Shown here piece by piece: positions 1 to 64,000 of a stretch of 64,000 bases of DNA. The stretch lies in contig CAYMRP010000004.1 of NCBI GenBank assembly GCA_964392925.1, forward strand, positions 71,184 through 135,183. The letters run 5' to 3'. This stretch comes from an uncultured Gammaproteobacteria bacterium. Lineage in GTDB: Bacteria > Patescibacteriota > Microgenomatia > Daviesbacterales > UBA10151. How positions within the stretch are numbered: position 1 is the first letter of the stretch; each line of letters starts with the position of its first letter. A program made the position numbers and the translations under genes. A model generated the notes under the pieces. The model did not search any database. It was not told the origin of the DNA and saw nothing but the letters and a program-made list of their open reading frames with translations.

Positions 1-136
1 AGAAGAGCATAAAGTCTATAAAATCGTCGATTCCCCGGAGGAAGTGTTAGAAGCCATCAACGCTTTTGAAAAAGAAATTGAAAAAGGCGACCACGGCGAT
101 CACCTCAAAGCCTCAACCGAAGGCTTCTCTATTTAA
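1..136 (+). CDS. 3' end of a gene cut by the window edge (last 44 aa: EEHKVYKIVDSPEEVLEAINAFEKEIEKGDHGDHLKASTEGFSI)
   Basis: Frame is open from position 2 to TAA at 134-136. It is missing from the ORF track because it has no start in the window. Function is not assignable; it only loosely resembles LOG/TIGR00730-type C-termini. Confidence 0.3.
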   Translation, partial: EEHKVYKIVDSPEEVLEAINAFEKEIEKGDHGDHLKASTEGFSI

Positions 137-170
137 ACAACCTAAGTATAAACTCTATTTTGTGCCTCCT

Positions 171-206
171 GGTACTTGTGGTACTTTTGATACTCGTGGT
201 ACCCTT
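171..206. repeat. 9-bp tandem repeat x4 (GGTACTTGT GGTACTTTT GATACTCGT GGTACCCTT) ending 5 nt before the transketolase start
   Basis: Direct reading shows G[GA]TAC[TC] cores at 171, 180, 189 and 198, exactly 9 bp apart. Confidence 0.8.
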
Positions 207-211
207 AAACT

Positions 212-1096
212 ATGCAACTTTCCCCTCATGATGTTAAAGATTTAGAACTAAAAGCCAACGAAATCCGTACAGATATTATAAAAATGTTAGTTGAAGCTAA
301 ATCCGGCCATTCAGGCGGTCCATTAGGCTTAGCCGATATTTTTACAGCCCTATTCTTTAAAGAATTAAATATAAATCCTGAAAAGCCTGAGTGGGAAGAA
401 AGAGATAGGTTCGTTTTATCCTGCGGCCATACCTGTCCTGTCATGTATGCTACCATGGCCCATCGCGGATTCTTTCCTATTTCCGAACTAAAAACCCTCC
501 GAAAACTTGGCAGCAGACTCCAAGGCCATCCGCATAGAGAAGCACTTCCCGGATTAGAAACAACCTCAGGCCCCTTAGGCTCAGGTTTATCTCAAGCTGC
601 CGGCATGGCTTTGGTTGGAAAAATGGATAATAAGTCTTGGCGGGTATATTGTGTAACCTCAGACGGCGAACACCAGGAGGGAAATACCTGGGAAGCAGTC
701 ATGTTTGCAGCCGGCCAAAAACTTGGAAATTTAACAGCCATAATGGATAGAAATAATATGCAAATCGACGGCCATACCGAAGATGTTTTGCCTCTTGATC
801 CGGTAGCCGATAAATATCGCGCCTTCAATTGGAATGTAATCGAAGTAAACGGCCATAATTTTGAGGAAATACTCGAAGCCTGCGAATCGGCTAAAAAAAT
901 TACTGATAAACCAACTATGATTATCGCCAACACTGTCCCTGGCAAAGGCGTAAGCTATATGGAAAACCGCTACGAATGGCACGGCGCACCTCCAGATGGA
1001 ATGGATATTGAAGGAGCTCCTAAAAAAGGCGAGCAGGCAAGCGAGGCACTACAACAATTGGAAAAAATTGAAAGAAGTCTTAAAGACTCAAGTTAA
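212..1096 (+). CDS. tkt: Transketolase, N-terminal (TPP-binding) subunit of a split enzyme
   Basis: Contains the GHSGGPLGLADIF motif, SCGHTCPV, TSDGEHQEGNTWEA and NNMQIDG, all typical of a transketolase N-terminal half. It is followed directly by the C-terminal half. Confidence 0.9.
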   Translation: MQLSPHDVKDLELKANEIRTDIIKMLVEAKSGHSGGPLGLADIFTALFFKELNINPEKPEWEERDRFVLSCGHTCPVMYATMAHRGFFPISELKTLRKLGSRLQGHPHREALPGLETTSGPLGSGLSQAAGMALVGKMDNKSWRVYCVTSDGEHQEGNTWEAVMFAAGQKLGNLTAIMDRNNMQIDGHTEDVLPLDPVADKYRAFNWNVIEVNGHNFEEILEACESAKKITDKPTMIIANTVPGKGVSYMENRYEWHGAPPDGMDIEGAPKKGEQASEALQQLEKIERSLKDSS

Positions 1097-1103
1097 AAGT
1101 CAT

Positions 1104-2078
1104 ATGCAAAATAACCTAAATCCAAAATTATTTGATGATGATATCGAGCAAGTTCCGTCCCGGAACGGTTTTGGCGAAGGCTTAGTTATAGCTGGTGAAG
1201 AAAATCCAAACGTCGTTGCTCTCTGCGCAGATCTCACAGAATCGACTAGGATGGAAGGATTTAAAAAGAAATTCCCTGAACGCTTCGTTGAAGTTGGAGT
1301 TGCCGAGCAAAACCTGGTAACTGTCGCCTCCGGCATGGCGCATGAAGGCAAAATCCCATTCACCTCCTCATACGCCACATTCTCCCCAGGTAGAAACTGG
1401 GAGCAAATAAGAACCACAATTTGCTACAACAATCAGCCAGTTAAAATAATCGGCAACCACACCGGAGTCTCAGTCGGTCCCGATGGCGCAACTCATCAAG
1501 CGTTGGAAGATATCGCTCTGATGCGTGTTCTCCCCAATATGATCGTCGTTGTTCCGGCAGACTCAATCGAAGCTAAAAAAGCCACTATCGCTATCGCCAA
1601 AAATGGCAAACCAAGCTACCTTAGACTTTCCAGAGACAAGACCCCGGTTATTACTACTGAAGACTCATCGTTTGAGATAGGCAAAGCCGAAGTTCTAAAT
1701 AATGGTAATGACGTGACTATTATTGCTTGTGGCCAAATGGTGTACCTCGCTTTAAAAGTTGCTAAAACCCTTGAAGAGGATAAGATTAGTGTTCGGGTAA
1801 TAAATTGCCACACAATTAAACCTTTAGACACAAAAACAATCCTAAATGCCGCAGAAGAAACTGGTGCCATAGTTACAGTCGAAGAACACCAAATAGCTGG
1901 TGGTTTAGGCAGCGCAGTCGCAGAAGTCGTTTCAGAATCATATCCTGTGCCCATTAAACGAATCGGCATTGAAGACAGTTTTGGCGAAAGTGGTTCGACT
2001 GCAGAGCTGATGACAAAATATGGCCTAACTGAAGAGCATATAAAGAAAGCTGTTCTCGAAGTAATTAGGCGAAAGTAA
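1104..2078 (+). CDS. tkt: Transketolase, C-terminal (pyrimidine-binding plus C-terminal domain) subunit
   Basis: Contains VEVGVAEQNLV, GPDGATHQALEDIALMR and FGESG. The start is moved to the ATG at 1104 (MQNNLNPKLF). The track start at 996 would overlap the upstream subunit by 100 nt. Confidence 0.88.
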   Translation: MQNNLNPKLFDDDIEQVPSRNGFGEGLVIAGEENPNVVALCADLTESTRMEGFKKKFPERFVEVGVAEQNLVTVASGMAHEGKIPFTSSYATFSPGRNWEQIRTTICYNNQPVKIIGNHTGVSVGPDGATHQALEDIALMRVLPNMIVVVPADSIEAKKATIAIAKNGKPSYLRLSRDKTPVITTEDSSFEIGKAEVLNNGNDVTIIACGQMVYLALKVAKTLEEDKISVRVINCHTIKPLDTKTILNAAEETGAIVTVEEHQIAGGLGSAVAEVVSESYPVPIKRIGIEDSFGESGSTAELMTKYGLTEEHIKKAVLEVIRRK

Positions 2079-2081
2079 TCT

Positions 2082-2237
2082 ATGTGTAATCTCTGCGGTG
2101 TAGTCACCATACCTCTCGATTTCCTACTCTCACTCTTAATGCTCGCCCTATCATACTTAATAATGATTTCTCAAATGGCCGTTATGTTTATATCCCGTTT
2201 TCTTGAATACAACCTCCGCAAATTCACCCAAAAATAA
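2082..2237 (+). CDS. Possible 51-aa hydrophobic small protein (MCNLCGVVTIPLDFLLSLLMLALSYLIMISQMAVMF...)
   Basis: ATG lies 3 nt after the tkt stop and the translation has one clear hydrophobic span. It is below the ORF-track length cut-off and shows no homology signal. Confidence 0.25.
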   Translation: MCNLCGVVTIPLDFLLSLLMLALSYLIMISQMAVMFISRFLEYNLRKFTQK

Positions 2238-2245
2238 TCTCCACT

Positions 2246-2266
2246 TTTCGAACATAGTGAGAAAAT
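2246..2266 (+). repeat. Copy 1 of a dispersed 21-nt motif TTTCGARCNYAGYGAGAAAA
   Basis: TTTCGAACATAGTGAGAAAAT here closely matches the copies at 59729 and 59765. Confidence 0.6.
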
Positions 2267-2342
2267 GCCTTAAGGAAGCAAATCCGGGAAACTGCGGGGT
2301 TTACACGCCAATACTCTTTGTGTAGAATCTTTTAACTAACGC

Positions 2343-3113
2343 ATGGACAAGACTGAGACTACTTCTTTCATTACCACACCAACAGCAATCTTAATCGGAT
2401 CGATCTTAATCTCTATTTCCTTATTAATCTCTGGCGGTGCTGTTCAAATAAAAGGTTTTAATTCTGGCGCGGCTGGTGTACCTACAGCCCCAGGAGCTCC
2501 TGCAGCTCCAGGCGCACCCACAGCTGCAGCCCCAGCTGAGCCAACATCTGCCACAGTCTCTATAGACGATGATCCCATCTTAGGAAATGCGGACGCTCCT
2601 GTCACCATAGTTGAATTCTCCGACTATGAATGCCCATTCTGCAAAAGACATTTTGAACAGACTTATGCTCAACTAAAAACTAACTACATAGAAACAGGCA
2701 AGGTAAAGTTAGTTTTCCGTGATCTCCCGCTTTCTTTCCATGATCCTCTAGCTACAAAAGAAGCAATCGCTGCCAATTGCGCTAGAGAGCAGGGCAATGA
2801 TCAGACTTATTTCAAGATGCATGAGGCACTTTTTCAAACCACAACATCAAATGGTAGTGGCATGACCATGGATCAGCTTTACGGTTTAGCCGGGAAAGTC
2901 GGTATTGATCAAACTGCTTTCAAAACCTGTATCGATGCCGATAAATATAAAGATGAAGTAGCCAAAGACTTAGCAGATGCCGGTGCAGCCGGAGCAACTG
3001 GAACTCCTAGTTTTGTGATTGGTAAATCAGGCAAAGAAGTCTCAGGTAAGTTAATAGTTGGAGCTCAGCCGTACGCAGCATTCCAAGCCGAAATCGATGC
3101 TTTGTTAAAGTAA
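2343..3113 (+). CDS. Membrane-anchored DsbA-family thiol:disulfide oxidoreductase
   Basis: Has an N-terminal TM helix, an Ala/Pro linker and a thioredoxin-fold CPFC active site (FSDYECPFCKRH). The C-terminal GTPSFVIG motif is typical of the DsbA/thioredoxin_4 family. Confidence 0.8.
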   Translation: MDKTETTSFITTPTAILIGSILISISLLISGGAVQIKGFNSGAAGVPTAPGAPAAPGAPTAAAPAEPTSATVSIDDDPILGNADAPVTIVEFSDYECPFCKRHFEQTYAQLKTNYIETGKVKLVFRDLPLSFHDPLATKEAIAANCAREQGNDQTYFKMHEALFQTTTSNGSGMTMDQLYGLAGKVGIDQTAFKTCIDADKYKDEVAKDLADAGAAGATGTPSFVIGKSGKEVSGKLIVGAQPYAAFQAEIDALLK

Positions 3114-3175
3114 CAATTTAACCATTTAACAATTCAGCAATTTAACCATTTAACAATTCAGCAATTTAACAATTA
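3114..3175. repeat. 24-bp tandem repeat, about 2.6 copies (CAATTTAACCATTTAACAATTCAG)
   Basis: Units at 3114-3137 and 3138-3161 are identical, with a partial third unit from 3162. The repeat lies between dsbA-like and the kinase gene. Confidence 0.85.
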
Positions 3176-3202
3176 ATTTATGCTATATTGTTACTACCTG
3201 CT

Positions 3203-4423
3203 ATGAATTTTGATCTTGAAAATGATTTTCAAATTTTTGATGAACTCCTAAAAAAACGGCCCGAAATCTCGACTGATTCTTTCAAAAAAGATCTTCAAAA
3301 CTTTTTCCTCCCTTATGCCGAGAAGCTTCTAAAGCTTAAGGAATCAGCAGATAAAGCTATAGTTATCGGAGTCTCTGCCATTCAGGGTGCTGGCAAAACC
3401 ACGCAGGGTGAAATCCTAGAGATCCTCCTCCGGCATTTTAATAAAACATCAGTTAGTCTTTCGATTGACGATCATTACATTACTCATAAAGAGCTCTGTG
3501 AATTAAGACAACAGGATTCAAGGTTTATCAGGCGTGGAGTGACCCACGATATTGGTCTTGCGATAAGAAATATTAATGATTTAGTAGATTTTAAATCCCC
3601 AATAATCATTGCTCAATATGATAAAGGTGCACAAATGGGGGACGGAGATAGGTTTGCCTTTATAACACCTGTTGAAAATTTAACTCTTAAAGCCAAAGTT
3701 TTTGAAGAGGATCTGATTATTAATAAACTTCCTCAAACTGAAAAAGCTCTTAAGTTGTTGTCCTCTCAGTACGGCTCTGAAGATTTGAAATTGCCCGAAA
3801 ATATGGGTTCGGATATCCCAATAACTGAGGAATTTCTTCCTCAACCGCTTTGCGACTTTCTTTCCAGAATTGATAATCAGGTTGTTACAATTACCCGAGT
3901 CCAGGATAAGGTCTATTTTAGAGGTGGGGAAGATTTAGAAGTAAATATTAGTGATCTGCCAAAAGGCTGGAGACTAGTTCCTCAAAAACCCGATTTTATT
4001 TTCTATGACGGCTGGATGTTAGGTGCTAGAAAAGTTCAGGATGAGTCTGCATTTAGTCCTGAACTGCCTGCGCTGGAAGGCCCTAACTCTAGGGACTTCG
4101 CAATTTTTATTAATAATAAGCTCACTCATTACAATCCTTTATGGGACTTAATAGACTTTACCTGTGTTTTATATGTGCCTAATTATCAAATGTCTCTCAA
4201 ATGGAGAGATCAGGCAGAAGAATCCTTACGCACTCAGGGAAAAGGCATGACCCCGGATCAAATCCGTGAATTCGTTTACTATTTCTGGCGCTCAGTCCAT
4301 CCGGCCATTCAAATTAAAAATCTAGCCCAAGATCCCGAAACAGACCAGGTAATTATTATTAACGACGATCACACAATAAAAGAAGTATTGAAGCCGGAAG
4401 AAGTAGCAGTTAGGTATCAGTAA
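3203..4423 (+). CDS. P-loop kinase of the D-glycerate 3-kinase (GLYK/COG4240)-like family carrying a large insertion
   Basis: Contains Walker A GVSAIQGAGKTTQG, SIDDHY, YDKGAQMGDGDR and FYDGWMLG, which match GLYK signature blocks from memory. The start is set at the ATG at 3203; the track uses TTG at 3188. Confidence 0.55.
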   Translation: MNFDLENDFQIFDELLKKRPEISTDSFKKDLQNFFLPYAEKLLKLKESADKAIVIGVSAIQGAGKTTQGEILEILLRHFNKTSVSLSIDDHYITHKELCELRQQDSRFIRRGVTHDIGLAIRNINDLVDFKSPIIIAQYDKGAQMGDGDRFAFITPVENLTLKAKVFEEDLIINKLPQTEKALKLLSSQYGSEDLKLPENMGSDIPITEEFLPQPLCDFLSRIDNQVVTITRVQDKVYFRGGEDLEVNISDLPKGWRLVPQKPDFIFYDGWMLGARKVQDESAFSPELPALEGPNSRDFAIFINNKLTHYNPLWDLIDFTCVLYVPNYQMSLKWRDQAEESLRTQGKGMTPDQIREFVYYFWRSVHPAIQIKNLAQDPETDQVIIINDDHTIKEVLKPEEVAVRYQ

Positions 4424-4528
4424 AATTTCTAATTTCTAAGTGCTCTAATTACTAAACAAATCCCAATACTCAAAATTGGGACTTTGGTTATTTCTTAGGT
4501 TAATTAGAAATTAGGTTAATTAGAAATT
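4424..4528. repeat. Copy A of a dispersed ~105-117-bp palindromic intergenic element (MITE/REP-like)
   Basis: It starts right after the TAA at 4421-4423. The 5' AATTTCTAAT is the reverse complement of the 3' ATTAGAAATT. It shares 26 of 27 nt at the 5' end and a 22-nt block (AATTAGAAATTAGGTTAATTAG) with 41434-41550. Confidence 0.75.
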
Positions 4529-4533
4529 AAACC

Positions 4534-5520
4534 ATGTACGATCTTATAACTATCGGAGACACAGTCATTGATACCTATCTGCCGATTGATGATGCCCAAG
4601 TTCTTGATAAAAAAGGCGTTAAATATCTTGGTTTAAAGTATGGTTATAAAATCCCCGTTTCTGACGGAGTTTCTGTGGTTGCCGGCAATGCCGCCAATAA
4701 CTCTATCGGAGCCTCCCGGCTGAAGCTAAAAACCGCAATCTATACTAATGTCGGGAATAAAGACGACGAGCAAAATGATGATCGTATCAAAGCTAAATTG
4801 AAGCAGGAAGGTGTGGATGTTCGCTATATAAAAGAAACTGACGATCTTCCTTCAAATCACAATATCGTCCTGACTTATAAAGGTGAGCGAACAATACTAG
4901 TCCATCACCAGCCATTCAAATTCGAGCTTCCAGACTTGGATAAATCTAAATGGGTTTATTTAACTTCAATGGCCCCAAATTATATTGAAACTCCCCTTGT
5001 AAATCAGCTTATCAATTACCTAGAGAGATCAAACGCTAAGCTTGCTTACCAGCCAGGCACTTTTCAGGTCAAACTGCGAGCAAAAAAACAGCACCGAATA
5101 TTATCTTTAGTTAATTTCTTGATTATGAACGCAGAAGAAGCAATTCATTTTCTGGAGCAGGAAGCCAATGAGCCCGTTCCAATTAAAAAACTTCTTAATA
5201 TGCTTTATCAATTAGGTCCTCGGTTAGTTGTTATCACTGATGGTAAAAAAGGCTCATTTGGTTTTGATGGAAAAAAGTATTTCTCGCTTGATGTCTTCCC
5301 TGCCAAGCTTGTCGAAATGACTGGTGCAGGGGATTCATTCGCAACCGGCACTCTGGCCGGCCTCTTTTACGGACATTCACTTGAAGAATCAATGCGCTGG
5401 GGCGGAGTTAATTCAGCCTCAGTCGTCGAACACATGGGATCAACCCCCGGATTATTAACACTAAACAAAATGGAAGAAAAACTAAAGGAACACAAAAAAA
5501 TTACTGCAAATGAATTATGA
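4534..5520 (+). CDS. PfkB-family carbohydrate kinase (ribokinase-like)
   Basis: Has an N-terminal GD..ID motif, and TGAGDSFATG (the PfkB signature 2 region) near the C-terminus. Confidence 0.8.
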   Translation: MYDLITIGDTVIDTYLPIDDAQVLDKKGVKYLGLKYGYKIPVSDGVSVVAGNAANNSIGASRLKLKTAIYTNVGNKDDEQNDDRIKAKLKQEGVDVRYIKETDDLPSNHNIVLTYKGERTILVHHQPFKFELPDLDKSKWVYLTSMAPNYIETPLVNQLINYLERSNAKLAYQPGTFQVKLRAKKQHRILSLVNFLIMNAEEAIHFLEQEANEPVPIKKLLNMLYQLGPRLVVITDGKKGSFGFDGKKYFSLDVFPAKLVEMTGAGDSFATGTLAGLFYGHSLEESMRWGGVNSASVVEHMGSTPGLLTLNKMEEKLKEHKKITANEL

Positions 5521-6217
5521 TGTTATTATGTCCATAAACCAAAAAGGCCTGACTGCAATATTTATTATTGTAAGCCTGCTGGTTTTTAGTAGTGCTATAG
5601 GCGGAGCCTATTTTTTTGGCACACAATCTAAAGCACCTGTCCCTTCCCCAAGCTTAGGCCCCTCATCAACGCCCTCTGTTGCACCAATTCTAAGTCCTCT
5701 TCCTTCCCAAACAGCAGCCACTCCGAGCCCAAGTGCTCAGGCTTCAGTTGTCACCACTCCTGTAACCGCTGTCAAAACCGAGCTAAAAATTACTTCAACT
5801 GTCCTTAATAACTCTCTCCCCTCAGGTTGGAAAACCATAAACAGCGCTAACAATAGCTTTCAGGTAGGCTATGATCCAAATCTGTATGAGGGAGAACAAA
5901 CAGCTTCATTTGCTGATAGTATTAACATTGAGAGAAGTAAAGAATGCTGTTTTAACTTTAACATTAATATAAAACCTTACAATGGTGGTTCAAGACATTC
6001 ATTCATAGGTAATTATGATAAAACTCCTCAGACTTATGAAAAAGATTATTACATAAAAGGTCGAAATGGCTTAGTGATATACAACATAATCTCCTCCTCA
6101 GCCTCAGCAATTGGCATGGTCAATATAGACGGTAAAAGAGCTTTTTATCTTACTTTCTATGGAAGCGACCAAGCATATATAGAGAAAGTATTGGCAAGCC
6201 TGAGAGTCCTACCCTAG
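5510..6217 (+). CDS. Hypothetical N-terminally anchored extracytoplasmic protein with a Ser/Pro-rich linker
   Basis: One TM helix (LTAIFIIVSLLVFSSAIGGAYFF), then a P/S/T-rich stretch and a globular tail. No recognisable motif. Confidence 0.5.
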   Translation: MNYDVIMSINQKGLTAIFIIVSLLVFSSAIGGAYFFGTQSKAPVPSPSLGPSSTPSVAPILSPLPSQTAATPSPSAQASVVTTPVTAVKTELKITSTVLNNSLPSGWKTINSANNSFQVGYDPNLYEGEQTASFADSINIERSKECCFNFNINIKPYNGGSRHSFIGNYDKTPQTYEKDYYIKGRNGLVIYNIISSSASAIGMVNIDGKRAFYLTFYGSDQAYIEKVLASLRVLP

Positions 6218-6766
6218 GAGCATCAGGTTGAATTCTTTCATTTTCTCGGAATCAAGTTTAGCCTCCAAAACTTTAACTTTCAAAGCTAAGTTAGGAAAAC
6301 TCTCCTCTGAAACTTTTTCTATAAATTCATCAAAACTAAATAAAATGGGTGTAATTCTTTCCCCTCCCTCTAAATTTTGCGGTCCAACTTTACGGCATCC
6401 CCGCGCCACATACGTATAAACAGTCCAATCAATCTTATAAATTGGATTTTCTAAATACCAAAGTTCAATTTCTTTACATTCATAACCAGTCTCCTCCAAA
6501 AGCTCGCGTTTGGCGGTATCTTCTGGTTTTTCCCCAGGATCCACTTTCCCGGCGACATTCTTTAAATGAAGTGGAATATGAGGCTGTTCTTCCTCAATCA
6601 GCATAATCTTCCCGTCCTCAGTAACGGGAATAACAGTCACAGTCTCACTTCTTTTTAATGACTCAAAAATAGCTTTTGAATCATCAAACAACACCTGTTC
6701 CCATTGATATACGTCAAAGATCTTACCTTTAAAAACTTTCTTTGCTGCATCTGGAATCTTCTTCAT
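6209..6766 (-). CDS. NUDIX hydrolase (ADP-ribose pyrophosphatase-like)
   Basis: Contains the Nudix box GKVDPGEKPEDTAKRELLEETGY. The ATG at 6766 (MKKIPDAAKK) is preferred over the track's TTG at 6793. Confidence 0.8.
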   Translation of the reverse strand: MKKIPDAAKKVFKGKIFDVYQWEQVLFDDSKAIFESLKRSETVTVIPVTEDGKIMLIEEEQPHIPLHLKNVAGKVDPGEKPEDTAKRELLEETGYECKEIELWYLENPIYKIDWTVYTYVARGCRKVGPQNLEGGERITPILFSFDEFIEKVSEESFPNLALKVKVLEAKLDSEKMKEFNLMLLG

Positions 6767-6803
6767 CTCGACTCTAAGTTTAATATATGTCAAACTAAAT
6801 TCA

Positions 6804-7169
6804 ATGCCTAATATAAATCAAAATGGTCTCGCACCTCTAATATTAATCGGGGTTTTGTTATCTATTGGGGTAATTGCTGCCTCCGGAACATACTACGCTT
6901 TGAATTTAACCCAACCTGTAAAGCAGGAATCTATCATCCCGGCGCAAAATCCAATTCCTTCGCCAAATGTAAATGTCACCATAGAAGAAGTTAAACAAAC
7001 AAACGAAGATGCTTTATTAAATATGGAAGGTGTGGAAAAAGTCGAAGTGGGGGAGAAGGATGGTAAACCCTGTGTAGTTGTCTTCAGCTTCAAAGAAACA
7101 GACGAACTTCAAAATCTGGAGAATAATGGTTTAAGTGGCTATGAGGTAGTTGTCCAAAATACTAAATAA
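6804..7169 (+). CDS. Hypothetical small anchored protein
   Basis: Has an N-terminal TM helix and no motif. Confidence 0.45.
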   Translation: MPNINQNGLAPLILIGVLLSIGVIAASGTYYALNLTQPVKQESIIPAQNPIPSPNVNVTIEEVKQTNEDALLNMEGVEKVEVGEKDGKPCVVVFSFKETDELQNLENNGLSGYEVVVQNTK

Positions 7170-7217
7170 TTAGTAATATCTCGACAATCCCAAAGCGATA
7201 TGCCAAACTAAATATTA

Positions 7218-8102
7218 ATGCCCAATCTTTCTAAATTCCAAAAAGACGGAAAATTCTTAATGCTGGCTTTTGATCACCGCGGCAGCTTCAAAAAACTAAT
7301 GAATCCTGAAAATCCTGATTCAGTAACTGACGAAGAAGCAATTTCTTTAAAAAAAGAAATTATTGACTCACTTAGAGGCCAGTTCACAAGTCTTCTGATT
7401 GATCAGGAAATCGGCTTAAAAGCTTATGAACCCAGAGATGTGCCTTATCTTCTTCCAATCGAAAAAACTGGTTATGAAGTAACGGGTGAAGAACGTTTAA
7501 CTGAACTTGAGAATTCCGTAGAATCACTCAAAGCAGCCGGAGCCTCAGGCGTAAAAATCTTAGTTTGGTTTAATCCCTACGTTGAATCGGCTCAAAAACA
7601 ATTGGAAATCAGTAAAAAAGTTATGGAGGAATGCCAAGCTGCAGATATGCCTTATTTTCTCGAGATCAGAACTTATGACGGTAAACGTGAAGCCGATAAA
7701 ATGGACGATGATGAAAGAGAGAAGATAATCCTCGAATCAATAAAAATGTTCTTAAGACATGATATATTCCCTGATGTCTACAAGCTAGAATACCCAGCCT
7801 CAGCCCTAGCCTGCCAAACAATCTCCGCCGCACTCCAGCTATCAGAACGGGAAATCCCATGGATCCTCCTCACAATGGGCTCCTCATTCGACGACTTCGT
7901 CGCCCAGCTAAAAGAAGCAAGCATCAGAGGCTGTAAAGGATTCTTAGCCGGCCGTGCAGTTTGGCAGGAAGTCTGCGCTATGAAAGGCGAAGAAAAACAG
8001 AAATTCCTAAAAGAAACTCTACCCGAAAGATTCAAAATAATCTCAGAAATAATGGTTGGTAATGCGGAAAATGTCATTGCGAGCGAAGCGTCGCAATCTT
8101 AA
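7218..8102 (+). CDS. Class I aldolase of the LacD/DhnA (tagatose/fructose-bisphosphate aldolase-like) family
   Basis: The MLAFDHRGSF block and a TIM-barrel-like pattern with a late K (VYKLEYP) match this family. The last ~8 codons are a palindromic repeat (8076-8097), so the true C-terminus is uncertain. Confidence 0.55.
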   Translation: MPNLSKFQKDGKFLMLAFDHRGSFKKLMNPENPDSVTDEEAISLKKEIIDSLRGQFTSLLIDQEIGLKAYEPRDVPYLLPIEKTGYEVTGEERLTELENSVESLKAAGASGVKILVWFNPYVESAQKQLEISKKVMEECQAADMPYFLEIRTYDGKREADKMDDDEREKIILESIKMFLRHDIFPDVYKLEYPASALACQTISAALQLSEREIPWILLTMGSSFDDFVAQLKEASIRGCKGFLAGRAVWQEVCAMKGEEKQKFLKETLPERFKIISEIMVGNAENVIASEASQS

Positions 8103-8151
8103 CTAAACCAGCTTGGAGTATAAATCTTTTAACAGCACTCACAGTGACTTT

Positions 8152-9834
8152 TTACTTCTTAACACCTTTATAATCTGCAACAGTTATCCCTGCCCCACTT
8201 AAATGAGCCTGAGAGTATTCGTGCGTCGCATCCATCTTCTTATGCGGATTAAAAATTCCCCGGGGATCAAATATCTTCTTCACAGCCTTAAACAGCTTCA
8301 GCATCTCCGGTCCATACATCTTTTCTAAATATGGTCCCCGGACCAATCCATCATTATGCTCGGCCGCCATAGATCCCCCAAATTCAAAAACCAAATCAAA
8401 AACTTTCCTTGATATCTCCGGAATCAAATCACGGATCTCTTTTTTATGCATATCCATCAAAGGGATAATATGAAAATTCCCATTTCCAATATGCCCGGCA
8501 ATTGTATAAATAATCTTCTTACGATATGGACTTAATACTTTTTGCAGTCTCGGCAGAAAAGCTGGCAATTTCTCAACCCGCACTACAATATCATCAATAA
8601 ACGGCGCAGTCCTTAAAGTCTTTCCTGAATGATTTCTTAAAATATTAAAGCTATCTCGTCTTAAAATCCAGTACTTATCAGAATCGCCATAAGGCACTAC
8701 CCGGCTTATAACTTTAGGATATTTCTTTAGAGAGCTGTGCACACTCTCAGCCTGGCTCATGACTTCTTCTTGGGAATCCCCTGTAAACTCCGCAATCAAA
8801 ACAATCTTCGGTAATTTTCTAAACAAATCCCGCATAAACCCAGGCAATAATTTTAGTTGAATCGGGTCAGAATTATGCTTTTTGAAATCCTTCTTAAAAT
8901 CTGGAATAAATCTATACGAAAATTTGATAGTTTGATCATCAAAACACTCAAAACTCTCCGGCTTAAACTTCAACACCTCCAAAACTACTTTATCCAATTG
9001 GTCCAAAGACGCAAGCTCAATCTCCACCATCGCTTTTTTAGTTTTAGGCTTAATAAGTCCAAATTTAATCTGCGTTATGATCCCGAGAGTTCCTTGTGAG
9101 CCTACAATTAACTTATTTAAATCAAATATCGCCCGGTTTTTATCCCAAACATTCCATAAATAGAGTCCAGTCGAATTTTTTGATGTCTGTGGTTTATGCT
9201 TTTTAATTAAGTCTTCATTTCTCTCTATTAAATTAAAAATCTGTTTATATAAATTTCCCTCGAAAGTTTTCTCTTTCATTTTCGCATCAAGCTCTCTTTT
9301 AGTCAGAGGCTCAATAACATACTCCTGGCCATCAGCCAAAACCACTTTGAGCTCACGAACCCATCTTTCTGTTTGACCATAGCTTAATGTTTTTTCACCT
9401 GCTGAGTTATTGCCCACCATTCCACCAACAGTATTTAATTCTCGGGAAGAGGTATAACAGGGGAGCAGCAAATTCTTCTTAAGAGTTTCTTTTTCAAAAT
9501 TTCTATAATAAACTCCAGGCTGAGTTACAGCATAGTCGTTTCCAACCTGAATCACCCGGTCAAAGTGCTTTGTCATATCAAGAACCAACGACTCGGATAA
9601 TGATCCTCCTGACATACAGGTACCTGCGGCTCTTGGGGTCAGGGATATATCAACCTCTGGATGATCATTAACAAACTGAACCAGCTTTTGGATATCCTCT
9701 GAGTCCTTTGGCGCTATTACCAGTTCTGGTTTCACTACAAATATTGATGCGTCTTTTGAAAAAGTTTCTAAAACTTCTGGTGTATCGATAACCTCTCCTT
9801 TAATAACTTTTGACAACTGATCTTTAAGCTTCAT
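8152..9834 (-). CDS. FAD-linked oxidase (GlcD / D-lactate dehydrogenase-like)
   Basis: Has an FAD_binding_4-type N-terminus (PRAAGTCMSGGS, GGMVGNNSAG) and an FAD-oxidase C-terminal pattern (GHIGNGNFH, GGSMAAEHNDG). Confidence 0.8.
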   Translation of the reverse strand: MKLKDQLSKVIKGEVIDTPEVLETFSKDASIFVVKPELVIAPKDSEDIQKLVQFVNDHPEVDISLTPRAAGTCMSGGSLSESLVLDMTKHFDRVIQVGNDYAVTQPGVYYRNFEKETLKKNLLLPCYTSSRELNTVGGMVGNNSAGEKTLSYGQTERWVRELKVVLADGQEYVIEPLTKRELDAKMKEKTFEGNLYKQIFNLIERNEDLIKKHKPQTSKNSTGLYLWNVWDKNRAIFDLNKLIVGSQGTLGIITQIKFGLIKPKTKKAMVEIELASLDQLDKVVLEVLKFKPESFECFDDQTIKFSYRFIPDFKKDFKKHNSDPIQLKLLPGFMRDLFRKLPKIVLIAEFTGDSQEEVMSQAESVHSSLKKYPKVISRVVPYGDSDKYWILRRDSFNILRNHSGKTLRTAPFIDDIVVRVEKLPAFLPRLQKVLSPYRKKIIYTIAGHIGNGNFHIIPLMDMHKKEIRDLIPEISRKVFDLVFEFGGSMAAEHNDGLVRGPYLEKMYGPEMLKLFKAVKKIFDPRGIFNPHKKMDATHEYSQAHLSGAGITVADYKGVKK

Positions 9835-9964
9835 TAATTAATAATAGAGGCTTTTAGTATCTCAAAACACCCCCTAAAAATAGACCTATAGATTTGATTA
9901 TTGACCCATAGTATGGTATTATATTCACTTCAGTTAAAGCTATTTAGGCTCAAAACTGACAAAT

Positions 9965-10639
9965 ATGATACAAACTGCCCTAATTTCAGTAATGCTTCTT
10001 TCAAACGTCGCCTTTACCCAGGCTGAATTTCCTACCACAGCCTCCGCCCAGTTGAAAACTGAGGCTAGCCAGGCTCAAACTATCCTAGGCTCAAGATCGA
10101 TGTCTTTAAACATGAGATATGGCTACGACGTGCCTGAGAACGTTTATAAAGACAATATTTTACTTAATTTAGCCTATCTCTCAGGCACAGTTAAATCTAA
10201 AAACGACATCAATTGGGACGTTTTAAAACAGCCTTCATCTACGAAATTCACTTTAAAACCAGGTGAAAGATTTGCTTATCACGATTTAATCGATCCTCAA
10301 TATCAAGATAATGTTGTTGTAACTGCCCATACTAACTTTGGAGCTGGCGATGGTTATAAATTCGAAGGTGGACTATATGGAATGGGTGTTTGTCACTTAG
10401 CTTCTTTAATCCATTGGGCTGCGCTTGATGCTGGACTAGAATCAATTGCTCCAAGCAACCATGACTTTTATGCTATACCTGAAATCCCTAAACAATATGG
10501 AGTAGCAATTTACGCAAGCCCTGATGCAGTTTCTTCATCTGTAAGACAAAATCTTTATATTAAAAACACTCTGGATTCAGAAATAACAATTAAATTTGAT
10601 TTCGACGGAGTAAATCTAATAGTTAGCGTTATTAAGTAA
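9965..10639 (+). CDS. Secreted VanW-like protein
   Basis: Has a signal peptide plus PGERFAY, GYKFEGG, GMGVCHLASLIHWAALDAGLE and a late H block. These parallel the VanW-domain signature (PGE.FS...GY...GGGVCQ.ST). Confidence 0.6.
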   Translation: MIQTALISVMLLSNVAFTQAEFPTTASAQLKTEASQAQTILGSRSMSLNMRYGYDVPENVYKDNILLNLAYLSGTVKSKNDINWDVLKQPSSTKFTLKPGERFAYHDLIDPQYQDNVVVTAHTNFGAGDGYKFEGGLYGMGVCHLASLIHWAALDAGLESIAPSNHDFYAIPEIPKQYGVAIYASPDAVSSSVRQNLYIKNTLDSEITIKFDFDGVNLIVSVIK

Positions 10640-10641
10640 GT

Positions 10642-11343
10642 TTAGTGAACTCTTACCCTTGTCCCAGGATTATCTACAGATGCTCTTAAAGCATTAACCC
10701 CAGGCGGTAAAACAGGTCCAGTCCAATCGAATAACTCAGCAACTTCAGCCAATGGTGAATTAACACATCCATGACTCATTGGGTTTCCAAAATTACTGTG
10801 CCAATACGCCCCATGTATCGCATAACCCTGATAAAAGAACATATTATGAGGCACATTCGGTAAGTAATAATAAGTTCCTAATTCTTTTGAGCCCCCTTTC
10901 ATCGCCTGAGAACGGGTCTTATACCAAATTCTAAATTCCCCCTTTGGTGTTGCAGCCCATTTACCAGAAGATATTAAAAACTCTTTAACAATTGTATCGC
11001 CTTCATAAGCCCTTAACTTCTGCTCATCAAGCGAAACATCAATCCATTTTTCCTCACCTGCTGCATTTGTTATTCCGAGTACACTCACATCTTGAATTTG
11101 ATTATTGGATAAAATTTGAGCCAGAGATGTCTTTGGGTAATCTATGATCTCATTATTGTAAATTGCCAAATTAGCACCCTCATCAAAACCTCCATCAGAT
11201 AAATTATTTACATCACAGCACGACAATGTTGTATCTCCTGAAATTCCAAGTCTATAAGCAGCCTCACGGCGAATTGGTGTGTAATTAAAAGCGCCCACAA
11301 TCAGGGCTATAAAGACTAGTATGGGCAGAAAACGTATCATCAC
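10642..11343 (-). CDS. L,D-transpeptidase (YkuD domain)
   Basis: Contains the catalytic block HGAYWHSNFGNPMSHGCVN (H...SHGC) and an N-terminal anchor. Confidence 0.85.
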   Translation of the reverse strand: MMIRFLPILVFIALIVGAFNYTPIRREAAYRLGISGDTTLSCCDVNNLSDGGFDEGANLAIYNNEIIDYPKTSLAQILSNNQIQDVSVLGITNAAGEEKWIDVSLDEQKLRAYEGDTIVKEFLISSGKWAATPKGEFRIWYKTRSQAMKGGSKELGTYYYLPNVPHNMFFYQGYAIHGAYWHSNFGNPMSHGCVNSPLAEVAELFDWTGPVLPPGVNALRASVDNPGTRVRVH

Positions 11344-11417
11344 TTCAGCGAAGAAAATAAAGCCTCAACGCTTAATATATTGTCCGGTTTGCTAGTATAA
11401 TAAGTCAAGACTTCAAT

Positions 11418-12503
11418 ATGAGAATCCACTGGTTTTTTAAAGTTACAGGTTTTTTTGCGGCGATTTTTATAATCTGGCTGCTGTTTTATTATGCTCTCCC
11501 GGAAATATTACCTGCGCAAAGAGTCGAGTCATCAGAAGTCTATGGACTAATCTTCTCTGATCAAATTTGGGGAGGAAATATTAAAATTGTTGGAGATGTT
11601 TATACTCTCACAAATAGTAAGGTAACGATTCTTCCGGGAACTAAAATAAAAGTTGCCATTAATAGTGATAAATCAAATATGGATCTTCTTCCTTGGCATA
11701 GAAAGGAAGGAGTTAACACCGGAGATTTTTATAAAGGTGTTAAAACTGGTGAGCCTTTCTGGAATGAAAGCCGGAAAATTCAAATCCATCTCAATACAGT
11801 CGAAATGATTGGAGAGCCCAGCAATACTATCGAAATAACCTCAGAATCAGAAGACCCTAGTCCATATGACTATAATATTTTAAGTATAAGATCAGGTAAG
11901 ATTACGCACGCTTTATTTTCTAACTACCGCCGTTTTGAAACTAATGGCGATTTAGAAGTAATGAACTCTACCTTTCGTAATACAGGTGAATGCGCACTCT
12001 GTATAACTGGTGGAACACCCAGAGTCTACAACAATACTTTTGAAAATAGCTTACGTGAGTCAATTTGGATTAAAAAAGCCAGCCCCATAATCGATAATAA
12101 TTTATTCATTAACCTAACCGGAGATGGAATAAAAATAGATCCTCAAAAAATTGCCGCACCTCATATCGTAAATAATGTTTTTGAAATGCCTCAACGAGGA
12201 GCAATTGATATAATAGCAGGAAGTCAACTTGGGGAAATATTAATTGCCAGAAATATTTTCTCCGGAAATTCGCAGATTAAAATCGCTTGTGATGCACAAG
12301 TCAAAATAAGAGATAATGCTATCTTTGGGCTGATTAGTTTTACCAATGGTTGTACTGGTGGATTCACCTTTGGGTCCAATTTTTGGGGAACTATTGACCC
12401 GCGAATTATCCTCAGTGAAAAAATTCTCAGTAAATATGAAAGATTCCGCATTGAAATACCTAACGTTCTATTTATGGCTCCTAAAGGAGCGGGGAGGAAA
12501 TAG
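11418..12503 (+). CDS. Anchored right-handed parallel beta-helix (PbH1 / NosD-like) repeat protein
   Basis: Shows repeating N-N-x-F/I-x-N turns (VYNNTFEN, IDNNLFIN, VNNVFEM, ARNIFSGN, RDNAIFG). Confidence 0.6.
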   Translation: MRIHWFFKVTGFFAAIFIIWLLFYYALPEILPAQRVESSEVYGLIFSDQIWGGNIKIVGDVYTLTNSKVTILPGTKIKVAINSDKSNMDLLPWHRKEGVNTGDFYKGVKTGEPFWNESRKIQIHLNTVEMIGEPSNTIEITSESEDPSPYDYNILSIRSGKITHALFSNYRRFETNGDLEVMNSTFRNTGECALCITGGTPRVYNNTFENSLRESIWIKKASPIIDNNLFINLTGDGIKIDPQKIAAPHIVNNVFEMPQRGAIDIIAGSQLGEILIARNIFSGNSQIKIACDAQVKIRDNAIFGLISFTNGCTGGFTFGSNFWGTIDPRIILSEKILSKYERFRIEIPNVLFMAPKGAGRK

Positions 12504-12506
12504 TAA

Positions 12507-13439
12507 CTGAAAAATTTATTAGCATTCTTAGGAATATTACTTCTTAGTAGCTTTGTTTTGTTTAAATCTGGTGAATTCTTTACTAAATCCAGCTTAACGT
12601 CACCCGTGCTTGGAGTAGCGAAGGAAAGAGTTTCTGAAAACGTCTGGGCTCCTCATATAGAGGATATCACTTTAAATCAGTTTATTGATGCCCCAGAAAT
12701 AACCGCCATCTCAGCATTATTTGTTGACACTACAACCGGTCAGGTTTTATATGAGAAAAATTCTCAGCAGGAATTGTCTATTGCTTCGTTGACTAAAATA
12801 ATGACAACTATAATTGCTCTGGAGAATAAAACCCCCGAAGATCTTTTTACAGTGTCTGAACATGCCTCCAGCATGGAGCCCGATAAAATGTATTTGATAG
12901 CTGGAGAAAAAATCAGCCTAAGCAACTTACTAGATGGAATATTCCTGGTCTCTGCCAACGATGCAGCGGAAGTTATCGCTGAGAACACCTCTGGGAGAAG
13001 AGAGGAGTTTATTAATTTAATGAATTCTAAAGCCAGGCAACTAGGTATGAATAATACTTTTTTCCTCAATCCCTCCGGTCTTGAAGAAGATTTTGCTAAA
13101 CAGTATTCAACAGCCCTTGATGTCGCTGTTATGTCTAGATATTTAATTACCAGGTGGCCTAATGTTGTTAATATTTCCTCGCAACCCCATGTTTATATCG
13201 AACGGACAGACTATCACCAAGATTATGATATGTATAGCGGTATTAATTTACTCACTACTTATCCGGGAGTTTTAGGATTAAAAACTGGCTATACTCCTGT
13301 TGCCGGCTTAACTCTAGTAACTTTAGCTAGGCGTGGCGATAAAGAAGTCTTAGGCGTTTTACTTGGTGCTGTTAACCGTCGGGACGATGCTAAGGCCTTA
13401 CTAGACTATTCCTTCAAAAAACTCGGTTTAGAGATATAA
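12507..13439 (+). CDS. D-alanyl-D-alanine carboxypeptidase (PBP5/S11 family)
   Basis: Contains SxxK (SIASLTKIM), SxN (VSAND) and KTG (LKTGYT). A signal-anchor (KNLLAFLGILLLSSFVLF) lies in-frame upstream of the first canonical start (TTG 12558). The 5' end is therefore provisionally placed at CTG 12507. Confidence 0.8.
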   Translation: MKNLLAFLGILLLSSFVLFKSGEFFTKSSLTSPVLGVAKERVSENVWAPHIEDITLNQFIDAPEITAISALFVDTTTGQVLYEKNSQQELSIASLTKIMTTIIALENKTPEDLFTVSEHASSMEPDKMYLIAGEKISLSNLLDGIFLVSANDAAEVIAENTSGRREEFINLMNSKARQLGMNNTFFLNPSGLEEDFAKQYSTALDVAVMSRYLITRWPNVVNISSQPHVYIERTDYHQDYDMYSGINLLTTYPGVLGLKTGYTPVAGLTLVTLARRGDKEVLGVLLGAVNRRDDAKALLDYSFKKLGLEI

Positions 13440-13528
13440 ATCTTACCCCACTTCTTCATACCCAAAATAAACTATGAGCTAGCTTTCAGGATTAGAGTAT
13501 GTTATTATAGGCCCTCATAATTTTCCCA

Positions 13529-16500
13529 ATGAATCTGGGAATAGATGTTATGGGTTTAAACATGAGCAATTTAGATATCATCATCCCGGTTAAAAACGAA
13601 GAAGGCAATATTCTTGCCTTAGTCCAGAGAATCAGTCAAGCAATGAAGCTTGGAAATCTTTCCTATAAAATGATTTTCATCGATGATAATTCAAGCGATA
13701 AAACTGTCTCCTCTCTAGAAATACTAAAAAAAATCTATCCAATTGAAATACATCCAAAAAAGGGCAAGCCAGGCAAAGCTTATTCAATAATTGAGGGAGT
13801 CGATTACGCAACCAGCGATAACATCGCCATGATCGATGCCGATCTTCAATACCCCCCAGAAGTTTTGCCTCAAATGCTCAAACAATTAGCAGATTCAGGG
13901 GTAGTAATCGCCCGCCGGAAAACAGCCCAGGGCTCAAAGTTGCGAAGATTCGTCAGTAAAGCTTTTACCAATGTATTTGGCGGCCTTCTTCACAACCTAA
14001 ACGTTGATGTTCAATCAGGACTCAAAGTCTTCAAAAAAGAAGTAATTGAAAAAATAGACCCCAAGAAAATAACACCTTGGACTTTAGACCTCTCACTGGT
14101 TTTAGTTGCCCGGGATTTAGGATTAGGCATTTCAGAAGTTGATATTGAATTTGATAAAAGAAAAAATGGTAATTCAAAAGTAAGTTTAGTCAGAACTTCA
14201 ATTGAAATCGGCAAAAACGCTTTAAAGCTTAAGTTCTTTAGAAAAAGACAATTCACTATTAAACCAACTAAAGAAAACTCCATGATCGGTGGAGGCATAA
14301 TACTTAAGGGTAAAAAATATATTACTCACACCACCTTAGAAGATAAGCATCTCGCTCTCAAAACATTTAGCACCACCCAAAAGTTCATTATTGGCTCACT
14401 AGTTACCGCTGCCATAGTTGGTTTAATCACAAATCCTCTTGCTGCAATTTTAACTATAGTCGCGATTCTCAGCGTAATTTATTTTATTGACGTTGTTTTT
14501 AATATTAGTGTTGTTCTGAAGAGTCTTCATTTTCCGCCAGAAATTAAAATACCCTCGGAAGACATCGAGGCTGTAGATGATAGTAAATTACCAACCTATA
14601 CAATTCTCTGTCCTCTCTATCGAGAAGCGGATGTATTGCCGCAGTTTTTGGAGTCTATCGAAAAACTTGATTGGCCTAAAAGTAAGCTTGATGTCATACT
14701 TTTACTTGAGGAAGATGATAAAGAGACTGTCGCTGAAATTAGTAAAAAAAGACTTCCATATTACGTCAGGGCTTTAATTACTCCCGACTCTCAGCCTAAA
14801 ACAAAGCCCAAGGCCTGTAACTACGGTTTAGCCCATGCTAACGGTGAATACCTAGTTATTTATGATGCCGAAGATCGACCTGATCCAGACCAATTAAAAA
14901 AGGCCTATCTCGGCTTTAAAAATTCCGGATCTAAAATTGTCTGCTTGCAGGCAAAATTGAACTATTTTAATCCTCACCAAAATTTACTCACCCGTTTCTT
15001 TACCGCTGAATATTCACTCTGGTTCGATGTTATGCTACCGGGACTCCAGTCTATTAATACTGTGATCCCTCTGGGCGGTACCTCAAATCACTTCAGAACC
15101 GCCACCTTAAGAGATCTCGAAGGATGGGATCCATTCAACGTCACAGAGGATTGTGACTTAGGAGTGAGAATCTTTAAAAAAGGCTGGTCAACAGCAATTA
15201 TCGATTCAATAACTCTAGAAGAAGCCAATTCAAATTGGGCTAATTGGATCAGGCAGCGTTCAAGATGGCTCAAAGGTTATATGCAAACCTACCTGGTTCA
15301 TATGCGTAATCCTTTCAGTTTTATTGCTCAAAACGGCTGGCACGCTTTTGTTTTTCAACTAATTATTGGTGCCCGTATCTCGTTCATGCTTATTAACCCG
15401 ATTCTTTGGTTAACGACTCTTTCCTATTTTGCTCTCTACGCCTATGTTGGTCCGGCAATTGAAGAGATTTTTCCTTCAGCAATATTCTATATGGCGGTCT
15501 TTTCTCTTTTAGTCGGTAACTTCTCATATATCTATAACTACATGATAGGTGCCTTAAAGCGCGAGCACTATTCGCTTATTAAGTTCATTTTCTTGATCCC
15601 AATCTATTGGCTGGTGGCATCCTACGCAGCTGGAGTGGCTGCTTATCAATTAATTGTTAAACCTCACTATTGGGAAAAAACTGTCCACGGTCTCCATATC
15701 AAAAAAATGACTATAGAGAGTATAAAAGAAGAAATACTGCCCACGCTTACTGCCGATTTAATTAAGCCCTCTGACGGAAGAATGTCATTCTACAAGAAGC
15801 TATCCTTACCAAAAGCTTTAATACCAAGTGCAATTTACACCTTAGCTACTTTTATCTCAGGGATTCTTAACCTAGGATTTAATGTCTTCTTAGGTAGAGT
15901 AATCAGCTTTGAGAACTTAGCGACCTTAAGTTTAGTAAGCAGTTTTTTGTATTTTTCTTCAGTGCCTCAGAACTCCTTACTAAGCACTATCACCCATAAA
16001 GTTGGTTATCTAGAAGGTAAAGGTAAGTTAACATCAGCACTTCATTTTTTTAAACAGGCAACAAATAGATCGCTTTTAATATCTTTTATTGCCTCGGCTG
16101 CATGGCTTTTTTCAATTCCCTTTCTAATGGATTATTTCCAATCAGATGATATATTTCCTTTTCTTCTCTTTACCCCTGTTTGGACACTTGGTACGGTTTT
16201 CGCTCTGATGAAGGGGTTTTTAGTAGGGAGATTAATGCTTGCCAGAGTAGGGTTTATTCTTTTTGCTGAAACTGTATTTAAATTTAGCATAGCGCTCATT
16301 TTTATATATTTTAATCTTTCCCACTGGGCATTTGTTGCTCTACCAGGATCGATTGTGCTCAGCGCAATTCTGATAATTCTTATCTCGGGAAAACTACTTA
16401 AAGTGCCAGAGAATGCTCCACAGTTAAAAAATGAATTTAGCTTTCCTCTTAAGTTCTATTCTGCTTCTGCCCTATCAATACTTGCACCCATTGCCTTTTT

Positions 16501-18274
16501 AAGTATGGATGTCCTCTTGGCTAAGCACTACTTAGCTCCCGTTGAAGCGGGTAAGTACGCCTTGCTTTCTGTCATTGGAAAAATCATTTTCTTTATGGGT
16601 GCATTAGCTAATCAGCTAGTGCTGCCTCTGGTTAGTCGAAATGAGGGCGCGGGTCGAAGTTCAGAAAAGTTTCTTGGCTGGGTATTTATTGGAACATTCT
16701 TAGTCACAAGTCTGGGCTTCATTTTCTGGGGTTTACTTGGAGGCTATACAGTACCTCTAGTTTTCGGAGAAAAAGCCAATGAAATAACACAATTCTTAGA
16801 AATATTCACTTTTACAATGATATGTTTCTCACTCTCAAGAGTATTAGTGTCTTATTTTCTGGCCAAAAAAGTTTACACCTTCCCTATTGTTTCATCTCTA
16901 ATTGTTATTCTCCAATTCGCTTTAATTTATTTTAATCATTCCGACTTAGGGTCAATAGTTTTTGATATGTTCTTGGTCGGAGTAATTGATTTACTTGCTA
17001 TGGCTATTCTTTATTTATTCTTGCCGTATGTAAAAATATTTGAAAATAATGTTAGCGATTTATTTGGATTATTTACCCGATCACTTCCTTTTAGTAAAGC
17101 TGAAGCTAACAAAAAAGTCCGAATTCTCATATTCAATTGGAGAGATATCAGCCATGTCTGGTCTGGTGGAGCAGAGAACTATATTCATGAATTAGCAAAA
17201 CTTTGGGTGGAACAGGGTTATCAGGTAACTATTTTTTCAGGTAACGATAACTTAAGTAAACGGTATGAAGTTTTAGACGGTGTACAAATAGTTAGAAGGG
17301 GTGGGTTCTATACAGTCTACTTCTGGGCAGTTTTATATTATATTTTCCGTTTCCGCGGTCTATATGATTTAGTTATAGATTCTGAAAACGGCATCCCTTT
17401 CTTTACGCCTCTATACGTTGGAAAAGCAAAGCTTTTATTAATTCATCATATCCACCAAGAAGTTTTCAGAAATCACCTTTCTTTGCCACTGGCAATTTTT
17501 GCATCATTCCTTGAAGGCAAACTTATGCCATTTATTTATAAAAATCAAAAAGTTATAACAGTTTCTGAATCTTCAAAGCAGGAAATCTTAAAACTGGGCA
17601 AGGATGTATTTGGTGCAATTGAAATTGTTAATCCTGGAATTCACACTCATAAATTCCTCACCCTAAAGAAAACAACAAATCCATCATTCTTATATCTCGG
17701 CCGACTGCAGCCTTACAAGAATATTGAAGTAGCAATTAAAGCATTCGCACAAGTTATTTCTAAATACCCTGATGCCACTTTAACAATTGCCGGTTTTGGT
17801 GAAAGTCTGATATCTCTTAAAAAACTAGCCGGCCAATTATCAATAGAAAAATCAGTTATTTTTACTGGCCGTGTCACTGATGAGAGGAAGTACGAGCTGT
17901 TATCAGAAAGCTGGGTTATGCTTCAGCCCTCAATGATTGAAGGCTGGGGGATCACTGTTATAGAAGCAAATGCGTCCGGAACTCCTGTAATCGCCTCAAA
18001 TGTTAACGGTCTTCGTGATTCAGTTGTCGATGGTAGAACCGGCATGTTAGTTAGACCAAAAGATGTTCAGATGTTTGCCCGGGTCATGACAGATCTTATT
18101 GAAAATAAAGAATTTAGAGATTACTTATCAGCTCAGGGAATTAAGTGGTCACAAAATTTTTCTTGGAAAAAACAGGCTGAAAAATATACTCACATTATAG
18201 AAGAGACCCTCTCTGATCATACCAAGAAAGGTATAAATTTAACAAAATCATGGAGTTTAAATTTTAGAAAGTAA
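13529..18274 (+). CDS. 1581-aa four-module glycan-assembly fusion: GtrB/DPM1-like GT2, processive synthase-like GT2 with TM bundle, MOP/Wzx-like flippase, and GT4
   Basis: It is a single uninterrupted ORF. Module signatures are listed in the four sub-features below. The start could instead be the ATG at 13562 (MSNLDIIIP). Confidence 0.85.
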   Translation: MNLGIDVMGLNMSNLDIIIPVKNEEGNILALVQRISQAMKLGNLSYKMIFIDDNSSDKTVSSLEILKKIYPIEIHPKKGKPGKAYSIIEGVDYATSDNIAMIDADLQYPPEVLPQMLKQLADSGVVIARRKTAQGSKLRRFVSKAFTNVFGGLLHNLNVDVQSGLKVFKKEVIEKIDPKKITPWTLDLSLVLVARDLGLGISEVDIEFDKRKNGNSKVSLVRTSIEIGKNALKLKFFRKRQFTIKPTKENSMIGGGIILKGKKYITHTTLEDKHLALKTFSTTQKFIIGSLVTAAIVGLITNPLAAILTIVAILSVIYFIDVVFNISVVLKSLHFPPEIKIPSEDIEAVDDSKLPTYTILCPLYREADVLPQFLESIEKLDWPKSKLDVILLLEEDDKETVAEISKKRLPYYVRALITPDSQPKTKPKACNYGLAHANGEYLVIYDAEDRPDPDQLKKAYLGFKNSGSKIVCLQAKLNYFNPHQNLLTRFFTAEYSLWFDVMLPGLQSINTVIPLGGTSNHFRTATLRDLEGWDPFNVTEDCDLGVRIFKKGWSTAIIDSITLEEANSNWANWIRQRSRWLKGYMQTYLVHMRNPFSFIAQNGWHAFVFQLIIGARISFMLINPILWLTTLSYFALYAYVGPAIEEIFPSAIFYMAVFSLLVGNFSYIYNYMIGALKREHYSLIKFIFLIPIYWLVASYAAGVAAYQLIVKPHYWEKTVHGLHIKKMTIESIKEEILPTLTADLIKPSDGRMSFYKKLSLPKALIPSAIYTLATFISGILNLGFNVFLGRVISFENLATLSLVSSFLYFSSVPQNSLLSTITHKVGYLEGKGKLTSALHFFKQATNRSLLISFIASAAWLFSIPFLMDYFQSDDIFPFLLFTPVWTLGTVFALMKGFLVGRLMLARVGFILFAETVFKFSIALIFIYFNLSHWAFVALPGSIVLSAILIILISGKLLKVPENAPQLKNEFSFPLKFYSASALSILAPIAFLSMDVLLAKHYLAPVEAGKYALLSVIGKIIFFMGALANQLVLPLVSRNEGAGRSSEKFLGWVFIGTFLVTSLGFIFWGLLGGYTVPLVFGEKANEITQFLEIFTFTMICFSLSRVLVSYFLAKKVYTFPIVSSLIVILQFALIYFNHSDLGSIVFDMFLVGVIDLLAMAILYLFLPYVKIFENNVSDLFGLFTRSLPFSKAEANKKVRILIFNWRDISHVWSGGAENYIHELAKLWVEQGYQVTIFSGNDNLSKRYEVLDGVQIVRRGGFYTVYFWAVLYYIFRFRGLYDLVIDSENGIPFFTPLYVGKAKLLLIHHIHQEVFRNHLSLPLAIFASFLEGKLMPFIYKNQKVITVSESSKQEILKLGKDVFGAIEIVNPGIHTHKFLTLKKTTNPSFLYLGRLQPYKNIEVAIKAFAQVISKYPDATLTIAGFGESLISLKKLAGQLSIEKSVIFTGRVTDERKYELLSESWVMLQPSMIEGWGITVIEANASGTPVIASNVNGLRDSVVDGRTGMLVRPKDVQMFARVMTDLIENKEFRDYLSAQGIKWSQNFSWKKQAEKYTHIIEETLSDHTKKGINLTKSWSLNFRK
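13562..14240 (+). other. Module 1: polyprenyl-phosphate glycosyltransferase-like GT2 (GtrB/ArnC/DPM1 type)
   Basis: Contains IIIPVKNEE, FIDDNSSDKT and IDADLQYPPE, the DADLQ.PP signature of this subfamily. Confidence 0.7.
14591..15670 (+). other. Module 2: synthase-type GT2 (D, DxD, TED, QxxRW) followed by about 4 TM helices
   Basis: Contains YTILCPLYRE, YDAEDRPDPDQL, VTEDCDLG and QRSRWLKG, followed by hydrophobic helices. Confidence 0.7.
15818..17040 (+). other. Module 3: polytopic MOP/Wzx-like polysaccharide-transporter module
   Basis: About 12 hydrophobic spans. The block MDVLLAKHYLAPVEAGKYALL parallels VDILLVKHYFSDFEAGTYALL in the separate flippase at 18840. Confidence 0.6.
17114..18210 (+). 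other. Module 4: GT4 (glycosyl transferase group 1)
   Basis: Contains WSGGAENY and the C-terminal EGWGITVIEANASGTPVIAS (E-x7-E region). Confidence 0.75.
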
Positions 18275-18276
18275 TT

Positions 18277-18840
18277 ATGGGAAAAACGATATCAATCATC
18301 TTACGAGTCTTTAAAAAAACACAAGCCAAAATATATACCAGATTTTGGAAACTATTTCTAAAATCCTTAGGGAAATACAGTGTTCTATATCCTGGGAGCA
18401 CCTTTGCCGGGGCATGTAATATCCAAATAGGTCATCACGTATTTATTCATCAGGGAGCACATTTATATACTGGCGGCAGCAAAATTACCATTGGGAACTA
18501 CGTACTCATTGGTAGAAACTGCTCAATTATCGCCGCCAACAGAGACTATGCGAATTGGACTCGGCCTATTTATTTTGGTACAGAATATGTGAAAAAACCT
18601 GTAGTTATAAAAGATGATGTTTGGATTGGTGAACGGGTAATTATTACCGCTGGTGTGACCGTTGGGCGAGGAGTTGTAATAGGTGCGGGTTCAATCGTAA
18701 CAAAAGATGTACCTGATTTCGCTATTGTTGCTGGTGTTCCTGCCAAGTTAATTAAATATCGATTTGATAAAAAAACTATTCAGCGAGCGATGCGGATAGA
18801 CTTGTCCAAATTCAAAGATATCAAAAAGGAGAAAAAATAA
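18277..18840 (+). CDS. Hexapeptide-repeat (LbH) O-acetyltransferase, WbbJ/maltose-acetyltransferase-like
   Basis: Shows the left-handed beta-helix repeats IGERVIITAGVTVGRGVVIGAGSIVTKDVP. Confidence 0.8.
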   Translation: MGKTISIILRVFKKTQAKIYTRFWKLFLKSLGKYSVLYPGSTFAGACNIQIGHHVFIHQGAHLYTGGSKITIGNYVLIGRNCSIIAANRDYANWTRPIYFGTEYVKKPVVIKDDVWIGERVIITAGVTVGRGVVIGAGSIVTKDVPDFAIVAGVPAKLIKYRFDKKTIQRAMRIDLSKFKDIKKEKK

Positions 18841-20198
18841 TGTCCGGAATAATTACTAGAATTTCTACTTTGGCTTCCAAAAACAAACTTATAACTACAG
18901 CTGGATTATTTGTGGCAGCCTCGATGTTGGCAAATATATTCAATTGGCTTTTAAGTATCCTAGCCGGCCGGGTTTTAGATACAGATGAATTTGCAGTCTA
19001 CGCTGTTTTTGTAAGCATATTAGGCATTCTGTCTGTTCCCTCAAACGCTTTAGCAACAACAATCAGCAGATACTATGCTTATTATTCGGGAAAAGAGAGC
19101 AGTTCAGATATTAAAGCTTTGATTAACTATTATAAAAAAGTAGCGCTGATTTTAGGAGTTCTTGGTGTCCTTATAGTCTATTTCACAAACGACTATATCA
19201 GAGCTTTTTTAAAGCTACCATCAGATAGCATGGTCGTTGGGTTTGCACCCGTTGCTTTCTTTCTTTTTACGGCGGCTTACTTCAGAGGAATTTTAAAAGG
19301 AAAACTAAAATTCGGCATAGTTGGACTGATGATGATAGTAGAAACATTTACTAAGCTGATACTTTTATTCTCCGGATACATGTTAAACCTTCCTGTTCTC
19401 GTAATAGCCATCATTTCCTTACCACTTTCTTGGTCGCTTGCATCTCTGATCGGGTTTTTAGCTACTTTTGAAAACGATGATAAGACTAGAATCACAAAGA
19501 AAACAGGAACCTTAGAATTTTCAAAATTAGATAGTCATTTTTTTATGACAAACGCTTTTTTTGCTAGTGTTGGTATGATGCTAATGAATAGTGTCGATAT
19601 TTTGCTAGTAAAACATTATTTTTCCGATTTTGAAGCTGGAACTTATGCTCTATTAAGCCTTTTCGGGAAAATTCTTTACTTTGGAGGTGGAAGCTTCATA
19701 GAATTATTTGTTCCACTCACCGCTAAGTCACATGCGAAAAATTCTAACAGTAGAAATCAATTTTTTAAACTTCTCGTATTGGTATCATCAGTAGCGATCC
19801 CCACACTAATTCTATTTCTTTCATTCCCAAACTTCACAACATACCTATTCTTAAAGGATAAAGGCTACCTAGTAATTCCGTATTTGGCACCTTATCTTAT
19901 TGCAACAACATTCCTGCTTTATACCAATTGTTTTAATGCATATAACACGGCTAAAAAACATTTCATCTCGACATACCTGATAACTGCGATGGCATTAGTC
20001 CAGGGAGCTTTGATTATGATATGGCACAAATCGCTTACTGATATTGTAAACATTGTTCTTTTCACTCAAGTTGTACTTTTTGTACTAGTTCTGTTTTATG
20101 AATTTTTTATATCTCCAAAACACTCTGAAGAAAAATCAACTTCGTCACTATGGACAAAATGGTCTCCAATTTGGGAAAGGACTAACAACAATGTCTAA
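18840..20198 (+). CDS. MOP/Wzx-family polysaccharide flippase
   Basis: About 12 TM spans. The start ATG overlaps the preceding TAA (TAATG). Confidence 0.65.
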   Translation: MSGIITRISTLASKNKLITTAGLFVAASMLANIFNWLLSILAGRVLDTDEFAVYAVFVSILGILSVPSNALATTISRYYAYYSGKESSSDIKALINYYKKVALILGVLGVLIVYFTNDYIRAFLKLPSDSMVVGFAPVAFFLFTAAYFRGILKGKLKFGIVGLMMIVETFTKLILLFSGYMLNLPVLVIAIISLPLSWSLASLIGFLATFENDDKTRITKKTGTLEFSKLDSHFFMTNAFFASVGMMLMNSVDILLVKHYFSDFEAGTYALLSLFGKILYFGGGSFIELFVPLTAKSHAKNSNSRNQFFKLLVLVSSVAIPTLILFLSFPNFTTYLFLKDKGYLVIPYLAPYLIATTFLLYTNCFNAYNTAKKHFISTYLITAMALVQGALIMIWHKSLTDIVNIVLFTQVVLFVLVLFYEFFISPKHSEEKSTSSLWTKWSPIWERTNNNV

Positions 20199-21195
20199 AA
20201 CTTTATTAGTACAACAGCAACAGCTCCACTTTTTCTTGGTGATGCTTATGTCGTTATTCAGAAAAAAACAAACAGCCATCTCGCCTCTCCCAGCTTTAGT
20301 AAATGGCTTCGCTCTAGAGAGGGAGCTAAATTCAGGTGAGTTAATAAAGCCTCACAGAATAGGAATATACAAAAATGATCGCGGACAAAAAGGTGTAGTT
20401 AAATGGTGGAGTGGAAACAAAAAAACATTTGCAGCTATATCATTAGAGAATGAACTTTCAATGGCCAAATTATTAGAGAAATTAAACCATCGGACAATTA
20501 AAAATCAAAAACCAAATTTGACTCAAATTGGAAGTGCACATGTTATCACAAGTAGAGTAAATGAAAAAACAGTTTTTATAATGTCTGAATTTCATGAGGG
20601 AAAACTTCTTAGAGAAGTAGCAAAGGCGATCCAGATTAAAGAGTATAAACGGGCACTAAACTATTTAAGTAGTCTATCTGGCAATTTAACCCAAATTGAA
20701 ATTGACGCGCTTCCCAAGAGAACATATATTGATTACCTATTGCTTTACCCAGCTTTGTTAAGTGTCTCTATTCTAAGACAACCGAGATATTTTTGGACAT
20801 TTATAAAAGGCCTGCCCCCAGTACTTTTCTCACTTACAAAAATTAGAAAACATCCTTTAACCATAGTGCATCGAGATCTTCACACAATGAATATTATCTA
20901 TTCTCCATCTCGCACAACCATCATCGATCTACAGCGTGCTGTTCTAACTTACGGGTTATATGAGCTGGTAACAACTTTAGCAGTTGAATGGGACAACAAG
21001 GAATTACGTCAGGCGATTCTAGATTATATTTACTCATCATATTCGAATTCTTTAACTATCTTTAGAGGACTAATGATTTATTTTGCAACTCATGCTCTGA
21101 CTGCCAATAACTTGCCGGAGTATTATCTTAGCCGCTACAAAGCAATGCTTAACTTCGCGGTCTATAAATATTCCAACTATTATTTAAAAACATGA
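20191..21195 (+). CDS. Protein-kinase-like-fold phosphotransferase (APH / LPS-kinase-like)
   Basis: Contains IVHRDLHTMNIIY (HRDLHxxN catalytic loop) followed by IIDLQRA. The start is set at the ATG at 20191, which overlaps the flippase stop by 8 nt; the track start at 20098 lies inside the flippase gene. Confidence 0.55.
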   Translation: MSKTLLVQQQQLHFFLVMLMSLFRKKQTAISPLPALVNGFALERELNSGELIKPHRIGIYKNDRGQKGVVKWWSGNKKTFAAISLENELSMAKLLEKLNHRTIKNQKPNLTQIGSAHVITSRVNEKTVFIMSEFHEGKLLREVAKAIQIKEYKRALNYLSSLSGNLTQIEIDALPKRTYIDYLLLYPALLSVSILRQPRYFWTFIKGLPPVLFSLTKIRKHPLTIVHRDLHTMNIIYSPSRTTIIDLQRAVLTYGLYELVTTLAVEWDNKELRQAILDYIYSSYSNSLTIFRGLMIYFATHALTANNLPEYYLSRYKAMLNFAVYKYSNYYLKT

Positions 21196-22097
21196 AAACA
21201 AAAAAAACATTAACTATTTGTATACCCGCATTTAATGAGGCAGAAAATCTAAAAAAACTGCTTCCATCCCTACTCGCTCAAAAAAGGTCAACTTACATTC
21301 TTTCTAAAATAATAGTAGCCTCTGATGCAAGCACTGACACTATATATAATGTGGTAAAGAAAATAGGAAGCAAAAAAATAAATGTTATACATGGAAAGGA
21401 GAGAAAAGGTGTCGCTTATCGTCAAAATCAATTATTAGAAAAATCGACCTCTGATATTGTAGTTCTTCTTAATGCTGACATCGCTGTTATCGATTTCAGA
21501 TATATTGAGAAATTAGTTGCTCCAATTATAAAAAATAAAGCCGATATGACTTCATCAGCTCTCATGGAAACAAGTCCCCGCACTTTTTTCGAAAAAGCCC
21601 TATATACCAGCATGCAAGCAAAAAAATATGCTTTCAATAAATTCAAAGACGGAAATAATGTCTATACCTGTCGCGGACCTGCAAGAGCTTTTAGTAAAAA
21701 TCTCTATAAAATAATTCGTTTCCCTTCTGGTATCGGGGAGGATGCATACTCCTACCTTTTTACAATCAAACGAGGCATGCGATTTATCGCTGTTAAAAAC
21801 GCTACAGTCTACTATTCCTTGCCCACAACCTTTAAAGATCACAAAAGACAAAGCCTGCGTTACCTGAGTTCTAAATCAAATTTTACTTCCAAATTTGGCG
21901 AAAAGTTTGTCAAAGATGAATACAACCTTCCCCTAAAATATATATTGGAAGCAGCTCTGTTCTACTCAATGTCGAATCCTATCTATATGCTTTGCTACTT
22001 CATGATCTTCATGCAAATAAATCTTAGATCTCTATTCAAAAACACCCAGAGTGAAACATGGGAGGTGGCAACAAGTTCAAAGTTGCTAAATGTATAA
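21192..22097 (+). CDS. GT2 glycosyltransferase
   Basis: Contains ICIPAFNEAENL, ASDASTD and LNADI. The start forms an ATGA overlap with the upstream stop. Confidence 0.75.
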   Translation: MKTKKTLTICIPAFNEAENLKKLLPSLLAQKRSTYILSKIIVASDASTDTIYNVVKKIGSKKINVIHGKERKGVAYRQNQLLEKSTSDIVVLLNADIAVIDFRYIEKLVAPIIKNKADMTSSALMETSPRTFFEKALYTSMQAKKYAFNKFKDGNNVYTCRGPARAFSKNLYKIIRFPSGIGEDAYSYLFTIKRGMRFIAVKNATVYYSLPTTFKDHKRQSLRYLSSKSNFTSKFGEKFVKDEYNLPLKYILEAALFYSMSNPIYMLCYFMIFMQINLRSLFKNTQSETWEVATSSKLLNV

Positions 22098-22905
22098 AAT
22101 GAAAACCAATCCAATATTTATCATTCGCCGTTATATATACAAAACTCTAAATCTGGTCGATCGCCTTTTTGACAACAATACTAAAGCATTTGTTCTTTGC
22201 TATCACGGAATTGACTCCAGTGACTGGAGGTTTAGTATTTCGCTTATCATGTTCAAAAAACAAATTAAGCATCTGAAAAATGAAGGCTACTCTTTCATAA
22301 CAACTAAAGACATATTGGAATATTGCCAAGGTAAAAAAATTCTACCTAAGCCTAGTGTTGCAATAACTTTCGATGATGGATACAAAAGCATGAAAATAGT
22401 CGCTAAATTTCTCAAAGAAGAAAAAATTGAACCAACCCTATTCCTCCTCTCTCAAACAGTAAAACCTAACTGGAAAGAAATTGGTAAAAAGGACAGTTTC
22501 TTAAATTTCTCTGAGATAAAATCCTTGGAAAGAAATGGCTGGTTAATGGGAAGTCACAGCAGCACACATGCTAACCTTTCAGAGCTATCAAAAGAAGAGT
22601 TGGTAAATGAAATCTCAAATTCTAAAAAAGTGTTAGAACAAAAGCTTAAGAAATCTATTTCAGATTTTGCATACCCAAGAGGTAAATACAATGATTCCGT
22701 ACTAAAGCAAGTAAAAAAAGCTGGATTTAAAGCGGGTTGGACTATGGACGATGGATTTTTGGGTCCACAAACAAACTTACTTCAAATACCCAGAATAGGA
22801 GTTGACAGAACCCATTCCTTAGAAGAGTTTAAAACGCTATTCAGCCCATCGGCAATATTAATGCGAAAACTTATAAAACAATCTCCCATAGGAGGATTAC
22901 TATGA
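22090..22905 (+). CDS. Polysaccharide deacetylase (NodB / CE4)
   Basis: Contains ITFDDGY and GSHSSTH, corresponding to motifs 1 and 2 of NodB domains. Confidence 0.8.
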   Translation: MYKMKTNPIFIIRRYIYKTLNLVDRLFDNNTKAFVLCYHGIDSSDWRFSISLIMFKKQIKHLKNEGYSFITTKDILEYCQGKKILPKPSVAITFDDGYKSMKIVAKFLKEEKIEPTLFLLSQTVKPNWKEIGKKDSFLNFSEIKSLERNGWLMGSHSSTHANLSELSKEELVNEISNSKKVLEQKLKKSISDFAYPRGKYNDSVLKQVKKAGFKAGWTMDDGFLGPQTNLLQIPRIGVDRTHSLEEFKTLFSPSAILMRKLIKQSPIGGLL

Positions 22906-24074
22906 AAAGTAAACAAATTGATGTTGTAGTGAAATATTTTCACCCTGTTGCGGCGGGTATAGAAACTAACATACTTAATACATATAGTGTGCTTGCCCAA
23001 ATGGGTTGGGATGTTCGTATTCACACATCTACAAACACTCACACGGGTAAGGACATACTTCCAAAATTCGAAATAATCAGAGGCTTAAAAGTATATCGCT
23101 ATAAACATCATTGGTATGGAATACAGCCTAATATAGACTATACGAAAACTTCTTTAGTTTGTATCCATAATTTTAATATCTTTCCTCATATTCAAATAAT
23201 GACTAAAGCGATACTGGGTAACCTAACGAAAACAAAGAAGTACGGGCTGGTCTTGACCCCTCACGGGGGTTACACTCCTGATTGGAACGTTTTTGGACCA
23301 ATATCAAAACAAATTAAGAAAATCTATCACAGAACCCTAGGTAAAATTCTTATTAATTTATCTTGTGATGCAATAAGAGCAGTCTCAGTATGGGAGAAAG
23401 ACCAAATAATTAGCCAGGGAGTTAATAAAGATATTATTCAAGTTATAACAAATGGGGTAGAGAATGAAGCATTTGTAGATTTAAATAAAGAAGCAAGTAA
23501 ACAGGTCAAGAATCTCGCTCACTCATTAGGCGACTATATAATCCAGGTTGGAAGAATATACCCAATTAAAAACTACGAAACGACAATTCGAGCTCTTAGT
23601 CTGATCCCAGGTAACCTAAAATATGCTATTACTGGAGCAGATTCAGAGAAATCCGGTTATTTTAATTCCCTCAAAAAATTAATTAAATCGTTGGGGCTTG
23701 AAGAAAGAGTTGTCTTCACGGGAGTCATTTCCGGGGTCGATAAATTCTATCTCATGAATAAAGCCCAGATGATGGTCCATATGGCACATTGGGAGAGTTT
23801 TTGTAATGTGGTTCACGAAGGAATGAGCCAAGGATTAGTCTGTATCGTGGCCAACAATACTGCACTTCCATATCTAATAAAAAATAATGTGAACGGATAC
23901 TGTGTTGAAACTTTTGACTATAAATCTTTAGCAAGCAAGATTGAATATGTCATAAAAAACAAAAACAAGAAAGAAATTATTCAAATCGAAAAGAATAATA
24001 AAAATATTGGTTCTCAGGAAACTTGGGGTGCAGTTGCTGAAAAAATGAATAACTTGTATCTAAAGCTAATATGA
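22902..24074 (+). CDS. GT4 glycosyltransferase
   Basis: Has the GT-B pattern with C-terminal ESFCNVVHEGMSQGLVCI (E-x7-E). The start overlaps the upstream stop (ATGA). Confidence 0.7.
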   Translation: MKSKQIDVVVKYFHPVAAGIETNILNTYSVLAQMGWDVRIHTSTNTHTGKDILPKFEIIRGLKVYRYKHHWYGIQPNIDYTKTSLVCIHNFNIFPHIQIMTKAILGNLTKTKKYGLVLTPHGGYTPDWNVFGPISKQIKKIYHRTLGKILINLSCDAIRAVSVWEKDQIISQGVNKDIIQVITNGVENEAFVDLNKEASKQVKNLAHSLGDYIIQVGRIYPIKNYETTIRALSLIPGNLKYAITGADSEKSGYFNSLKKLIKSLGLEERVVFTGVISGVDKFYLMNKAQMMVHMAHWESFCNVVHEGMSQGLVCIVANNTALPYLIKNNVNGYCVETFDYKSLASKIEYVIKNKNKKEIIQIEKNNKNIGSQETWGAVAEKMNNLYLKLI

Positions 24075-24964
24075 AAAAGAAATTAAAAATATCAATCGCT
24101 ATACCTACTTACGAAGCCGGAGAAAGTCTTGTTGTCACACTCCGCTCTATCTACAATCAAACTTTTTATTCGGAAATAGATAAAATTTATGTGGCTATAG
24201 ATGGTAATAAGATAAAAAGCAAAATCATGAATAAAATAAAAAATCCAAAGCTGAGTCTACTTCACTATAAAAGAAGAGAAGGCCAAGCCCAAAGAATTAA
24301 TAATTTATTCAAAAAATCGAGTTCTGACATTTTGGTATTAACCAACGATGATATCTACTTAACCAATACCTTAGTCGAGGAAATTGTCCGCACTTATAAT
24401 GGTGACCTGATATTAGGAAATGTCCTAGGTATCAAGCCTCAGACATTCATTGAGAGACTCGTCTTGGTAGGAGCAAATATTAATAAAAGAGTCGCAGAAT
24501 CCTGGAATTCAGGCGACAATTATCTTTCCTGCAACGGCAGACTGATCATACTTTCTAAAAAATTATATAAAAGAATAGAGCTGCCGAAAACAATTTGGAA
24601 TAGTGATGCTTATATTTATTTCTATGCAAAAAAACTTAAATCTGAAGTTAATATCGGCAAAGAACTAAAAGCATATTTCAGAGCTCCTAGCAATCTTGAA
24701 GAGCATATTAAGCAGAGTGATAAGTTTCAAATGTCTCGGGAGGAAAATATGTCTTATTTTAAAGAGGATATATCTAAACAATACGACATACCTAAAGCTC
24801 TAAAATTTAAATCCCTCATTCTTGAATTCCTATTAAACCCAGTGATTACTTTTTGCTACGTACTTATTTATATCTATACAAGAACCCATAGAAAATACTA
24901 TAATATACAACATAAGGATTTTTGGGAAACTGATAAAACAACTAAGCAATTGAAAATATCATGA
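24071..24964 (+). CDS. GT2 glycosyltransferase
   Basis: Contains ISIAIPTYEAGESL, AIDGN and TNDDI. The start overlaps the upstream stop (ATGA). Confidence 0.7.
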   Translation: MKKKLKISIAIPTYEAGESLVVTLRSIYNQTFYSEIDKIYVAIDGNKIKSKIMNKIKNPKLSLLHYKRREGQAQRINNLFKKSSSDILVLTNDDIYLTNTLVEEIVRTYNGDLILGNVLGIKPQTFIERLVLVGANINKRVAESWNSGDNYLSCNGRLIILSKKLYKRIELPKTIWNSDAYIYFYAKKLKSEVNIGKELKAYFRAPSNLEEHIKQSDKFQMSREENMSYFKEDISKQYDIPKALKFKSLILEFLLNPVITFCYVLIYIYTRTHRKYYNIQHKDFWETDKTTKQLKIS

Positions 24965-26511
24965 AAAAAATAATTACTTCAATACTATTAATAATCTTCA
25001 GTTTCGTAATTCTAACTCTTTCTATAAGGGGCATAGCTGGTAATCCTAGTGATGCTACCATTAACGAACCGTACTGGAAAGATAATGGTCCTTTAGAGCT
25101 CTCACCTGAAAGAGGTAAATTTGCTCTGACATATTCCTTCGTTGAGGATAATTCTGTTCATTTCTCGGTTCCAATAGCAAAATTCTCGACACCCGACTTA
25201 GGTTATAGTAAAGGTAATTATGTCTCACTTTTTGCACCAGGCGTAGCCTATATAACAATACCAGGATATATTATAGGTAAGGAATTTGGCTCTTCGCAAG
25301 TTGGCACTTATGCTGTAATAGCATTATTCGCGATAATGAACGCAGCCTTAATAAATTTAATCCTCCTAAGGCTTGGTGTAAGGAGTATTTTATCTGCTAT
25401 AAGTAGTATCATTTTTCTATTCGCGACACCGGCTTTCGCATATGCCGTATCTCTATATCAGCATCATATATCCACATTTATAATACTTCTAAGTGTATAT
25501 CTGCTGCAAAGATTTAAAGGAATTTGGCCACTGGTAATTATATGGTTTATCTTAGCCATATCTTTAGCAGTAGATAATCCAAATCTTTTTATGGTTTTCC
25601 CGATCGGGATATATGCATTAGGGCGAGTAGTTTACGCAAAAATTGATCAGAACAAGGTTAAGGTAGGAGTGAAGACATTAGCAGTTCTGACTTTAGTCAC
25701 TGCTTTAGTCCCTCTTTTACTTTTCGGGTGGTTCAACAAAATATCTTATGGCGACGCTATGAGACTTGGAGGTACTGTGGCATCGGTTAAAGAAATAGAT
25801 GAACAAGGTAAGCCAGCTGCTCCAAAAAATACAGGAACAACTAATGTTGCCCAGTTTATCAATCCTGATCAGCAAAAAAAGTCAGCTCTCAGATTCTTTA
25901 AGACCAGAAATATATTAAACGGCTTTTATATTCATTTTATTAGTCCTGACAGAGGCATTATATATTTTACACCGGTCATACTATTGGGTTTCATTGGAAT
26001 GTTTTATTTTTACAGGAAAGATTCGGGATTAACGTCTCTTCTTATTGCAATCATGGGAACAAATATCCTGCTGTATTCTATGTGGGGTGATGCATGGGGA
26101 GGATGGGCGTTTGGTTCGAGATATTTAGTACCTTCTTATGCAATACTCGCCATTTTCCTTGGTGTCGCCCTAAACAGGTTCCATCGGAATATTATATTTA
26201 TACTTGTGTTCTTATCTCTTTTTGTATATTCGGCAGCTATAAATACCGTAGGTGCTATTACTTCCAATAGAAATCCTCCTCAGGTTGAAGTTTTGGGTCT
26301 GGAGCAGCTAACAGGCAAACAAGAAAAATACACTTATGAAAGAAATTTTGACATGCTAGGCATTAATCAATCTAAATCTTTTGTATTTAATACTACAGTT
26401 AACAAATATTTCACTGCATGGGAATACTACTATTTCCTGACGGGGCTAATTATTCTCTCAGTGGCATTGCCATTAATTACACTTAACGCACTAGACTGGA
26501 GAAGAAAATGA
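24961..26511 (+). CDS. Polytopic membrane protein, GT-C-like (ArnT/PMT/YfhO-type) candidate
   Basis: More than 10 TM spans and a first-loop acidic pair (VEDN). The size and topology resemble lipid-linked-sugar transferases. The call rests on topology only. Confidence 0.4.
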   Translation: MKKIITSILLIIFSFVILTLSIRGIAGNPSDATINEPYWKDNGPLELSPERGKFALTYSFVEDNSVHFSVPIAKFSTPDLGYSKGNYVSLFAPGVAYITIPGYIIGKEFGSSQVGTYAVIALFAIMNAALINLILLRLGVRSILSAISSIIFLFATPAFAYAVSLYQHHISTFIILLSVYLLQRFKGIWPLVIIWFILAISLAVDNPNLFMVFPIGIYALGRVVYAKIDQNKVKVGVKTLAVLTLVTALVPLLLFGWFNKISYGDAMRLGGTVASVKEIDEQGKPAAPKNTGTTNVAQFINPDQQKKSALRFFKTRNILNGFYIHFISPDRGIIYFTPVILLGFIGMFYFYRKDSGLTSLLIAIMGTNILLYSMWGDAWGGWAFGSRYLVPSYAILAIFLGVALNRFHRNIIFILVFLSLFVYSAAINTVGAITSNRNPPQVEVLGLEQLTGKQEKYTYERNFDMLGINQSKSFVFNTTVNKYFTAWEYYYFLTGLIILSVALPLITLNALDWRRK

Positions 26512-28166
26512 TAAAAATAAATAAGTTAGCTGAAATAGAAATAGAGCTTAATGTCTCTTTACTAGACAAAATTAAAGATTTTTTCTCTAAGTATGGACTC
26601 TACTTCATAATTTTAATACTTTCAGGCATTTCCGTAGGCGGATTTCTATACTTTCTTGAAAACGGATTAGGGCTCGCATACAACGATGCCAGATCCCATT
26701 TAAATATTGGCCGAAGAGTAGTAGAAGGGTTAAAGCCAGGTTTCGCCCAAATTGGTAGTGTCTGGTTACCTCTACCTCACGTTCTAATGATTCCTACAAT
26801 CTGGAATGATTTTATGTGGCACACAGGTTTATCCGGTGCAATTGTCTCGATGTCCTCCTTTATTGGAACAGGTGTATTAGTCTATAAGTTCCTTCAAAAA
26901 CTAGGAGCAGGATTAATGGGTAGATGGATGGGAGTTCTTGTGCTGGTAGCAAACATTAATATTCTATATTTGCAATCTACCGCAATGACTGAACTATTAT
27001 TACTTTTCACAATGACCGCCGCAGCCTACGACCTAATGATCTGGCACCAATCAAGCAGAATTATTAATCTGGTTAAAGCCGCATTTTGGATAATGTTATC
27101 AACTCTCGTCAGATATGATGGTTGGTTCCTATTTTTCGTATCAGTTATTCTTATAGTCATTAATCTTATGCGGGTGGGTAGTTTTAAAATAAAGGATCTC
27201 CCTGCTAAATATTTCAAAATAGAGGGAGTCGTCATTGCTTTCTGTACGTTAGCAGGTCTTGGAGTTTTTCTATGGTTACTATGGAACCTATTAATTTTTA
27301 AAGATCCGTTTTTCTTTGCCTTTGGCCCATACTCAGCTCATGCCCAGCAACAGCAATTAGAAAGTGCGGGGGAGTTAATTACCAAACATGATTGGTTTCT
27401 TTCAGCTAAGTTTTATACATATGCTCTAGCCTATAATTCCGGAGCTTTCTCAGCACTTCTTGGGATATTTGGGTTAGTAGCTATTTGGTTCGATAAGAAG
27501 CTATTAACACCGGTAAAATTTGCAGTGTTTGCTTTAGTTGCACCACTTTTATTCAATATATTAGCATTATACCTTGGGCATTCAGTTCTATTTATCCAAG
27601 GACTTTCTGGTGATGTCTGGTTCAATGTCCGATACGGCATTATGATGATGCCATCAATAGCAATCTTTATTGGTTTTCTTATCGATAGGGTTAAGAATCT
27701 TAGAGCAGTCCTTATCGGGCTTTTACTACTTACGATTTTCTTCCAGTTCCAAAACTTTGATGCAGTTACTATTGATGATGCCAGAGTTGGATCTTCTCAG
27801 AAAAATGTCAGCGAAGTATCAGATTGGCTATCTCAAAATGCTAAAGATAGGGATGGGTTCATTTTAATCTCAGCAGCCTCACACGACGCTATTATTTTTT
27901 CATCTGGATTACCAATGAAAAAATTTATCCATGAAGGTACCGGCAGATATTGGGAATCCGCAACAACAAATCCTGAAAGATGGGCAAGATGGATTATTGC
28001 CAGAACTCATGACAATAACGATTCTACGTGGAGAGCTGTATCGCAAACTCCAGATATTAATAACTATATTCTTGTTAAGTCTTACCCGTTTGCAGATATC
28101 TACGAACTAAAGCCAGAGTTCCTCCCTAACCTCAATACAAAACCTATCTTAGGCAAGCAAAAGTAG
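26508..28166 (+). CDS. Polytopic membrane protein, GT-C-like (ArnT/PMT family) candidate with a C-terminal soluble domain
   Basis: Has the first-loop block AYNDARSHLNIGRRV, about 11 TM spans and a ~150-aa periplasmic-type tail. The call rests on topology and motif only. Confidence 0.4.
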   Translation: MIKINKLAEIEIELNVSLLDKIKDFFSKYGLYFIILILSGISVGGFLYFLENGLGLAYNDARSHLNIGRRVVEGLKPGFAQIGSVWLPLPHVLMIPTIWNDFMWHTGLSGAIVSMSSFIGTGVLVYKFLQKLGAGLMGRWMGVLVLVANINILYLQSTAMTELLLLFTMTAAAYDLMIWHQSSRIINLVKAAFWIMLSTLVRYDGWFLFFVSVILIVINLMRVGSFKIKDLPAKYFKIEGVVIAFCTLAGLGVFLWLLWNLLIFKDPFFFAFGPYSAHAQQQQLESAGELITKHDWFLSAKFYTYALAYNSGAFSALLGIFGLVAIWFDKKLLTPVKFAVFALVAPLLFNILALYLGHSVLFIQGLSGDVWFNVRYGIMMMPSIAIFIGFLIDRVKNLRAVLIGLLLLTIFFQFQNFDAVTIDDARVGSSQKNVSEVSDWLSQNAKDRDGFILISAASHDAIIFSSGLPMKKFIHEGTGRYWESATTNPERWARWIIARTHDNNDSTWRAVSQTPDINNYILVKSYPFADIYELKPEFLPNLNTKPILGKQK

Positions 28167-28175
28167 TATTCTAAT

Positions 28176-29186
28176 ATGATCAAAAAAGTATTAATAGTCT
28201 CAGCTATAACAATAGTCATATTCTTGTTATTCTCCTACTTCAACTCAAAAATTGAAGAATATCATAAAGAATCTGCTCTAAAAAGAATTCATCTGTGGGA
28301 TTTTCGTTCGGTTGATACTGTAAAATATTCAAGAGATCTCGCACGCGAAATGATGGAGGATCAAGAATTCGATACCATTATTAGTAAACAAGTTAGTGAC
28401 ATAGCATTGCTAGGAGCTTCACATATTGCCATAAGTACTCCATACGATGCCGAATTCCTACCTTTCCTGAAAAGATGGGTTACCGTTGCAAGAGAGAAGA
28501 ATCTTAAAGTCTGGTTTAGAGGTAATTTTTCAGGCTGGGAAAATTGGTTTGGCTACGAAAGAATGACCAGAGAAGAACATAAAATATTACTCAAAGAGTT
28601 TATTGAAAATAATCCTGGTCTATTTGAAGATGGAGACATTTTTACCTCATGTCCTGAATGCGAGAACGGTGGACCAGGGGACCCGAGGCATAATGGTGAT
28701 GTAATAGGACATCGTAAATTCCTAATTGATGAATACAATATTTCTAAAGAATCATTTGCCAATATTGATAAGCAAGTTCAGCCTGGTTTTTATTCTATGA
28801 ATTATGATGTCGCAACTCTAGTTATGGATGAGGATACAACAAATAAGCTCGGAAACTTAGTAGTTATTGATCATTACATCAAAGATCCTGAAAAACTTGC
28901 CAAAGACGCAAGAAAGATAGCTGAGAAATCAAAAGGTGAAGTTGTTCTGGGTGAATTTGGTGCACCGATTCCTGACATACATGGAGCAATGACAGATAAG
29001 GCACAGGCTGACTGGATTAACCAAGCTTTGCAAGAAGTGAGTCTTGTTGAAGAAGTAACTGGTGTAAATTACTGGACTAATGTTGGAGGTTCTACCGAAT
29101 TGTGGAATTCAGGAGGTACTCCCAAAGCAGCTGTAGATATGATAAGAGAATATTATAAAAAAACAAAACTAATATCTCCACGTTGA
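28176..29186 (+). CDS. Anchored TIM-barrel glycoside-hydrolase-like protein (clan GH-A-like)
   Basis: Has an N-terminal anchor and VVLGEFGAP, which resembles a GH5-type nucleophile strand. The acid/base motif is not clear. Confidence 0.3.
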   Translation: MIKKVLIVSAITIVIFLLFSYFNSKIEEYHKESALKRIHLWDFRSVDTVKYSRDLAREMMEDQEFDTIISKQVSDIALLGASHIAISTPYDAEFLPFLKRWVTVAREKNLKVWFRGNFSGWENWFGYERMTREEHKILLKEFIENNPGLFEDGDIFTSCPECENGGPGDPRHNGDVIGHRKFLIDEYNISKESFANIDKQVQPGFYSMNYDVATLVMDEDTTNKLGNLVVIDHYIKDPEKLAKDARKIAEKSKGEVVLGEFGAPIPDIHGAMTDKAQADWINQALQEVSLVEEVTGVNYWTNVGGSTELWNSGGTPKAAVDMIREYYKKTKLISPR

Positions 29187-29218
29187 TTTAAACCCATAGT
29201 CGTGATACAATAACCCAT

Positions 29219-29244
29219 AATGTTTTTTATTATGATAAAAAACA
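29219..29244. repeat. Perfect 11-bp inverted repeat ATGTTTTTTAT-N4-ATAAAAAACAT between the glycan locus and the sortase-substrate gene
   Basis: Read directly from the sequence. It is an AT-only hairpin, so it could be a weak terminator or an operator. Confidence 0.6.
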
Positions 29245-29266
29245 TGCGAAATTTTTAATAAAACTT

Positions 29267-29905
29267 ATGAAGATAGTGTTCGTTATTTTTCTCGTTATTT
29301 TCAGCCTATTAATTAATTCAGGTCAAGCTCTCGCGTACGAAATACCTACCTTTACCTCCTGTGTTAACCCTCAAGGAGATCTCAAAGCTAACTATGAAAC
29401 TGGTACTCACGGAATTGCTGGCCGTCCAGGATTATTTGAAGGAAAAGACACCGTCTATGCAGTCGCGAGTAACGCCATTACTCAATGCTTTTGCCCAACC
29501 GATGGTAATGGTGTTCAGACAAATTTCTGGAAAATACCCGCTTTGACTCAATCTAAAATTAGTGTTCTTGAGGCTCAGGGTTGGATTTATATTCCCAACG
29601 GAGCATTGTGGGGATTAGAAAACGCTCCGTACCTAGCAAAAAATTCAGACTATAGCTGTAAATCATCAGGTGGAAGTAACGATAGTTCAGGTAGTTCTGG
29701 AGGTAGTAATGGATCTGGATCATCAGGCAGTAATTCTGGAGCTGGGGGCTCCTCATCTCTTTCAGTATCGGGCGGAGTAGGGCAGGTTTTAGGTCTCGCC
29801 TCAACCGGAAATACAATTTTTGTCTTAGGCACTGCTCTAACTTCAGGAATATCCCTGCTTCTGGGCCTTATTCTAAAAAGAAGAACAACAAATTTATCCA
29901 AGTAA
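29267..29905 (+). CDS. Sortase-anchored surface protein (signal peptide, Cys-containing domain, Ser/Gly stalk, LASTG sorting signal)
   Basis: LASTG lies at 29795-29809. It is followed by a hydrophobic span (NTIFVLGTALTSGISLLLGLIL) and a KRR tail, the classic cell-wall sorting signal layout. Confidence 0.75.
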   Translation: MKIVFVIFLVIFSLLINSGQALAYEIPTFTSCVNPQGDLKANYETGTHGIAGRPGLFEGKDTVYAVASNAITQCFCPTDGNGVQTNFWKIPALTQSKISVLEAQGWIYIPNGALWGLENAPYLAKNSDYSCKSSGGSNDSSGSSGGSNGSGSSGSNSGAGGSSSLSVSGGVGQVLGLASTGNTIFVLGTALTSGISLLLGLILKRRTTNLSK

Positions 29906-29906
29906 A

Positions 29907-30485
29907 ATGGCAAAATATAATGAGGGTACAAAACTAACTCAGTCTGTTTTTTTAGGTAACCTATTACTTATTTTTGGTCTAATAAGTTTTATAGCCTTCA
30001 GCTACCTGATATTCCAAAGATATAATCCTCAAAACTTAGCTTTTGATTTACCTGAAGCAATCGCCGTCTCTGATAATGAAAATTCTGAACTTCAGCCTAT
30101 TGGTTTAAGAATAAATTCTATAGATTTAGCTCTCTCAATTACTCCTGCGGAAATTAAAAATAATAATTGGCAGGCTTTTCCTAACGCAATTTCCTATCTT
30201 AAAACTACGGTTGTTCCAGGAGCCAAAGGTAATAGCGTTCTGTATGGTCATAACTGGCCAAATCTATTAGGTGATCTAAAAAAAGTAAAACCCGGCGACA
30301 ATATTAATATAATTTACTCAGACAACTCATCAAAAGATTTTGAAATCGAATTTATAACAAAAGTACTTCCTTCCGAAACCTCTATCCTTAAAGATTCACC
30401 AGACAATAGGGTAACTCTTTACACCTGTACCGGATTTCTCGACTCAGAAAGACTAGTGGTTATCGCAAAACTTCTTAATTCTTAA
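29907..30485 (+). CDS. Sortase (class E-like; LAxTG-type substrate adjacent)
   Basis: Has an N-terminal anchor, the catalytic His block LYGHNW, the TLYTC Cys motif and a late Arg (ERLVV). Confidence 0.8.
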   Translation: MAKYNEGTKLTQSVFLGNLLLIFGLISFIAFSYLIFQRYNPQNLAFDLPEAIAVSDNENSELQPIGLRINSIDLALSITPAEIKNNNWQAFPNAISYLKTTVVPGAKGNSVLYGHNWPNLLGDLKKVKPGDNINIIYSDNSSKDFEIEFITKVLPSETSILKDSPDNRVTLYTCTGFLDSERLVVIAKLLNS

Positions 30486-30507
30486 TTAGTCCTGTTAGAA
30501 TAGCTCT

Positions 30508-30678
30508 GTGGCCAAAGCAATAATTAGATTTATCAAAAATGACACAGTTTTTTGGCTATTCTTTATAGTCCTTTGTTTTATTATGCTGACATTTATTATG
30601 AAGAAAGAGGATATAAAAGTAACTATAACTTTGAGTGAGCCTTACGATAATAAAGTGATCACATTATTTGGTCGTTGA
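30508..30678 (+). CDS. Possible 56-aa anchored small protein
   Basis: A GTG-initiated ORF with one TM span (VFWLFFIVLCFIMLTFI). It is below the ORF-track cut-off. Confidence 0.25.
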   Translation: MAKAIIRFIKNDTVFWLFFIVLCFIMLTFIMKKEDIKVTITLSEPYDNKVITLFGR

Positions 30679-30693
30679 CTGTGACTGGTCCGC

Positions 30694-31389
30694 TTGCCAA
30701 AAAAGAATGATAGTGGTATAAAACCTGTTGGGATGAGTGAGAAGTCGTTTACAGTAATTTTCATAGCTATAACAATTGTTGCCGTTATTGGAATAATTGC
30801 GACCCGGTTAATAAGTTCTACTTCACCGGCTCCTTCTCCGTCTGCGGCTTCAGAACCGCAGCCAACCCAGCCAGTGCAGGAAGAAGCTACTCAAGCCGCC
30901 AATGTTATGAATGATAAAAAATCTTACACCCAAGCCCCAACCCCAATGCCTGCAGCTCAGTTAAAAAATAAAAAAGCTGTCATTGAAACCACCAAAGGCA
31001 ATATTGAGTTTGAAATTTATCCTGAAGCCTCTCAGGCCGCGACTAACTTCATCTTCCTTGCTAATGAAGGATTCTATGACAATTTAACTTTCCATCGTGT
31101 CGTTCCCGGCTTTGTTATTCAAGGCGGAGATCCTCTAGGTAATGGGACAGGCGGTCCAGGCTACCGATTTAATGACGAACCCGTTAAGCGCAAATATGAT
31201 AAAGGTATAGTCGCTATGGCTAATTCAGGTCCGAACACAAATGGTTCTCAGTTCTTCATCATGCTTGATAATAATCCTGATTTACCTGCTAAATATACTA
31301 TTTTTGGCAAAGTTACTAAAGGTCAGGACATAGTAGATGAAATAGCTGTCGGGGATGTCATGACTAAAGTTACAATTTCTCCAAAATAA
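30694..31389 (+). CDS. Membrane-anchored cyclophilin-type peptidyl-prolyl isomerase
   Basis: Contains FHRVVPGFVIQGGDP, MANSGPNTNGSQFFI and an N-terminal TM helix. The start is TTG at 30694 or ATG at 30733. Confidence 0.85.
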   Translation: MPKKNDSGIKPVGMSEKSFTVIFIAITIVAVIGIIATRLISSTSPAPSPSAASEPQPTQPVQEEATQAANVMNDKKSYTQAPTPMPAAQLKNKKAVIETTKGNIEFEIYPEASQAATNFIFLANEGFYDNLTFHRVVPGFVIQGGDPLGNGTGGPGYRFNDEPVKRKYDKGIVAMANSGPNTNGSQFFIMLDNNPDLPAKYTIFGKVTKGQDIVDEIAVGDVMTKVTISPK

Positions 31390-31615
31390 TTTCTCTCTTT
31401 CTTAAATCCAGTTTATGTAAATGAAGATTAATTAAGTGTGGCTGGGGTATTTAGTGCGCTGATACTGAAGCTGCAATCGAAAAAACAAAAAAAGTAAAAA
31501 CAATTGCTATTAATATAAGTGCTTGAATCCGCATCTATCTTTAAAACTACCACACACGCTCATTAGAGTCAAAGCTTTATAGATCTTAACTCCTGATTCT
31601 TGATACACTAATCAA

Positions 31616-32194
31616 ATGACCGGCAGAACTCACGACCTAGCAGCCTTTACCGCTTTATCATATGTGATCGCCACTCAGCCTCTTCCAGAGCACATCTCTT
31701 TGGCCACCGGTATTGTTGCTATCTCCGCCAATTTTATCGGCGGACTGGCACCTGATATTGACCAATCAACAGCTACTCTTTGGGGCAGGCTTAGAGGTGG
31801 TTCGGTATGGGGTAGAATATTCGCTCCTCTTTTTGGAGGCCATCGGTTCATCTCTCACTCCTTAATAGGTATCGCTTTATTTGGTATTGGCTCAAAGTTA
31901 ATTCTTCAGGCAATGAGCTCTGTTTTGATAGTTGATATGGATATAGTTTGGTGGGCTTTTATGATTGGTTTTGTCTCGCACCTCTTAATGGATACTATCA
32001 CCCGTGACGGCGTTCCTTGGCTTTTTCCAATCCCAATTCGCTTCGGCGTACCTCCACTCAGATTTCTTAGATTAAAAACCGGTGGTCTATTAGAAAAATC
32101 ATTTATTTTCCCCTCACTTATCCTGATAAATATCTGGATTTACTATCGTTACTACGATCGTTTCTTAGAAATTCTCCGGAATTACATAAAATAA
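31616..32194 (+). CDS. Membrane-bound metal-dependent hydrolase (YdjM/DUF457 family)
   Basis: Contains THDL, PDIDQ, SHSL and HLLMDTIT, His/Asp clusters in TM helices typical of DUF457. Confidence 0.6.
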   Translation: MTGRTHDLAAFTALSYVIATQPLPEHISLATGIVAISANFIGGLAPDIDQSTATLWGRLRGGSVWGRIFAPLFGGHRFISHSLIGIALFGIGSKLILQAMSSVLIVDMDIVWWAFMIGFVSHLLMDTITRDGVPWLFPIPIRFGVPPLRFLRLKTGGLLEKSFIFPSLILINIWIYYRYYDRFLEILRNYIK

Positions 32195-32235
32195 AGTCCT
32201 AGCTGAGCTTGCAAGTTATATTTTAGGCTAGTCTA

Positions 32236-32340
32236 ATACAACATCTAGTGTATTGACAGTTACCTAAGACAATATGTTAATCTTATTTTTACATTAATAC
32301 ATGTTGAGTCTTCAAGACCAATGAGGTACAATATGTTGTA
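32236..32340 (+). promoter_or_regulatory. Candidate NrdR-box region upstream of, and overlapping, the nrdR start
   Basis: ATACAACATCTAGTGTAT lies at 32236-32253. ACAATATGTT occurs twice (32269-32278 and 32328-32337). The last copy forms the near-palindrome TACAATATGTTGTA (32327-32340) that ends on the A of the ATG. The motifs resemble the acaCwAtATaTwGtgt consensus only in part. Confidence 0.35.
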
Positions 32341-32792
32341 TGTATTGCCCATTTTGCAGATCCTTACAGAGCAGTGTTATCGATAAAAGATCGGTAAAAG
32401 GCACTGGTGAAATTAGACGTAGAAGAGAGTGCCTGAAATGTAAAAGACGCTACACTACCTACGAACGGGCAAGCGCAGTCGAGTTATTAGTTATCAAGCG
32501 GGACGGTAGAAGACAGCCTTTTGATATTGAAAAACTCAGAATGGGACTTGAAAGATGTCTGGAAAAGCGTCCGGCTTATCAGAATCTAGATGTCATCCTG
32601 GCTAAACTTGAGCGTAAAATCCGCTCTAAGGAAGTAGCTGAGATTGACAGCAAGGTTATCGGTCGGGAAGTACTCGGAGAACTTAAAAAGCTGGACCAAA
32701 TAGCTTATTTAAGATTTGTTTCCGTTTACAGACAATTTAAGCAGGCCAGCGATTTTACAAAAGAACTCGCAAACCTGAAGCTAGAAGAGTAG
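32340..32792 (+). CDS. nrdR: NrdR transcriptional repressor (zinc ribbon plus ATP-cone)
   Basis: Contains MYCPFCRS...CLKCKRRYTTYE followed by an ATP-cone (VIKRDGRRQPF). Confidence 0.92.
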   Translation: MYCPFCRSLQSSVIDKRSVKGTGEIRRRRECLKCKRRYTTYERASAVELLVIKRDGRRQPFDIEKLRMGLERCLEKRPAYQNLDVILAKLERKIRSKEVAEIDSKVIGREVLGELKKLDQIAYLRFVSVYRQFKQASDFTKELANLKLEE

Positions 32793-32817
32793 AGTTCGTT
32801 GAAAGCTTCGCTTCCAA

Positions 32818-32852
32818 AAGAACTTGCCAACTTAAAATTAGAAGAATACTAA
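32818..32852 (+). repeat. In-frame, synonymously diverged duplicate of the nrdR C-terminal decapeptide (KELANLKLEE) downstream of the nrdR TAG
   Basis: Codons 32817-32846 encode KELANLKLEE, the same peptide as 32760-32789. They differ at 7 nt, all synonymous. The copy is in the nrdR frame and ends Y-TAA at 32847-32852. Confidence 0.8.
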
Positions 32853-32859
32853 AAATAAA

Positions 32860-35379
32860 ATGAAAAAACAAAATCAAAACAAAGCAGTCGCTCTACAAAT
32901 TCAAATCCCAGCAGATAACGCCAAAAAAGCCGAAATCAAAGATGTAAACAGAGCCTTTGATGAAGGAATACTTCCAAAAATCCGGACCAAAACTGAATTA
33001 GATGGTATCCGTCAAAAAGTCTTTATGGATCGCTACTCGCTTAAAGACGTTAACGGTGAACCAACCGAATTTATTCCAGAAGAAATGTGGCAAAGAGTCG
33101 CCGCTGGAATTGCTCAAATGGAAAAAACCCATCCTTTAAGAAAACATTGGGCAAAAGAGTTTTATTCTGCCATGGAAGGATTTAAATTCGTTCCAGCCGG
33201 CCGTATTCTCTCCGGTGCCGGCACGGGCTACGAAGTCACGTTCTTCAATTGCTATGTTATCCCTTCTCCCAAAGATTCAAGACAGGGCATCATGGAAAAC
33301 ATCACTCACACCGTAGAGATTCAGGCAAGAGGTGGAGGAGTTGGAATCAATCTTTCATCTTTAAGACCTCACGGTGCTCGTGTTAAAAAAGTTAACGGCA
33401 CATCCTCAGGACCAGTCTCTTGGGCAAAATTATATTCAGCCGCCAATCACGACGTTATTCAGCAGGGTGGTTCAAGACGCGGCGCTCTAATGCTCATGCT
33501 TCACGACTGGCATCCAGATGTTATTGAATTCATTCACGCCAAAGAAGATGGGGTTTCAATTCCCGGAGCTAATCTCTCAGTCTGTGTTTCTGATAAATTT
33601 ATGGAAGCCGTTCAAAAAGATGAAGAATGGGTAACTGTTTTTCCCGATGTTTCTGACCCTGAATATGATGAAAAATGGGATGGTGTTTTAGAAAATTGGA
33701 CAGAAATGGGTAAGCCAGTTATTGAATACACCAGAATGCCAGCTCGGGAAATTTGGGATCAAATCTGCACTTCAGCCTGGAAGTCCGCTGAGCCAGGTCT
33801 TCACTTCCTTGAGCGAAGCAATAAATGGGGAAATACTTGGTATTTTGAAAAATTACTCTCCACCAATCCTTGCGGTGAACAGCCTTTAGGTGAATGGGCA
33901 GTTTGTAACTTAGGCGCTATGAATCTCTCGGCTTTTGTTAATGATGAAGGGGTGTTCGATTATGACGATCTCGATGCTAAAGTCAGAGTCGCTATGAGAT
34001 TTATGGATAACGTTGTTGATGCCAACTATTATTTCTGGGAAGAGAACGAGAAAAAAGCTAAAGATATTAGAAGAACCGGCATCGGCACAATGGGCTTAGG
34101 TGATGCCTTAATCAAGATGAAACTTGCCTACGGTTCCGAAGATGCTCAACCAGTCATCGAAAAAATATATAAAACAATTAGAGATGCCTCTTATGACACA
34201 TCTTCTGACTTAGCCGCTGAAAAAGGCTCCTTCCCGATGTTTGACTCGGAAAAATATTTACAGGGCCATTTTATTAAACAGCTGCCTCAGCCAATCAGAA
34301 GCAAAATCCAAAATCAGGGCATTAGAAACGCTGTTATTTTAACTCAGGCTCCAACCGGAACTACCTCACTTCTAGCCGGTGTTTCCTCAGGAATCGAACC
34401 AGTTTTTGATTTCAAATTCACCAGAAAAGATCGAATAGGCGAGCACGTTATTTATCATCCGCTATACGAAGCCTGGATGAAGCAAAATCCTGGAGCTGAT
34501 CGCCCTCACTATTTCGTCGGCGCAAATGACATGAGTCCTATGGATCACGTTAAAGTCCAGGCTTTAATCCAGGGATACACTGATTCCTCGATTTCCAAAA
34601 CAGCCAACGCTCCTTTTGAATTCACAGTCGACCAGGTTAAAGAGCTTTATATGGAAGCATATAAATTAGGCTGCAAAGGGGTAACTTTCTTCAGAGACGG
34701 CTCAAGAACTGCCGTCTTAACTCATGGTGATGATAAAAAAACTGAGGTAGCCAAAGTAGAAATGAATTCTGCGACCACACAAGATACTGTCGTTTCTCGC
34801 CCAATGATCTTAAGAGGACGCACCTATAAAATGCAGACTCCAGTTGGAGAAGGTTTTATTACTATCAATCGTGATGAGCAAGATAATCCTTTTGAAGTCT
34901 TCATTACTGTTGGTAAAGGCGGAATGCACACAATGGCTGATGCTGAAGCAATGGGCCGTTTAGTTTCTCTATCCTTAAGACTCGCCAGAAGTGCTTCAAA
35001 CGCTGATCCTAAAACAGTTGCCCAAAAAATCTCGGCCCAACTCCGGGGAATTGGCGGCGCTTCCCACGTTGGATTCGGCAAAGATCGTGTTATGTCCTTA
35101 GCTGACGCTATTGCTAAAGCTTTAGCTGAAGATTTAGCAATAACCGCTGAAAATCCATCAGAAAAAATTGAAACTGTCCCTCTTAATTTAACAATGGAAA
35201 CAGAAACCGCTTCCCCAGTCGAAAATACTGGTGCAGATGATGTTATCACTTCTCAAATGCCGTTAATAACGGAATCTACTCAAAAAACCGCCGATCTTTG
35301 TCCGGAATGCGGACAGGCGAGTTTTGTATTCGAAGAGGGGTGCAAAAAATGCTACTCCTGCGGATACTCAATGTGTTAG
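32860..35379 (+). CDS. nrdJ: Class II (adenosylcobalamin-dependent) ribonucleotide reductase with a C-terminal Cys4 zinc finger
   Basis: Contains NPCGEQPL (catalytic Cys), TGTTS, SKT.N and the tail CPECG...CKKCYSCG. It is 839 aa and monomeric-type. Confidence 0.9.
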   Translation: MKKQNQNKAVALQIQIPADNAKKAEIKDVNRAFDEGILPKIRTKTELDGIRQKVFMDRYSLKDVNGEPTEFIPEEMWQRVAAGIAQMEKTHPLRKHWAKEFYSAMEGFKFVPAGRILSGAGTGYEVTFFNCYVIPSPKDSRQGIMENITHTVEIQARGGGVGINLSSLRPHGARVKKVNGTSSGPVSWAKLYSAANHDVIQQGGSRRGALMLMLHDWHPDVIEFIHAKEDGVSIPGANLSVCVSDKFMEAVQKDEEWVTVFPDVSDPEYDEKWDGVLENWTEMGKPVIEYTRMPAREIWDQICTSAWKSAEPGLHFLERSNKWGNTWYFEKLLSTNPCGEQPLGEWAVCNLGAMNLSAFVNDEGVFDYDDLDAKVRVAMRFMDNVVDANYYFWEENEKKAKDIRRTGIGTMGLGDALIKMKLAYGSEDAQPVIEKIYKTIRDASYDTSSDLAAEKGSFPMFDSEKYLQGHFIKQLPQPIRSKIQNQGIRNAVILTQAPTGTTSLLAGVSSGIEPVFDFKFTRKDRIGEHVIYHPLYEAWMKQNPGADRPHYFVGANDMSPMDHVKVQALIQGYTDSSISKTANAPFEFTVDQVKELYMEAYKLGCKGVTFFRDGSRTAVLTHGDDKKTEVAKVEMNSATTQDTVVSRPMILRGRTYKMQTPVGEGFITINRDEQDNPFEVFITVGKGGMHTMADAEAMGRLVSLSLRLARSASNADPKTVAQKISAQLRGIGGASHVGFGKDRVMSLADAIAKALAEDLAITAENPSEKIETVPLNLTMETETASPVENTGADDVITSQMPLITESTQKTADLCPECGQASFVFEEGCKKCYSCGYSMC

Positions 35380-35389
35380 TATCGAAAAA

Positions 35390-35534
35390 ATAAAGAAACT
35401 CCGAAGTTTGTGAAACTCAAACACTGTGCCGCAACCGTAATAGCCGGGTCGAAGGTTTCTTTGAAAGTGAATAAGTCTCACGAGCAATGAGGGTGATATT
35501 GAAAGTTACCTTCTCCAAAAGAGAAGGTTTTTTT
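35390..35534 (+). promoter_or_regulatory. Cobalamin riboswitch-like element with an intrinsic terminator
   Basis: GUGAAACUCAAACACUGUGCCGCAACCGUAA (35409-35440) parallels the conserved core GGUGnnAAUCCnnnnCnGnnCCCGCnACnGUAA (compare E. coli btuB GUGCGAAUCUGGAGCUGACGCGCAGCGGUAA). A closing helix AAAGAAAC (35392-35399) pairs with GUUUCUUU (35455-35462). A terminator follows at 35508-35534. The B12-box region is degenerate. Confidence 0.55.
35508..35534 (+). terminator. Intrinsic terminator (8-bp stem ACCTTCTC/GAGAAGGT, loop CAAAA, T-run)
   Basis: Read directly from the sequence. It lies inside the N-terminal extension of the track ORF that starts at 35487. Confidence 0.8.
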
Positions 35535-35600
35535 ATTTTCAAGCGAAAGCGAGAAAACAAAGTTTCTTTAACCCCAATTCTCCAAAGACTCCAAAATAAT

Positions 35601-36776
35601 ATGATTCAAGATTTAGAACAATATAGAAATAGGCGTGAAGTAACGAAGGCACCAATAATTAGCGGTGCGAATGCTTTAAAGTTGCAACCGCTTGTTGAAA
35701 TGACACCTCAGCTTAGGGTTGTTACTGAGCTTCCTGCTCCGATTCAAATAGACTCGTTCTTGAAAAGAAAAGTAGAGCCTCTTGCTGAAATCCCTAAAAC
35801 TCCAGAAGTCTTGGCAAGGCAACAGATAATAAATAATACAGCTGAAGCAGAGCCAGAGCGATTTATAGAAAGAGAAATTGACCCAGATAAGCCCTGGAGC
35901 GCCTTTGGACAAGTCATGTTTATAAAAGAGCATATTATTGATGGAAAATCAGTAAAGAAAATCGCTGCGATAAGTATGGCTTATCCAGGTGGGGTAGGAA
36001 CTAGAATGGCAGGGGAAGTGTTGAGTGAAACCGTCGGAATTAACCAATCTGAATTTGTAAGCTGGAAAGGTCAATCTGAAGGGGGGATTATAGCCGCAAG
36101 CAAAGAAGTTCAAAATATTACTGATCAATTTGGACTTATGGACGACTTTATTCAAAACTCCGGTTCAGTAATTAAAAACCGTCATGCTCAAGGTGAGCAC
36201 GAGGTGGTCCAGCACTTCTTCGGCCTGCAAGACACAAGGAAAGAATTTCTAGATACTGTTAAAGAAGATGCAGCTGCAATTTTAGAAAACCCTAATTTCA
36301 CGAGTAGGTCAGCGTTTGATGAGCGTTACAAGGACAAAGGTATTTACTTAATTGAAGGTATAGTGGTCGATGGAGTATGGGAAGGTGGAGATCCTCAGGG
36401 AAAAAGAATGCGTCTTGTTGATATGGCCGCAGATGAAGCACATCTAAAATGGTTGCAATGGGCTGAAAAAACAGCAAGCGAGATGAAAGGTGACGGAGTA
36501 ATTGTTGATGCAGAAGATACTGAGACAGTAACAGACTGCGGTGGAAATAAAGGATGCTCTGAATTCTTTGAAAAAATGGAAGGCAGCACATCTGAACCAA
36601 CCATCGATCTGAGCCGCTACTCTGTATCCACTGGAATAGCAGGCTCTATTGCTGCATCCGCATATTCAAAATCTCAGATTTCTGGAGGCGGAGCTCCAGC
36701 TTATGATAGTGAAAATTGCTCATCCTGCGGCAAAGACCGCTATAAAGAAGATGGCTGCAAATGCTCTACTAATTAA
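35601..36776 (+). CDS. Hypothetical 391-aa soluble protein with a Cys-rich C-terminal module
   Basis: The start is moved to the ATG at 35601 (MIQDLEQYRN) because 35487-35600 covers the riboswitch and terminator. No family is recognised. The tail reads DCGGNKGC...CSSCGKDRYKEDGCKC. Confidence 0.6.
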   Translation: MIQDLEQYRNRREVTKAPIISGANALKLQPLVEMTPQLRVVTELPAPIQIDSFLKRKVEPLAEIPKTPEVLARQQIINNTAEAEPERFIEREIDPDKPWSAFGQVMFIKEHIIDGKSVKKIAAISMAYPGGVGTRMAGEVLSETVGINQSEFVSWKGQSEGGIIAASKEVQNITDQFGLMDDFIQNSGSVIKNRHAQGEHEVVQHFFGLQDTRKEFLDTVKEDAAAILENPNFTSRSAFDERYKDKGIYLIEGIVVDGVWEGGDPQGKRMRLVDMAADEAHLKWLQWAEKTASEMKGDGVIVDAEDTETVTDCGGNKGCSEFFEKMEGSTSEPTIDLSRYSVSTGIAGSIAASAYSKSQISGGGAPAYDSENCSSCGKDRYKEDGCKCSTN

Positions 36777-36778
36777 TA

Positions 36779-37333
36779 ATGAAACCCAGCAAAAAATTTA
36801 AAGAAACAAAGCACGGTTTAACAATTATCTACACCGGTGAAGGCAAAGGTAAAACTACTGCCGCCTTAGGTTTGGCTTTACGTGCCGCAGGCTACAAAAG
36901 AAAAGTCTTAATTATCCAATTTGGCAAAACCTGGTTTTCAGGTGAGCTGGAAGGCATCAAAATGTTAAAGCCTTACGTCAAAATTATTCAGGGCGGTTTA
37001 GGTTTCGTTAAAATCTTTGATGACCAATCCGATATAAAAGACCACAAAAAAATGGCTCAGCAAACTTATGACCTATTATATAAGGAAGTTGTATCCGGAA
37101 ATTATGATGTAGTTATAGCAGATGAAATAGTTGGAGCAATTGCTGGAAAAATGGTCACCCAAAAACAAGTTATTCAACTAATAAAAGACAAACCTAAAAC
37201 CCTCGACTTGGTTTTAACCGGCCACCACGGCAAGCCTTCACTATTCAAACACGCCGATTTAGTAACCGAAATGATGCCAATAAAACACCCCTTCGAAAAA
37301 GGCTTCCTAGCTAAACCAGGAGTAGACTACTAA
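36779..37333 (+). CDS. btuR: Cob(I)yrinic acid a,c-diamide / cob(I)alamin adenosyltransferase (CobA/CobO/BtuR type)
   Basis: Contains LTIIYTGEGKGKTTAALG (P-loop of the CobA family), DE..GA and TGHH. The size is ~184 aa. Confidence 0.8.
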   Translation: MKPSKKFKETKHGLTIIYTGEGKGKTTAALGLALRAAGYKRKVLIIQFGKTWFSGELEGIKMLKPYVKIIQGGLGFVKIFDDQSDIKDHKKMAQQTYDLLYKEVVSGNYDVVIADEIVGAIAGKMVTQKQVIQLIKDKPKTLDLVLTGHHGKPSLFKHADLVTEMMPIKHPFEKGFLAKPGVDY

Positions 37334-37376
37334 TTTTTAGTTTGCACAATAAATAACTATAAGATATAATATCATA

Positions 37377-37772
37377 ATGTTAAGAGATATTGGTGATATC
37401 GGAGCTGAGTTAAAAATTCAATACCTGCAAAGCGATAAAAAAAGTCGCCAATTTACGCGCATACGCTTAGGAACAAAGGGTATACTGGTTGCAAATAATA
37501 GTCACATTTGGACAAAGTCTTTTTCTTTAGAGCACGACAATTCTATAAGAGATCTAAATGAATGGGCCGACTTATTAAGTTGGGATCCACCTTCTAATTT
37601 TAACAGATCTTATAATTGGCTAAAAATCTCAAAGCCTAAAAAAGTGTACAGATTACGGTTAAGTGAGGGCTTGAAAAGTACAGTCTGTTCTACGGGTACA
37701 ATTGAATGGGCACCTGATGGGGTTCGTCATTTGATAACGCAACTTGAAGCATATGCAGAAAAGAAGAAGTAA
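37377..37772 (+). CDS. Hypothetical protein (131 aa)
   Basis: ORF only; no motif. Confidence 0.4.
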   Translation: MLRDIGDIGAELKIQYLQSDKKSRQFTRIRLGTKGILVANNSHIWTKSFSLEHDNSIRDLNEWADLLSWDPPSNFNRSYNWLKISKPKKVYRLRLSEGLKSTVCSTGTIEWAPDGVRHLITQLEAYAEKKK

Positions 37773-37797
37773 TTCCCTCTAACCTTCGTTTACCGGG

Positions 37798-37834
37798 TTG
37801 ACACTCTTTAGCACTCATGATATATTACTGCTAA
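37798..37834 (+). promoter_or_regulatory. lon promoter (TTGACA-17-TATATT) overlapped by a CIRCE-like inverted repeat
   Basis: TTGACA lies at 37798-37803 and TATATT at 37821-37826. TTAGCACTC-N9-TACTGCTAA lies at 37808-37834, against the CIRCE consensus TTAGCACTC-N9-GAGTGCTAA. The left arm matches 9 of 9 and the right arm 6 of 9. Confidence 0.55.
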
Positions 37835-37919
37835 ATCCAGTTGAAGTTATCTCTTGAACAGATGTGGTAAAATAAGCTCCACTGTCCAATAACCTCTAAC
37901 TTGGACTCCCAATTTTTTT

Positions 37920-40322
37920 ATGGATCCAATCTCTAACCCTATTAAACTAAGTAAAACTTTACCAGTAGGTCCTTTACGCGGCACTGTTATTTTCCCTGGC
38001 AACACAGTCCCAATCGTCTCCGCCCGTCCAAAATCACGCGCGGCCCTTGATGCTGCTTGGGCTACTAATCGTTTAGTAGTTTTCGTTGCCCAAAAGAATG
38101 AGCGCATCGATGATCCCAAAAAAGATGATTTATTCCAGGTAGGCACAGTTTGTTTAATCAAAAGAATTTTAAAAGTCGATAATGAATACCAACTTAGTGC
38201 CGAAGGCTTAACCCGTGTATTTATTAAAGGCTTCACCCAGACTGATAATTATTTAGAAGCTGAAATTGAAGAAATTCCTGAGCTATATGAGAGAAATGAA
38301 GAAACAGAAGCTTTAATTAGAACAGTTCGTGAGCAATTACGAAAATATCTGGAACTCAACGGAAATCCGTTATTTGATATGTCCTCACTTACAAACTGGC
38401 CGCTAATTTCCTCAAGCGATGATCCAAATCAGCTAGTTAATACAATTTGCCAAATGATCGAATTTAAAACAATCGATAAGCAGCAAATTTTAGAAATGGT
38501 TGCAGCCTCAGAAAGACTTCAAAGAGTCTCCGAATTACTCGCCAAAGAAATCAGAATTCTGGAAATTTCTCAAAAAATCTCTTCCCATACTCAGGAGAGA
38601 GTTTCCCGGATGACTAAAGAAGCTATTTTAAGAGAACAAATGCGCTCAATTGAAGAAGAGTTAGGTGAAGCTTCTGAAAATTCCGAAGTCCGCGAGTTTG
38701 AACTTAAGATCCGCAAAGCCAGCATGCCTAAAGAAGTTCGTGATAAAGCTAATAAAGAGCTTGGTCGTTTGGCAAAAATGTCCTCGTATAATCCTGAAGC
38801 TGCCTATATTAGAAATTACATTGAATGGTTAACTGATTTGCCTTGGAAAGGTGCACCCAAAACAAAAATCGATATGAAAAAAGCTGAAAAAGTTTTGGAT
38901 GCCGAGCATTACGGACTAAAAAAAGTTAAAGAGCGAATTATGGAATACCTAGCCGTTTATAAATTATCAGGCAAACTCCACGGCCCAATCTTATGTTTCG
39001 CTGGACCTCCGGGTACTGGAAAAACCTCAATCGGAAAATCAATCGCCAAAGCCTTAGGCCGAAAGTTTGTTAAAGTTTCTCTCGGTGGTATCAGAGACGA
39101 AGCTGAAATCAGAGGTCACAGAAGAACCTACGTTGGTTCTATGCCAGGACGCATGATCCAATCAGTCAAACAAGCTGGAACCTCAAATCCGGTCTTTATG
39201 TTAGACGAAATTGATAAAATCGGAGCCGATTACCGAGGTGATCCTTCAGCAGCCTTGCTTGAAGCGCTTGATCCTGAACAAAATCATTCCTTCTCAGATC
39301 ATTATTTAGAAGTGCCTTACGATTTGTCTAATGTTATGTTTATAACCACAGCAAACATGCTCGATACCATTCCTCCGGCACTGCGTGATCGTCTCGAAGT
39401 CATTACTTATCCAGGCTATACCAGAGATGAAAAATTTAATATCGCTAAGAACCATCTATTACCAAAAGTAATCGAGTCTCACGGACTAAAAAATTCTAAA
39501 ATCAAACTCGATTTTGATGAAAGCGCTATTTATCAGGTTATCGATGGCTACACTCGTGAAGCCGGAGTCAGAAGTTTAGAGCGGGAGCTCTCCGCAGTAA
39601 TTAGAAAAATCGCCAGAAAAATCGCTGAAGGCGAAATTAAATCTAGCTATCCGGTCACTGAAGAAGTTGTCAGAAAATTATTAGGTCCTGTTAAATTCTT
39701 GCCAGAGCTCGCTGAAATTGAAGATATGATCGGCGCTTCGACTGGCCTCGCTTGGAGTGAAGTTGGCGGATCAATTATGTTTATCGAGGTTACTTTAATG
39801 CCTGGTAAAGGTGCAATTCAATTAACAGGTCAATTAGGAGACGTTATGAAAGAATCAGCTCAAGCTGCAATGTCATATGTCCGTTCAAGTTGGGCAGCTC
39901 TAGGCTTAAATGAAAAATTCTTCCATAAAGTCGATGTTCACGTCCACGTTCCTGAAGGCGCAGTTCCTAAAGACGGTCCCTCTGCTGGAATCGCTTTAAC
40001 TACCGCTATTGTTTCAGCTTTTACTAAAATCCCTGTTAAAAAAGACATCGCCATGACCGGAGAAGTTACTTTAAGAGGTCGGGTTCTAGAAATCGGCGGC
40101 TTAAAAGAAAAAGTCCTCGCTGCCCACAGGGCTGGTGTTAAAGATATTATTATTCCTGAAAACAATAAAAAGGATTTGGAAGATATTCCAGAACATATTG
40201 TTGCTGATCTAAAATTCCACACAGTCAAGCATATGGACCAGGTACTGGAAATCGCTCTAATCAGAAATCCTTTTCCTAAAGCCAAGAAAATTCATTCAAC
40301 CCTTCCTCCAGCTTTTGCTTAA
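37920..40322 (+). CDS. lon: ATP-dependent Lon protease
   Basis: Has a Lon N-domain, Walker [10 protein letters not shown] and the protease Ser in PKDGPSAG. Confidence 0.93.
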
Positions 40323-40362
40323 CCATCTAGACCTATAGATCTTTTTAGATTATAATTCGCAG

Positions 40363-40833
40363 ATGAGAATTGAATCAGTCCAAGCTCCTATAGAGAGGCT
40401 AAAGTTTCTGCGTAATTTTAAGACTGAATCTTTAAGTGTCTTAGCCGGTGTTGGGATAGGGATATATGCCGCTCTGTCAGGTTCTATAAATAATGACCCA
40501 GCCTTCAAAATATCTTACTCCTGCGAAGAAAATAAAATGACGAATAATCGTGCAGAGGGAAAACACATAGAAATTGAAGTGGTCAGTAATTATCGGACCC
40601 GCGACGATTCTCTTCTCATTTTCTGGACTCCTCAACGACTAAGTCGGTTTAATCCCGAGCGACCATTTAATGGCTCTGCCAAGGAATCATTTGAGATGCC
40701 TAACGGCGTGAGTGTGCCTAAAGGTACGGTTGCCAGATTGAGAATCGTCCACTCTGACAGTCCCGATTTGAAACACTCTCTAAGCAGTGGCCGAGAGGTA
40801 GCTGCCCAAGCAGTACCAATAACTTGTGAATAG
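40363..40833 (+). CDS. Hypothetical anchored protein (156 aa)
   Basis: One TM span; no motif. Confidence 0.4.
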   Translation: MRIESVQAPIERLKFLRNFKTESLSVLAGVGIGIYAALSGSINNDPAFKISYSCEENKMTNNRAEGKHIEIEVVSNYRTRDDSLLIFWTPQRLSRFNPERPFNGSAKESFEMPNGVSVPKGTVARLRIVHSDSPDLKHSLSSGREVAAQAVPITCE

Positions 40834-40926
40834 CTTCTTATATTTGACTATAAGTCCTAAAATTTAGTATAATTCCTCAATCAAAATTAATCTCTAGGTA
40901 ACCCCAAAGATTATTGATATACTAAA

Positions 40927-41433
40927 ATGACAGTGCATAATATTGGTGTCGGTAAAAAGTTTCCAAACGAAATATATGTAGTACTAGAGATCCCAAAAGG
41001 ATCTAGAAACAAATACGAATTCAACGAGGAATTCGGACTAATCGAACTAGACCGTGTTAACTACACAGCCATGGCTCATCCATACGACTATGGGTTTATA
41101 CCTGGAACCAGAAGCGAAGATGGCGATCATCTCGATGCTTTTGTTTTACTTGATCATTCCGCATTCCCTGGAGCACTCGTCTCCGCTCGTCCGGTAGGAG
41201 TTTTATTCATGGTTGATGACGGCGAAAAAGACGAAAAAATTATTGCAGTCCCTTCTAAAGATCCTAGATTTAATCATATTAAAGATCTTTCAGATCTATC
41301 TCCTCACATCAAAAAAGAAATCGAGCATTTCTTCCAGCATTACAAAGATCTTCAAAAAGTTACAGTTGAACTAAAAGGCTGGGGCGGAGCAGAAAAAGCT
41401 AAGGAAGTAATAGAGAAAAGTAGAGAAGAATAG
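40927..41433 (+). CDS. ppa: Soluble family I inorganic pyrophosphatase
   Basis: Contains EIPKGSRNKYE, YGFIPGT and DGDHLDAFVL. Confidence 0.9.
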   Translation: MTVHNIGVGKKFPNEIYVVLEIPKGSRNKYEFNEEFGLIELDRVNYTAMAHPYDYGFIPGTRSEDGDHLDAFVLLDHSAFPGALVSARPVGVLFMVDDGEKDEKIIAVPSKDPRFNHIKDLSDLSPHIKKEIEHFFQHYKDLQKVTVELKGWGGAEKAKEVIEKSREE

Positions 41434-41550
41434 AATTTCTAATATCTAAGTGCTCTAATTGACATAAGAAAATCCCAATATCCAAGTCCCAAATTTAAGT
41501 CATTCTAACCTTGGTGCTTGTTTAGATAAATTAGAAATTAGGTTAATTAG
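41434..41550. repeat. Copy B of the dispersed palindromic intergenic element
   Basis: It starts right after the TAG at 41431-41433. See copy A at 4424-4528 for the shared blocks. Confidence 0.75.
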
Positions 41551-41628
41551 GTCAATTAATTCCACATTCCCTCTTGACCTGTAACCTGTAGTTGTTGTAA
41601 TAATATCCCCACTGCCGCCAAGGTCTAT

Positions 41629-43632
41629 ATGGGTTTTGAATTAACACCACAAATTTTAAATTACTTTATTTGGTCCGGCTCAATCGCCGCCACAGCTTAT
41701 GGACTCATTCTTGCTTGGTTAATCTTAAAACTCCCCACAGGTAACGACAAAATGAGGGAAATCGCCTCAGCAATTCAGGAAGGTGCTACCGCATATTTAA
41801 CCCGACAATACATGGTTATCTCCCTGGTTGCGCTAGTAATAACTGTCCTGATCGGTCTCTTCATCTCCTTAAATAGTGCAATCGGCTTCGTTATCGGTGC
41901 TTTATTCTCAGCTGTTGCCGGTCTCGTCGGTATGGTTGTAGCCGTTAGAGCAAATATCCGATGCGCTGAAGCTGCAAAAAAAGGTTTAGCTCAGGCATTT
42001 GATGTCGCCTTTAAAGGCGGAGCAGTCACAGGTTTTATAGTTGTTGGCTTGGCTTTAGGCGTAACTTATGGCTTTTACCAATATTCTCTCGATATCCCAG
42101 CTTTAGTTTCTTTAGGTTTTGGAGCTTCTTTGATCTCAGTTTTTGCTAGACTCGGTGGGGGAATCTATACTAAAGGCGCAGACGTTGGTGGTGACATGGT
42201 TGGTAAAGTTGAGGCCGGAATTCCGGAAGATGATCCTCGAAATCCTGCTGTTATTGCTGATCTTGTAGGCGATAATGTTGGTGACGATGCTGGAATGGCT
42301 GCTGATATTTTCGAGACTTATGTTGTGACTGCAATTGCCGCAATTCTGCTCGGTGAATTCTTAATCCCTGGCTCTGAAACAGTTATTTATTATCCTCTGG
42401 CATTAATGTCAGGCGGTATTTTTGCTTCAATTATTGGTTCATTCTTTGCCCGTCTCACAGGTGGCCGGATTATGGGTACTTTATATCAGGGTCTTGGCGT
42501 AGCTGTTGTTTTATCTGCAGTTTCTTTTTACTTTATTACTGATGCTATGTGGGCAGGCAACGCAATCTTCTCCTCGACAAACTTATTCCTGGCCAGCCTT
42601 GTTGGTTTAGCAGTTTCAGCCGGCATGATGATAATTACGGAGTATTACACAGGGACAAAGTATAGTCCTGTTCGTTCAATAGCTCAGGCTTCAGCAACTG
42701 GCCATGGCACTAATGTTATTGCAGGCCTCGCAGTTTCTATGAAATCTACCTTTGCTCCAATCATCTTAATCTGCGCCGCTACTCTAATCTCTTTCTTCTT
42801 AGCTGATCTCTATGGAGTCGCTATCGCTGCAGTTGCCATGTTATCTCTGGCTGGAATAGTTGTGGCTATCGATGCCTTTGGTCCGATAACTGATAACGCC
42901 GGAGGAATCGCCGAAATGAGCGGTATGCCTGCTAAAATCCGTGCGAGTGTGACTGATCCTTTGGATGCCGTTGGCAACACCACCAAAGCAGTCACCAAAG
43001 GTTATGCTATTGCCTCAGCCGGCCTCGCAGCACTAGTTCTCTTTGCAGCCTACACACAAGAACTAGGTTCAGGAGTTATATTTGCCCTTAATGATCCTAA
43101 AGTCTTAGTTGGATTATTTATTGGTGGCGCATTGCCTTATGTATTTGCCTCCTTTGCTATGGAAGCAGTGGGTAAAGCTGGACAAGCTGTTGTTGAAGAA
43201 GTCCGCCGTCAATTCAAACTTTACAAAGGCATTATGAAAGGCACTCAAAAACCAGATTACGCTGCCTGTGTTTCAATAGTTACTGCAGCTGCTCAAAAAG
43301 AAATGATTATCCCAACTCTAATCCCTGTCTTAGCTCCAATCATAGTTGGTCTTTTCTTAGGTCCTATCGCCTTAGGCGGAATGCTCGTCGGTATAATTAT
43401 CACTGGTTTATTCGTTGGTTTATCTATGACAACTGGCGGAGCCGCTTGGGATAACGCTAAAAAATATATTGAGCAAGGTAACTTAGGCGGCAAAGGCTCC
43501 TTCGCTCATCAATCAGCAGTCACTGGCGACACAGTCGGCGATCCTTATAAGGATACTGCCGGACCAGCCATCAACCCAATGATTAAAGTTGCAAACATTG
43601 TTGCCCTACTTCTAGTCGCTCTTCTCAAATAA
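41629..43632 (+). CDS. hppA: Membrane-integral H+-translocating pyrophosphatase, K+-independent-type signature
   Basis: Contains [29 protein letters not shown] and [13 protein letters not shown]. The Lys and Thr in GNTT[K]Axx[T]K are the published K+-independence determinants. Confidence 0.88.
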
Positions 43633-43660
43633 TTATTATTCTCTCAGTTATAATTAGTGA

Positions 43661-44833
43661 ATGTTTCAGCAATCCCGAAGAAATGTTTTAAGAAATATTA
43701 AGCTCTTATATCTCTATGATTTTTTCTCAGACTTTAGATTTTATTATCCTATTGAAATATTATATTTTTCTGAAATAGCCGGTTCTTATGCTTTAGGAAT
43801 GATGGTCTGGGGTGTTATGAGTGTTTCTTCATCTTTATTCGAAGTTCCAACAGGGATTTTTTCTGATTATATTGGCAGGAGAAAAACAATTATTCTGGCA
43901 TCTATAGCCTGTGTTATGTCAGTCTTTTGTTATGCATTAGGTCTTTCATATTGGTTTTTAATTCTCGGGGCAGTACTCCAAGGCCTTTCGAGATCGTTCT
44001 TCAGTGGAAATAATGAAGCTTTACTTCACGATTCTCTAAAAGAAAAAGATATGCAAAATGAATATCACCACTTTCATGGAAAAACTAACAGTATGATGCA
44101 GACAGGAGCCGCAATATCAGCTTTGGCCGGAGGCTTTCTCGCATACTATTTTTCATACAGCTTTGTTTTTTGGCTAAGCCTTATTCCACTGCTTATAAAT
44201 CTAGGACTATCTTTTCTATTCATAGAGCCGAAAGTTAAATCGGAAAAAAGCGGAAATTTATATAACCACTTAGGTGAAGCAATTACCTTATTTATTAAAA
44301 ATCCTAAACTTAGATTATTAAGCTTTGCCAGTATTTGGGCTTATGGTTTAGGTGAAAGCGGTTGGCTTTTTAGATCGGCTTTTGTTGCAACAATTTGGCC
44401 AATTTGGGCTGTCGGAATACCTAAAGCTCTTGGGAATATTGGAGCAGCATTTGGATTTTTTATTGCAGGTAAAGTAATCACAAAATTTAAAGCAATTAAA
44501 GCTCTTTTGTTCGGTAGTATATTCGCCCATACAATAAATATTATTGCTTTTGCTTTTGTAACGATACTTTCTCCAATAATATCTATACTAGGTTCTCCAA
44601 TTTTTGGAATTTCAGAAACTGCAAAATCTACCCTTTTTCAAAAAGAATTTACTGATAAGCAAAGAGCAACAATGGGTTCTTTAAATGCATTGGCTGGATC
44701 TTTATTCTTTGCCCTCGCTTCTTACTCAGTGGGATATATCGCAGATTTACTTGATCCGGCCAAAGGACTCTTGATCTTACAAATACTAATGCTTGTGAAT
44801 ATTTATATTTATTGGCGACTTCTTAAAAGATAA
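43661..44833 (+). CDS. MFS transporter
   Basis: About 12 TM spans, with GRRK in the loop 2-3 position (DYIGRRKT). Confidence 0.7.
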   Translation: MFQQSRRNVLRNIKLLYLYDFFSDFRFYYPIEILYFSEIAGSYALGMMVWGVMSVSSSLFEVPTGIFSDYIGRRKTIILASIACVMSVFCYALGLSYWFLILGAVLQGLSRSFFSGNNEALLHDSLKEKDMQNEYHHFHGKTNSMMQTGAAISALAGGFLAYYFSYSFVFWLSLIPLLINLGLSFLFIEPKVKSEKSGNLYNHLGEAITLFIKNPKLRLLSFASIWAYGLGESGWLFRSAFVATIWPIWAVGIPKALGNIGAAFGFFIAGKVITKFKAIKALLFGSIFAHTINIIAFAFVTILSPIISILGSPIFGISETAKSTLFQKEFTDKQRATMGSLNALAGSLFFALASYSVGYIADLLDPAKGLLILQILMLVNIYIYWRLLKR

Positions 44834-44860
44834 TTTGACACCAAGGACTATAATTTAGGT

Positions 44861-45502
44861 ATGAATGAGAGATTCATAGCCGATAAGCTTGCTGAATATC
44901 CCAAAGGCTGGAGTGCAAAAGTAAGACCTATTATTCCTTATGCAAATATTTCTTTAAGTAAAACTGCCTTACACGAAGCAAAGCATTTGGTATTACTGCA
45001 CGCAAATGGAACGGGTGCCAAAAGCGGGACAATTGAACCCGGACCCGGATATTTAGGAATGGTTGAGCCTCATGGCTTTGACGCTGTTGCCGCTTTAGGT
45101 CCAGATGCAGACGGAGATACCGGGACTGATCATGATAAAAGAGTTGCTGCATGGGGCGGCGCAGATATTGATTCATCTAGAAAAGTTGCCAGAACTATGC
45201 TTAATCGTTTAAGAGAAGAGGTCAGATTAGTAGCAGGGCTTCTAGAAGTAGAAAGAACTGTCTCCGGGGGCAGGGTATCAGAAGTTATAAATAAATATCA
45301 GCAAGATCCTGACGAAGAAGTAGAGGTGGTCGATCCAATTGGTAACATAACAACAACTAAGACACCCCGAAGTAAAAGACACGAAATACTTTTCGGGGTA
45401 AATGAAAAGAATAAACACTTAGAAAATAAAGATATAAAAAAAGTCAGGAATTTCAGACCTTTGAATAATAAGTTAAAAATTTCTACTAAAATAGCAGCTT
45501 GA
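44861..45502 (+). CDS. Stand-alone zinc-metallopeptidase-like protein (HExxH; M41/FtsH-peptidase-domain-like layout)
   Basis: ALHEAKHLV (HExxH) is followed by GTIEPGPGYLG. This parallels HEAGHA...IIPRG.ALG of the FtsH protease domains. The tail is Lys-rich and of low complexity. Confidence 0.35.
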   Translation: MNERFIADKLAEYPKGWSAKVRPIIPYANISLSKTALHEAKHLVLLHANGTGAKSGTIEPGPGYLGMVEPHGFDAVAALGPDADGDTGTDHDKRVAAWGGADIDSSRKVARTMLNRLREEVRLVAGLLEVERTVSGGRVSEVINKYQQDPDEEVEVVDPIGNITTTKTPRSKRHEILFGVNEKNKHLENKDIKKVRNFRPLNNKLKISTKIAA

Positions 45503-45516
45503 CCTATAGTAGAGTA

Positions 45517-45544
45517 TTGCAAAAAATAAAATTTATGATAGTAT
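45517..45544 (+). promoter_or_regulatory. Promoter of the T-box leader (TTGCAA-16-TAGTAT with upstream TG)
   Basis: TTGCAA lies at 45517-45522, TG at 45536-45537 and TAGTAT at 45539-45544. Confidence 0.5.
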
Positions 45545-45551
45545 ATTCATA

Positions 45552-45796
45552 CAACTAAATATCAAAAGCGTTTGTACTTGTAGTCGCGCACAAGGAGCTG
45601 GTTCTCAAAATAGAACACGGAGACGAAACCGTAAAAGACAGTAACATGTGTCGGTAACGGAGCATGTCAGGAATAAGTAATTCTTTGACATCTCGCGAAA
45701 GCGGGATTTTTTTGAATTAGTACAAGGTGGCACCGCCAATTTAAAGGCCCTTGTGATTTTCTTAACTAAAGTTAGGGAATTCACAAGGGCTTTTTT
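45552..45796 (+). promoter_or_regulatory. T-box riboswitch leader (transcription attenuation type)
   Basis: The T-box sequence AAGGUGGCACCGCC lies at 45724-45737 and matches 12 of 14 positions of AGGGUGGNACCGCG. The canonical antiterminator has a 7-nt UGGCACC bulge. It competes with a 10-bp terminator stem plus U6. Upstream hairpins include a GNRA-capped stem at 45692-45705. Confidence 0.85.
45747..45796 (+). terminator. T-box terminator hairpin plus U6
   Basis: GCCCUUGUGA (45747-45756) pairs perfectly with UCACAAGGGC (45781-45790). An inner helix spans 45758-45779, and Ts run from 45791 to 45796. Confidence 0.85.
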
Positions 45797-45822
45797 AATG
45801 CCCTAAAAAAGGAAAAAAATAT

Positions 45823-46413
45823 ATGAGATCAATATATAAGGAAAAGCTAAGTAATCCAATATCGGAACACATTCCTGGGAAAATTATTATGGGCGGAGAA
45901 ATTGACATCCTCTCTTTAGGGGTGAGGCAGGGGTATGCAAGTTATATTAGTGAGGAGCTAGGTAAGCATCAAGATAAAACTAAACTAAGAAGTTCCATAG
46001 AATTAGAAAGGGATATGCGAGAAGCCAGAGCGATTCTTTGTCTTCACCCCGAGACTGAGCAATTATTAGCATTCGCCAAGCTCGAATATTTTGGAATAAA
46101 TGATGCAAAACAAATTATATATGAGTTTGGTTCTTGGATTGGTAAGAATGGCTATGGAAGAGATGTCTTAGAGGCTGGAAGAGATTTAGCCGCCCAGCAA
46201 TTTCCGTATGCCAGACTGATAGCAATTGTCAGACCCAGCAACCTAAAAGCGCAAAGAATAATTACTGAGAGTGGGGGAATAAAAGTGGGTTATCTTGATC
46301 CTCTCGTGAAACATATTTACGACATAACCAGAAGACAACAACCAACAAGTGTAATCAAGCTAGGTCAGGGTGGAATTTGGATTAATCAACAAAATCAAGG
46401 TCATATTCTATAA
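45823..46413 (+). CDS. GNAT-fold N-acetyltransferase-like protein
   Basis: GSWIGKNGYGRDVLEAG is in the position of the GNAT motif A (Q/R-x-x-G-x-G/A), and NLKAQRIITESGG resembles motif B. This is a weak family-level call. Confidence 0.45.
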   Translation: MRSIYKEKLSNPISEHIPGKIIMGGEIDILSLGVRQGYASYISEELGKHQDKTKLRSSIELERDMREARAILCLHPETEQLLAFAKLEYFGINDAKQIIYEFGSWIGKNGYGRDVLEAGRDLAAQQFPYARLIAIVRPSNLKAQRIITESGGIKVGYLDPLVKHIYDITRRQQPTSVIKLGQGGIWINQQNQGHIL

Positions 46414-46424
46414 GGAAAAAAGTT

Positions 46425-47150
46425 ATGAAAAAATCTACAGCAATAAAATACAAGACAATAGGTGTTTTAGGAGGCATGGGCCCCTCTGCCTCAGCATACT
46501 TTTATCAGCTTTTATTGAAAACTCTACAGCAAAAGCATAATGCTGTGCAGGATTATGACTATCCTCAAATAATCATTAATTCATTATCTCTATCGGATTC
46601 CAGCGAGAATGGAATGGAAAGTTCGACTAGAATTATTAATCAGTTAACCAAAGGGATTAATGCATTGGAAAAGGCGGGTGCTAATTTTATTACAATTCCT
46701 TGCAATTCAGTTCATAATTCAATTAAGGTACTGAGGAAGAAAACAAAGTTACCAATAATCAGTATTATTGAGAAAGTAAGCTTGGAGGTTATTAAGGATA
46801 AATCTAAGAAAATTCTTATTCTCTCCTCAAAAACAACTAATAATTACGGTCTTTATGATAGTTTGAAAAATGAGGGAATAATTATAATAAAACCTAACAG
46901 TATTCTTGAGGAGCAAGTCACTAGGTTAATACTTGCTGTAATGGGAAATAAGAATATTCAGAACGTAAAAAAACCTGTTATCAAAACAATTAACAGCATG
47001 TTTAACAGTGGTGATATTGATTCAGTACTTCTAGGTTGTACCGAGTTACCATTAGCAATAACTAAGGGCGATGTAGATTGTAAGATTTATGATTCATTAA
47101 GAATATTATCGGAGGCTTCTGTAAACTACTCACTAATCTCGGCGAAATAA
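46425..47150 (+). CDS. Aspartate/glutamate racemase-family enzyme (aspartate-racemase-like)
   Basis: Contains IGVLGGMGPSAS and LLGCTELP. The two catalytic Cys regions are PCNSVH and GCTE. Confidence 0.75.
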   Translation: MKKSTAIKYKTIGVLGGMGPSASAYFYQLLLKTLQQKHNAVQDYDYPQIIINSLSLSDSSENGMESSTRIINQLTKGINALEKAGANFITIPCNSVHNSIKVLRKKTKLPIISIIEKVSLEVIKDKSKKILILSSKTTNNYGLYDSLKNEGIIIIKPNSILEEQVTRLILAVMGNKNIQNVKKPVIKTINSMFNSGDIDSVLLGCTELPLAITKGDVDCKIYDSLRILSEASVNYSLISAK

Positions 47151-47256
47151 TTATTGTTTTAATTTTTACACAGTTTAAGCTATAATAGGCACTATAAACG
47201 AAGACTTCATTAAAAACACATTATCTTTAAGAGGCAAGGTTAAGGGTCAAAAATGG

Positions 47257-48102
47257 TTGGACAGTTTGCCAGAACTTGTTAAAAGTTATGAAACTAAATG
47301 GGGTATCAAAACTGGCAGCCCTATCGAAAATCTTTCAATAAATTATGTTCAAAATGCTCAGGCCAGAGAAGGACAAGCTGTTCTAAAAATTGGATTTCCA
47401 GAAGATCAAGTTTTTCTCTATGAAATAAAAGCACTTGAAGTTTTTAATGGTAACGGCGCAGTTAGAATTATCAGAGAAGATTTTGAAAATTCTGTTGTCC
47501 TTCTTGAATCATGCATCCCTGGTAAATCTTTAGATACTATTAATGATGAAGAAAAAGAAAATTTAATTTTTACAAATGTTAGTAAAAGAATTTGGAGAAG
47601 AGTTTTTGAAGATTCAGAATTTCCTAAACTCTCAGATGAAATAAAATACTTCGACTGGTACTTCAGCAATAAAAAAGCTGCAACACTTTTGCCGGTGGAA
47701 TTAGTTACAAAGGCAAAGGAAAAATTTGAGGCATTAATAAAAGCCCAGAAAGATTTATATCTTTTACATGGTGATTTACATCACGGTAATATTCTATCTT
47801 CTGAAAGAGGATGGCTCTCTATTGATCCTAAAGGCATAGTCGGTGAAAGGGAATACGAAATAGCTTCTTTTATTACCAACCCCCGATCCAGATTTGAAAA
47901 CAACAATGATCTAATTGATAAAGATTATTTTGCCAAAAAAATAGAATCAATAGCAACCATCCTCAGATTTGATAAGAAAAAAATCACTCAATGGGCTTTT
48001 GTTAAGCAGGTTCTATCATTAATTTGGACAATCCAAGATCATGGTAAAACCGATAAGCTAGGACTAAGAATTGCTACCGAACTGGAAAAGTTAATATCAT
48101 AA
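47257..48102 (+). CDS. Aminoglycoside phosphotransferase-fold kinase, APH(6)/streptomycin-kinase-like
   Basis: Contains LLHGDLHHGNIL and SIDPKG. The homology-like N-terminal block (GKVKGQKWLDSLPEL) continues in-frame upstream to 47179 without any ATG, GTG or TTG, so the 5' end is unresolved. Confidence 0.7.
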   Translation: MDSLPELVKSYETKWGIKTGSPIENLSINYVQNAQAREGQAVLKIGFPEDQVFLYEIKALEVFNGNGAVRIIREDFENSVVLLESCIPGKSLDTINDEEKENLIFTNVSKRIWRRVFEDSEFPKLSDEIKYFDWYFSNKKAATLLPVELVTKAKEKFEALIKAQKDLYLLHGDLHHGNILSSERGWLSIDPKGIVGEREYEIASFITNPRSRFENNNDLIDKDYFAKKIESIATILRFDKKKITQWAFVKQVLSLIWTIQDHGKTDKLGLRIATELEKLIS

Positions 48103-48159
48103 ACCTCCTATAAACTCGAAAAAAGAAATCTAAATGGTGAATTTGCTTAGTAAAGTAAA

Positions 48160-48561
48160 ATGTTAAATATAACTGAGCTTTTAACTAAAATAATAAATTG
48201 GGGAAATTCTGAAGAAAGTATTCAAGCCATTGGTTTAGTTGGATCTCACGCCAGAAAAGCAGCAACAGATGATTCAGATGTTGATCTAATGATCATTTGT
48301 AAAAATCCCGAAAATTATATTTCTGACGAAGATTGGATTCACAATTTCGGTCAAGTAAAAGAAATAAAAAATGAAATATGGAGTCAGTTAAAAACCAAAA
48401 GGGTTTTCTACACGAACGGCTTAGAAGTTGAATTTAATTTCGACAAAGCTTCTTGGGCAAATCATGAAGATTCAGGAACTAAAAGAGTTATTACAGATGG
48501 AATAAAGATTCTAGTAGATAAAGAAAAAATTCTGGAAAATTTACAAAAGTTTTTTAAGTAG
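48160..48561 (+). CDS. Short nucleotidyltransferase resembling the N-terminal domain of ANT(6) (AadK-type)
   Basis: Contains GLVGSHARKAATDDSDVDLMI (the G-S...D-x-D NTase core). YISDEDWIHNFG parallels FISNDDWLNQFG of AadK as recalled. It is 133 aa versus about 280 aa for full ANT(6). Confidence 0.55.
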   Translation: MLNITELLTKIINWGNSEESIQAIGLVGSHARKAATDDSDVDLMIICKNPENYISDEDWIHNFGQVKEIKNEIWSQLKTKRVFYTNGLEVEFNFDKASWANHEDSGTKRVITDGIKILVDKEKILENLQKFFK

Positions 48562-48630
48562 CGCGTACGGGAGTCGAACCCGTTCTGCTAGATTGAGAAT
48601 CTAACGTCCTAACCGGTAGACGAACGCGCC
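48559..48630 (-). tRNA. tRNA-Glu (anticodon CUC)
   Basis: The manual cloverleaf has acceptor GGCGCGU/ACGCGCU (G1-U72 wobble), D-arm GUCU/GGAC and anticodon stem UUAGA/UCUAG with loop UUCUCAA. It also has a 4-nt variable loop, T-arm ACGGG-UUCGACU-CCCGU and discriminator A. No CCA is encoded. Confidence 0.85.
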
Positions 48631-48724
48631 AAGAAGGTTAATTTTACCAGACTTCAGCCTTCCATGCCAATTGATATGCAAAGTCGATACTTGCCAGGAA
48701 TATTGAAAGTGCTAAACTGATGGA

Positions 48725-48994
48725 ATGTTAACGAAACAAGATATACGACAAATAGGGGAAGTAATAGAAGTTAAATTAATGCCAATCGATGAAAAAGTAA
48801 CTGGACTTGATGAAAAAGTAACTGGACTTGATGAAAAAGTAACGAAGCTCGAGAAATCTCAAAAAGCATTGAAGAAAACACTTAATAGAGTTGCAAGAGA
48901 GCAACAAGCGATTCTAGGCTTCCTGAACAAAGAAGATGTGGAGACTCGCAAGCGGGTTGATAGAATAGAAGATTATCTGGGACTTTCTTCTTAA
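48725..48994 (+). CDS. Small coiled-coil protein with heptad tandem repeat (DEKVTGL x2, DEKVTKL)
   Basis: An 89-aa ORF that contains the 21-bp tandem repeat. Confidence 0.45.
   Translation: MLTKQDIRQIGEVIEVKLMPIDEKVTGLDEKVTGLDEKVTKLEKSQKALKKTLNRVAREQQAILGFLNKEDVETRKRVDRIEDYLGLSS
48788..48850 (+). repeat. 21-bp in-frame tandem repeat x3 (GATGAAAAAGTAACTGGACTT)
   Basis: Units 48788-48808 and 48809-48829 are identical. The third unit diverges at its 3' end. Confidence 0.85.
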
Positions 48995-49036
48995 TAACTT
49001 CCAATATAGCCTCAAAAAATATATACTTAAGCCTCT

Positions 49037-50599
49037 ATGTATTGGGCAGATAAAGTCGCTAAACAAATTATTGATTCAGGAAAATTTAAGCCATATTTAG
49101 TGGACGATATGTTCACGCCATCCGGTTTTCCTCACATCGGATCCCTTCGCGGTCCTATTGTCCACGATTTAATTTTTAAAGCCCTCAAGAGTCAAAAACA
49201 GGATGTTAAATTTACTTTTGTCATAAACGATTTTGATCCAATCGATGGTTTGCCTCCTTCAATGGAAGAAGAATTTACGAAATATATGGGACTGCCTTTA
49301 AGAAATGCGCCTTCTCCCGTTGAAGGGTTCACTTCATTTGCCGCTTACTTTGCAGATGATTATAAAAAATCTATGAAGTCTCTTGGTGTAGAACCAGAGT
49401 TTTTATCCTCCTGGGATATGTACCACGAAGGTAAATTTGATCCAGCCATAAAACTTGCTTTAGATAATGCCGGTAAAATTCAGGACATTTATGAAGAAGT
49501 TTCCGGTAGTAAAAAAAGACAGGCTGGTTGGTTGCCTCTCCAAGTTATTTGTCAAAACTGCGGCAAAGTCGGAACCACCAGAGTTTTTGATTGGGATGGA
49601 GAAACTGTTGCCTATAAATGTGAACCTGATTTAGTTAAATGGGCTAAAGGCTGCGATAACGAAGGCCGCATCTCTCCATTCGGCGGAAATGGTAAATTAC
49701 CCTGGAAAGTCGATTGGCCATCTCATTGGCTGGTGATTGGTGTAACCATTGAGGGTGCCGGAAAAGATCACTCTTCTGCCGGCGGCTCACGTGATATCGC
49801 CCGAGAACTTTTAAAACAAATCTTCAAAATAGAAGAGCCGTTTAATTTGCCGTATGAATTCTTCTTAATCGGTGGTAAAAAAATGGCCTCCTCAAAAGGC
49901 TTGGGTTTAAAAGCCCGGGATTTAACTGAATTATTACCCTTAGAACTCGGCCGGTTTTTATTTTGTCGGGCCGACTATCGGCAGCAAGTTAATTTCGATC
50001 CTATTAACACCATGGCCATTCCGGATTTATTTGATGAATATGATCGTTGTTTCCAGGCTTTTGTTAGCAGTACAGATCCAGATTTTGCCCGGGCTTTTGA
50101 AATGAGTCATATAGGGGAGCTTCCGGAAAAAGCAAAAATATTTCTGCCCCGTTTTCGGGACGTAGCCAATTTTATTCAACAACCCACAGTCAAATTGGAA
50201 GAAAAATTCGCCGAAATTAAAGGCTCAGACTTAAATCCAATAGAAATAGAAATACTAAATGAAAGAGTTAAATATGCAAAAATCTGGCTGGATAAATTTG
50301 CCCCAGAGGATTTAAAACTTAGCCTCTCGGAAGATACTAAAAATAATTTCCAACTTTCTGCAGAGCAAAAACAATATCTTAAAGAAGTCATCAATTTAAT
50401 TGAAGAAGATTCTGATGCCGAGGAACTTCAAGCTAAACTCTACGAACTAACAAAATCCCAAGGCATAAATGCTAAACTTGGTTTTCAGGCAATCTATCAA
50501 ACATTGATCGGCAAAGATTTTGGTCCTAAAGCCGGAGCATTCATTAGGCAATATGAAAAACAGGAAGTTATTGGTAAAATAAACCAGGTTTTGAATTAA
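49037..50599 (+). CDS. lysK: Class I lysyl-tRNA synthetase
   Basis: Contains MYWADKVAKQI, TPSGFPHIGSLRG (HIGH-type) and KMASSKG (KMSKS-type). Confidence 0.85.
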   Translation: MYWADKVAKQIIDSGKFKPYLVDDMFTPSGFPHIGSLRGPIVHDLIFKALKSQKQDVKFTFVINDFDPIDGLPPSMEEEFTKYMGLPLRNAPSPVEGFTSFAAYFADDYKKSMKSLGVEPEFLSSWDMYHEGKFDPAIKLALDNAGKIQDIYEEVSGSKKRQAGWLPLQVICQNCGKVGTTRVFDWDGETVAYKCEPDLVKWAKGCDNEGRISPFGGNGKLPWKVDWPSHWLVIGVTIEGAGKDHSSAGGSRDIARELLKQIFKIEEPFNLPYEFFLIGGKKMASSKGLGLKARDLTELLPLELGRFLFCRADYRQQVNFDPINTMAIPDLFDEYDRCFQAFVSSTDPDFARAFEMSHIGELPEKAKIFLPRFRDVANFIQQPTVKLEEKFAEIKGSDLNPIEIEILNERVKYAKIWLDKFAPEDLKLSLSEDTKNNFQLSAEQKQYLKEVINLIEEDSDAEELQAKLYELTKSQGINAKLGFQAIYQTLIGKDFGPKAGAFIRQYEKQEVIGKINQVLN

Positions 50600-50600
50600 T

Positions 50601-51833
50601 ATGATCGATATTAAATTAATTAGAGAGCAAACAGATTTAGTTAAAGAAGGAGTTCTTAAAAAGAACTTCGATGTCTCCAAAGTTGATGCAGTTCTTGAGC
50701 TTGATAAAAAAAAGCTTGAAATGCTTCATAAAATAGAAACCCTGCGTCAGGAACGCAATACTTTAAGCCGTGATGCCATAGACAGGGGCAGAGAAATAAA
50801 AGAAGAGCTAAAACAACTTGAGCCGGATCTCGAAGTTGTTGAAAAAGAATTTAAACATTTGCTACATGAAATTCCTAATCTCCCATCTGATGAATCTCCT
50901 GTAGGTAAAGGTGAAGCCGAAAATAAAGAAGTCAGACTGGTTGGTGAAAAACCAAACTTCGACTTTGAAGCCAAAGATCATGTTGAAATTGGAAAAAATC
51001 TTGATATCTTGGACTTTGAAAACGGTGCCAAAGTTGCCGGTTCCGGCTTCTACTATTTGAAAAACGCTGGTGCAATGCTTGAAGTTGCCTTAGTAAATTA
51101 TGGTTTACTCTTTTTGTCTAAGAGGGGTTTCTCTCCAGTCATAACTCCAGACTTAGCCCGCGAAAAATTCTACTTAGGTACTGGCTACAATCCTAAAGGT
51201 GATGAAGCTCAAACATATAAAATTGAAGACTCCGATCTAGGTCTAATAGCCACCTCAGAAGTTACAATCGCTGGGTATCATGCAGATGAAATAATCCAGA
51301 ACTTAGATAACCCCAAGCTGTATGGCGGGTATTCTCATTGTTTCCGGATGGAGTCAGGGGCTTACGGTAAATACTCAAAAGGTCTATATCGGGTTCATCA
51401 GTTCACAAAAGTTGAAATGTTTGCTTACACCAAAAAAGAAGAGTCTAAAAAAATGCACGAAAGATTTCTTGAACTGGAAGAGGAATTCTGGAAGAGTTTG
51501 GGTATTCCTTACCGGGTCCTTGAAATGTGTACTGGAGATCTCGGTTCGCAAGCTGTTCGCAAATTCGATCTGGAAGCCTGGATGCCTGGCCGCGGAGATT
51601 GGGGAGAGGTTACCTCAACCTCAAATACTACCGACTACCAAGCCCGCAACTTAAATATTAAATATAAAGATGGCGGCTCGACCGAATACGCTCATATGTT
51701 AAACGGCACATTAGTCGCCACTTCAAGAGCAATCATTGCCATACTAGAAAATTTCCAGCAGGCTGATGGTTCTGTTAAAGTTCCTGAAGTTCTGGTGCCG
51801 TTTGTTGGAGTCTCCGAAATTAAATCCTCTTAA
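50601..51833 (+). CDS. serS: Seryl-tRNA synthetase
   Basis: Has an N-terminal coiled coil and class II motifs (FRMESGAYG, RVHQF.KVEMF, GTLVATSRAIIAILEN). Confidence 0.92.
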   Translation: MIDIKLIREQTDLVKEGVLKKNFDVSKVDAVLELDKKKLEMLHKIETLRQERNTLSRDAIDRGREIKEELKQLEPDLEVVEKEFKHLLHEIPNLPSDESPVGKGEAENKEVRLVGEKPNFDFEAKDHVEIGKNLDILDFENGAKVAGSGFYYLKNAGAMLEVALVNYGLLFLSKRGFSPVITPDLAREKFYLGTGYNPKGDEAQTYKIEDSDLGLIATSEVTIAGYHADEIIQNLDNPKLYGGYSHCFRMESGAYGKYSKGLYRVHQFTKVEMFAYTKKEESKKMHERFLELEEEFWKSLGIPYRVLEMCTGDLGSQAVRKFDLEAWMPGRGDWGEVTSTSNTTDYQARNLNIKYKDGGSTEYAHMLNGTLVATSRAIIAILENFQQADGSVKVPEVLVPFVGVSEIKSS

Positions 51834-51849
51834 GTCAAAATCCCTTATC

Positions 51850-53358
51850 TTAATTTACCGGTAAGCTTGATGAAGTGCCTGCCGAAGCAGCTGGACTGCC
51901 GCTAGGTGTTGGTGAAGCTTTTTGCTGAGCAGCTCTCATCGCCGGGCTAAGCGATGCTGCTGGACTTGAAGCAGGGTCTGGTGATCCGCCTACTGTAGGT
52001 GCTGGTAATGCAGTGTCTGTTGTTGGTTCCATGACTGGAACTGGAGATGGGGCAACTATTTGTGCCGGAGGATTAGTTAATGGAGCTTGTGTCTGTTGTG
52101 TTTCTTCAACAGGTAAAGAAGTTTCATCTGTAGGTGTTGGATTAGCTTGCCCCACTCCTAATATTAAATAAGCACTTAAAGCTGCAACTATCAGGATAAT
52201 TGGAATACCCGCAACTAAAAGTACTTTTGTTAAATTTAAATGCTTACCAGGAGGTGGAGCATCGCCTTCTGCTGATTGTGGTGTTGCAGAAGCCGGAGCC
52301 ATATTCAAGTTCTGATCAGCTGCAACTGGTGGGGTATAAACTCCATTCGTCTGCGAAGGTGCTGTCTCGTCACCTGCAATTAAATGCGATAAATCAGTTG
52401 GGGCATTCTCAACAGGTCCCATGTCCGGAAGAGGGGAGGCTGTAGGTGCGGCTGCAGCCTGATCAGGTTGTATTGGTGCTTGCATAGCAGCTGGATCTGC
52501 AGGCGGAGTAGTTGTAGCCCCGAGTCCCGATTGAAGTCCTGATAAATCCATCGATCCGGGTTGCGGCTGTGAGGACATAGTTTGATCCTGAATTTGGGCA
52601 GTTTCTTGTGGTGGGTTTCCAGGCTGGACATTTAGATCAATAGTAGGTGTCGCCATTGGGTCAGACATCGAAGCTGCTACTGGCGCTGCGGTTGGCGCTG
52701 AGAACTGTGACTCTGCCGGAGCCGGTTGATCCCAAGGATTAACAGTTGGTGCAGCAGGCTGAGTAGGATCACTAGGTAGCGCCGTAGCTCCTTCAAACGG
52801 ACTCTGCGGAGGAGTCGGAGTGAATGCTGTATTCAAAGGATCAGGTGGAGTAGTTGTCTGAGCACCGTATGGTGCGGCTGGTTGTTCAGGCAAAGGCGTA
52901 GGTGCTGCAGGCTGTTCAAAGGGAGGTGATGTATTAAAAGTCCCTGCTTGAGGCTGTAAAAAAGGATTAGCGGCTGCCGGATTTTCACTTGGCACTGCTG
53001 GTTCTGGAGGTGCCATCGGAGCTGTTGGTACATCTGTCGGAACAGTCGCTTGTGGGGTAGGCGGCCACGCCGCTCCTGAACTTGCGGTCGGTGTACTTGG
53101 CAATGGTGAAGAAAATCCAGGTTCTGGTGCAACAGTTTCAACCGGTACCGGGCTCCAAGGATTAGGAGCAGCTGTTGGGTTTGATTGGGCTGGATCTGAC
53201 ACAGGCATACTGGAAGAAAGGGGAGCTGATGTTGCCGATTGGTCAGGACTGCTGGACCATCCTGGAGTTTGTTGTGGAGGGGTTAATGGATCAACAGGGG
53301 CTGCGCCAAAAGGTAAACTAGGATTGTTATTTGGATTATTAGGGTCATTACTATCCAT
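51850..53358 (-). CDS. 502-aa Pro/Ala/Thr/Gln-rich low-complexity protein with a single TM helix near residue 380
   Basis: One continuous ORF, visibly GC-richer than its flanks. The TM span is VLLVAGIPIILIVAALSAYLILGV, with K/H residues on its N-terminal side. Confidence 0.6.
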   Translation of the reverse strand: MDSNDPNNPNNNPSLPFGAAPVDPLTPPQQTPGWSSSPDQSATSAPLSSSMPVSDPAQSNPTAAPNPWSPVPVETVAPEPGFSSPLPSTPTASSGAAWPPTPQATVPTDVPTAPMAPPEPAVPSENPAAANPFLQPQAGTFNTSPPFEQPAAPTPLPEQPAAPYGAQTTTPPDPLNTAFTPTPPQSPFEGATALPSDPTQPAAPTVNPWDQPAPAESQFSAPTAAPVAASMSDPMATPTIDLNVQPGNPPQETAQIQDQTMSSQPQPGSMDLSGLQSGLGATTTPPADPAAMQAPIQPDQAAAAPTASPLPDMGPVENAPTDLSHLIAGDETAPSQTNGVYTPPVAADQNLNMAPASATPQSAEGDAPPPGKHLNLTKVLLVAGIPIILIVAALSAYLILGVGQANPTPTDETSLPVEETQQTQAPLTNPPAQIVAPSPVPVMEPTTDTALPAPTVGGSPDPASSPAASLSPAMRAAQQKASPTPSGSPAASAGTSSSLPVN

Positions 53359-53490
53359 GGCAGTTACTCTATAAGTTTATGCGAAGATAGCCTTAATAAT
53401 CAAGTAGTCGCATAAATTACGGTAGTGCTTTTTGCTCATTTCAGGTATAATCCCTCACACAGGGGAATTCCCAAAGTAAGAGTCAGTAAT

Positions 53491-56292
53491 ATGCTTAATT
53501 TTTTTTCTTCATTAATCGATGCCAATAAACGGGAAATTAATCGCCTCTCAAAAATCGTTGAAACCATTAATAGTTATGAAGCTAAAATCAAAAAGTTTGA
53601 CGATAAAAAGTTTAAAGAAAAAGCTCTAGATCTACGTAAAAGACATGAAAAAGGTGAAACCTTAGAGTCTCTTTTACCTGAAGCTTTTGCTTTCGCCCGC
53701 GAAGCCGCTAGCCGCAGCCTAGGCATGCGTCACTATGATGTTCAGCTAATGGCAGCCATCGCTTTGCACAGCGGTAAGATCGCCGAACAACGAACCGGTG
53801 AAGGAAAAACTATGTCTGGTGTTCCGGCCATTTTTCTAAATGCTCTTTCCGGTAAAGGTGTCCATGTAGTTACGGTAAATGATTATTTAGCTCGCCGCGA
53901 TGCAGGTTGGAATGGACCTATCTTTCATACTCTAGGTGTTTCAGTCTCAGTTATTATTCATGAAAAGGCTTTTCTTTTTGATCCAAAATATAAAGATCCA
54001 GACACAACAGATAAACGGCTTAAGAATTTAAGACCAGTCACTCGCAAAGAAGCTTATGCTGCTGATATAACTTACGGCACTAATAATGAGTTTGGTTTTG
54101 ATTATCTAAGGGACAACATGGCCAACAGCTTGGATAATATGGTTCAGCGAGGTCACAATTTCGCCATCGTTGATGAAGTAGATTCAATTTTAATTGACGA
54201 GGCCCGTACTCCATTAATTATTTCAGCCCCCGATACTGAGCCCACAGGTAAATATATTGAGTTCACCAAAATCGTCAGTCAGCTTGATGGTAAAACAGAT
54301 TATGTAGTTAACGAAAAAGAACGTGCAGCCCACATGACAGAGGAAGGTATTCTTCATATCGAAAAAATTATGGGTGTCGATAATCTTTATGAAAAAGATT
54401 TTTCTGCTCTTCACCATATAGAAGAAGCCTTAAAAGCCAGAACCCTTTTTCTTAAAGACCGCGACTATGTTGTTAAAGATGGCGAAGTAATTATTGTTGA
54501 TGAATTCACTGGCCGTTTAATGCCGGGCCGCCGTTACTCCGGAGGTCTACATCAATCAATCGAAGCCAAAGAAGGCGTTAAAATCCAACAAGAGTCAAAA
54601 ACTTTAGCCACAATTTCTTTCCAGAATTACTTCAGAATGTATAAAAAGCTTTCTGGTATGACTGGAACTGCAGCCACCGAAGCAGAAGAATTCTTTAAAA
54701 TCTATAAGCTGGAAGTAGTTATTATCCCAACTCATCAACCTATGATCAGAAAAGATAATCCTGATGCTATCTTTAAAACCCAAACCGGTAAATTGATGGC
54801 CGTCGCCTCAGAAGTTGAAAAAATTCATGCATCTGGCCAGCCTGTTTTAGTAGGTACAACTTCGATTGATAAAAACGAATTCTTATCTGAACTCTTAAAG
54901 AAAAAGCGGATCTCCCACGCACTTTTAAATGCTAAAAACCACGAACGCGAGGCCGAAATTATTGCTGATGCCGGTCAAAAAGGTTCAGTAACTGTAGCCA
55001 CTAACTTAGCCGGTCGTGGTGTCGATATTAAGCTTGGTAAAAATGTTGAAAAATTAGGCGGACTTTATGTTATCGGTACCGAACGTCACGAATCAAGGAG
55101 AATCGATAATCAATTAAGAGGCCGCTCAGGTCGTCAGGGTGACCCGGGTGCTTCCAAATTCTTTGTTTCTCTTGAAGATGATTTAATGAGAATCTTTGGC
55201 GGCGAGCAAGTCGCAAGAGTCATGGGCTTTTTAAAAATGCCGGAAGATACTCCTATCGAAAACGGTATGGTTTCCAAAGCAATTGAAGGCGCACAGAAAA
55301 AAGTTGAAGGTCATAATTTTGATATCCGTAAACATACAGTTGAATACGACGACGTTATGAATCAGCAGCGCCAGATTATTTATGGTGTCAGAAGGAATGT
55401 CCTGGATGTCTTAGCTGGAAAATCCAAAGATGGTAAATCTCTTAAGGATGAAATCATCGAAAAAATCGGCATTGAAGTCGAAGCCATCATTGATGACTAT
55501 GCGATTGAAGGGGAGATAGAATATGAAAAAATTATCGAAGATTTCTCAACCATAATTAATTTTGATCAAGCCAGCCGTAAACAGCTATTAGGCCAAATCT
55601 CAGATATCAAAGATGAAGCTAAATTAAAAGAATTTTTAGTCCGTCTCGCCGAAGATCTCTACGGTGAAAAAGAAAAAACCGTCGGTGCCGATCTGATGCG
55701 CCAAATGGAAAGCTTTGTTTACTTAAACACAATTGATACTTTTTGGATGGAACATCTCGATACAATGGATGATCTTCGCTCAGGTATCGGATTGCGCGGA
55801 TATGCCCAAAGAGATCCTCTAATCGAATATAAAAAAGAAGGCTTTGAGTTATTCGAAAAAATGATTGCTGAAATTGATTCAGAAATTGCCAGACGTATCT
55901 ATAAAGTCTCAATGCATAATCATGGGCCAGTCCAGGTTGTTTCTCCAATCGATATGTCAAAAGCCGTCGCAACCCACGATGAGGCGCTCGATGAAAAAAC
56001 CTTACTTGAAGAAGTCGGCCAGCTTATGCCGTCAGTTCCTGAAGTTCGCCACAGCGGAACCAAAATCAAAGTTGAAGGCTCAAGTAATGATGAGGCATAC
56101 TCTCAGACTCCGACTGTAGTCGAAGAACCAGTTGCTGCCGGCACCCGAGTTACTGTTGAAAGAGCCGGTCAGGTTGTCTCACAAGATGTCTATAACGATA
56201 CAGGTTCGCTCCAAAGGAAAAAGCCTGGCAGAAATGACCCCTGCCACTGCGGTTCAGGCAAAAAATATAAAAAATGCCATTATCCTAATTAG
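53491..56292 (+). CDS. secA: Preprotein translocase ATPase SecA
   Basis: Contains MRHYDVQL, GEGKT, DEVDSILIDEARTPLIIS and the C-terminal zinc motif CHCGSGKKYKKCH. The start is set at the ATG at 53491 (MLNFFSSL). Confidence 0.93.
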   Translation: MLNFFSSLIDANKREINRLSKIVETINSYEAKIKKFDDKKFKEKALDLRKRHEKGETLESLLPEAFAFAREAASRSLGMRHYDVQLMAAIALHSGKIAEQRTGEGKTMSGVPAIFLNALSGKGVHVVTVNDYLARRDAGWNGPIFHTLGVSVSVIIHEKAFLFDPKYKDPDTTDKRLKNLRPVTRKEAYAADITYGTNNEFGFDYLRDNMANSLDNMVQRGHNFAIVDEVDSILIDEARTPLIISAPDTEPTGKYIEFTKIVSQLDGKTDYVVNEKERAAHMTEEGILHIEKIMGVDNLYEKDFSALHHIEEALKARTLFLKDRDYVVKDGEVIIVDEFTGRLMPGRRYSGGLHQSIEAKEGVKIQQESKTLATISFQNYFRMYKKLSGMTGTAATEAEEFFKIYKLEVVIIPTHQPMIRKDNPDAIFKTQTGKLMAVASEVEKIHASGQPVLVGTTSIDKNEFLSELLKKKRISHALLNAKNHEREAEIIADAGQKGSVTVATNLAGRGVDIKLGKNVEKLGGLYVIGTERHESRRIDNQLRGRSGRQGDPGASKFFVSLEDDLMRIFGGEQVARVMGFLKMPEDTPIENGMVSKAIEGAQKKVEGHNFDIRKHTVEYDDVMNQQRQIIYGVRRNVLDVLAGKSKDGKSLKDEIIEKIGIEVEAIIDDYAIEGEIEYEKIIEDFSTIINFDQASRKQLLGQISDIKDEAKLKEFLVRLAEDLYGEKEKTVGADLMRQMESFVYLNTIDTFWMEHLDTMDDLRSGIGLRGYAQRDPLIEYKKEGFELFEKMIAEIDSEIARRIYKVSMHNHGPVQVVSPIDMSKAVATHDEALDEKTLLEEVGQLMPSVPEVRHSGTKIKVEGSSNDEAYSQTPTVVEEPVAAGTRVTVERAGQVVSQDVYNDTGSLQRKKPGRNDPCHCGSGKKYKKCHYPN

Positions 56293-56300
56293 GTTTTTCT

Positions 56301-56723
56301 ATGATAAAAACAGCCAGCGAAATAGTTGACCAACTTAGAACCGAAGGTCACCGTATCACCCCGATTAGAAATCGGATTCTCGATATTCTCTCCAAGAGCA
56401 CAGAGCCTATTTCGGCATTAGATTTAATAGCAGACTTTAAATCCTCAAATCTTAACGTTAACAAAACCACCATCTACCGGGAAATAGAATTTTTATTAGG
56501 CAAAAATCTTATTAATGAAGTTGAATTTGGAGATGGCAAAAAAAGATACGAGATGGATAATGGGCATCACCATCACTTAGTTTGCTTAAAGTGTGGCAAA
56601 GTTGAAGATGTTAGTTTGGAGACGGATTTATCATCGGAAGAAAAAAAGATAGAAAAAGAAACAGGTTTTAAAGTTGAATCTCATTCATTAGAATTTTTTG
56701 GAATTTGTAAAACCTGCCAATAG
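56301..56723 (+). CDS. Fur-family metalloregulator (Fur/Zur/PerR not distinguishable)
   Basis: Has a winged helix, HHHHLVCLKCGKV and a C-terminal CKTC. Confidence 0.8.
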   Translation: MIKTASEIVDQLRTEGHRITPIRNRILDILSKSTEPISALDLIADFKSSNLNVNKTTIYREIEFLLGKNLINEVEFGDGKKRYEMDNGHHHHLVCLKCGKVEDVSLETDLSSEEKKIEKETGFKVESHSLEFFGICKTCQ

Positions 56724-56743
56724 AACTTTACTAAAGGTAAGTT
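56724..56743. promoter_or_regulatory. Imperfect 20-bp palindrome (AACTTtaCTAAAGgtAAGTT) between the Fur-family gene and the flavin operon
   Basis: 7 of 10 positions are self-complementary. It does not resemble the 7-1-7 Fur/Zur/PerR boxes. Confidence 0.2.
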
Positions 56744-56808
56744 GTTTACTAACAGCGATTTTCGTGCTAACTTAATCAAGTCAAATTCAAAACGAAAGGG
56801 GGTGTTTT

Positions 56809-57291
56809 ATGGAAGAACAAGTAAATACACAAGGCAGTTTGCCGAAGTTTGTAATGCCCACTGTTGTTGCAGCTCTAATAGTGTTCGCAGTTATCGGTTA
56901 TTATTTTTATAATTCCGGCTCAAATAACTCGTCTCAGCCAGCATCCACTATGGAAGGCCAAGGTTCTCCTGCAGCGGTTTCAGAAAGTAATTCGAATTAT
57001 AAAAATGGTACTTACACCATTAACGGGGAATACGTTAGCCCAGGAGGGCCCAGAGAAATTGGGGTAACTTTAACTTTGACTGATGGTTTAGTAACCGCAG
57101 CAGAGAGTCAGGTGCTCGCCGAGGATGCCACCTCTAAAAGATTCCAAACCGAGTTCGTTGAAGGTTTTAAACCAATGGTTATTGGTAAAAGTCTAAACGA
57201 AGTCGTTCTATCAAAAGTTTCGGGCTCATCTTTAACTCCTAAAGGATTTAATGATGCTGTCGAAAAGATTAAAGTTGAGGCTCAGTCTTAA
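56809..57291 (+). CDS. Membrane-anchored extracytoplasmic FMN-binding-domain protein (predicted ApbE substrate)
   Basis: Contains YKNGTYTINGEY...GVTLTLTDGLVT...SKVSGSSLTPKGFNDAVEKI. This parallels the FMN_bind layout, including the D/S-x-x-SGA[TS] flavinylation motif position. Confidence 0.65.
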   Translation: MEEQVNTQGSLPKFVMPTVVAALIVFAVIGYYFYNSGSNNSSQPASTMEGQGSPAAVSESNSNYKNGTYTINGEYVSPGGPREIGVTLTLTDGLVTAAESQVLAEDATSKRFQTEFVEGFKPMVIGKSLNEVVLSKVSGSSLTPKGFNDAVEKIKVEAQS

Positions 57292-58170
57292 ATGATTTGG
57301 GATCAAAAGTTTAATTTTGAAGAAATAGGAACCTCATGGACTATTGAATATTCAGGAGTCTCAAAACTTTCACCTGAATTACTTATAGAAAAGATCCGCG
57401 CAGAAATTAATAAATTCTCGCGGGTTTTTTCTAGGTTTGACAAAAATTCAGCGGTTTTTAAATCAAGTAAAACCGCATCTGAGATTATTATTCCGGAAGC
57501 TTATTTACCGCTTCTAGCTATCTATAAATCTTTATATAAATTAACTGACGGTTTATTCACTCCTCTTGTTGGAAATTTACTTTCTGAATCAGGCTACGAC
57601 GAAGATTATTCTCTGGTTCAAAAAAAATTAAATCCTGTTCCGCAGTGGGACCAAGTTATTGAGATTTCCGGAGAAACAATTAAATTTAAAAAGCCCTGGC
57701 TTCTAGATTTTGGCGCGGCCGGCAAAGGATTTATTGTTGATCTGATAGGGGAGTTGCTGGAAGATCAAAATATTAAGTCCTATTGTATAGATGCCGGCGG
57801 AGACATTCGCTATAAATCTGATAACAATGAAAAACTAAAAATCGGCCTTGAGCACCCCGATAATTTAGATCAGGTTCTTGGAGTTGCAGATCTAGAAACA
57901 GGTAGTATTTGCGGCTCATCTGGAAATCGCCGCAAATGGGCAAATCTTCACCATATTTTCAACCCTAAAAAACTTGATTCTGTTAGAGAAGTCCTGGCAG
58001 TTTGGGTAATTTCAGATACTACTTTAATAGCAGATGCTCTCTCGACAGCTTTATTCTTTGTAAACCCGGAAAAGCTTTTAGGAGATTTTAAGTTTCAATT
58101 TCTAATAATTTACCCGGATTTCACTTTTAAAAAATCCCCAAACTTCCCCGGTGAAGTATATGTGGCATGA
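57292..58170 (+). CDS. apbE: FAD:protein FMN transferase (ApbE family)
   Basis: Contains GT.W.I, FGAAGKGFIVD and CIDAGGDIRY. The ATG abuts the upstream TAA. Confidence 0.8.
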   Translation: MIWDQKFNFEEIGTSWTIEYSGVSKLSPELLIEKIRAEINKFSRVFSRFDKNSAVFKSSKTASEIIIPEAYLPLLAIYKSLYKLTDGLFTPLVGNLLSESGYDEDYSLVQKKLNPVPQWDQVIEISGETIKFKKPWLLDFGAAGKGFIVDLIGELLEDQNIKSYCIDAGGDIRYKSDNNEKLKIGLEHPDNLDQVLGVADLETGSICGSSGNRRKWANLHHIFNPKKLDSVREVLAVWVISDTTLIADALSTALFFVNPEKLLGDFKFQFLIIYPDFTFKKSPNFPGEVYVA

Positions 58171-58197
58171 GATGTCCAAGTCGGGTAAACTAGAATA

Positions 58198-59718
58198 ATG
58201 TACTTACTTAATAAAATTGATTCTCTTCTAAATTCAATCACCATGTACCGGCTGGTGCTATATGTATTACTAGTCCAATCCGCATTCGCAATAATTCTAG
58301 GTTTTCTAAATCTCCTACCTTATTCCGGAATCCAATTCACACTGACGCTTCTAGTTTTAGTCATAGTTAGTTATATATCCAATTTAATTTTTGCCTGGAC
58401 CGTCAAAGCCGTAGTTAACGTAGAGTCCTGGTTAATAACTGCCTTGATTCTTTTTTTAGTCCTGGCCCCGATAAATAATTTTCAGGATTTTATAGTCACC
58501 ACTGTTATCGCGATAGTGGCTATGGCTTCCAAATACTTTTTAACTTATGACAAAAGACATATCTTTAATCCGGCCGCTTTAGCTATGTTTCTAGCTAGCC
58601 TTTTCGGTTTCGGAAATTCTATTTGGTGGATTGGAAGTTCAATTATGCTGCCTGTCGTTTTAGTAACCGGCTTATTAATTGTTAGAAAAATTAGGAGATT
58701 TAGGTTAGTGATTATGTTCCTTGTCACAGCTGTCCTAACAGTCAGTGTCTTTAATTATTTAAATGGTATTCCTCTTACCCAAGCCTTAATCCAAGTTTTT
58801 ACATCTTGGCCTTTAATCTTTTTTGCAACGATTATGTTAACAGAGCCATTCACAACTCCTCCCAACAGAGAGTTCCGAAATTACTACGGAGTTTTTACTG
58901 GAGCATTATTTGGCTCTCAATTCTCAATCGGTCCTCTTTACGCTTCTCCAGAGCTCGCCCTAGTTGCCGGTAATTTTGTGTCATTTCTTTTAAGTCCTAA
59001 GGGTAAATTAATCCTTAAGTTTAAACAAAGAAACCAACTCGCTCCAACAATTTTCGAATTTATTTTTTCTCACAATGGGAAATATAATTTTACTCCTGGC
59101 GAATATTTAGAATGGACCCTGCCTCACCCAAATTCAGATTCAAGAGGTGTCAGAAGATATTTCACTATTGCCTCCTCCCCAGAAGAACCAGATTTAAAAC
59201 TTGGGGTTAAAATTATTCCTGATAAATCAAGTAGTTTTAAAAAAGCTCTCTTGGCTTTACAGCCCGGCAGTACACTTGCCGCCGACCAACTCTCGGGTGA
59301 TTTTGTCCTGCCTAAAAATCCCTCTCAAAAATTAGTTTTTATTGCTGGAGGAATCGGGGTAACTCCGTTTCGCAGTATGATTAATAGTCTAATTGTTAGT
59401 GGCGCAAAAAAGGACATAGTCCTTTTTTATAGCGCCGCAGATCCAAAAGAATTCGTCTATAAAGATATTTTCACTCAAGCAGAATCTTCCGGACTTAAAA
59501 CAGTTTATGTTTTTGGCGGTAAAGAAGTACCGCCTGATTGGCAAGGGGAGACAGGATTTCTAAATGAAGCAATGCTCAGAAAATATGTCCCTGATCTGAA
59601 AGAACGGAAATTCTATATGTCAGGTCCTGTCGCGATGGTTAACAATTATAAAGGCCTTCTGAAAACCCTAGGCATCTCCAACTCATCAATCGTTACCGAC
59701 TACTTCCCCGGCTTCTAG
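58198..59718 (+). CDS. Fusion of an RnfD/NqrB-like polytopic membrane domain with a ferredoxin-NAD(P)+ reductase-like FAD/NAD(P)-binding domain
   Basis: The N-terminal ~270 aa carry FNPAAL and IMLTEPFTTPP (compare FFMATDPVTSP of RnfD/NqrB). The C-terminal part carries RRYFTIASSP (RxY[ST]) and FIAGGIGVTPF (GGxGxxP). Confidence 0.7.
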   Translation: MYLLNKIDSLLNSITMYRLVLYVLLVQSAFAIILGFLNLLPYSGIQFTLTLLVLVIVSYISNLIFAWTVKAVVNVESWLITALILFLVLAPINNFQDFIVTTVIAIVAMASKYFLTYDKRHIFNPAALAMFLASLFGFGNSIWWIGSSIMLPVVLVTGLLIVRKIRRFRLVIMFLVTAVLTVSVFNYLNGIPLTQALIQVFTSWPLIFFATIMLTEPFTTPPNREFRNYYGVFTGALFGSQFSIGPLYASPELALVAGNFVSFLLSPKGKLILKFKQRNQLAPTIFEFIFSHNGKYNFTPGEYLEWTLPHPNSDSRGVRRYFTIASSPEEPDLKLGVKIIPDKSSSFKKALLALQPGSTLAADQLSGDFVLPKNPSQKLVFIAGGIGVTPFRSMINSLIVSGAKKDIVLFYSAADPKEFVYKDIFTQAESSGLKTVYVFGGKEVPPDWQGETGFLNEAMLRKYVPDLKERKFYMSGPVAMVNNYKGLLKTLGISNSSIVTDYFPGF

Positions 59719-59728
59719 TTATATTACG

Positions 59729-59785
59729 TTTCGAACGCAGTGAGAAAAACATGCTCTTCATATTTTTCGAGCATAGCGAGAAAAT
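59729..59785 (+). repeat. Copies 2 and 3 of the dispersed 21-nt motif (59729-59749 and 59765-59785)
   Basis: TTTCGAACGCAGTGAGAAAAA and TTTCGAGCATAGCGAGAAAAT closely match copy 1 at 2246. Confidence 0.6.
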
Positions 59786-59817
59786 ACTTTACTGTGTTTC
59801 GCTAACAAGTTAGAATA

Positions 59818-59864
59818 TTGACAAACGCCACAAAGTTGCATATACTTAATGCCACAAGGTTGCA
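59818..59864 (+). promoter_or_regulatory. Promoter TTGACA-17-TATACT flanked by two 14-bp direct repeats GCCACAA[A/G]GTTGCA
   Basis: TTGACA lies at 59818-59823 and TATACT at 59841-59846. The direct repeats lie at 59827-59840 and 59851-59864, 24 bp start to start, and the second ends 3 nt before the ATG. Confidence 0.6.
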
Positions 59865-59867
59865 ATT

Positions 59868-60857
59868 ATGGAAAGAAGAGAAGCCTCTAACGAACTAAAT
59901 AAATCACTAAACTCTGTTGGCTTAAGACTTGAAGGTGCCCCAAAAGTTATAATCCCTAAAACGCTTAGTGCTGAAATTCTGGCAGCAAAAGCCATCGCTA
60001 TGTCAGAAGACATGCAATATGGTTTTGATTTAGCAAATATAGTCACAGATCTCAGGCAATCTGCAATCAGAACCCTAAAAGACGGAAAGTCCTTTCCATT
60101 AGTACTGGATATACCAAACCTCGCAGATCCGAATTATGAACCTACTCCAGCTGATATTGCGCCTTCTTTGCTCGCCGCAAGTCTTGGAAGTTTTGCAATT
60201 GTCAGGATTGCTATGCCAAACTCAGATCACAGTATATCGCAGCTTTACGGAACAACTACACCCAGAACAAACATTGATGAGGGGGAACTGCAATTTACTT
60301 ACATCGGATTAAGAGTCTCGAGTAAGAGCGGTTATAAATGGGAGTCCCCCGCGCAAATAGATCCTTTAAGACCAGACCTGGTCTCTCCGGCCGATATGGA
60401 AACTTATTTATCAGGTGCAAATCAACTCGGCCTAGTTGGTGATCACGATAACTCAGGAATAAAAGTTTCAGATCCAAGACACTTAATAAATCTCCTCCAC
60501 GGCCTAGCAAATCCTGGACTTAGCGGACATTGGGCAGATGCACTTGAAAGTAATGGTCAAAGAAAACTTTTGACCGAAACATCAGCAAAAAGAATAATTG
60601 CCCCTAACGAGTTTGGCGACAGCTTGTATCAAGACCCCCTAAACACGACCCCTGTATTCACAATAGGTGCAGAGAGAATTCCCATGGCCATAGTTCTGGC
60701 CCCTGAACTTATGGAAGATATAGATTCTCTTGAAACCAGACGCAGTAATAAACCGGGAAGTCTTGAAACTTTGCAAGGAATGGCGCTCGCTGCACGTTTC
60801 GCGCAGAGATTAGGGGATAGCTTAGATCGGGCAATACCTAAAAGCGGAATGATTTAA
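59868..60857 (+). CDS. Hypothetical 329-aa soluble protein
   Basis: ORF with a strong promoter. No recognisable motif. Confidence 0.55.
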   Translation: MERREASNELNKSLNSVGLRLEGAPKVIIPKTLSAEILAAKAIAMSEDMQYGFDLANIVTDLRQSAIRTLKDGKSFPLVLDIPNLADPNYEPTPADIAPSLLAASLGSFAIVRIAMPNSDHSISQLYGTTTPRTNIDEGELQFTYIGLRVSSKSGYKWESPAQIDPLRPDLVSPADMETYLSGANQLGLVGDHDNSGIKVSDPRHLINLLHGLANPGLSGHWADALESNGQRKLLTETSAKRIIAPNEFGDSLYQDPLNTTPVFTIGAERIPMAIVLAPELMEDIDSLETRRSNKPGSLETLQGMALAARFAQRLGDSLDRAIPKSGMI

Positions 60858-60859
60858 CT

Positions 60860-61396
60860 ATGCTAGAGACAGCATCACCTAAAAAATTATTTGGAAAGAA
60901 AAAAATAGAATCTCAGGATATATCAACTCATTCTTTGGGAAACCCAATTCTAATAACAGAAACTCTCGACATTTTTAACCAAAGCCTGAGTGCCGAGATT
61001 ATAAAACAGGACCAGCAAATTACAGAGGTCCTTAAAAAAACATCAGATAACTTTATTAACTTCACAGGTCCTAAAGTTTTAGATTGGAATAAAAGTACTG
61101 GAAGAATAGCATTAGCAGAAAGTGTCATCAAAAATTCCGAAACCGAGTTTTTAGCATTCCGGCAAAGAATGACCGCTATGGCAGATGCTGATGGTTGCGG
61201 TGGTAAAAATGAAATTGCAAAATCTTCAGAGTCTGCTCTTTCTTCAAATGCGAATGTTATAGATTTTGGACAGGCGAAATTAAACAAAGCCTTAGGGATA
61301 AATAATAAACATACTCATAAATCAGGGGAACACGATCATTGTTCTCACGGCAATGATTACGGAGAATGCCCTAGCGGTTGTAAAAAAGCAGCCTAA
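60860..61396 (+). CDS. Hypothetical 178-aa protein with a His/Cys-rich C-terminal module
   Basis: Contains DGCGGKNE...VIDF...HTHKSGEHDHCSHGNDYGECPSGCKK, a layout like the tail of the 35601 ORF. The ATG lies 2 nt after the upstream stop. Confidence 0.55.
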   Translation: MLETASPKKLFGKKKIESQDISTHSLGNPILITETLDIFNQSLSAEIIKQDQQITEVLKKTSDNFINFTGPKVLDWNKSTGRIALAESVIKNSETEFLAFRQRMTAMADADGCGGKNEIAKSSESALSSNANVIDFGQAKLNKALGINNKHTHKSGEHDHCSHGNDYGECPSGCKKAA

Positions 61397-61417
61397 ACTC
61401 TAAAATTAGCTGACTAA

Positions 61418-62497
61418 ATGAAAAAAATCCTAGCAGTACTTCTCCTTTTTCTTGCGTTACAAATATCTCCTGCTTTAGCTCAGGAAAACTTAGATCAGAC
61501 CATAAATTCCTCTGGGTATTCAACCCCGACCGATGAAATAAAACTTGAAGGTGTAGTTTTAGAAGATGGAAAAAAAGTCGAAGTGACCTCTCCTAACCGG
61601 CAGGGCGAAATTCTAAATACTGAGCAATCTTTTAATGCCCCTAATTCTCCGAGTTTTAAAAATGGTGATAAAGTAAAAGTTTCAATCTTTACGAATCCTG
61701 ATAACTCTCAGCAAATTTTCATTACTGATTTTATTAGAACCAGCCCGCTTTATTGGCTGTTCGGGTTATTTGTTTTGCTTGTTTTAATAATAGGAAAAAA
61801 ATCAGGACTCGGCTCGCTCGTCGGTATGGCTATATCTTTTGCAGTTCTATTCCTTTTTATTGTTCCCCAAATAACCGCCGGTCAAAATCCAATCTGGACT
61901 ACTTTAATTGGAGTATTATTTATTCTTCCTATAACTTTTTATCTATCCCACGGCATCAATAAAAAAACTACTATTGCTCTTGTTTCAACTTTTCTTTCTG
62001 TTTGTTTTACCAGTCTATTATCAATCTTCTTTATTAATACCGCCAAAATTTCCGGCTATGCTAGTGAACAGGCCGGCTTTATTCAAACTGCCAGAAGCGG
62101 AAGCTTCGATATTCAGGGATTATTATTTGCCGGAATTGTAATAAGCATAATTGGTATTCTGGATGATGTCACTATTTCTCAGGCCTCCATTGTTAATCAA
62201 CTGAAGATCGAACTACCAAAAGCTAAAGTGCTAGAGCTTTATAAAAAAGCTATGAATATTGGTCGCGATCATATTGGCTCTGTTGTAAATACGTTAATTC
62301 TTGTTTATGCCGGCGCATCCCTGCCGCTTTTAGTTTTATTCACAGACAGCAGTATTGGTTTTAACGAAGCGCTCAACAATGAAATAGTCGCCGAAGAAAT
62401 AGTAAAAACTCTGGTTGCCAGCATCGGACTTGTTCTATCAATTCCTTTGACCACAATTCTGGCTGCTTATTTTCTCAGTAATGACAAAGAAGCTTAA
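61418..62497 (+). CDS. YibE/F-family membrane protein
   Basis: Has a signal peptide, a soluble N-domain and a polytopic region with GILDDVTISQAS and MNIGRDHIGSVVNTL, as in the YibE/F family. Confidence 0.65.
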   Translation: MKKILAVLLLFLALQISPALAQENLDQTINSSGYSTPTDEIKLEGVVLEDGKKVEVTSPNRQGEILNTEQSFNAPNSPSFKNGDKVKVSIFTNPDNSQQIFITDFIRTSPLYWLFGLFVLLVLIIGKKSGLGSLVGMAISFAVLFLFIVPQITAGQNPIWTTLIGVLFILPITFYLSHGINKKTTIALVSTFLSVCFTSLLSIFFINTAKISGYASEQAGFIQTARSGSFDIQGLLFAGIVISIIGILDDVTISQASIVNQLKIELPKAKVLELYKKAMNIGRDHIGSVVNTLILVYAGASLPLLVLFTDSSIGFNEALNNEIVAEEIVKTLVASIGLVLSIPLTTILAAYFLSNDKEA

Positions 62498-62862
62498 GAA
62501 TTAATAATTGCTCTTGTCGCTTCAACATCCCTGGCCATTTGTGCAGTCAAATCTTTCTTATCAGGAAAATTCATAACTGGTCTTAAAAATTTAATAACTT
62601 CAACTTCGAATTCACGGGAATTCGGAATATCCGATTCCTTCGTATCAATTAAAAAGAACTCCAATGTTTTATCATCTTCTAAGAAAACCGGAATCGGCCC
62701 GTAATGCATTGCACCAATAAATTCTTTGTCTTCAATAAAAACTTTAACTGCATAAATTCCGTCATCTAAAATTAAGTCTGTTGGGATTTCTAAATTGATT
62801 GTTGGGAACCCTAAGATCTTCCCCCGGCCCTTCCCTTTAACTTGTGTGCTCTTAAACCTCAT
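62494..62862 (-). CDS. Monofunctional riboflavin kinase (RibF C-terminal-domain type)
   Basis: Contains GKGRGKILGFPTINL and GIYAV...GAMHYGP..., the riboflavin-kinase beta-barrel signature. No FAD-synthetase domain is attached. Confidence 0.8.
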   Translation of the reverse strand: MRFKSTQVKGKGRGKILGFPTINLEIPTDLILDDGIYAVKVFIEDKEFIGAMHYGPIPVFLEDDKTLEFFLIDTKESDIPNSREFEVEVIKFLRPVMNFPDKKDLTAQMARDVEATRAIINS

Positions 62863-63784
62863 GCTTTAATTGTAGTGAAGATAATCTCCAAATACTAAAC
62901 ATCAAAACCGCAGCTGCCAATAATTGAGTTGGAGCCAAGAATGTTTTATACAAAACTGCATCAATAATAATAGTTAACACCGGAAACACTAATTCCAAAA
63001 TAGTCGCCACCCTAACTGGAGTCTGTTTAAGACCTTTGTAATAGATAAGCAGTGCCACCATACCAGTCGATAAAGCAATAAATCCAAATTTTAGAAACTG
63101 CGAAAAATCTGGTGTAAACAATTGCGGCATCGCCCCTAGAAAAATAATAAATGGAATAGCCAAAATTGTTGTAAAAATAAATCGTAGTCCGGTAACTGTA
63201 TTAGAGTCATACTTTGTTAAAGCCATTTTAGAGAATGTTGTCGAAGTTCCCCAAGCAAACGCTGCTCCTAACGCAAATAAAGCTGCAGTTGCAGTTCCGC
63301 TGCCAGTCCCAAAATTAACCACCCCACCAGGGAAAGTGACAAAGTATGCAGCCGCAAATGCTAGGAGTGCCCAAGGTAAATAACTCTTTTTAATCGGTTC
63401 TTTAAGAAAAATTATCGCCGAGGAAATTGCAAAAATCGGCTGTAGTTTTTGGAGTAAAAATACGACAGAGAAAGGGATGAAGTTAACTTGCAAAAGTGCA
63501 GTTGTAAACCAAAGTGTACCTAATACACCGCTAAGCAACCCAATCACAATTAAAAGTAAAAATTCTTTCCGGGTTAAACGGACAGTAATTAATTTTTTCC
63601 AGATAAATGGAATTAAAATTAATAGTCCTATTAGATGCTCATAAAATACAATAATAATCGGCGGTAAAGAATAAAGGCTCCGTCTAACAACTCCGTCCAA
63701 AGCCCAAAGCACTGCTGCCGTAATAATTAATACTGGCCCTACTTTTAAAATATGTTTAATGAAGTGATTCATATAGATCCCCAC
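62852..63784 (-). CDS. EamA/DMT-family transporter (candidate riboflavin importer, RibN/ImpX-like by context)
   Basis: Has 10 TM spans in two EamA halves. The GTG start at 63784 lies 9 nt after AGGAG (alternative ATG at 63772). The gene overlaps the riboflavin kinase by 11 nt and lies downstream of the FMN riboswitch. Confidence 0.7.
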   Translation of the reverse strand: MGIYMNHFIKHILKVGPVLIITAAVLWALDGVVRRSLYSLPPIIIVFYEHLIGLLILIPFIWKKLITVRLTRKEFLLLIVIGLLSGVLGTLWFTTALLQVNFIPFSVVFLLQKLQPIFAISSAIIFLKEPIKKSYLPWALLAFAAAYFVTFPGGVVNFGTGSGTATAALFALGAAFAWGTSTTFSKMALTKYDSNTVTGLRFIFTTILAIPFIIFLGAMPQLFTPDFSQFLKFGFIALSTGMVALLIYYKGLKQTPVRVATILELVFPVLTIIIDAVLYKTFLAPTQLLAAAVLMFSIWRLSSLQLKHEV

Positions 63785-63846
63785 ATCGCTCCGCTCCTCA
63801 GGATGACAAATTGAATTTTAAATTTTATTCCATTTGTCAATTTTCC

Positions 63847-63873
63847 AAAAAAAATCCCCGACAAAATCGGGGG
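63847..63873 (-). terminator. Intrinsic terminator of the FMN-riboswitch expression platform
   Basis: The minus strand reads CCCCGA-UUUUG-UCGGGG followed by A and U8. Confidence 0.8.
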
Positions 63874-64000
63874 TAAATTTTGCACATCAAATGCGCAGCC
63901 TTCTTTCACTCCACTTGCGCCTAATGGCTTGGTGGAGTGTTCCGCACAGCTTTATTAAAAGCGACGTGGAACATCCGGACTATACCGTCGACTTTGGAAT
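63847..64000 (-). promoter_or_regulatory. FMN riboswitch (RFN element), 3' part only, plus expression platform; the 5' part lies beyond the window
   Basis: Minus strand 64000 to 63970 reads AUUCCAAAGUCGACGGUAUAGUCCGGAUG. The conserved RFN 3' core is AUUCCrrrGCCGACaGUnnAAGUCUGGAUG (compare B. subtilis ribD GCCGACAGUGAAAGUCUGGAUG). An 8-bp hairpin (CACUCCAC/GUGGAGUG) and the terminator follow. Confidence 0.75.

Follow-up and report, generated by a model that had tools for sequence, protein, structure and literature searches.

At positions 35391 to 35534 of its forward strand, the window (the entire stretch of 64,000 nucleotides analyzed here) carries a compact cobalamin riboswitch composed of an aptamer, a second hairpin, and an intrinsic terminator. 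The best explanation of the data, which we consider about 80% probable, is that this RNA serves as a transcriptional OFF switch for the X-btuR gene pair (35601 to 37333) and that X, an uncharacterized protein, most likely aids the adenosyltransferase in corrinoid processing. Binding of a corrinoid by this riboswitch and the form of its ligand are predictions from the sequence. The features of the region are as follows.

32340-32792, plus strand: nrdR, first gene of the conserved arrangement (Pfam Zn_ribbon_NrdR and ATP-cone)
32860-35379, plus strand: nrdJ, AdoCbl-dependent class II ribonucleotide reductase (TIGR02504, Pfam)
35391-35463, plus strand: cobalamin aptamer, class-II-like (RF01689; our own model R1, 103.8 bits; RNAalifold; covariation)
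35476-35492, plus strand: P13-like regulatory hairpin (invariant CGAGCA loop and covarying stem in 28 sequences)
35489-35513, plus strand: proposed antiterminator, GAGGGU (35489-94, the P13 3' strand) with ACCUUC (35508-13, the terminator 5' arm)
35508-35534, plus strand: intrinsic terminator (terminator scan; kept in related loci)
35535-35600, plus strand: remaining leader (alignment of 9 orthologous leaders)
35601-36776, plus strand: X, uncharacterized protein of 391 aa (homologues, alignments, AlphaFold models)
36779-37333, plus strand: btuR/cobA-type ATP:corrinoid adenosyltransferase (PF02572, 3e-51)

A sequence-only reading of this DNA had placed a cobalamin riboswitch core directly after nrdJ, enclosed by an 8-bp helix and followed by an 8-bp stem with a T-run, and all three elements were borne out. 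The conserved core GUGAAACUCAAACACUGUGCCGCAACCGUAA (35410-35440) aligns with the most conserved part of RF01689, where the CUGUGCCGCAACCGU..AGCCGGGUCG segment fits the consensus with high posterior probability and is invariant across 28 relatives. The enclosing helix (35392-35399/35455-35462) is P1, which covaries strongly in the 28 related sequences and is extended by the G.U pairs 35391/35463 and 35400/35454 to 35391-35400/35454-35463. Within it lie a 3-bp inner helix (35402-04/35449-51), the T-loop hairpin (35406-10/35418-22), P5 (35425-27/35431-33, with the loop GCC at 35428-30), and P6 (35435-37/35445-47), which consists of a 3-bp stem and a 7-nt loop and lacks the large peripheral extension, a class II trait.

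That reading had also called for an Rfam cobalamin match, which is absent at gathering thresholds, where a tRNA is the sole match in the whole window, but emerges in a sensitive scan: positions 35392-35462 span the whole RF01689 model with 34.1 bits and a local E value of 2e-6, below the gathering cut-off of 36.5 bits, and relatives of the RNA pass curated cut-offs. The window RNA falls short because the outer helix of the model is shortened in its inner half, where the 3-bp helix stands in for 5 bp. Taken alone, the null result at the gathering thresholds would have led to the wrongful dismissal of a riboswitch. The window contains a single occurrence of a 26-nt core pattern, for which the expectation from 100 shuffles is 0, even if 3 mismatches are tolerated. 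The lineage model R1, built here, did not find a second riboswitch copy across the window. When the whole leader is folded to its minimum free energy with no constraints, the aptamer is not recovered; as tertiary and ligand contacts lie outside such models, we gave this result no weight.

A cobalamin-clan match is found at the same position in all 8 orthologous loci tested, in one of them above the cut-off, and RF01482 is the best-scoring model in 4 orthologous loci. Curated cut-offs are exceeded by the RNA of locus L012 (RF01482, 58 bits against 50), whose P6 contains a 24-nt insertion, by the second RNA copy in L017 (RF01689, 40.5 bits against 36.5), and by the RNAs of L045 (RF01689, 56.2 bits against 36.5) and L043 (RF00174, 39.6 bits against 31.5). 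A scan of metagenomes with the core pattern yielded 28 further loci with the same three-part architecture. Compensatory changes are seen in 14 of the 28 pairs among the 28 related RNAs and in 11 of 25 pairs of an independent RNAalifold structure, which recovers P1 and three internal hairpins. MAFFT alignments have 95.0% and 96.3% of their cells paired, versus 34-53% with the partners slid; double-change cells number 69, against 21+-4, and none of 500 shuffles reaches any of the five measures. The changes affect P1, the T-loop hairpin, and P13, whereas P5 and P6 are invariant in the relatives, bar one compensatory change in P5. A genome-contig profile search with a 13-sequence alignment matched a single species-representative genome, a Patescibacteria MAG, and the lineage of this riboswitch is Patescibacteria. 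Elsewhere, the regulon of the same RNA type comprises a PduO-type adenosyltransferase (PF01923, 4e-57), DUF4430 and DUF6580 proteins, and alpha-toroid/prenyltransferase-like secreted proteins; no DUF4430, DUF6580, alpha-toroid, PduO, or Y protein (see below for Y) was found within the window.

The aptamer is linked to the terminator by the P13-like hairpin (stem 35476-80/35488-92, loop CGAGCAA at 35481-87), which in the orthologues is matched by the second hairpin of RF01482. This hairpin (35476-35492) had been missing from the sequence-only reading. The L5 sequence UGCCG (35427-31) is complementary to CG(A)GCA (35481-86), with 5 pairs and A35483 bulged, making the L5-L13 kissing loop a candidate contact; it has no covariation support because both loops are invariant. 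Riboswitches of this class have an established kissing-loop mechanism (PMC5028336), in which unpaired purine(s) interrupt the contact; the single bulged A is consistent with it. When the nascent transcript is folded minus the terminator 3' arm, the two antiterminator segments pair in the window and in 23 of 26 related RNAs, and the duplex energies show a modest gain over shuffles (mean z = -0.72). The terminator, recovered by the terminator scan, has an 8-bp stem (35508-15/35521-28), the loop CAAAA, and a U-run to 35534; its stem variants CCUUCUC, CCCUCU, CCUUCC, and CCAACC in related loci carry compensatory changes. In the rest of the leader, 35535-35569 is an insertion specific to the window, the AACCCCAA motif (35570-35577) is conserved in X-type leaders, and no Shine-Dalgarno sequence is evident between 35535 and 35600. 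The ATG at 35487, where the listed open reading frame begins, falls within the conserved hairpin (CGAGCAAUG), in its loop and 3' strand; it is spurious as a start codon, and the X homologues start at the equivalent of 35601 (MIQDLEQYRNRR), the position that the sequence-only reading had preferred.

The predicted OFF logic would operate as follows. Binding of a corrinoid by the compact class-II-like aptamer would stabilize the kissing of L5 (UGCCG) with L13, the CG-A-GCA loop of the hairpin that follows. The stabilized P13 hairpin would sequester its 3' strand, GAGGGU, allowing the terminator to form and transcription to stop. In the corrinoid-free RNA, GAGGGU would pair instead with the terminator 5' arm ACCUUC, and RNA polymerase would continue into X and btuR. 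Between the nrdJ stop codon and the aptamer, which begins 12 nt past it, there is no terminator, so the riboswitch is probably also the conditional 3' end of an nrdR-nrdJ transcript, co-transcribed with nrdJ. An alternative to read-through from nrdJ is a promoter overlapping its stop codon (TGTTAGTAT, 35374-35382).

The genes around the RNA form a conserved arrangement, nrdR-nrdJ-[RNA]-X-btuR-lon. NrdJ was correctly recognized at the outset as an AdoCbl-dependent class II reductase: it scores 583.2 bits against the equivalog-level model TIGR02504 (cut-off, 399.95) and ends in a tail with six Cys residues, CPEC..CKKC..CGYSMC. This B12-dependent enzyme is the sole visible route to deoxynucleotides here. 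The btuR gene begins 2 nt past the X stop codon, and its assignment to the CobA/BtuR type likewise stands. The protein matches PF02572 with 174 bits (cut-off, 25.7) over profile positions 2-172 of 172 and has a visible P-loop, GEGKGKT, but scores 139.5 bits with TIGR00708, under the cut-off of 167.75; it is therefore a member of the CobA/BtuR family and a divergent equivalog.

X proved, as anticipated, to have no recognizable family: searches of Pfam and NCBIfam assigned none, and neither a profile search of PDB sequences nor a comparison with PDB folds gave a significant match. In AlphaFold models, residues 1-85, which include a GANAL motif, are disordered, and residues from about 85 to 330 form a confident alpha+beta core. 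The tail has six conserved Cys residues (C313, C319, C373, C376, C386, and C388), of which Cys313 is invariant and lies on a flexible segment. No flavin, Fe-S, or B12-binding motif was recognized in X, nor were any nucleotide-binding or RNR-like features. X is a cytoplasmic member of a rare family without a known fold, and nothing in the protein itself hints, biochemically or structurally, that it binds corrinoids.

Wherever the flanking sequence of an X-family locus is long enough, the nrdJ-RNA-X-btuR order is kept, with a transposase-like gene between X and btuR in L012. A short X relative in L028 lies downstream of PduO and has the same riboswitch; this and the relative in L044 are located within PduO and uptake clusters. 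The relative P0036 belongs to a DUF4430-DUF6580-PduO-X cluster on a contig that starts mid-riboswitch, P0045 is located behind an RF01689 element (56.2 bits against 36.5), and the distant relative P0047 is located behind an RF00174 element (39.6 bits against 31.5). No adenosyltransferase neighbors the relatives in L043 and L045. The proposal that homologues of X would be linked to B12 genes or riboswitches elsewhere was thus upheld, the links consistently being riboswitches and adenosyltransferases, and X appears to be under B12 riboswitch control wherever examined. A separate family, Y, has a Cys tail analogous to that of X and its own riboswitch and is encoded downstream of PduO genes. Y was considered as a remote homologue of X and rejected (hhalign probability, 0.6%; no match of the X HMM to Y), and Pfam and NCBIfam searches of Y, the short X form, and the small neighboring ORFs returned nothing. 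The small ORFs that adjoin X or btuR are mutually dissimilar across loci and were rejected as a conserved third partner.

Because its relatives are repeatedly found under B12 riboswitches, X is a well-supported B12-linked protein. A role as a corrinoid-handling factor is well motivated by this context. X most likely acts together with the adenosyltransferase on scavenged corrinoid, and our best guess is that it is a thiol-based corrinoid-processing partner of that enzyme. One possibility is reduction or removal of the upper ligand by a thiol, via Cys313 and the zinc ribbon-like Cys tail. We put forward only tentatively, and with some doubt, the broader idea that X represents a new class of cytoplasmic proteins of unseen fold that process corrinoids, readying imported cobalamin for the adenosyltransferase feeding NrdJ through thiol-based reduction, removal of the upper ligand, or escort, and that Y may do likewise.

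Other readings concern both the RNA and the protein. Chance likeness to cobalamin riboswitches has nothing in its favor beyond the sub-threshold Rfam score; it is effectively refuted by the local E value of 2e-6, the 0 core-pattern matches expected, the orthologous matches in all loci tested, the covariation, and the B12-related regulon. It is very improbable, too, that the window RNA is a decayed, non-functional riboswitch remnant, with the hairpin at 35508-35534 being merely the nrdJ terminator. Such decay would fit the missing match at Rfam gathering thresholds, the shortened inner helix, and an aptamer that abuts the nrdJ stop codon, but about 28 diverged sequences share this shortened architecture, with changes that are compensatory and core nucleotides that do not vary, and the 103.8 bits of the window RNA with the lineage model are in the range of the other members.

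A genuine riboswitch could also control an X with a B12-sparing or bypass function that is de-repressed when B12 is scarce, like metE and nrdAB/nrdDG elsewhere. The OFF logic fits this equally well, since a B12-repressed gene could be needed only when B12 is lacking; X adjoins nrdJ, whose enzyme fails without B12, and the distant relatives in L043 and L045 have riboswitches of their own with no adenosyltransferase nearby. We nevertheless regard a bypass role as unlikely, given the coupling of X to btuR in the window and its orthologues, the placement of the L028 and L044 relatives in PduO/uptake clusters, and the lack of nucleotide-binding or RNR-like features or a known fold in X. Quite improbable is the proposal that the six-Cys C-terminal domain of NrdJ has its missing electron donor or redox partner in X. 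X adjoins nrdJ throughout the X clade, six-Cys arrays end both proteins, and what natively reduces such NrdJ tails is reported to be unknown (PMC5704485), but expression of a reductant would be expected in the presence of B12, precisely when the predicted OFF switch would silence X, and distant X relatives occur in PduO/uptake clusters or alone, with no adjacent nrdJ.

The genomes of Patescibacteria (the candidate phyla radiation) are minimal, and these bacteria are unable to synthesize B12. In the literature that we searched, there was no description of how scavenged corrinoids are acquired or activated in Patescibacteria; queries combining Patescibacteria or CPR with cobalamin riboswitch, adenosyltransferase, or DUF6580, and DUF4430 with riboswitch, returned nothing relevant. 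The riboswitch described here is a compact, lineage-specific form that standard Rfam annotation misses, and model R1 can be used for mapping the B12 regulon in this lineage. That regulon suggests a putative group of uptake proteins (DUF4430, DUF6580, and alpha-toroid) and two types of adenosyltransferases, and it places two uncharacterized Cys-tailed families, X and Y, under predicted direct B12 control; the fold of X is confidently predicted and has no PDB match. If corrinoids are indeed processed by X, the protein would occupy a poorly defined stage of bacterial B12 handling, the one that links uptake with adenosylation, and would be a bacterial functional counterpart of CblC/CblD in B12-scavenging Patescibacteria.

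Among known systems, eukaryotic CblC/MMACHC and CblD, the cobalamin reductase PduS, and the Cys-ligating decyanase BtuM ready incoming cobalamin for the adenosyltransferase, some of them via a thiolate. X resembles these by functional analogy only, having an invariant Cys on a flexible segment and an operonic association with adenosyltransferases; it differs in lacking sequence or fold similarity to any solved structure, and its activity is putative. In class II RNRs, the Cys-rich C-terminal domain has at its extreme C terminus a six-Cys array with roles in zinc binding and electron relay (Loderer et al. 2017, PMC5704485). The X tail also has six conserved Cys residues, and the adjacent NrdJ has such a tail, but the Cys spacing in X is different and its core unrelated, and homology is not demonstrated.

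For the RNA, the RF00174 riboswitches found upstream of btuB, cob, and btuR share the ligand class and the repression of B12 uptake and processing genes, whereas the window RNA, at about half their size, has no P6-P11 peripheral domain. RF01482 ("AdoCbl"), which we take to be built on the AdoCbl riboswitch of the Enterococcus/Listeria eut locus that controls a terminator, has a second hairpin with the loop UCGAGGCAA, a near match to the CGAGCA(A) loop in the window. Its context is presumably an sRNA in the ethanolamine locus, in contrast to cis control of B12 salvage genes here; in addition, the window RNA scores better with RF01689, and most copies lack the P6 insertion of L012. With AdoCbl-II, or "AdoCbl-variant" (RF01689; structural prototype env8HyCbl), the window RNA shares the conserved four-way-junction core, the T-loop hairpin, a short P6 with no large extension, and a downstream P13 hairpin, whose loop in the window is a candidate for kissing L5 with an unpaired purine. 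The RF01689 class comes from marine bacteria and the window RNA from Patescibacteria, with the inner half of the outer helix cut to 3 bp. In env8, the ribosome-binding site lies in the P13 loop and control is translational, whereas P13 in the window would compete with the antiterminator/terminator pair, which points to transcriptional control.

As read directly from the sequence, 221 nt separate the nrdJ stop codon (35377-35379) from the ATG at 35601. This gap contains a cobalamin riboswitch that belongs to a known class, of which it is a new, compact member specific to its lineage. The genes and RNA elements around it are as follows:

32340-32792, NrdR
32860-35379, AdoCbl-dependent class II RNR, nrdJ (TIGR02504, 583 bits; cut-off, 400)
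35391-35463 (+), aptamer
35476-35492 (+), P13-like hairpin
35508-35534 (+), terminator
35601-36776 (+), uncharacterized 391-aa protein X
36779-37333 (+), btuR, whose assignment to CobA/BtuR-type adenosyltransferases, first made from sequence alone, agrees with its PF02572 match (3e-51)
37920-40322, Lon

The NrdJ C terminus (35297-35379) has six Cys arrayed as CPEC..CKKC..CGYSMC, like the cysteine-rich domains described for class II RNRs. No other B12-regulon families were found within the window. The segment 52001-54000 shows a local increase in G+C (0.47 versus about 0.38) and a strong positive GC skew, with no Rfam family match there.

At Rfam curated thresholds, the whole window gives no cobalamin riboswitch match, the sole match being a tRNA (48559-48630). 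Taken alone, that outcome would count against the sequence-only reading. A sensitive scan of 35300-35700 matches the whole RF01689 model (AdoCbl-II, once called “AdoCbl-variant”) at 35392-35462, with 34.1 bits versus the gathering threshold of 36.5 (local E = 2e-6), so that the Rfam match anticipated by the sequence-only reading exists below the curated threshold but not above it. The ends of the 8-bp helix proposed in that reading coincide exactly with the coordinates of this match, and the match loses score at the inner half of the model's outer helix, where a 3-bp helix (35402-04/35449-51) takes the place of 5 bp. The window holds a single occurrence of the 26-nt core pattern, and shuffles yield none even when 3 mismatches are tolerated. 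R1, our own covariance model of this RNA subtype, assigns the window RNA 103.8 bits, inside the family range, and also picked up 3 elements from outside its training set. No second copy of the RNA was found elsewhere in the window.

RNAalifold, applied to a MAFFT alignment, independently gives P1, the inner helix, three hairpins, and the P13-like hairpin, with compensatory changes in 11 of 25 pairs. In two MAFFT alignments, paired cells make up 95.0% and 96.3% (34-53% with partners slid by 1-3 columns), and double-change cells number 46 and 69 versus 16±3 and 21±4 in shuffles; for the refined alignment, 500 shuffles were run, and on none of five measures did any of them reach the real alignment. 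P5 and P6 vary too little to be informative about covariation. The one compensatory change in P5 comes from locus L012, whose RNA (937-1073) has a 24-nt insertion in the P6 loop that extends P6 and is the only X-type copy above an Rfam cut-off (RF01482, 58 bits versus 50). Two other RNAs, L015 2029-2166(-) and L031 5386-5522(-), carry a GC-rich hairpin of ~27 nt (CUCGCCUCGCUUC..GGCGAAGCGGG) inserted in the aptamer T-loop (L4).

Common to nine aligned leaders are the aptamer core and the CGAGCA loop of a second hairpin, both invariant, together with the terminator and a start codon followed by MIQ(D/N)LEQYRNRR. The ATG at 35487 falls within the loop and 3' strand of the second hairpin and is therefore not the start codon of X; the start at 35601, favored earlier, is borne out by the orthologue alignment. 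In the NCBI entry for a MAG protein (P0017), the start is called at the equivalent upstream ATG. The X start codon has no Shine-Dalgarno sequence ahead of it. Between the terminator and a conserved AACCCCAA motif, the window has an insertion of ~35 nt (35535-35569) that is missing from all eight orthologous leaders and holds AAAGTTTCTTTAA, which nearly repeats the 3' strand of P1 (AAGGTTTCTTTGA, 35453-35465). An AAYCCCCAAA motif lies directly 3' of the terminator U-run in the window (35570-35577) and in L001, L004, L006, L008, L010, L011, and L013; it is not in the L005, L012, or PduO-type leaders. In L001 (3688-3810), L008 (3713-3836), and L006 (5814-5900), the riboswitch is separated from nrdJ by a spacer of 90-130 nt with long imperfect inverted repeats, such as GAAGTGGGA...TCCCACTTC in L001.

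In this riboswitch class, cobalamin stabilizes kissing between L5 (the loop of helix P5) and the loop of P13, a contact interrupted by unpaired purines (PMC5028336). In the window, UGCCG (35427-31) is able to pair with CG-A-GCA (35481-86), leaving A35483 bulged; both loops are invariant, which precludes a covariation test and fits a conserved contact. The 8-bp stem with a T-run at 35508-35534, noted from the sequence, was also reported by the terminator scan. When the nascent transcript is folded minus the terminator 3' arm, the 5' arm pairs with the P13 3' strand or loop in the window and in 23 of 26 relatives, with duplex energies only modestly better than in shuffled controls (mean z = -0.72). 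We consider it quite likely that bound ligand would promote the kissing loop, which would hold P13, let the terminator form, and turn X-btuR off. Of 9 distinct X-type loci, 4 (the window among them) have an aptamer that starts no more than 12 nt from the nrdJ stop codon, so transcription reading through from nrdJ is probably what the switch acts on. The alternative to read-through is a -10-like sequence, TGTTAGTAT (35374-35382), which was read by eye and was not reported by the consensus scan.

The value of this riboswitch lies in what the RNA regulates. Protein X, described earlier as lacking a recognizable family, indeed has no match in Pfam, NCBIfam, or, as a profile, PDB sequences, and its structural model retrieves no PDB fold in Foldseek at E <= 1e-3; none of the 48 members of the X alignment matches Pfam. 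Its relatives are few: 18 among 5.8 billion clustered proteins and only 42 when 1.84 billion representatives were searched exhaustively with a profile. Among species-representative genomes, the family occurs in only one, a Patescibacteria MAG. X consists of a disordered N terminus with a GANAL motif (missing in some members), a core of about 230-250 residues, and a six-Cys tail (C313, C319, C373, C376, C386, and C388). F102 and C313 are invariant in the 48-member alignment, and C373, C376, and C386 are nearly so. AlphaFold predicts an identical alpha+beta topology from 18 and 48 sequences, with core pLDDT of 94-98 for the latter.

Wherever enough flanking sequence is available, the gene order is NrdR, NrdJ, gap, X, 0-1 variable gene, BtuR, and Lon, and a cobalamin-clan match lies within the nrdJ-X gap in all 8 loci scanned. 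The gene separating X and btuR in L012 is transposase-like (weak Y1_Tnp match). In L010, a 142-aa ORF (2234-2662) lies between a divergent X (P0018) and btuR; its first residues, NPVYGNFIRIIKTHG, are similar to those that open the X-superfamily core (W/Y-x-AF-x-Q...), and it may be an X fragment or a short X paralogue.

Outside the window clade, X is linked to B12 in every context that could be retrieved. A short form comes after PduO, under the same riboswitch type as in the window (L028); P0036 is the last gene of a DUF4430-DUF6580-PduO cluster whose contig starts partway through a riboswitch (L044); the distant X relative P0047 lies behind an RF00174 element (L043; 39.6 bits, cut-off 31.5); and P0045 lies behind an RF01689 element (L045; 56.2 bits). 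Three different Rfam models, in diverged genomes, thus point at the X family, which argues against the possibility that its homologues lack B12 linkage. Just 5' of the L043 riboswitch is a largely Cys ORF of 33 codons (MAEKESKECKVCGCECEDCQCMKIQGCIRCGCQ, 3545-3646).

A core-pattern scan of metagenomes yielded 28 loci, all with the aptamer and, wherever the contig reaches (L036 is truncated by the end of its contig), with the CGAGCA hairpin and terminator. The genes downstream encode PduO-type adenosyltransferases (PF01923, 4e-57), small membrane-anchored DUF4430 proteins, DUF6580 membrane proteins, and secreted prenyltransferase-like alpha-toroid proteins. The two domains of eukaryotic cobalamin carriers are probably similar to DUF4430 and alpha-toroid domains. 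The regulon of this RNA family is B12-related. No paper linking Patescibacteria to cobalamin riboswitches or to these gene families was found in the literature searched.

PduO genes are also followed by a second Cys-tailed family, Y, of about 355-380 aa (L030, oriented, 11239-12333; L023, L019, L017, L015, and L029), which has no Pfam or NCBIfam match. Its tail, GSCG or PCPG plus a CxxC..CxxC ribbon, is analogous to that of X; homology to X was rejected, as hhalign finds none. Two clusters contain two cobalamin riboswitches each, L017 (7141-7256 and 8739-8837) and L029 (4913-5022(-) and 4196-4291(-)), one before DUF4430 or PduO genes and the other directly 5' of the Y gene. In L017, the copy before the Y gene exceeds the Rfam cut-off (RF01689, 40.5 versus 36.5); that of the more divergent Y member in L029 is detected by R1 only (44.3 bits).

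We assign X a putative role in B12 handling, with a probability of about 0.6. That X instead provides a B12-sparing bypass function appears unlikely, and its serving as the reductant of NrdJ is highly improbable, being disfavored by the OFF logic of the switch. We prefer to view X as a predicted corrinoid-processing or escort protein because its tail suggests thiol redox chemistry and its gene is tightly coupled to that of the adenosyltransferase; any specific thiol-based mechanism is tentative. In class II RNRs, the tail with six Cys residues binds zinc and relays electrons (PMC5704485); the tail of X is alike in design, and it is this analogy that suggests thiol redox chemistry.

Follow-up and report, generated by a model that had tools for sequence, protein, structure and literature searches.

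Two proteins encoded in the stretch of DNA analyzed here (64,000 nucleotides, hereafter the window) end in clusters of Cys and His residues, which raises the question of whether their C termini are copies of one module or came to a similar design separately. The former was proposed in a sequence-only reading, according to which two otherwise unrelated proteins share the order D-CGG, [TV]ID[LF], and a terminal Cys/His cluster, within a lineage-specific metal- or cofactor-binding module. The two strings on which the proposal was built are correct. In particular, positions 36531-36773 translate to TDCGGNKGC...CSSCGKDRYKEDGCKCSTN, which is the end of ORF 35487-36776 (ORF A), and positions 61184-61393 translate to DADGCGGKNE...CSHGNDYGECPSGCKKAA, which is the end of ORF 60860-61396 (ORF B). 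These intervals, both on the + strand, correspond to the last 81 residues of A (TDCGGNKGCSEFFEKMEGSTSEPTIDLSRYSVSTGIAGSIAASAYSKSQISGGGAPAYDSENCSSCGKDRYKEDGCKCSTN) and to the last 70 residues of B (DADGCGGKNEIAKSSESALSSNANVIDFGQAKLNKALGINNKHTHKSGEHDHCSHGNDYGECPSGCKKAA).

Architecture, genomic setting, and distribution of the two proteins

The longer reading frame of ORF A (35487-36776, + strand) encodes 429 aa, and its first 38 codons overlap an intrinsic terminator. Since the homologues begin at the Met of MIQDLEQY, the real gene is most likely the one that starts there and spans 35601..36776 (+ strand, 391 aa). After a disordered N terminus, the protein presents an alpha/beta core, of a fold of no known type, which AF2 predicts with confidence (pLDDT >90 through approximately residue 345), followed by the tail; the pLDDT falls below 50 at residues 347-356, 368-413, and 415-429, directly after the core. 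The region that we refer to as the CGG box (VIVDAEDTETVTDCGGNKGCSEFFEKMEG, 36498..36584, + strand) comprises the last strand of the core and two Cys residues, C351 and C357 (numbering of the 429-aa ORF). It is followed by a Ser/Gly/Ala-rich linker of 39 residues (36585..36701, + strand), which includes TIDL, is poorly conserved, with low identity across the family, and is predicted with low pLDDT. The terminal knuckle (CSSCGKDRYKEDGCKC, 36717..36764, + strand) contains C411, C414, C424, and C426, and the protein of the window terminates with STN. The drop in pLDDT at these positions places the Cys of CGG immediately beyond the core, after its last strand, and puts the knuckle at the tip of a flexible arm.

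ORF B (60860..61396, + strand) encodes a soluble protein of 178 aa, mostly helical or disordered, for which AF2 predicts a helical structure with a low-confidence tail (pLDDT of the model, 53). The DGCGG motif, with C113 (61190..61204, + strand), is invariant in nine close homologues and is replaced by DGHG in P0075-77, so that the upstream Cys becomes a His. The following linker of 35 residues (61205..61309, + strand), which includes VIDF, is conserved among close members only. The end of the protein (61310..61393, + strand) consists of a His-rich lead-in (HTHKSGEHDH), the knuckle CSHGNDYGECPSGC, with C161, H163, C170, and C174 as its ligands, and a terminal KKAA.

ORF A stands between the genes for NrdJ, immediately upstream, and the corrinoid adenosyltransferase CobO, with which it is co-oriented; it is also two genes away from Lon. 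The sequence-only reading had placed this ORF under the control of a riboswitch, and A does follow a cobalamin riboswitch-like element, whose score is below threshold and whose position is recurrent. In fact, a scan of 601 nt located an AdoCbl-II-like aptamer (Rfam RF01689, clan CL00101) at 35392..35462 (+ strand), whose 34.1 bits (E = 3e-6) compare with a gathering threshold of 36.5. AdoCbl or AdoCbl-II matches occur in the same position upstream of A homologues at three loci (L001, L004, and L005), all below threshold, and reach 28.8 bits, 41.5 bits (for a gathering score of 50), and 27.4 bits. The intrinsic terminator mentioned above (35508..35538, + strand), with an 8-bp stem, ACCTTCTC/GAGAAGGT, followed by a T-tract, would serve as the expression platform. 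The riboswitch, CobO, and NrdJ taken together probably point to a role in corrinoid handling or AdoCbl supply. A role of A as a routine reductant of NrdJ was also considered and is unlikely, as an AdoCbl riboswitch would presumably turn expression of A off when the cofactor of the ribonucleotide reductase is plentiful.

Family B is always found in another gene order, namely Fur, a protein of 160 aa, ApbE, a reductase in which RnfD-like and NAD-binding domains are joined, a protein of 329 aa and no known family, B, and a YibE/F membrane protein, with a flavokinase and an EamA transporter encoded on the other strand. B always lies between the 329-aa protein, upstream, and YibE/F, downstream. This setting (Fur, ApbE, flavin reductase, and YibE/F) probably points to metal handling or flavin-linked chemistry; a literature search on YibE, and on the cobalamin riboswitch in Patescibacteria, returned nothing usable. 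Since the contexts of A and B differ and each of them is conserved, different jobs are suggested for the two proteins.

The description of A and B as unknown proteins holds, in that no match to Pfam or NCBIfam was obtained with either protein or with the isolated tails, and the PDB contains no sequence relatives of them (searched with both tails, it returned only noise, with E ~0.7-1). That they are otherwise unrelated agrees with the full-length profile comparison of the two families (P = 0.13). The initial sets of homologues consisted of 20 proteins for A (alignment A1, 21 sequences) and 8 for B (9 sequences); a profile search of 1.84 billion representative proteins, which gave 46 hits, served to extend family A (56 sequences in the extended profile), and another extended family B to 16 homologues (17 sequences). 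Both families occur mainly in metagenome assemblies, with Patescibacteria-type genomes as the only other source so far, and a profile search of the genome collection with family A (alignment A4) gave a single hit, a Patescibacteria MAG. In agreement with lineage specificity, both families look narrow in their distribution, A having those 46 representatives among the proteins searched. The value of this observation is modest and lies in the recognition of two orphan families, outside every curated family, with strongly selected C-terminal Cys/His knuckles. Family A appears the more promising for follow-up, being soluble, with a confident core without a PDB match, riboswitch-like control, and a fixed position between NrdJ and CobO; it may be considered a candidate for a step of corrinoid processing or delivery in genomes obliged to scavenge B12.

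Similarity between the two C termini

The two tails were aligned by Smith-Waterman and global methods with BLOSUM62 under four gap/mode settings, and the scores were compared with those of 2000 composition-matched shuffles of both tails. The resulting z values were -1.1, +0.5, -0.7, and +1.4, and 9 to 91% of the shuffles scored as high as the real pair. BLASTP between A and B yielded no alignment of the tails, the best match (E = 5) being located elsewhere and a GCK identity (3/3) appearing at E = 13, and blastn-short detected only word matches of 7 to 9 nt between the DNA sequences of the two tails.

Profile comparisons gave a similar picture. With hhalign, the tail profiles (21 versus 9 sequences) were aligned with confidence only at the four columns DCGG/GCGG (Prob 0.8%, P = 0.07 to 0.08), and 6.5 to 7% of 200 column-shuffled B profiles scored as high; the extended profiles (56 versus 17 sequences) gave P = 0.071. 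P did not improve on 0.07 in any hhalign mode (local, global, or mact-0), whether the profiles were small or extended. When the full-length profiles of A and B are compared, the top local alignment joins tail to tail and knuckle to knuckle. Furthermore, an HMM built from the last 34 residues of family A assigned -5.4 bits to the B protein of the window, a score equaled or exceeded by 88% of 10,200 composition-matched decoys. The highest score within family B was that of P0072 (4.5 bits); 2.2% of the decoys did equally well, and with 17 tests this falls short of significance.

The anchors on which the alignment by eye had been based were also reconsidered. The spacer from TIDL to CSSC is of 35 residues, as originally counted, and the other three counts need correction: 14 residues separate GC from TIDL (not 17), 14 separate NE from VIDF (not 18), and 24 separate VIDF from CSH (not 20). 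The middle anchor, [TV]ID[LF], varies freely in family A, where IKNL, DKLN, ISLS, and others are found, and in family B VIDF is kept among close members only. Moreover, the spacing of the ligands differs at every step, with C-x2-C-x9-C-x-C in A versus C-x-H-x6-C-x3-C in B. The Cys and His positions are conserved in the homologues within each family; since the spacing is family specific, this conservation does not link A to B.

The occurrence of two copies in 25 kb, which had been offered as an argument for a module, carries little weight, as Cys-cluster ends recur in the window. Among its 72 ORFs of at least 90 aa, four (NrdJ, A, SecA, and B) end with at least three Cys residues in the last 25, with Cys accounting for 0.75% of the window proteome. 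Two of these four are the well-known tails of NrdJ and SecA, and it follows that two such tails in 25 kb are unremarkable. In conclusion, the score of the two tails is no better than that of composition-matched shuffles, and the claim of one shared module, which the sequence-only reading had itself tied to this comparison, therefore fails; as the claim does not hold, its direct importance is low.

Conservation of the ligands and interpretation of the tails

In the two proteins of the window, Cys is confined to the last 100 residues, where all six Cys of A and all four of B are found. In alignment A1 (21 sequences), C351, C411, C414, and C424 are invariant and C426 nearly so. In the 56-sequence set, C351 is retained, C357 is present in most members and missing in many, and a divergent clade, on deep branches of the family, features CC[GV] in place of CGG. 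The terminal cluster of A conforms to C-x2-C-x5-12-C-x-C in 43 of the 55 classified members (CCCC), and the other 12 keep four ligands through replacements by His (CCHC in five, CHCC in four, CCCH in two, and CHCH in one, the last being the only member with two ligands swapped). As for family B (alignment A3), C161, C170, and C174 are invariant, and the cluster is of the CHCC type, C-x-H-x6-C-x2-3-C, in 14 of 16 classified members, the remaining 2 showing CCCC with C-x2-C-x8-C-x2-C; the P0071/72 subclade (CDNCGSDKEDGICKQC) comes near the A pattern. At a tetrahedral metal site, Cys and His would be expected to replace each other with the number of ligands unchanged, as is seen here. Thus, of the original proposal of one shared metal- or cofactor-binding module, the binding of a metal stands as the best reading of each tail, four-ligand clusters being kept in 55 and 16 homologues, and the sharing does not.

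Comparison of the last 23 residues of A with those of the very divergent P0018 revealed 18 identical residues, only 9 of which are encoded by identical codons; in the comparison with L005, 9 of 18 identical residues use different codons. Conservation is therefore at the level of the protein and not of the DNA, and purifying selection on the A knuckle acts on the protein. A recent transfer of DNA as the source of the conserved knuckle in divergent A proteins was considered and rejected, since the codons differ at half of the identical positions. P0018, P0019, P0020, P0056, and P0069 share ~15% identity with A in the core and 75 to 83% in the last 24 residues, and the opposite is observed in P0013 (59% in the core and 35% in the knuckle). 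In the same way, P0075-77 share ~15% identity with B in the N-terminal 100 residues and 85 to 88% in the last 26, and P0023-25 share ~68% in the N-terminal part and ~22% in the knuckle. This uncoupling of knuckle conservation from the body, in both families, suggests that the knuckles coevolve with something besides their own bodies.

The extreme C termini show a further peculiarity, as 13 of 17 members of family B and 10 of 56 members of family A end with -AA, compared to 2 of 154 neighboring genes (Fisher test, P = 2e-14 for B and 4e-5 for A, with phylogeny ignored). The B protein of the window, with KKAA, belongs to this type, and its A protein, with STN, does not. Such ends recall ssrA-type degrons; ARAGORN, run on all loci for a tmRNA whose tag could be compared with them, found none. 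It is conceivable, and in our opinion very unlikely, that the two tails, not demonstrably homologous, represent one functional device in which a tethered metal knuckle shows or hides an ssrA-like -AA end. If so, the stability or partner binding of the B12-handling A and of the Fur-cluster B would track the supply of metal or cofactor, and the device would account for the -AA excess, the body-independent conservation of the knuckles, and the extra thiol at the body-linker junction.

On the whole, we favor, with a probability of about 0.65, the interpretation that A and B belong to two unrelated orphan families with convergent tethered C-terminal metal knuckles, probably for Zn and possibly for Fe, and that the resemblance of the tails is one of ligand pattern and composition within a very Cys-poor proteome. 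Each family would have independently acquired the same C-terminal plan, in which a conserved thiol closes a folded or helical body (xCGG in A, DGCGG in B) and a flexible linker, of 39 residues in A and of 35 plus the 10-residue His-rich stretch in B, leads to a final knuckle with four Cys/His ligands, spaced as C-x2-C-x5-12-C-x-C (A) or C-x-H-x6-C-x2-3-C (B). By wrapping one tetrahedral metal ion, most likely Zn2+ and possibly Fe, this knuckle would become a small folded head carried by a flexible arm, comparable to the SecA tail and to the Cys-rich domain of NrdJ encoded in the window. The additional thiol upstream, or the pair of them (C-x5-C) present in most A proteins, would remain available as a fifth ligand, a redox pair, or a ligand of cobalt. 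The conservation of the ligands, the Cys/His interchange, the confinement of all Cys to the tails, the low model confidence over most of the linker and tail, and the lack of significant similarity between A and B are observed; metal binding, which metal is bound, and what the upstream thiol may do are inferred.

The alternatives differ in how well they agree with these data. That the tails are meaningless low-complexity ends, with a Cys pattern arisen by chance or from a gene-calling artifact, would fit the low AF2 confidence and the lack of a database family, but it is so improbable as to be effectively refuted already by the conservation data, since the Cys residues are invariant or nearly so across homologues with only ~15% core identity, the amino acids persist despite synonymous divergence, and all the Cys are packed in the tail in a proteome with so little of this residue. 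It is also unlikely that a single lineage-specific module for a metal or cofactor (CGG, linker, knuckle, and -AA), possibly mobile, was copied into these unrelated proteins. The order of the elements and the 1 + 4 ligand count are indeed the same in A and B, CGG in the last 120 residues occurs only in A and B among the window ORFs of at least 90 aa, -AA-COOH ends are in excess in both families, whose knuckles evolve separately from the bodies, the P0071/72 knuckles resemble the A type, and the top full-length hhalign hit is knuckle to knuckle; however, none of the tests is significant (z <= 1.4, P ~0.07, and -5.4 bits for the B of the window), all ligand spacings differ, TIDL/VIDF is not conserved and CGG gives way to CC[GV] in deep A branches, and the search of 1.84 billion proteins with the A profile recovered essentially full-length A relatives, the tail region containing the highest-scoring segment in only one of the hits (P0069) and family B being absent from them. 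The uncoupled knuckles, the bookkeeping of the ligands, the -AA ends, and P0071/72 do not establish a common ancestry of the tails. An hhalign P value of ~0.07 is not zero, and the 1 + 4 layout, the CGG tripeptide, the -AA excess, and P0071/72 are parallels as well; they might stem from very ancient common descent or from a partner that both tails have in common, neither of which would be visible to statistics on ~20 informative residues.

A further possibility, rather unlikely, is that the tails are not structural Zn sites but redox devices, such as an Fe(Cys)4 center, an Fe-S center, or a dithiol shuttle. Tentatively, A could in this case provide electrons for the reduction of the corrinoid used by CobO or exchange them with the C-terminal Cys-rich domain (CRD) of NrdJ, and B could, just as tentatively, work with an ApbE-flavinylated reductase. 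Both neighborhoods are in fact related to redox chemistry, as CobO needs cob(I)alamin and the B cluster encodes ApbE and the RnfD-like/NAD-binding protein, and CxxCG is also the signature of the rubredoxin knuckle. The six Cys residues of A, arranged as 2 + 4, parallel the four Zn ligands and the redox pair of the NrdJ CRD (PMC5704485), and SecA-like knuckles can bind iron, according to a preprint (bioRxiv 10.1101/613315). On the other hand, canonical Fe-S spacings such as CxxCxxC are absent, single Cys-to-His swaps, more typical of Zn sites, are frequent, and many A proteins lack the second upstream Cys. In addition, the riboswitch would presumably shut A off when AdoCbl is plentiful, which argues against a routine reductant of an AdoCbl-dependent NrdJ.

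Comparison with known C-terminal metal sites

Knuckles that are probably convergent, at the end of a flexible arm, invite a comparison with the proteins in which Cys/His-rich ends are well described. Metallochaperones such as HypB, UreE, SlyD, and CooJ possess His/Cys-rich C-terminal tails, and B recalls them for its HTHKSGEHDHCSH stretch, its cytoplasmic location, and the presence of a Fur-family regulator and a membrane protein nearby. Different from them, the body of B is a helical protein of no known family; no homology of B to HypB, UreE, SlyD, or CooJ was found, nor were nickel, urease, or hydrogenase genes found near B. Zinc-ribbon and rubredoxin knuckles (CxxC[G]...CxxC) share with our tails the CxxCG of A and of P0071/72, the number of four ligands, and the tolerance of Cys-to-His replacement. 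However, the second half is CxC in A or Cx2-3C in B, the knuckles are 12 to 19 residues long, without the beta-hairpins of a full ribbon, and the Pfam zinc-ribbon models gave no match on A and B.

Two closer terms of comparison are offered by the window itself. The NrdJ ORF (32860-35379), which adjoins ORF A upstream, ends in a Cys cluster, with the six-Cys array of the CRD of class II ribonucleotide reductase at 35299..35376 (+ strand). In this domain, the six Cys residues are conserved, four of them being proposed to bind Zn and two to form a redox pair, whose native reductant is not known (Loderer et al. 2017, PMC5704485). The pattern, C-x2-C-x9-10-C-x2-C-x2-C-x4-5-C, is located at the end of a domain of 150 to 220 aa, fused to or split from NrdJ, and convergence has been pointed out as a frequent origin of structural Cys-Zn sites (PMC5704485). 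Like the CRD, A has six Cys residues in its tail, in a 2 + 4 arrangement; the CRD, however, is a folded domain of 150 to 220 residues with all six within ~26 residues, whereas in A a disordered linker separates the knuckle from the two extra Cys, located ~55 to 60 residues before it. The arrays found here depart from the CRD pattern, with C-x5-C, 53 residues, and C-x2-C-x9-C-x-C in A and four Cys plus a His in B, and no sequence similarity between the NrdJ CRD and the tails of A and B was detected.

The SecA ORF (53425-56292) likewise ends in a Cys cluster, which corresponds to the C-terminal metal-binding domain, or SEC-C motif (CHCGSGKKYKKCH, 56230..56286, + strand; Pfam PF02810, 35.4 bits). 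The tail of SecA consists, according to the preprint cited above, of a flexible linker followed by a small domain for metal binding, which binds Zn, with Fe also reported as a ligand (bioRxiv 10.1101/613315). Like A and B, SecA thus presents a body, a flexible linker, and a Cys/His knuckle of ~20 residues at the extreme C terminus, and basic or aromatic residues stand between the ligand pairs in both SecA CHCGSGKKYKKCH and A CSSCGKDRYKEDGCKC. A and B also agree with SEC-C in position, with knuckles at the extreme C terminus and, for most of the linker-knuckle region, a low pLDDT. Nevertheless, the spacing in SecA is C-x-C-x8-C-H, compared to C-x2-C-x9-C-x-C in A and C-x-H-x6-C-x3-C in B, so that neither tail conforms to the SEC-C motif C-x-C-x-S-G-x8-C-[CH], and the SEC-C HMM (PF02810) gave no match on four tail fragments of A and B even at E <= 10. 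Compared to SecA, moreover, A and B carry an additional conserved upstream thiol. The knuckles of A and B, probably convergent, are best described as uncatalogued variants of the tethered C-terminal metal-knuckle design, and, with their putative metal sites, they join those of SecA and NrdJ, in which a flexible arm carries a metal knuckle.

Conservation along the two protein families

In the alignments of family A (the homologues of the orphan protein encoded between NrdJ and CobO) and family B (those of the 178-aa orphan protein), conservation was found to be a mosaic along the protein. The knuckle, i.e., the terminal four-ligand Cys/His cluster, can be 75 to 88% identical where the bodies are only about 15% identical, and the reverse also occurs, with divergent knuckles on bodies that are 60 to 70% identical. 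When the codons are compared, the result favours selection and speaks against an exchange of DNA in recent times.

Protein ends in -AA are in strong excess in both families (13/17 in B and 10/56 in A, versus 2/154 in neighbouring genes). In the window's B this end is encoded at 61388 to 61393. In family A it often follows an extension of 6 to 12 residues past the last Cys. The window also contains a gene for Lon (37920 to 40322).

Start, upstream element and neighbours of ORF A

The terminator of the riboswitch (35508 to 35538) falls within the initial 38 codons (35487 to 35600) of ORF A as mechanically called. Since the homologues begin at the ATG corresponding to 35601, the real A protein has 391 aa. 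Its N-terminal stretch of about 85 residues is disordered and carries a conserved motif (MIQxLEQYRNRR ... GANALxLQP ... PQLRIV; 35601 to 35860), kept even in the divergent P0018-20 clade, which may represent a partner-binding peptide.

A cobalamin riboswitch-like element was found upstream of A in each homologue examined, namely, in the window (35392 to 35462) and in the homologous loci L001 (3817 to 3887), L004 (5816 to 5939) and L005 (5907 to 5976). These elements score 27 to 41 bits, all below the Rfam gathering thresholds, and may represent a variant of the AdoCbl/AdoCbl-II aptamer that has diverged in Patescibacteria. In the window, CobO (36779) directly follows A with no gene between; in some relatives, a 209-aa gene without a Pfam match, not present in the window, separates the two (L001, 5165 to 5794; L002, 4064 to 4693). 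L005, which carries the divergent homologue P0018, encodes a DUF4153 membrane protein (1023 to 2726) just upstream of NrdR.

The gene cluster around B

B belongs to a conserved cluster (56301 to 62497) in the order Fur, a 160-aa unknown protein, the flavin transferase ApbE, a protein of 506 aa with both RnfD-like and NAD-binding domains, an unknown protein of 329 aa, B and a YibE/F membrane protein, with riboflavin kinase and an EamA transporter on the opposite strand. The cluster may encode a flavin-dependent reductase and metal system under the control of Fur.

Cys residues of the NrdJ C terminus and of the ORF A tail

The C terminus of the NrdJ next to ORF A (35299 to 35376) contains the six Cys that form the array of the cysteine-rich domain (CRD); the physiological electron donor of this domain is given as unknown (PMC5704485). 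The adjoining ORF A likewise has six Cys residues in its tail, arranged 2 + 4.

Follow-up and report, generated by a model that had tools for sequence, protein, structure and literature searches.

A probable tRNA-Arg T-box leader with a short Stem I upstream of GNAT-fold and racemase genes

The promoter and the genes behind the leader

On the plus strand of the window (the whole 64,000-nucleotide stretch of DNA that was analysed), a sigma-70-type promoter at 45517..45544 is followed by a leader and by two genes in the same orientation. The promoter comprises the −35 element TTGCAA (45517-45522), a 16-nucleotide spacer, and the extended −10 element TG-n-TAGTAT (TG at 45536-45537; TAGTAT at 45539-45544). 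A first-pass annotation of this DNA had correctly read TTGCAA, the spacer, and TAGTAT, and the arrangement TTGCAA-N16/17-TGnTAnnAT is kept in the homologous leaders L001, L003, L004, L011, and L233. Transcription would likely start near 45551. A predicted ribosome-binding site, AGGA, lies near 45811, outside the terminator helix described below.

The first gene (45823..46413) encodes a GNAT-fold protein of 196 amino acids, matched by Pfam Acetyltransf_3 at 22.3 bits, which is below the cut-off. The family is small, with 13 cluster representatives in the protein database; an exact-sequence lookup of the window protein matched no contig, and homologues were used instead. A PDB sequence search gave no match and, because Foldseek returned only generic GNAT matches for the AF2 model (pLDDT 75.7), no specific function can be assigned. 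The second gene (46425..47150) encodes a two-Cys racemase of the Asp/Glu-racemase family (PF01177, 95 bits; TIGR00035, 131.7 bits), whose closest PDB entries, 2zsk and 1jfl, are both aspartate racemases. Its identity is 96% to a near-identical copy at L001, 55-57% to the racemases that follow L003 and L019, likewise leaders of Arg type, and 28-34% to those behind Trp-type leaders. The predicted cargo is a GNAT-fold protein together with a racemase of the Arg-type subfamily.

Profile matches also bear out the earlier description of the downstream genes (weak GNAT, Asp_Glu_race, APH_6_hur, and NTase). The idea that cargo other than an aminoacyl-tRNA synthetase is unusual did not survive comparison, as leaders of the same type precede argH-argG (L011, L015, L198, L211, L220, and L233) and racemases are recurrent cargo. 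Members of the GNAT family sit behind the CGC leaders L001, L004, and L151, and a further homologous leader (L003) precedes an argH-argG-racemase-GNAT operon.

The switch and the modules upstream of it

The T-box sequence AAGGTGGCACCGCC is read directly from the plus strand at 45724-45737, the position originally given for it, and agrees with the RF00230 consensus aGGGUGGUACCGCG at 11 fixed positions as well as at the variable N. It forms part of an antiterminator at 45722..45754, in which helix A1 pairs ACAAGG (45722-45727) with CCUUGU (45749-45754), helix A2 pairs GCC (45735-45737) with GGC (45746-45748), and the 7-nucleotide bulge UGGCACC occupies 45728-45734, its UGGC being the proposed partner of a tRNA 3′ GCCA. 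When 45718-45757 is folded with ViennaRNA, exactly this A1/bulge/A2 shape is obtained at −10 kcal/mol, in keeping with the coordinates assigned at the outset. The 3′ strand of the antiterminator is overlapped by the 5′ strand of an intrinsic terminator (45743..45796), which is built of 45743-45756 paired with 45781-45794 and an inner stem of 45758-45766 with 45771-45779, and which carries U6 at 45791-45796; the 10-bp stem first noted here (45747-45756 with 45781-45790, plus U6) is present and is conserved in relatives. The full terminator hairpin (45743-45794) has a folding energy of −31.3 kcal/mol (z = −8.8), and none of 200 shuffles folds as well. The terminator thus shares a strand with the antiterminator, as the T-box class requires, at −31.3 versus −10 kcal/mol.

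The short motif by itself carries little weight: GGTGGNACCRC with at most one mismatch occurs three times in the whole window against 1.5 expected, which is not significant, and for this reason the reality of the T-box is argued from its geometry and the conservation of that geometry. Among the matches listed, 103 of 121 pattern matches possess a stem of at least 8 bp that begins on GGCCCTT and is followed by a U-run, and among the same 121 the terminator-stem extensions comprise 35 different sequences that still pair. When an unrelated anchor was used to locate the leaders, 88 of the 106 loci listed had an antiterminator in which the bulge reads UGGNANN and helix A2 covaries; UGGNA is invariant in these 88, and A1 variants in the independently anchored leaders (GUGAGG/CCUCAC and GAAAGG/CCUUUC) keep their pairing. 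The covariation of the A2 helix and of the terminator extensions comes from sets whose search pattern had left both unfixed. On geometry and conservation, the proposal of a T-box antiterminator/terminator switch on the plus strand before the GNAT and racemase genes is upheld.

The region upstream of the switch had been taken for a mere series of short hairpins, a reading that comparison does not bear out; it consists of conserved, covarying modules, including a K-turn-like base, and the short specifier hairpin and the Stem IIA/B pseudoknot, both covarying, had been missed. From family consensus and covariation, the K-turn-like base and Stem I extend over 45567..45599. The C-stem pairs A45567-G-C45569 with G45597-C-U45599, the K-turn strands are the bulged GUUUGUA (45570-45576) and the opposing G45595-A45596, and a Stem I helix of 5 bp (45577-45581 with 45590-45594) is closed by the specifier loop AGUCGCGC (AGU-CGC-G-C; 45582..45589). 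The family consensus for the K-turn, GC-GUU-GA before and GA-GC after the hairpin, equals the RF00230 words gCgaUGA…GAGc. The window reads GC-GUUUGUA…GA-GC, and because it carries two extra U on the bulged strand relative to the family, the K-turn fold at its Stem I base is regarded as putative. The Stem I helix covaries (CUUGU/ACAAG, CUUCC/GGAAG, CUGGA/UCCAG, and GUCUA/UAGAC, among others), the hairpin having been assigned in some loci by eye rather than by the hairpin heuristic.

A short hairpin in the Stem II position (GUUCU CAAAAU AGAAC; 45601..45616) comes next, all five pairs of which are changed on both sides in alignment A2 and whose loop, CAAAAU or UAAAU, is conserved. The Stem IIA/B pseudoknot, supported by covariation, spans 45617..45642, with Stem IIA pairing 45617-45620 with 45629-45632, an F-box-like CCGUAA at 45629-45634 (the RF00230 consensus has CGg…cCGUUA at the IIA/F-box position), and Stem IIB pairing A45623-C45624 with G45641-U45642. 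In alignment A2, the first IIB pair is AU in eight sequences, GC in seven, and CG and GU in one each, with none unpaired, and the second is CG in 14 and UA in two, with one unpaired cell; relatives have longer versions of IIB (GUUG/CAAC, GUAA/UUAC, and GCUU/AAGC). A three-way junction joining the invariant GAGCUG to the tail CAGU was rejected, since it is with the IIA loop, rather than with GAGCUG, that the tail covaries.

The extra hairpin H4 (45644..45667) has a lower stem of 45644-45648 with 45663-45667, an internal UG/AG, and an upper stem of 45651-45653 with 45658-45660 capped by the GNRA tetraloop GUAA (45654-45657), which varies to GAAA (L004), GCAA (L011), or a longer insert. Double changes affect six of its eight pairs in alignment A2, and RNAalifold on 37 leaders finds compensatory changes in 7, 11, and 20 sequences for the three lower pairs. 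G45666-U45667 is common to H4 and to the second extra hairpin, H5 (GUCAGGAAU AAGUA AUUC-U-UUGAC; 45666..45689, from the minimum free energy fold), whose 5′ side bears a purine run, like AAGAAUAAG, that is conserved in the family and whose counterparts in relatives include GUCAUG…CAUGAC and CUCAAUGAG…CUUUGAG. Stem III (AUCUCGC GAAA GCGGGAU; 45690-45707) is followed by U7 at 45707-45713, the two together (45690..45713) being flagged by the terminator scan, and resembles an intrinsic terminator or, alternatively, a pause element; its hairpin covaries in relatives and is always followed by U5-7. Stem III with its U7 could end transcription before the T-box is synthesised, a possibility that counts against a tRNA-Arg reading.

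Across alignment A2, 85.5% of the cells are paired versus 68% after shuffling, and 20 of the 26 pairs change on both sides, which none of 500 shuffles reaches (slid controls, 19-40%). MAFFT with RNAalifold on the 37 full leaders was too gappy and recovered only H4 and the antiterminator that the search pattern had fixed, and the minimum free energy fold of the whole leader was set aside, its long-range pairing across separate hairpins being unsupported by the comparative data.

The leader family, the specifier, and rival readings

Two pattern scans yielded at least 200 homologous leaders among the matches listed, nearly all of them from Patescibacteria (CPR) MAGs and metagenomes. In their shared layout, a 5-bp Stem I with the codon in its loop is enclosed by the K-turn words (GCGUUGA…GAGC) and followed by a short Stem II; next come the IIA/B pseudoknot, which carries CCGUAA, a pair of extra hairpins, Stem III, which is GC-rich and succeeded by a U-run, and finally the antiterminator/terminator. 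Among the matches listed, the loop triplet corresponds to the cargo for eight amino acids (Trp, Pro, Asp, Ser, Val, Ile, Cys, and Arg): UGG precedes TrpRS (a cluster of 42 proteins) and trpEGDB; CCU or CCC precedes ProRS and ornithine cyclodeaminase; GAC, UCC, GUC, and AUC precede AspRS, SerRS, ValRS, and IleRS, respectively; UGC, with the bulge UGGA, precedes cysteine-metabolism genes; and CGC precedes ArgH, ArgG, ArgRS, carbamoyltransferase, and ArgE/DapE genes. The bulge N tracks the tRNA discriminator across the family: the bulge has UGGA in all three UGC (Cys, U73) leaders among the matches listed and UGGU in every listed leader whose cargo or specifier is for Pro, Val, or Ile (A73), while N is C or U in the listed leaders of Arg, Asp, and Trp type, with a single UGGA exception in the Trp-type L111. 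Minimal members (L010, L036, L055, and L102) consist only of Stem I and the antiterminator/terminator, about 47-50 nucleotides apart, without Stem II, H4, H5, and Stem III, and some relatives, in which everything as far as the Stem III U-run is kept but the T-box bulge is missing, lie directly 5′ of a tRNA-Trp gene.

When leaders were compared to locate the specifier, it was the covarying Stem I hairpin that exposed a codon in its terminal loop. From the loop AGU-CGC-G-C, the proposed specifier of the window is therefore CGC (Arg) at 45585-45587, followed by the purine G45588, a purine following the codon in all loop classes. CGC is the only triplet common to the four loop classes that precede the arginine genes named above (AGUCGCGC, GUCGCGA, CCGCAG, and UCGCAA). 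Because loop classes differ by one nucleotide in how far the codon stands from the 3′ side of its loop, it is the cargo correlation, not structure, that supports the reading frame and, as the cargo of the window itself has no proven arginine link, the codon-cargo match is carried here by the homologous leaders. The tRNA-Arg gene of the source genome is not within the window; the two tRNA-Arg(GCG) genes recovered on related contigs (L062 and L233, the latter on the same contig as an Arg-type leader) both have G73, and the initial deduction that UGGC suits a G73 tRNA holds for them. Many Arg-type relatives carry UGGU in place of UGGC, so their pairing with G73 would often be a wobble, or their tRNA differs.

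The first-pass annotation had guessed at an Asp or Asn specifier, with GAC at 45637 or 45687 or AAC at 45656 as candidates, and this has in its favour that the nearest solved relatives of the racemase are aspartate racemases, that ArgG, encoded in the L003 operon, consumes aspartate, and that tRNA-Asp and tRNA-Asn usually have G73. The coordinates given for GAC-A (45637-45640) and AAC-G (45656-45659) were correct, and the second GAC-A is also present, albeit at 45687-45690 and thus one base off the 45686-45689 reported. As specifiers, however, all three were rejected: AAC (45656-45658) belongs to the changing GNRA tetraloop of H4 (AAC-G straddles the junction of loop and upper stem, with two bases at the end of the loop and two at the start of the stem's 3′ strand), GAC at 45637-45639 lies in a non-conserved tail and becomes UAU in L004, and GAC at 45687-45689 is base-paired inside the covarying H5 helix. 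The AspRS leaders show GAC in the Stem I loop, where the window shows CGC, and loops identical to that of the window precede argH-argG. The chance that tRNA-Asp or tRNA-Asn is sensed is accordingly close to negligible, and the window T-box most likely reads tRNA-Arg, judging from the loop and its relatives. A different frame of the same loop is very unlikely, even though GCG (Ala), UCG (Ser), and GUC (Val) all occur within AGUCGCGC and the register of codon against helix shifts by one nucleotide from one loop class to another: the CCGCAG and UCGCAA loops before ArgH, ArgG, and ArgRS contain neither GCG nor GUC, and CCGCAG lacks UCG as well; SerRS and ValRS sit behind UCC and GUC loops; no AlaRS was recognised behind such loops, among whose cargo some unannotated clusters remain; and tRNA-Ala is expected to have A73, which is unable to pair with C45731.

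The two remaining alternatives concern the mechanism rather than the codon. The leader could be an attenuator with two checkpoints, Stem III and U7 (45690-45713) serving as a regulated first terminator, under the control of either a tRNA bound to the decoding module or some other factor that acts on H4/H5, and the T-box terminator as the second. Stem III with U5-7 is indeed conserved across the long-form leaders and scores as an intrinsic terminator, the relatives without the T-box bulge keep everything up to the Stem III U-run before a tRNA-Trp gene, and H4 and H5 are conserved yet have no counterpart in RF00230. No alternative pairing that competes with Stem III was found, though, the minimal members do without all of these modules, and a hairpin-dependent pause accounts for the same features more simply, which leaves two checkpoints a rather unlikely arrangement. 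That there is no tRNA sensor at all, only a constitutive terminator or a leader with a chance or decayed T-box-like motif, would agree with the missing RF00230 match at the gathering score and with the 11-mer that alone is not enriched in the window; against a composite element conserved in at least 200 loci with compensatory changes, bulges that match the discriminator, and a codon-cargo correspondence that extends to eight amino acids, it is very improbable.

The tRNA-Arg reading is preferred over these: 45551-45796 is probably a transcription-attenuating tRNA-Arg T-box leader that controls at least the GNAT-fold and racemase genes. Its basis is two alternative folds, helix covariation, the codon-cargo correspondence, and the G73 of related tRNA-Arg(GCG).

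Proposed mechanism, relation to known T-boxes, and meaning

T-boxes are the textbook example of an RNA that senses both which tRNA is bound and whether that tRNA is charged. In the mechanism proposed for the window, polymerase would initiate at the TTGCAA/TAGTAT promoter and the nascent RNA would fold into the K-turn-like base and the 5-bp Stem I, the terminal loop presenting CGC and then a purine, while the short Stem II hairpin and the Stem IIA/B pseudoknot would complete a decoding module like that of the actinobacterial ileS T-boxes with a short Stem I. Through its GCG anticodon, tRNA-Arg would pair with CGC. Were the tRNA uncharged, its 3′ GCCA (G73) would pair with the UGGC of the 7-nucleotide bulge and stabilise the antiterminator, weak at −10 kcal/mol, in its competition with the strong terminator of −31 kcal/mol, and the genes would be transcribed; were it charged or absent, the terminator would form. 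Such tRNA binding and readthrough are predictions for this leader, as are the roles of H4, H5, and the Stem III U-run, the last of which may pause polymerase and so buy time for tRNA binding without an elbow platform.

The window leader gave no RF00230 match at the gathering cut-off (93 bits) and none at E ≤ 10 when 501 nucleotides were searched; with 201 nucleotides, a score of 13.9 bits (E = 0.35) was obtained over 45562-45755, against the 93-bit cut-off. The gathering score was reached by none of the 16 CPR-type leader loci searched, whereas a Clostridia leader and L112 reached it. The lack of a hit, named at the outset as grounds for rejecting the T-box, is thus what was found, but it is no valid test for the CPR class because RF00230 misses this lineage-specific class as a whole.

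With canonical transcriptional T-boxes (RF00230; for example, Bacillus subtilis tyrS and glyQS), the leader shares the T-box itself, the A1/7-nucleotide UGGN bulge/A2 fold, the mutually exclusive intrinsic terminator, K-turn-like words at the base of Stem I (with two extra U in the window), the specifier triplet followed by a purine, the Stem III before the antiterminator, and the Stem IIA/B pseudoknot, with an F-box-like CCGUAA in the present class; across the CPR family, the cargo likewise consists of aminoacyl-tRNA synthetase and amino-acid metabolism genes. It differs in its Stem I, a hairpin of 5 bp whose terminal loop carries the codon and which lacks the specifier internal loop, AG bulge, and distal loop (the tRNA-elbow platform), as the earlier failure to find a canonical long Stem I had anticipated. 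Between the K-turn words of the window there is only the 5-bp hairpin and nothing resembling the RF00230 words AGAGA…GgUUGGUGaaA. Its Stem II is short and lacks the GAA/AGUA S-turn words, and it adds H4 and H5, which have no RF00230 counterpart, and the U-run after Stem III. The minimal CPR leaders resemble glyQS-type T-boxes, which have no Stem II domain, but the long Stem I and its platform, which glyQS keeps, are absent from the minimal leaders; the leader in the window is of the long form and has every module.

The M. tuberculosis leader, which we take to read GAUCCGG-CCAUCA-CCGGGGAGC, closely resembles the CPR Trp-type GAUCCGG-…UGGAA-CCGGGGAGC. According to a review (PMC7583486), transcriptional T-boxes generally require the distal platform of Stem I, the current view being that a long Stem I grabs the tRNA elbow fast enough to beat polymerase. 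The portion of that review devoted to the ileS T-boxes of Actinobacteria (Mycobacterium and Nocardia; Sherwood et al. 2015, via PMC7583486) describes an “ultrashort” Stem I. As far as this account extends, those leaders and the window both have a short Stem I without an elbow-binding platform, a Stem II domain with a IIA/B pseudoknot (F-box CCGUCA there, CCGUAA here), and the same discriminator core. The ileS T-boxes, known in that account for ileS, are translational and sequester the ribosome-binding site, whereas the CPR class ends in an intrinsic terminator (103 of the 121 matches listed) and covers at least eight amino acids; relative to the ileS leaders as described there, the window also has a much shorter Stem II and the additional H4, H5, and Stem III U-run. 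The sequestration that marks class II was not found in this leader, whose switch helix forms an intrinsic terminator ending in U6.

The literature searched contained nothing relevant on T-box riboswitches in Patescibacteria, CPR, or Saccharibacteria, which is no proof of absence. It is a tentative proposal that the window represents one member of a previously undescribed, Patescibacteria-wide T-box subclass that is transcriptional without an elbow platform, has compensating modules, and serves an extended regulon. The compensating modules may be H4, H5, and Stem III with its U-run as a pause or first terminator, and the regulon may take in specifier-matched amino-acid racemases, by which D-amino acids would be salvaged under starvation, as well as tRNA-Trp genes in relatives, among them derivatives reduced to the decoding half. 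A large natural set of platform-less terminator-type T-boxes would allow a direct test of the kinetic, elbow-grabbing argument, and these leaders point to possible substitutes for the platform in the extra hairpins and the hairpin-plus-U-run pause. Because the standard Rfam model misses them, annotation of amino-acid regulons in candidate-phyla bacteria is incomplete. Unknown cargo genes can moreover be given a functional assignment from the specifier codon, which here would tie a GNAT-fold protein and a racemase subfamily to arginine.

The antiterminator and terminator of the window leader

In the leader at about 45551-45796, direct reading of the plus strand places the T-box sequence AAGGUGGCACCGCC at 45724-45737, antiterminator helix A1 at 45722-45727 (ACAAGG) with 45749-45754 (CCUUGU), the bulge UGGCACC at 45728-45734 and helix A2 at 45735-45737 (GCC) with 45746-45748 (GGC), all as proposed in the first-pass annotation. 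In fold prediction, isolated 45718-45757 adopts exactly this A1/bulge/A2 antiterminator (-10 kcal/mol); for the overlapping terminator hairpin, 45743-45794 with U6 behind it, the predicted value is -31.3 kcal/mol (z = -8.8). The previously noted plus-strand promoter TTGCAA-16-TAGTAT at 45517-45544 is present, with a TG extension in addition. Directly upstream of, and overlapping, its -35 box lies a conserved block, CCTATAGTWRGGKTATTGCAA (45503-45522), common to the window and the related leader loci L001, L003, L004, L011 and L233; alongside the riboswitch, this block might serve as an operator or UP-like element. Taken alone, the T-box 11-mer shows no enrichment across the window (three matches with at most one mismatch vs 1.5 expected), so the case for a T-box rests on geometry and conservation.

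A family of leaders in Patescibacteria

The protein database contains just 13 cluster representatives of the first protein downstream of the leader, and the contigs of these GNAT-family representatives carry the leader type of the window. The relative L001, which comes from a wastewater metagenome, is 98% identical; in L004 the leader precedes the same GNAT gene, and in L003 it precedes argH-argG-racemase-GNAT. At least 117 loci were obtained with a T-box/A1 pattern scanned over one genome per species, and at least 119 from metagenomes, where the search was anchored elsewhere in the leader, on CGGAGRCGAAACCGTAAAAG. Barring a few chance or non-CPR matches, the named hosts among the matches listed in the first scan were Patescibacteria (CPR), namely Daviesbacteria, Woesebacteria, Levyibacteriota, Gottesmanbacteria, Roizmanbacteria, Shapirobacteria, Saccharibacteria, and Paceibacterota. 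Many leader-carrying MAG records (L007, L010-L013, and others) are titled “uncultured Gammaproteobacteria” or “uncultured Pseudomonadales”; in view of the gene content and leaders of these MAGs, the titles are suspected to be placeholder misassignments.

From 5' to 3', the family comprises GC-GUU-GA, a short hairpin with a variable loop, and GA-GC; a short hairpin with the loop CAAAAU; ACGG-AGRCGAAA-CCGU-AAAAG, in which the hairpin loop pairs with the tail 3' of the hairpin; H4 (45644-45667 in the window), a hairpin interrupted by an internal UG/AG and closed by a GNRA tetraloop or an insert; H5 (45666-45689), whose hairpin contains a purine run; a GC-rich hairpin with U5-7 behind it; and the antiterminator with the terminator. 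In a MAFFT alignment of the 5' domain from 17 sequences, the proposed structure was paired in 85.5% of cells vs 68% in shuffles, and changes on both sides were seen in 20 of 26 pairs, which none of 500 shuffles reached; when partners were slid by 1-3 columns, 19-40% were paired. The pseudoknot pair 45623-45642 is AU in eight of these sequences, GC in seven, CG in one and GU in one, and never unpaired. RNAalifold on 37 leaders gave 7, 11, and 20 compensatory sequences for the H4 pairs. The K-turn of the window departs from the family consensus.

Since the pattern of the first scan had fixed the antiterminator bases, covariation of this element was checked on the independently anchored set. There, 88 of 106 usable loci have an antiterminator whose bulge invariably starts with UGGNA, A2 covaries (GCC/GGC, GUCUU/AAGAC, GCGAG/CUCGC, ACGG/CCGU, and others), and A1 variants still pair. 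Among the 121 pattern matches, 103 show a terminator stem of 8 bp or more from GGCCCTT with a U-run, and the terminator extensions occur in 35 variants with pairing kept.

Stem III of the window (45690-45713 with its U-run) and its equivalents in long-form leaders are GC-rich hairpins always followed by U5-7. To judge from its sequence, this looks like a terminator- or pause-like element within the leader, upstream of the antiterminator, a pause being the preferred reading; such a feature is not known from canonical T-boxes. In minimal leaders (L010, L036, L055, and L102), about 47-50 nt is all that separates the Stem I hairpin from the T-box downstream, and Stem II, the pseudoknot, H4, H5, and Stem III are absent. 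A small palindromic GTCATCCCGCACTAGATGCGGGATCCAG-like insert (L003 580-610; L004 2275-2365; also L007, L011, L022, and L025) occupies either the terminator loop or the stretch from Stem III to the T-box, and looks like a miniature repeat element landing in tolerant leader loops.

Specifier, discriminator and regulated genes

According to family tables, with some loci checked by hand, the loop of the short Stem I varies with the cargo: UGG with TrpRS (a 42-protein cluster) and trpE/G/D/B; CCU or CCC with ProRS and an ornithine cyclodeaminase operon; GAC with AspRS; UCC with SerRS; GUC with ValRS; AUC with IleRS; UGC with cysteine synthase-like and cystathionine enzymes; and CGC with ArgH, ArgG, ArgRS, carbamoyltransferases, ArgE/DapE, and CarAB-like genes. 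A purine always stands 3' of the triplet. The arginine-gene loop classes AGUCGCGC, GUCGCGA, CCGCAG, and UCGCAA share CGC as their sole common triplet, and the window loop reads AGU-CGC-G-C (45582-45589). The candidate specifier triplets of the first-pass annotation, which guessed at aspartate, are not borne out: AAC overlaps a GNRA tetraloop and the closing pair, GAC at 45637 lies inside a variable tail, and the other GAC-A, misplaced by one base (actually 45687-45690; the remaining coordinates agreed on sequence check), has its GAC at 45687 inside a covarying helix, so that all three fail the conservation test.

Position N of the bulge reads A in each of the three Cys-type leaders (U73) and U wherever cargo or specifier is Pro, Val, or Ile (A73); Arg, Asp, and Trp types have C or U, apart from a single UGGA in Trp-type L111. 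On these sequences, it behaves as expected of a T-box. Two distinct tRNA-Arg(GCG) genes were recovered from family loci, one sharing a contig with the Arg-type leader L233; both have G73, and their anticodon is the exact complement of CGC. The window itself contains no tRNA-Arg gene. T-box codons have been observed in review to prefer a 3' C, with which CGC agrees.

Immediately behind some Trp-type leaders stands a tRNA-Trp(CCA) gene in place of an ORF (L018 3001-3074; L099 446-518; L111 3113-3185; L115 2015-2086; L044 305-376). In L099 and L115, a 354-aa ORF call without family match follows, overlapping the tRNA gene in L099, with TrpRS next. Of the two tRNA-Trp genes in L099, one has A73 and stands beside a UGGU T-box, and the other, located elsewhere, has G73. 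“Decoding-only” derivatives keep Stem I (UGG), Stem II, the IIA/B pseudoknot, H4, H5, and the Stem III U-run without the T-box bulge. The tRNA-Trp gene begins about 8 nt past this U-run in L128, L133, L142, L165, L176, L197, and L239, and after a second terminator-like hairpin in L156, L162, L173, L180, and L231. Such derivatives may be tRNA-level sensors instead of charging sensors.

The first gene downstream of the leader encodes a GNAT-fold protein, for which profile, PDB, and fold searches gave no closer family assignment, and the second a two-cysteine racemase of the Asp/Glu-racemase family. Racemases are recurrent cargo of the leader family and split by specifier: Arg-type enzymes from three gene contexts (window/L001, L003, and L019) are 55-57% identical to one another, vs only 28-34% identity between Arg-type and Trp-type enzymes. 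The genes of the Trp-type subfamily (L045, L063, L127, L169, L171, L174, L189, L194, L199, and L209) often adjoin TrpRS, frequently just ahead of it, and its enzymes show 37-47% identity within the group and about 30% to the Arg-type racemases. This split suggests racemases that would be matched in substrate to the specifier and induced on starvation; alternatively, the racemase could supply L-aspartate to ArgG.

A perfect TATAAT (47182-47187) separates the racemase gene from the APH(6)-like gene, within a gap of 106 nt. The APH(6)-like gene and the NTase gene, apparently truncated, may therefore lie outside the regulated unit, and these kinase and NTase genes may have a promoter of their own. 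The NTase ORF (133 aa; region 48160-48630) ends at the start of a minus-strand tRNA-Glu(CUC) gene (48558-48630), which has A73 rather than the G73 previously assumed. Since the counterpart of this ORF in L001 is 303 aa long and has an AAA_33 kinase domain as well, the window copy appears, from its sequence, to have been truncated by rearrangement.

Relation to described T-boxes

The Rfam model of canonical T-boxes, RF00230, gave no match over the whole window at the gathering score nor on 501 nt at E <= 10; on 201 nt its score was just 13.9 bits (E = 0.35), where the cut-off is 93. None of 16 related leader loci scanned reached the threshold, which a Clostridia leader (L074) and L112, both caught with the same pattern, do reach. 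The first-pass annotation had held that the lack of an RF00230 hit would refute a T-box; formally there is none, yet the T-box reading is upheld by the comparative evidence, which together with the related loci indicates that the model does not cover this leader class. Words of the RF00230 consensus match those of the family at corresponding places, namely the K-turn (gCgaUGA…GAGc), Stem IIA with the F-box (CGg…cCGUUA), and the T-box (aGGGUGGUACCGCG). Nothing equivalent to the long Stem I elements AGAGA and GgUUGGUGaaA was found in CPR leaders, in keeping with the earlier failure to place a canonical Stem I.

Canonical class I leaders have a long Stem I, whereas that of CPR leaders is short, and the window leader thus fails class I membership on both score and Stem I. 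The short-Stem-I T-boxes of Actinobacteria resemble the window leader, but are translational; transcriptional T-boxes generally require an elbow-binding platform that is dispensable in translational ones (2020 review, PMC7583486). TBDB applied its short-Stem-I model to Actinobacteria and to truncated class I hits alone (PMC7778990). Literature searches turned up no paper that connects T-box riboswitches with Patescibacteria, CPR, or Saccharibacteria, although absence is not thereby proven. As far as its sequence allows judgement, the window element works like a T-box, every functional feature that could be tested having been found. Given the failed class I test, the translational nature of the actinobacterial likeness, and the literature result, CPR-type leaders are set apart from the described T-box classes as a variant, of which the window leader is an ordinary member.
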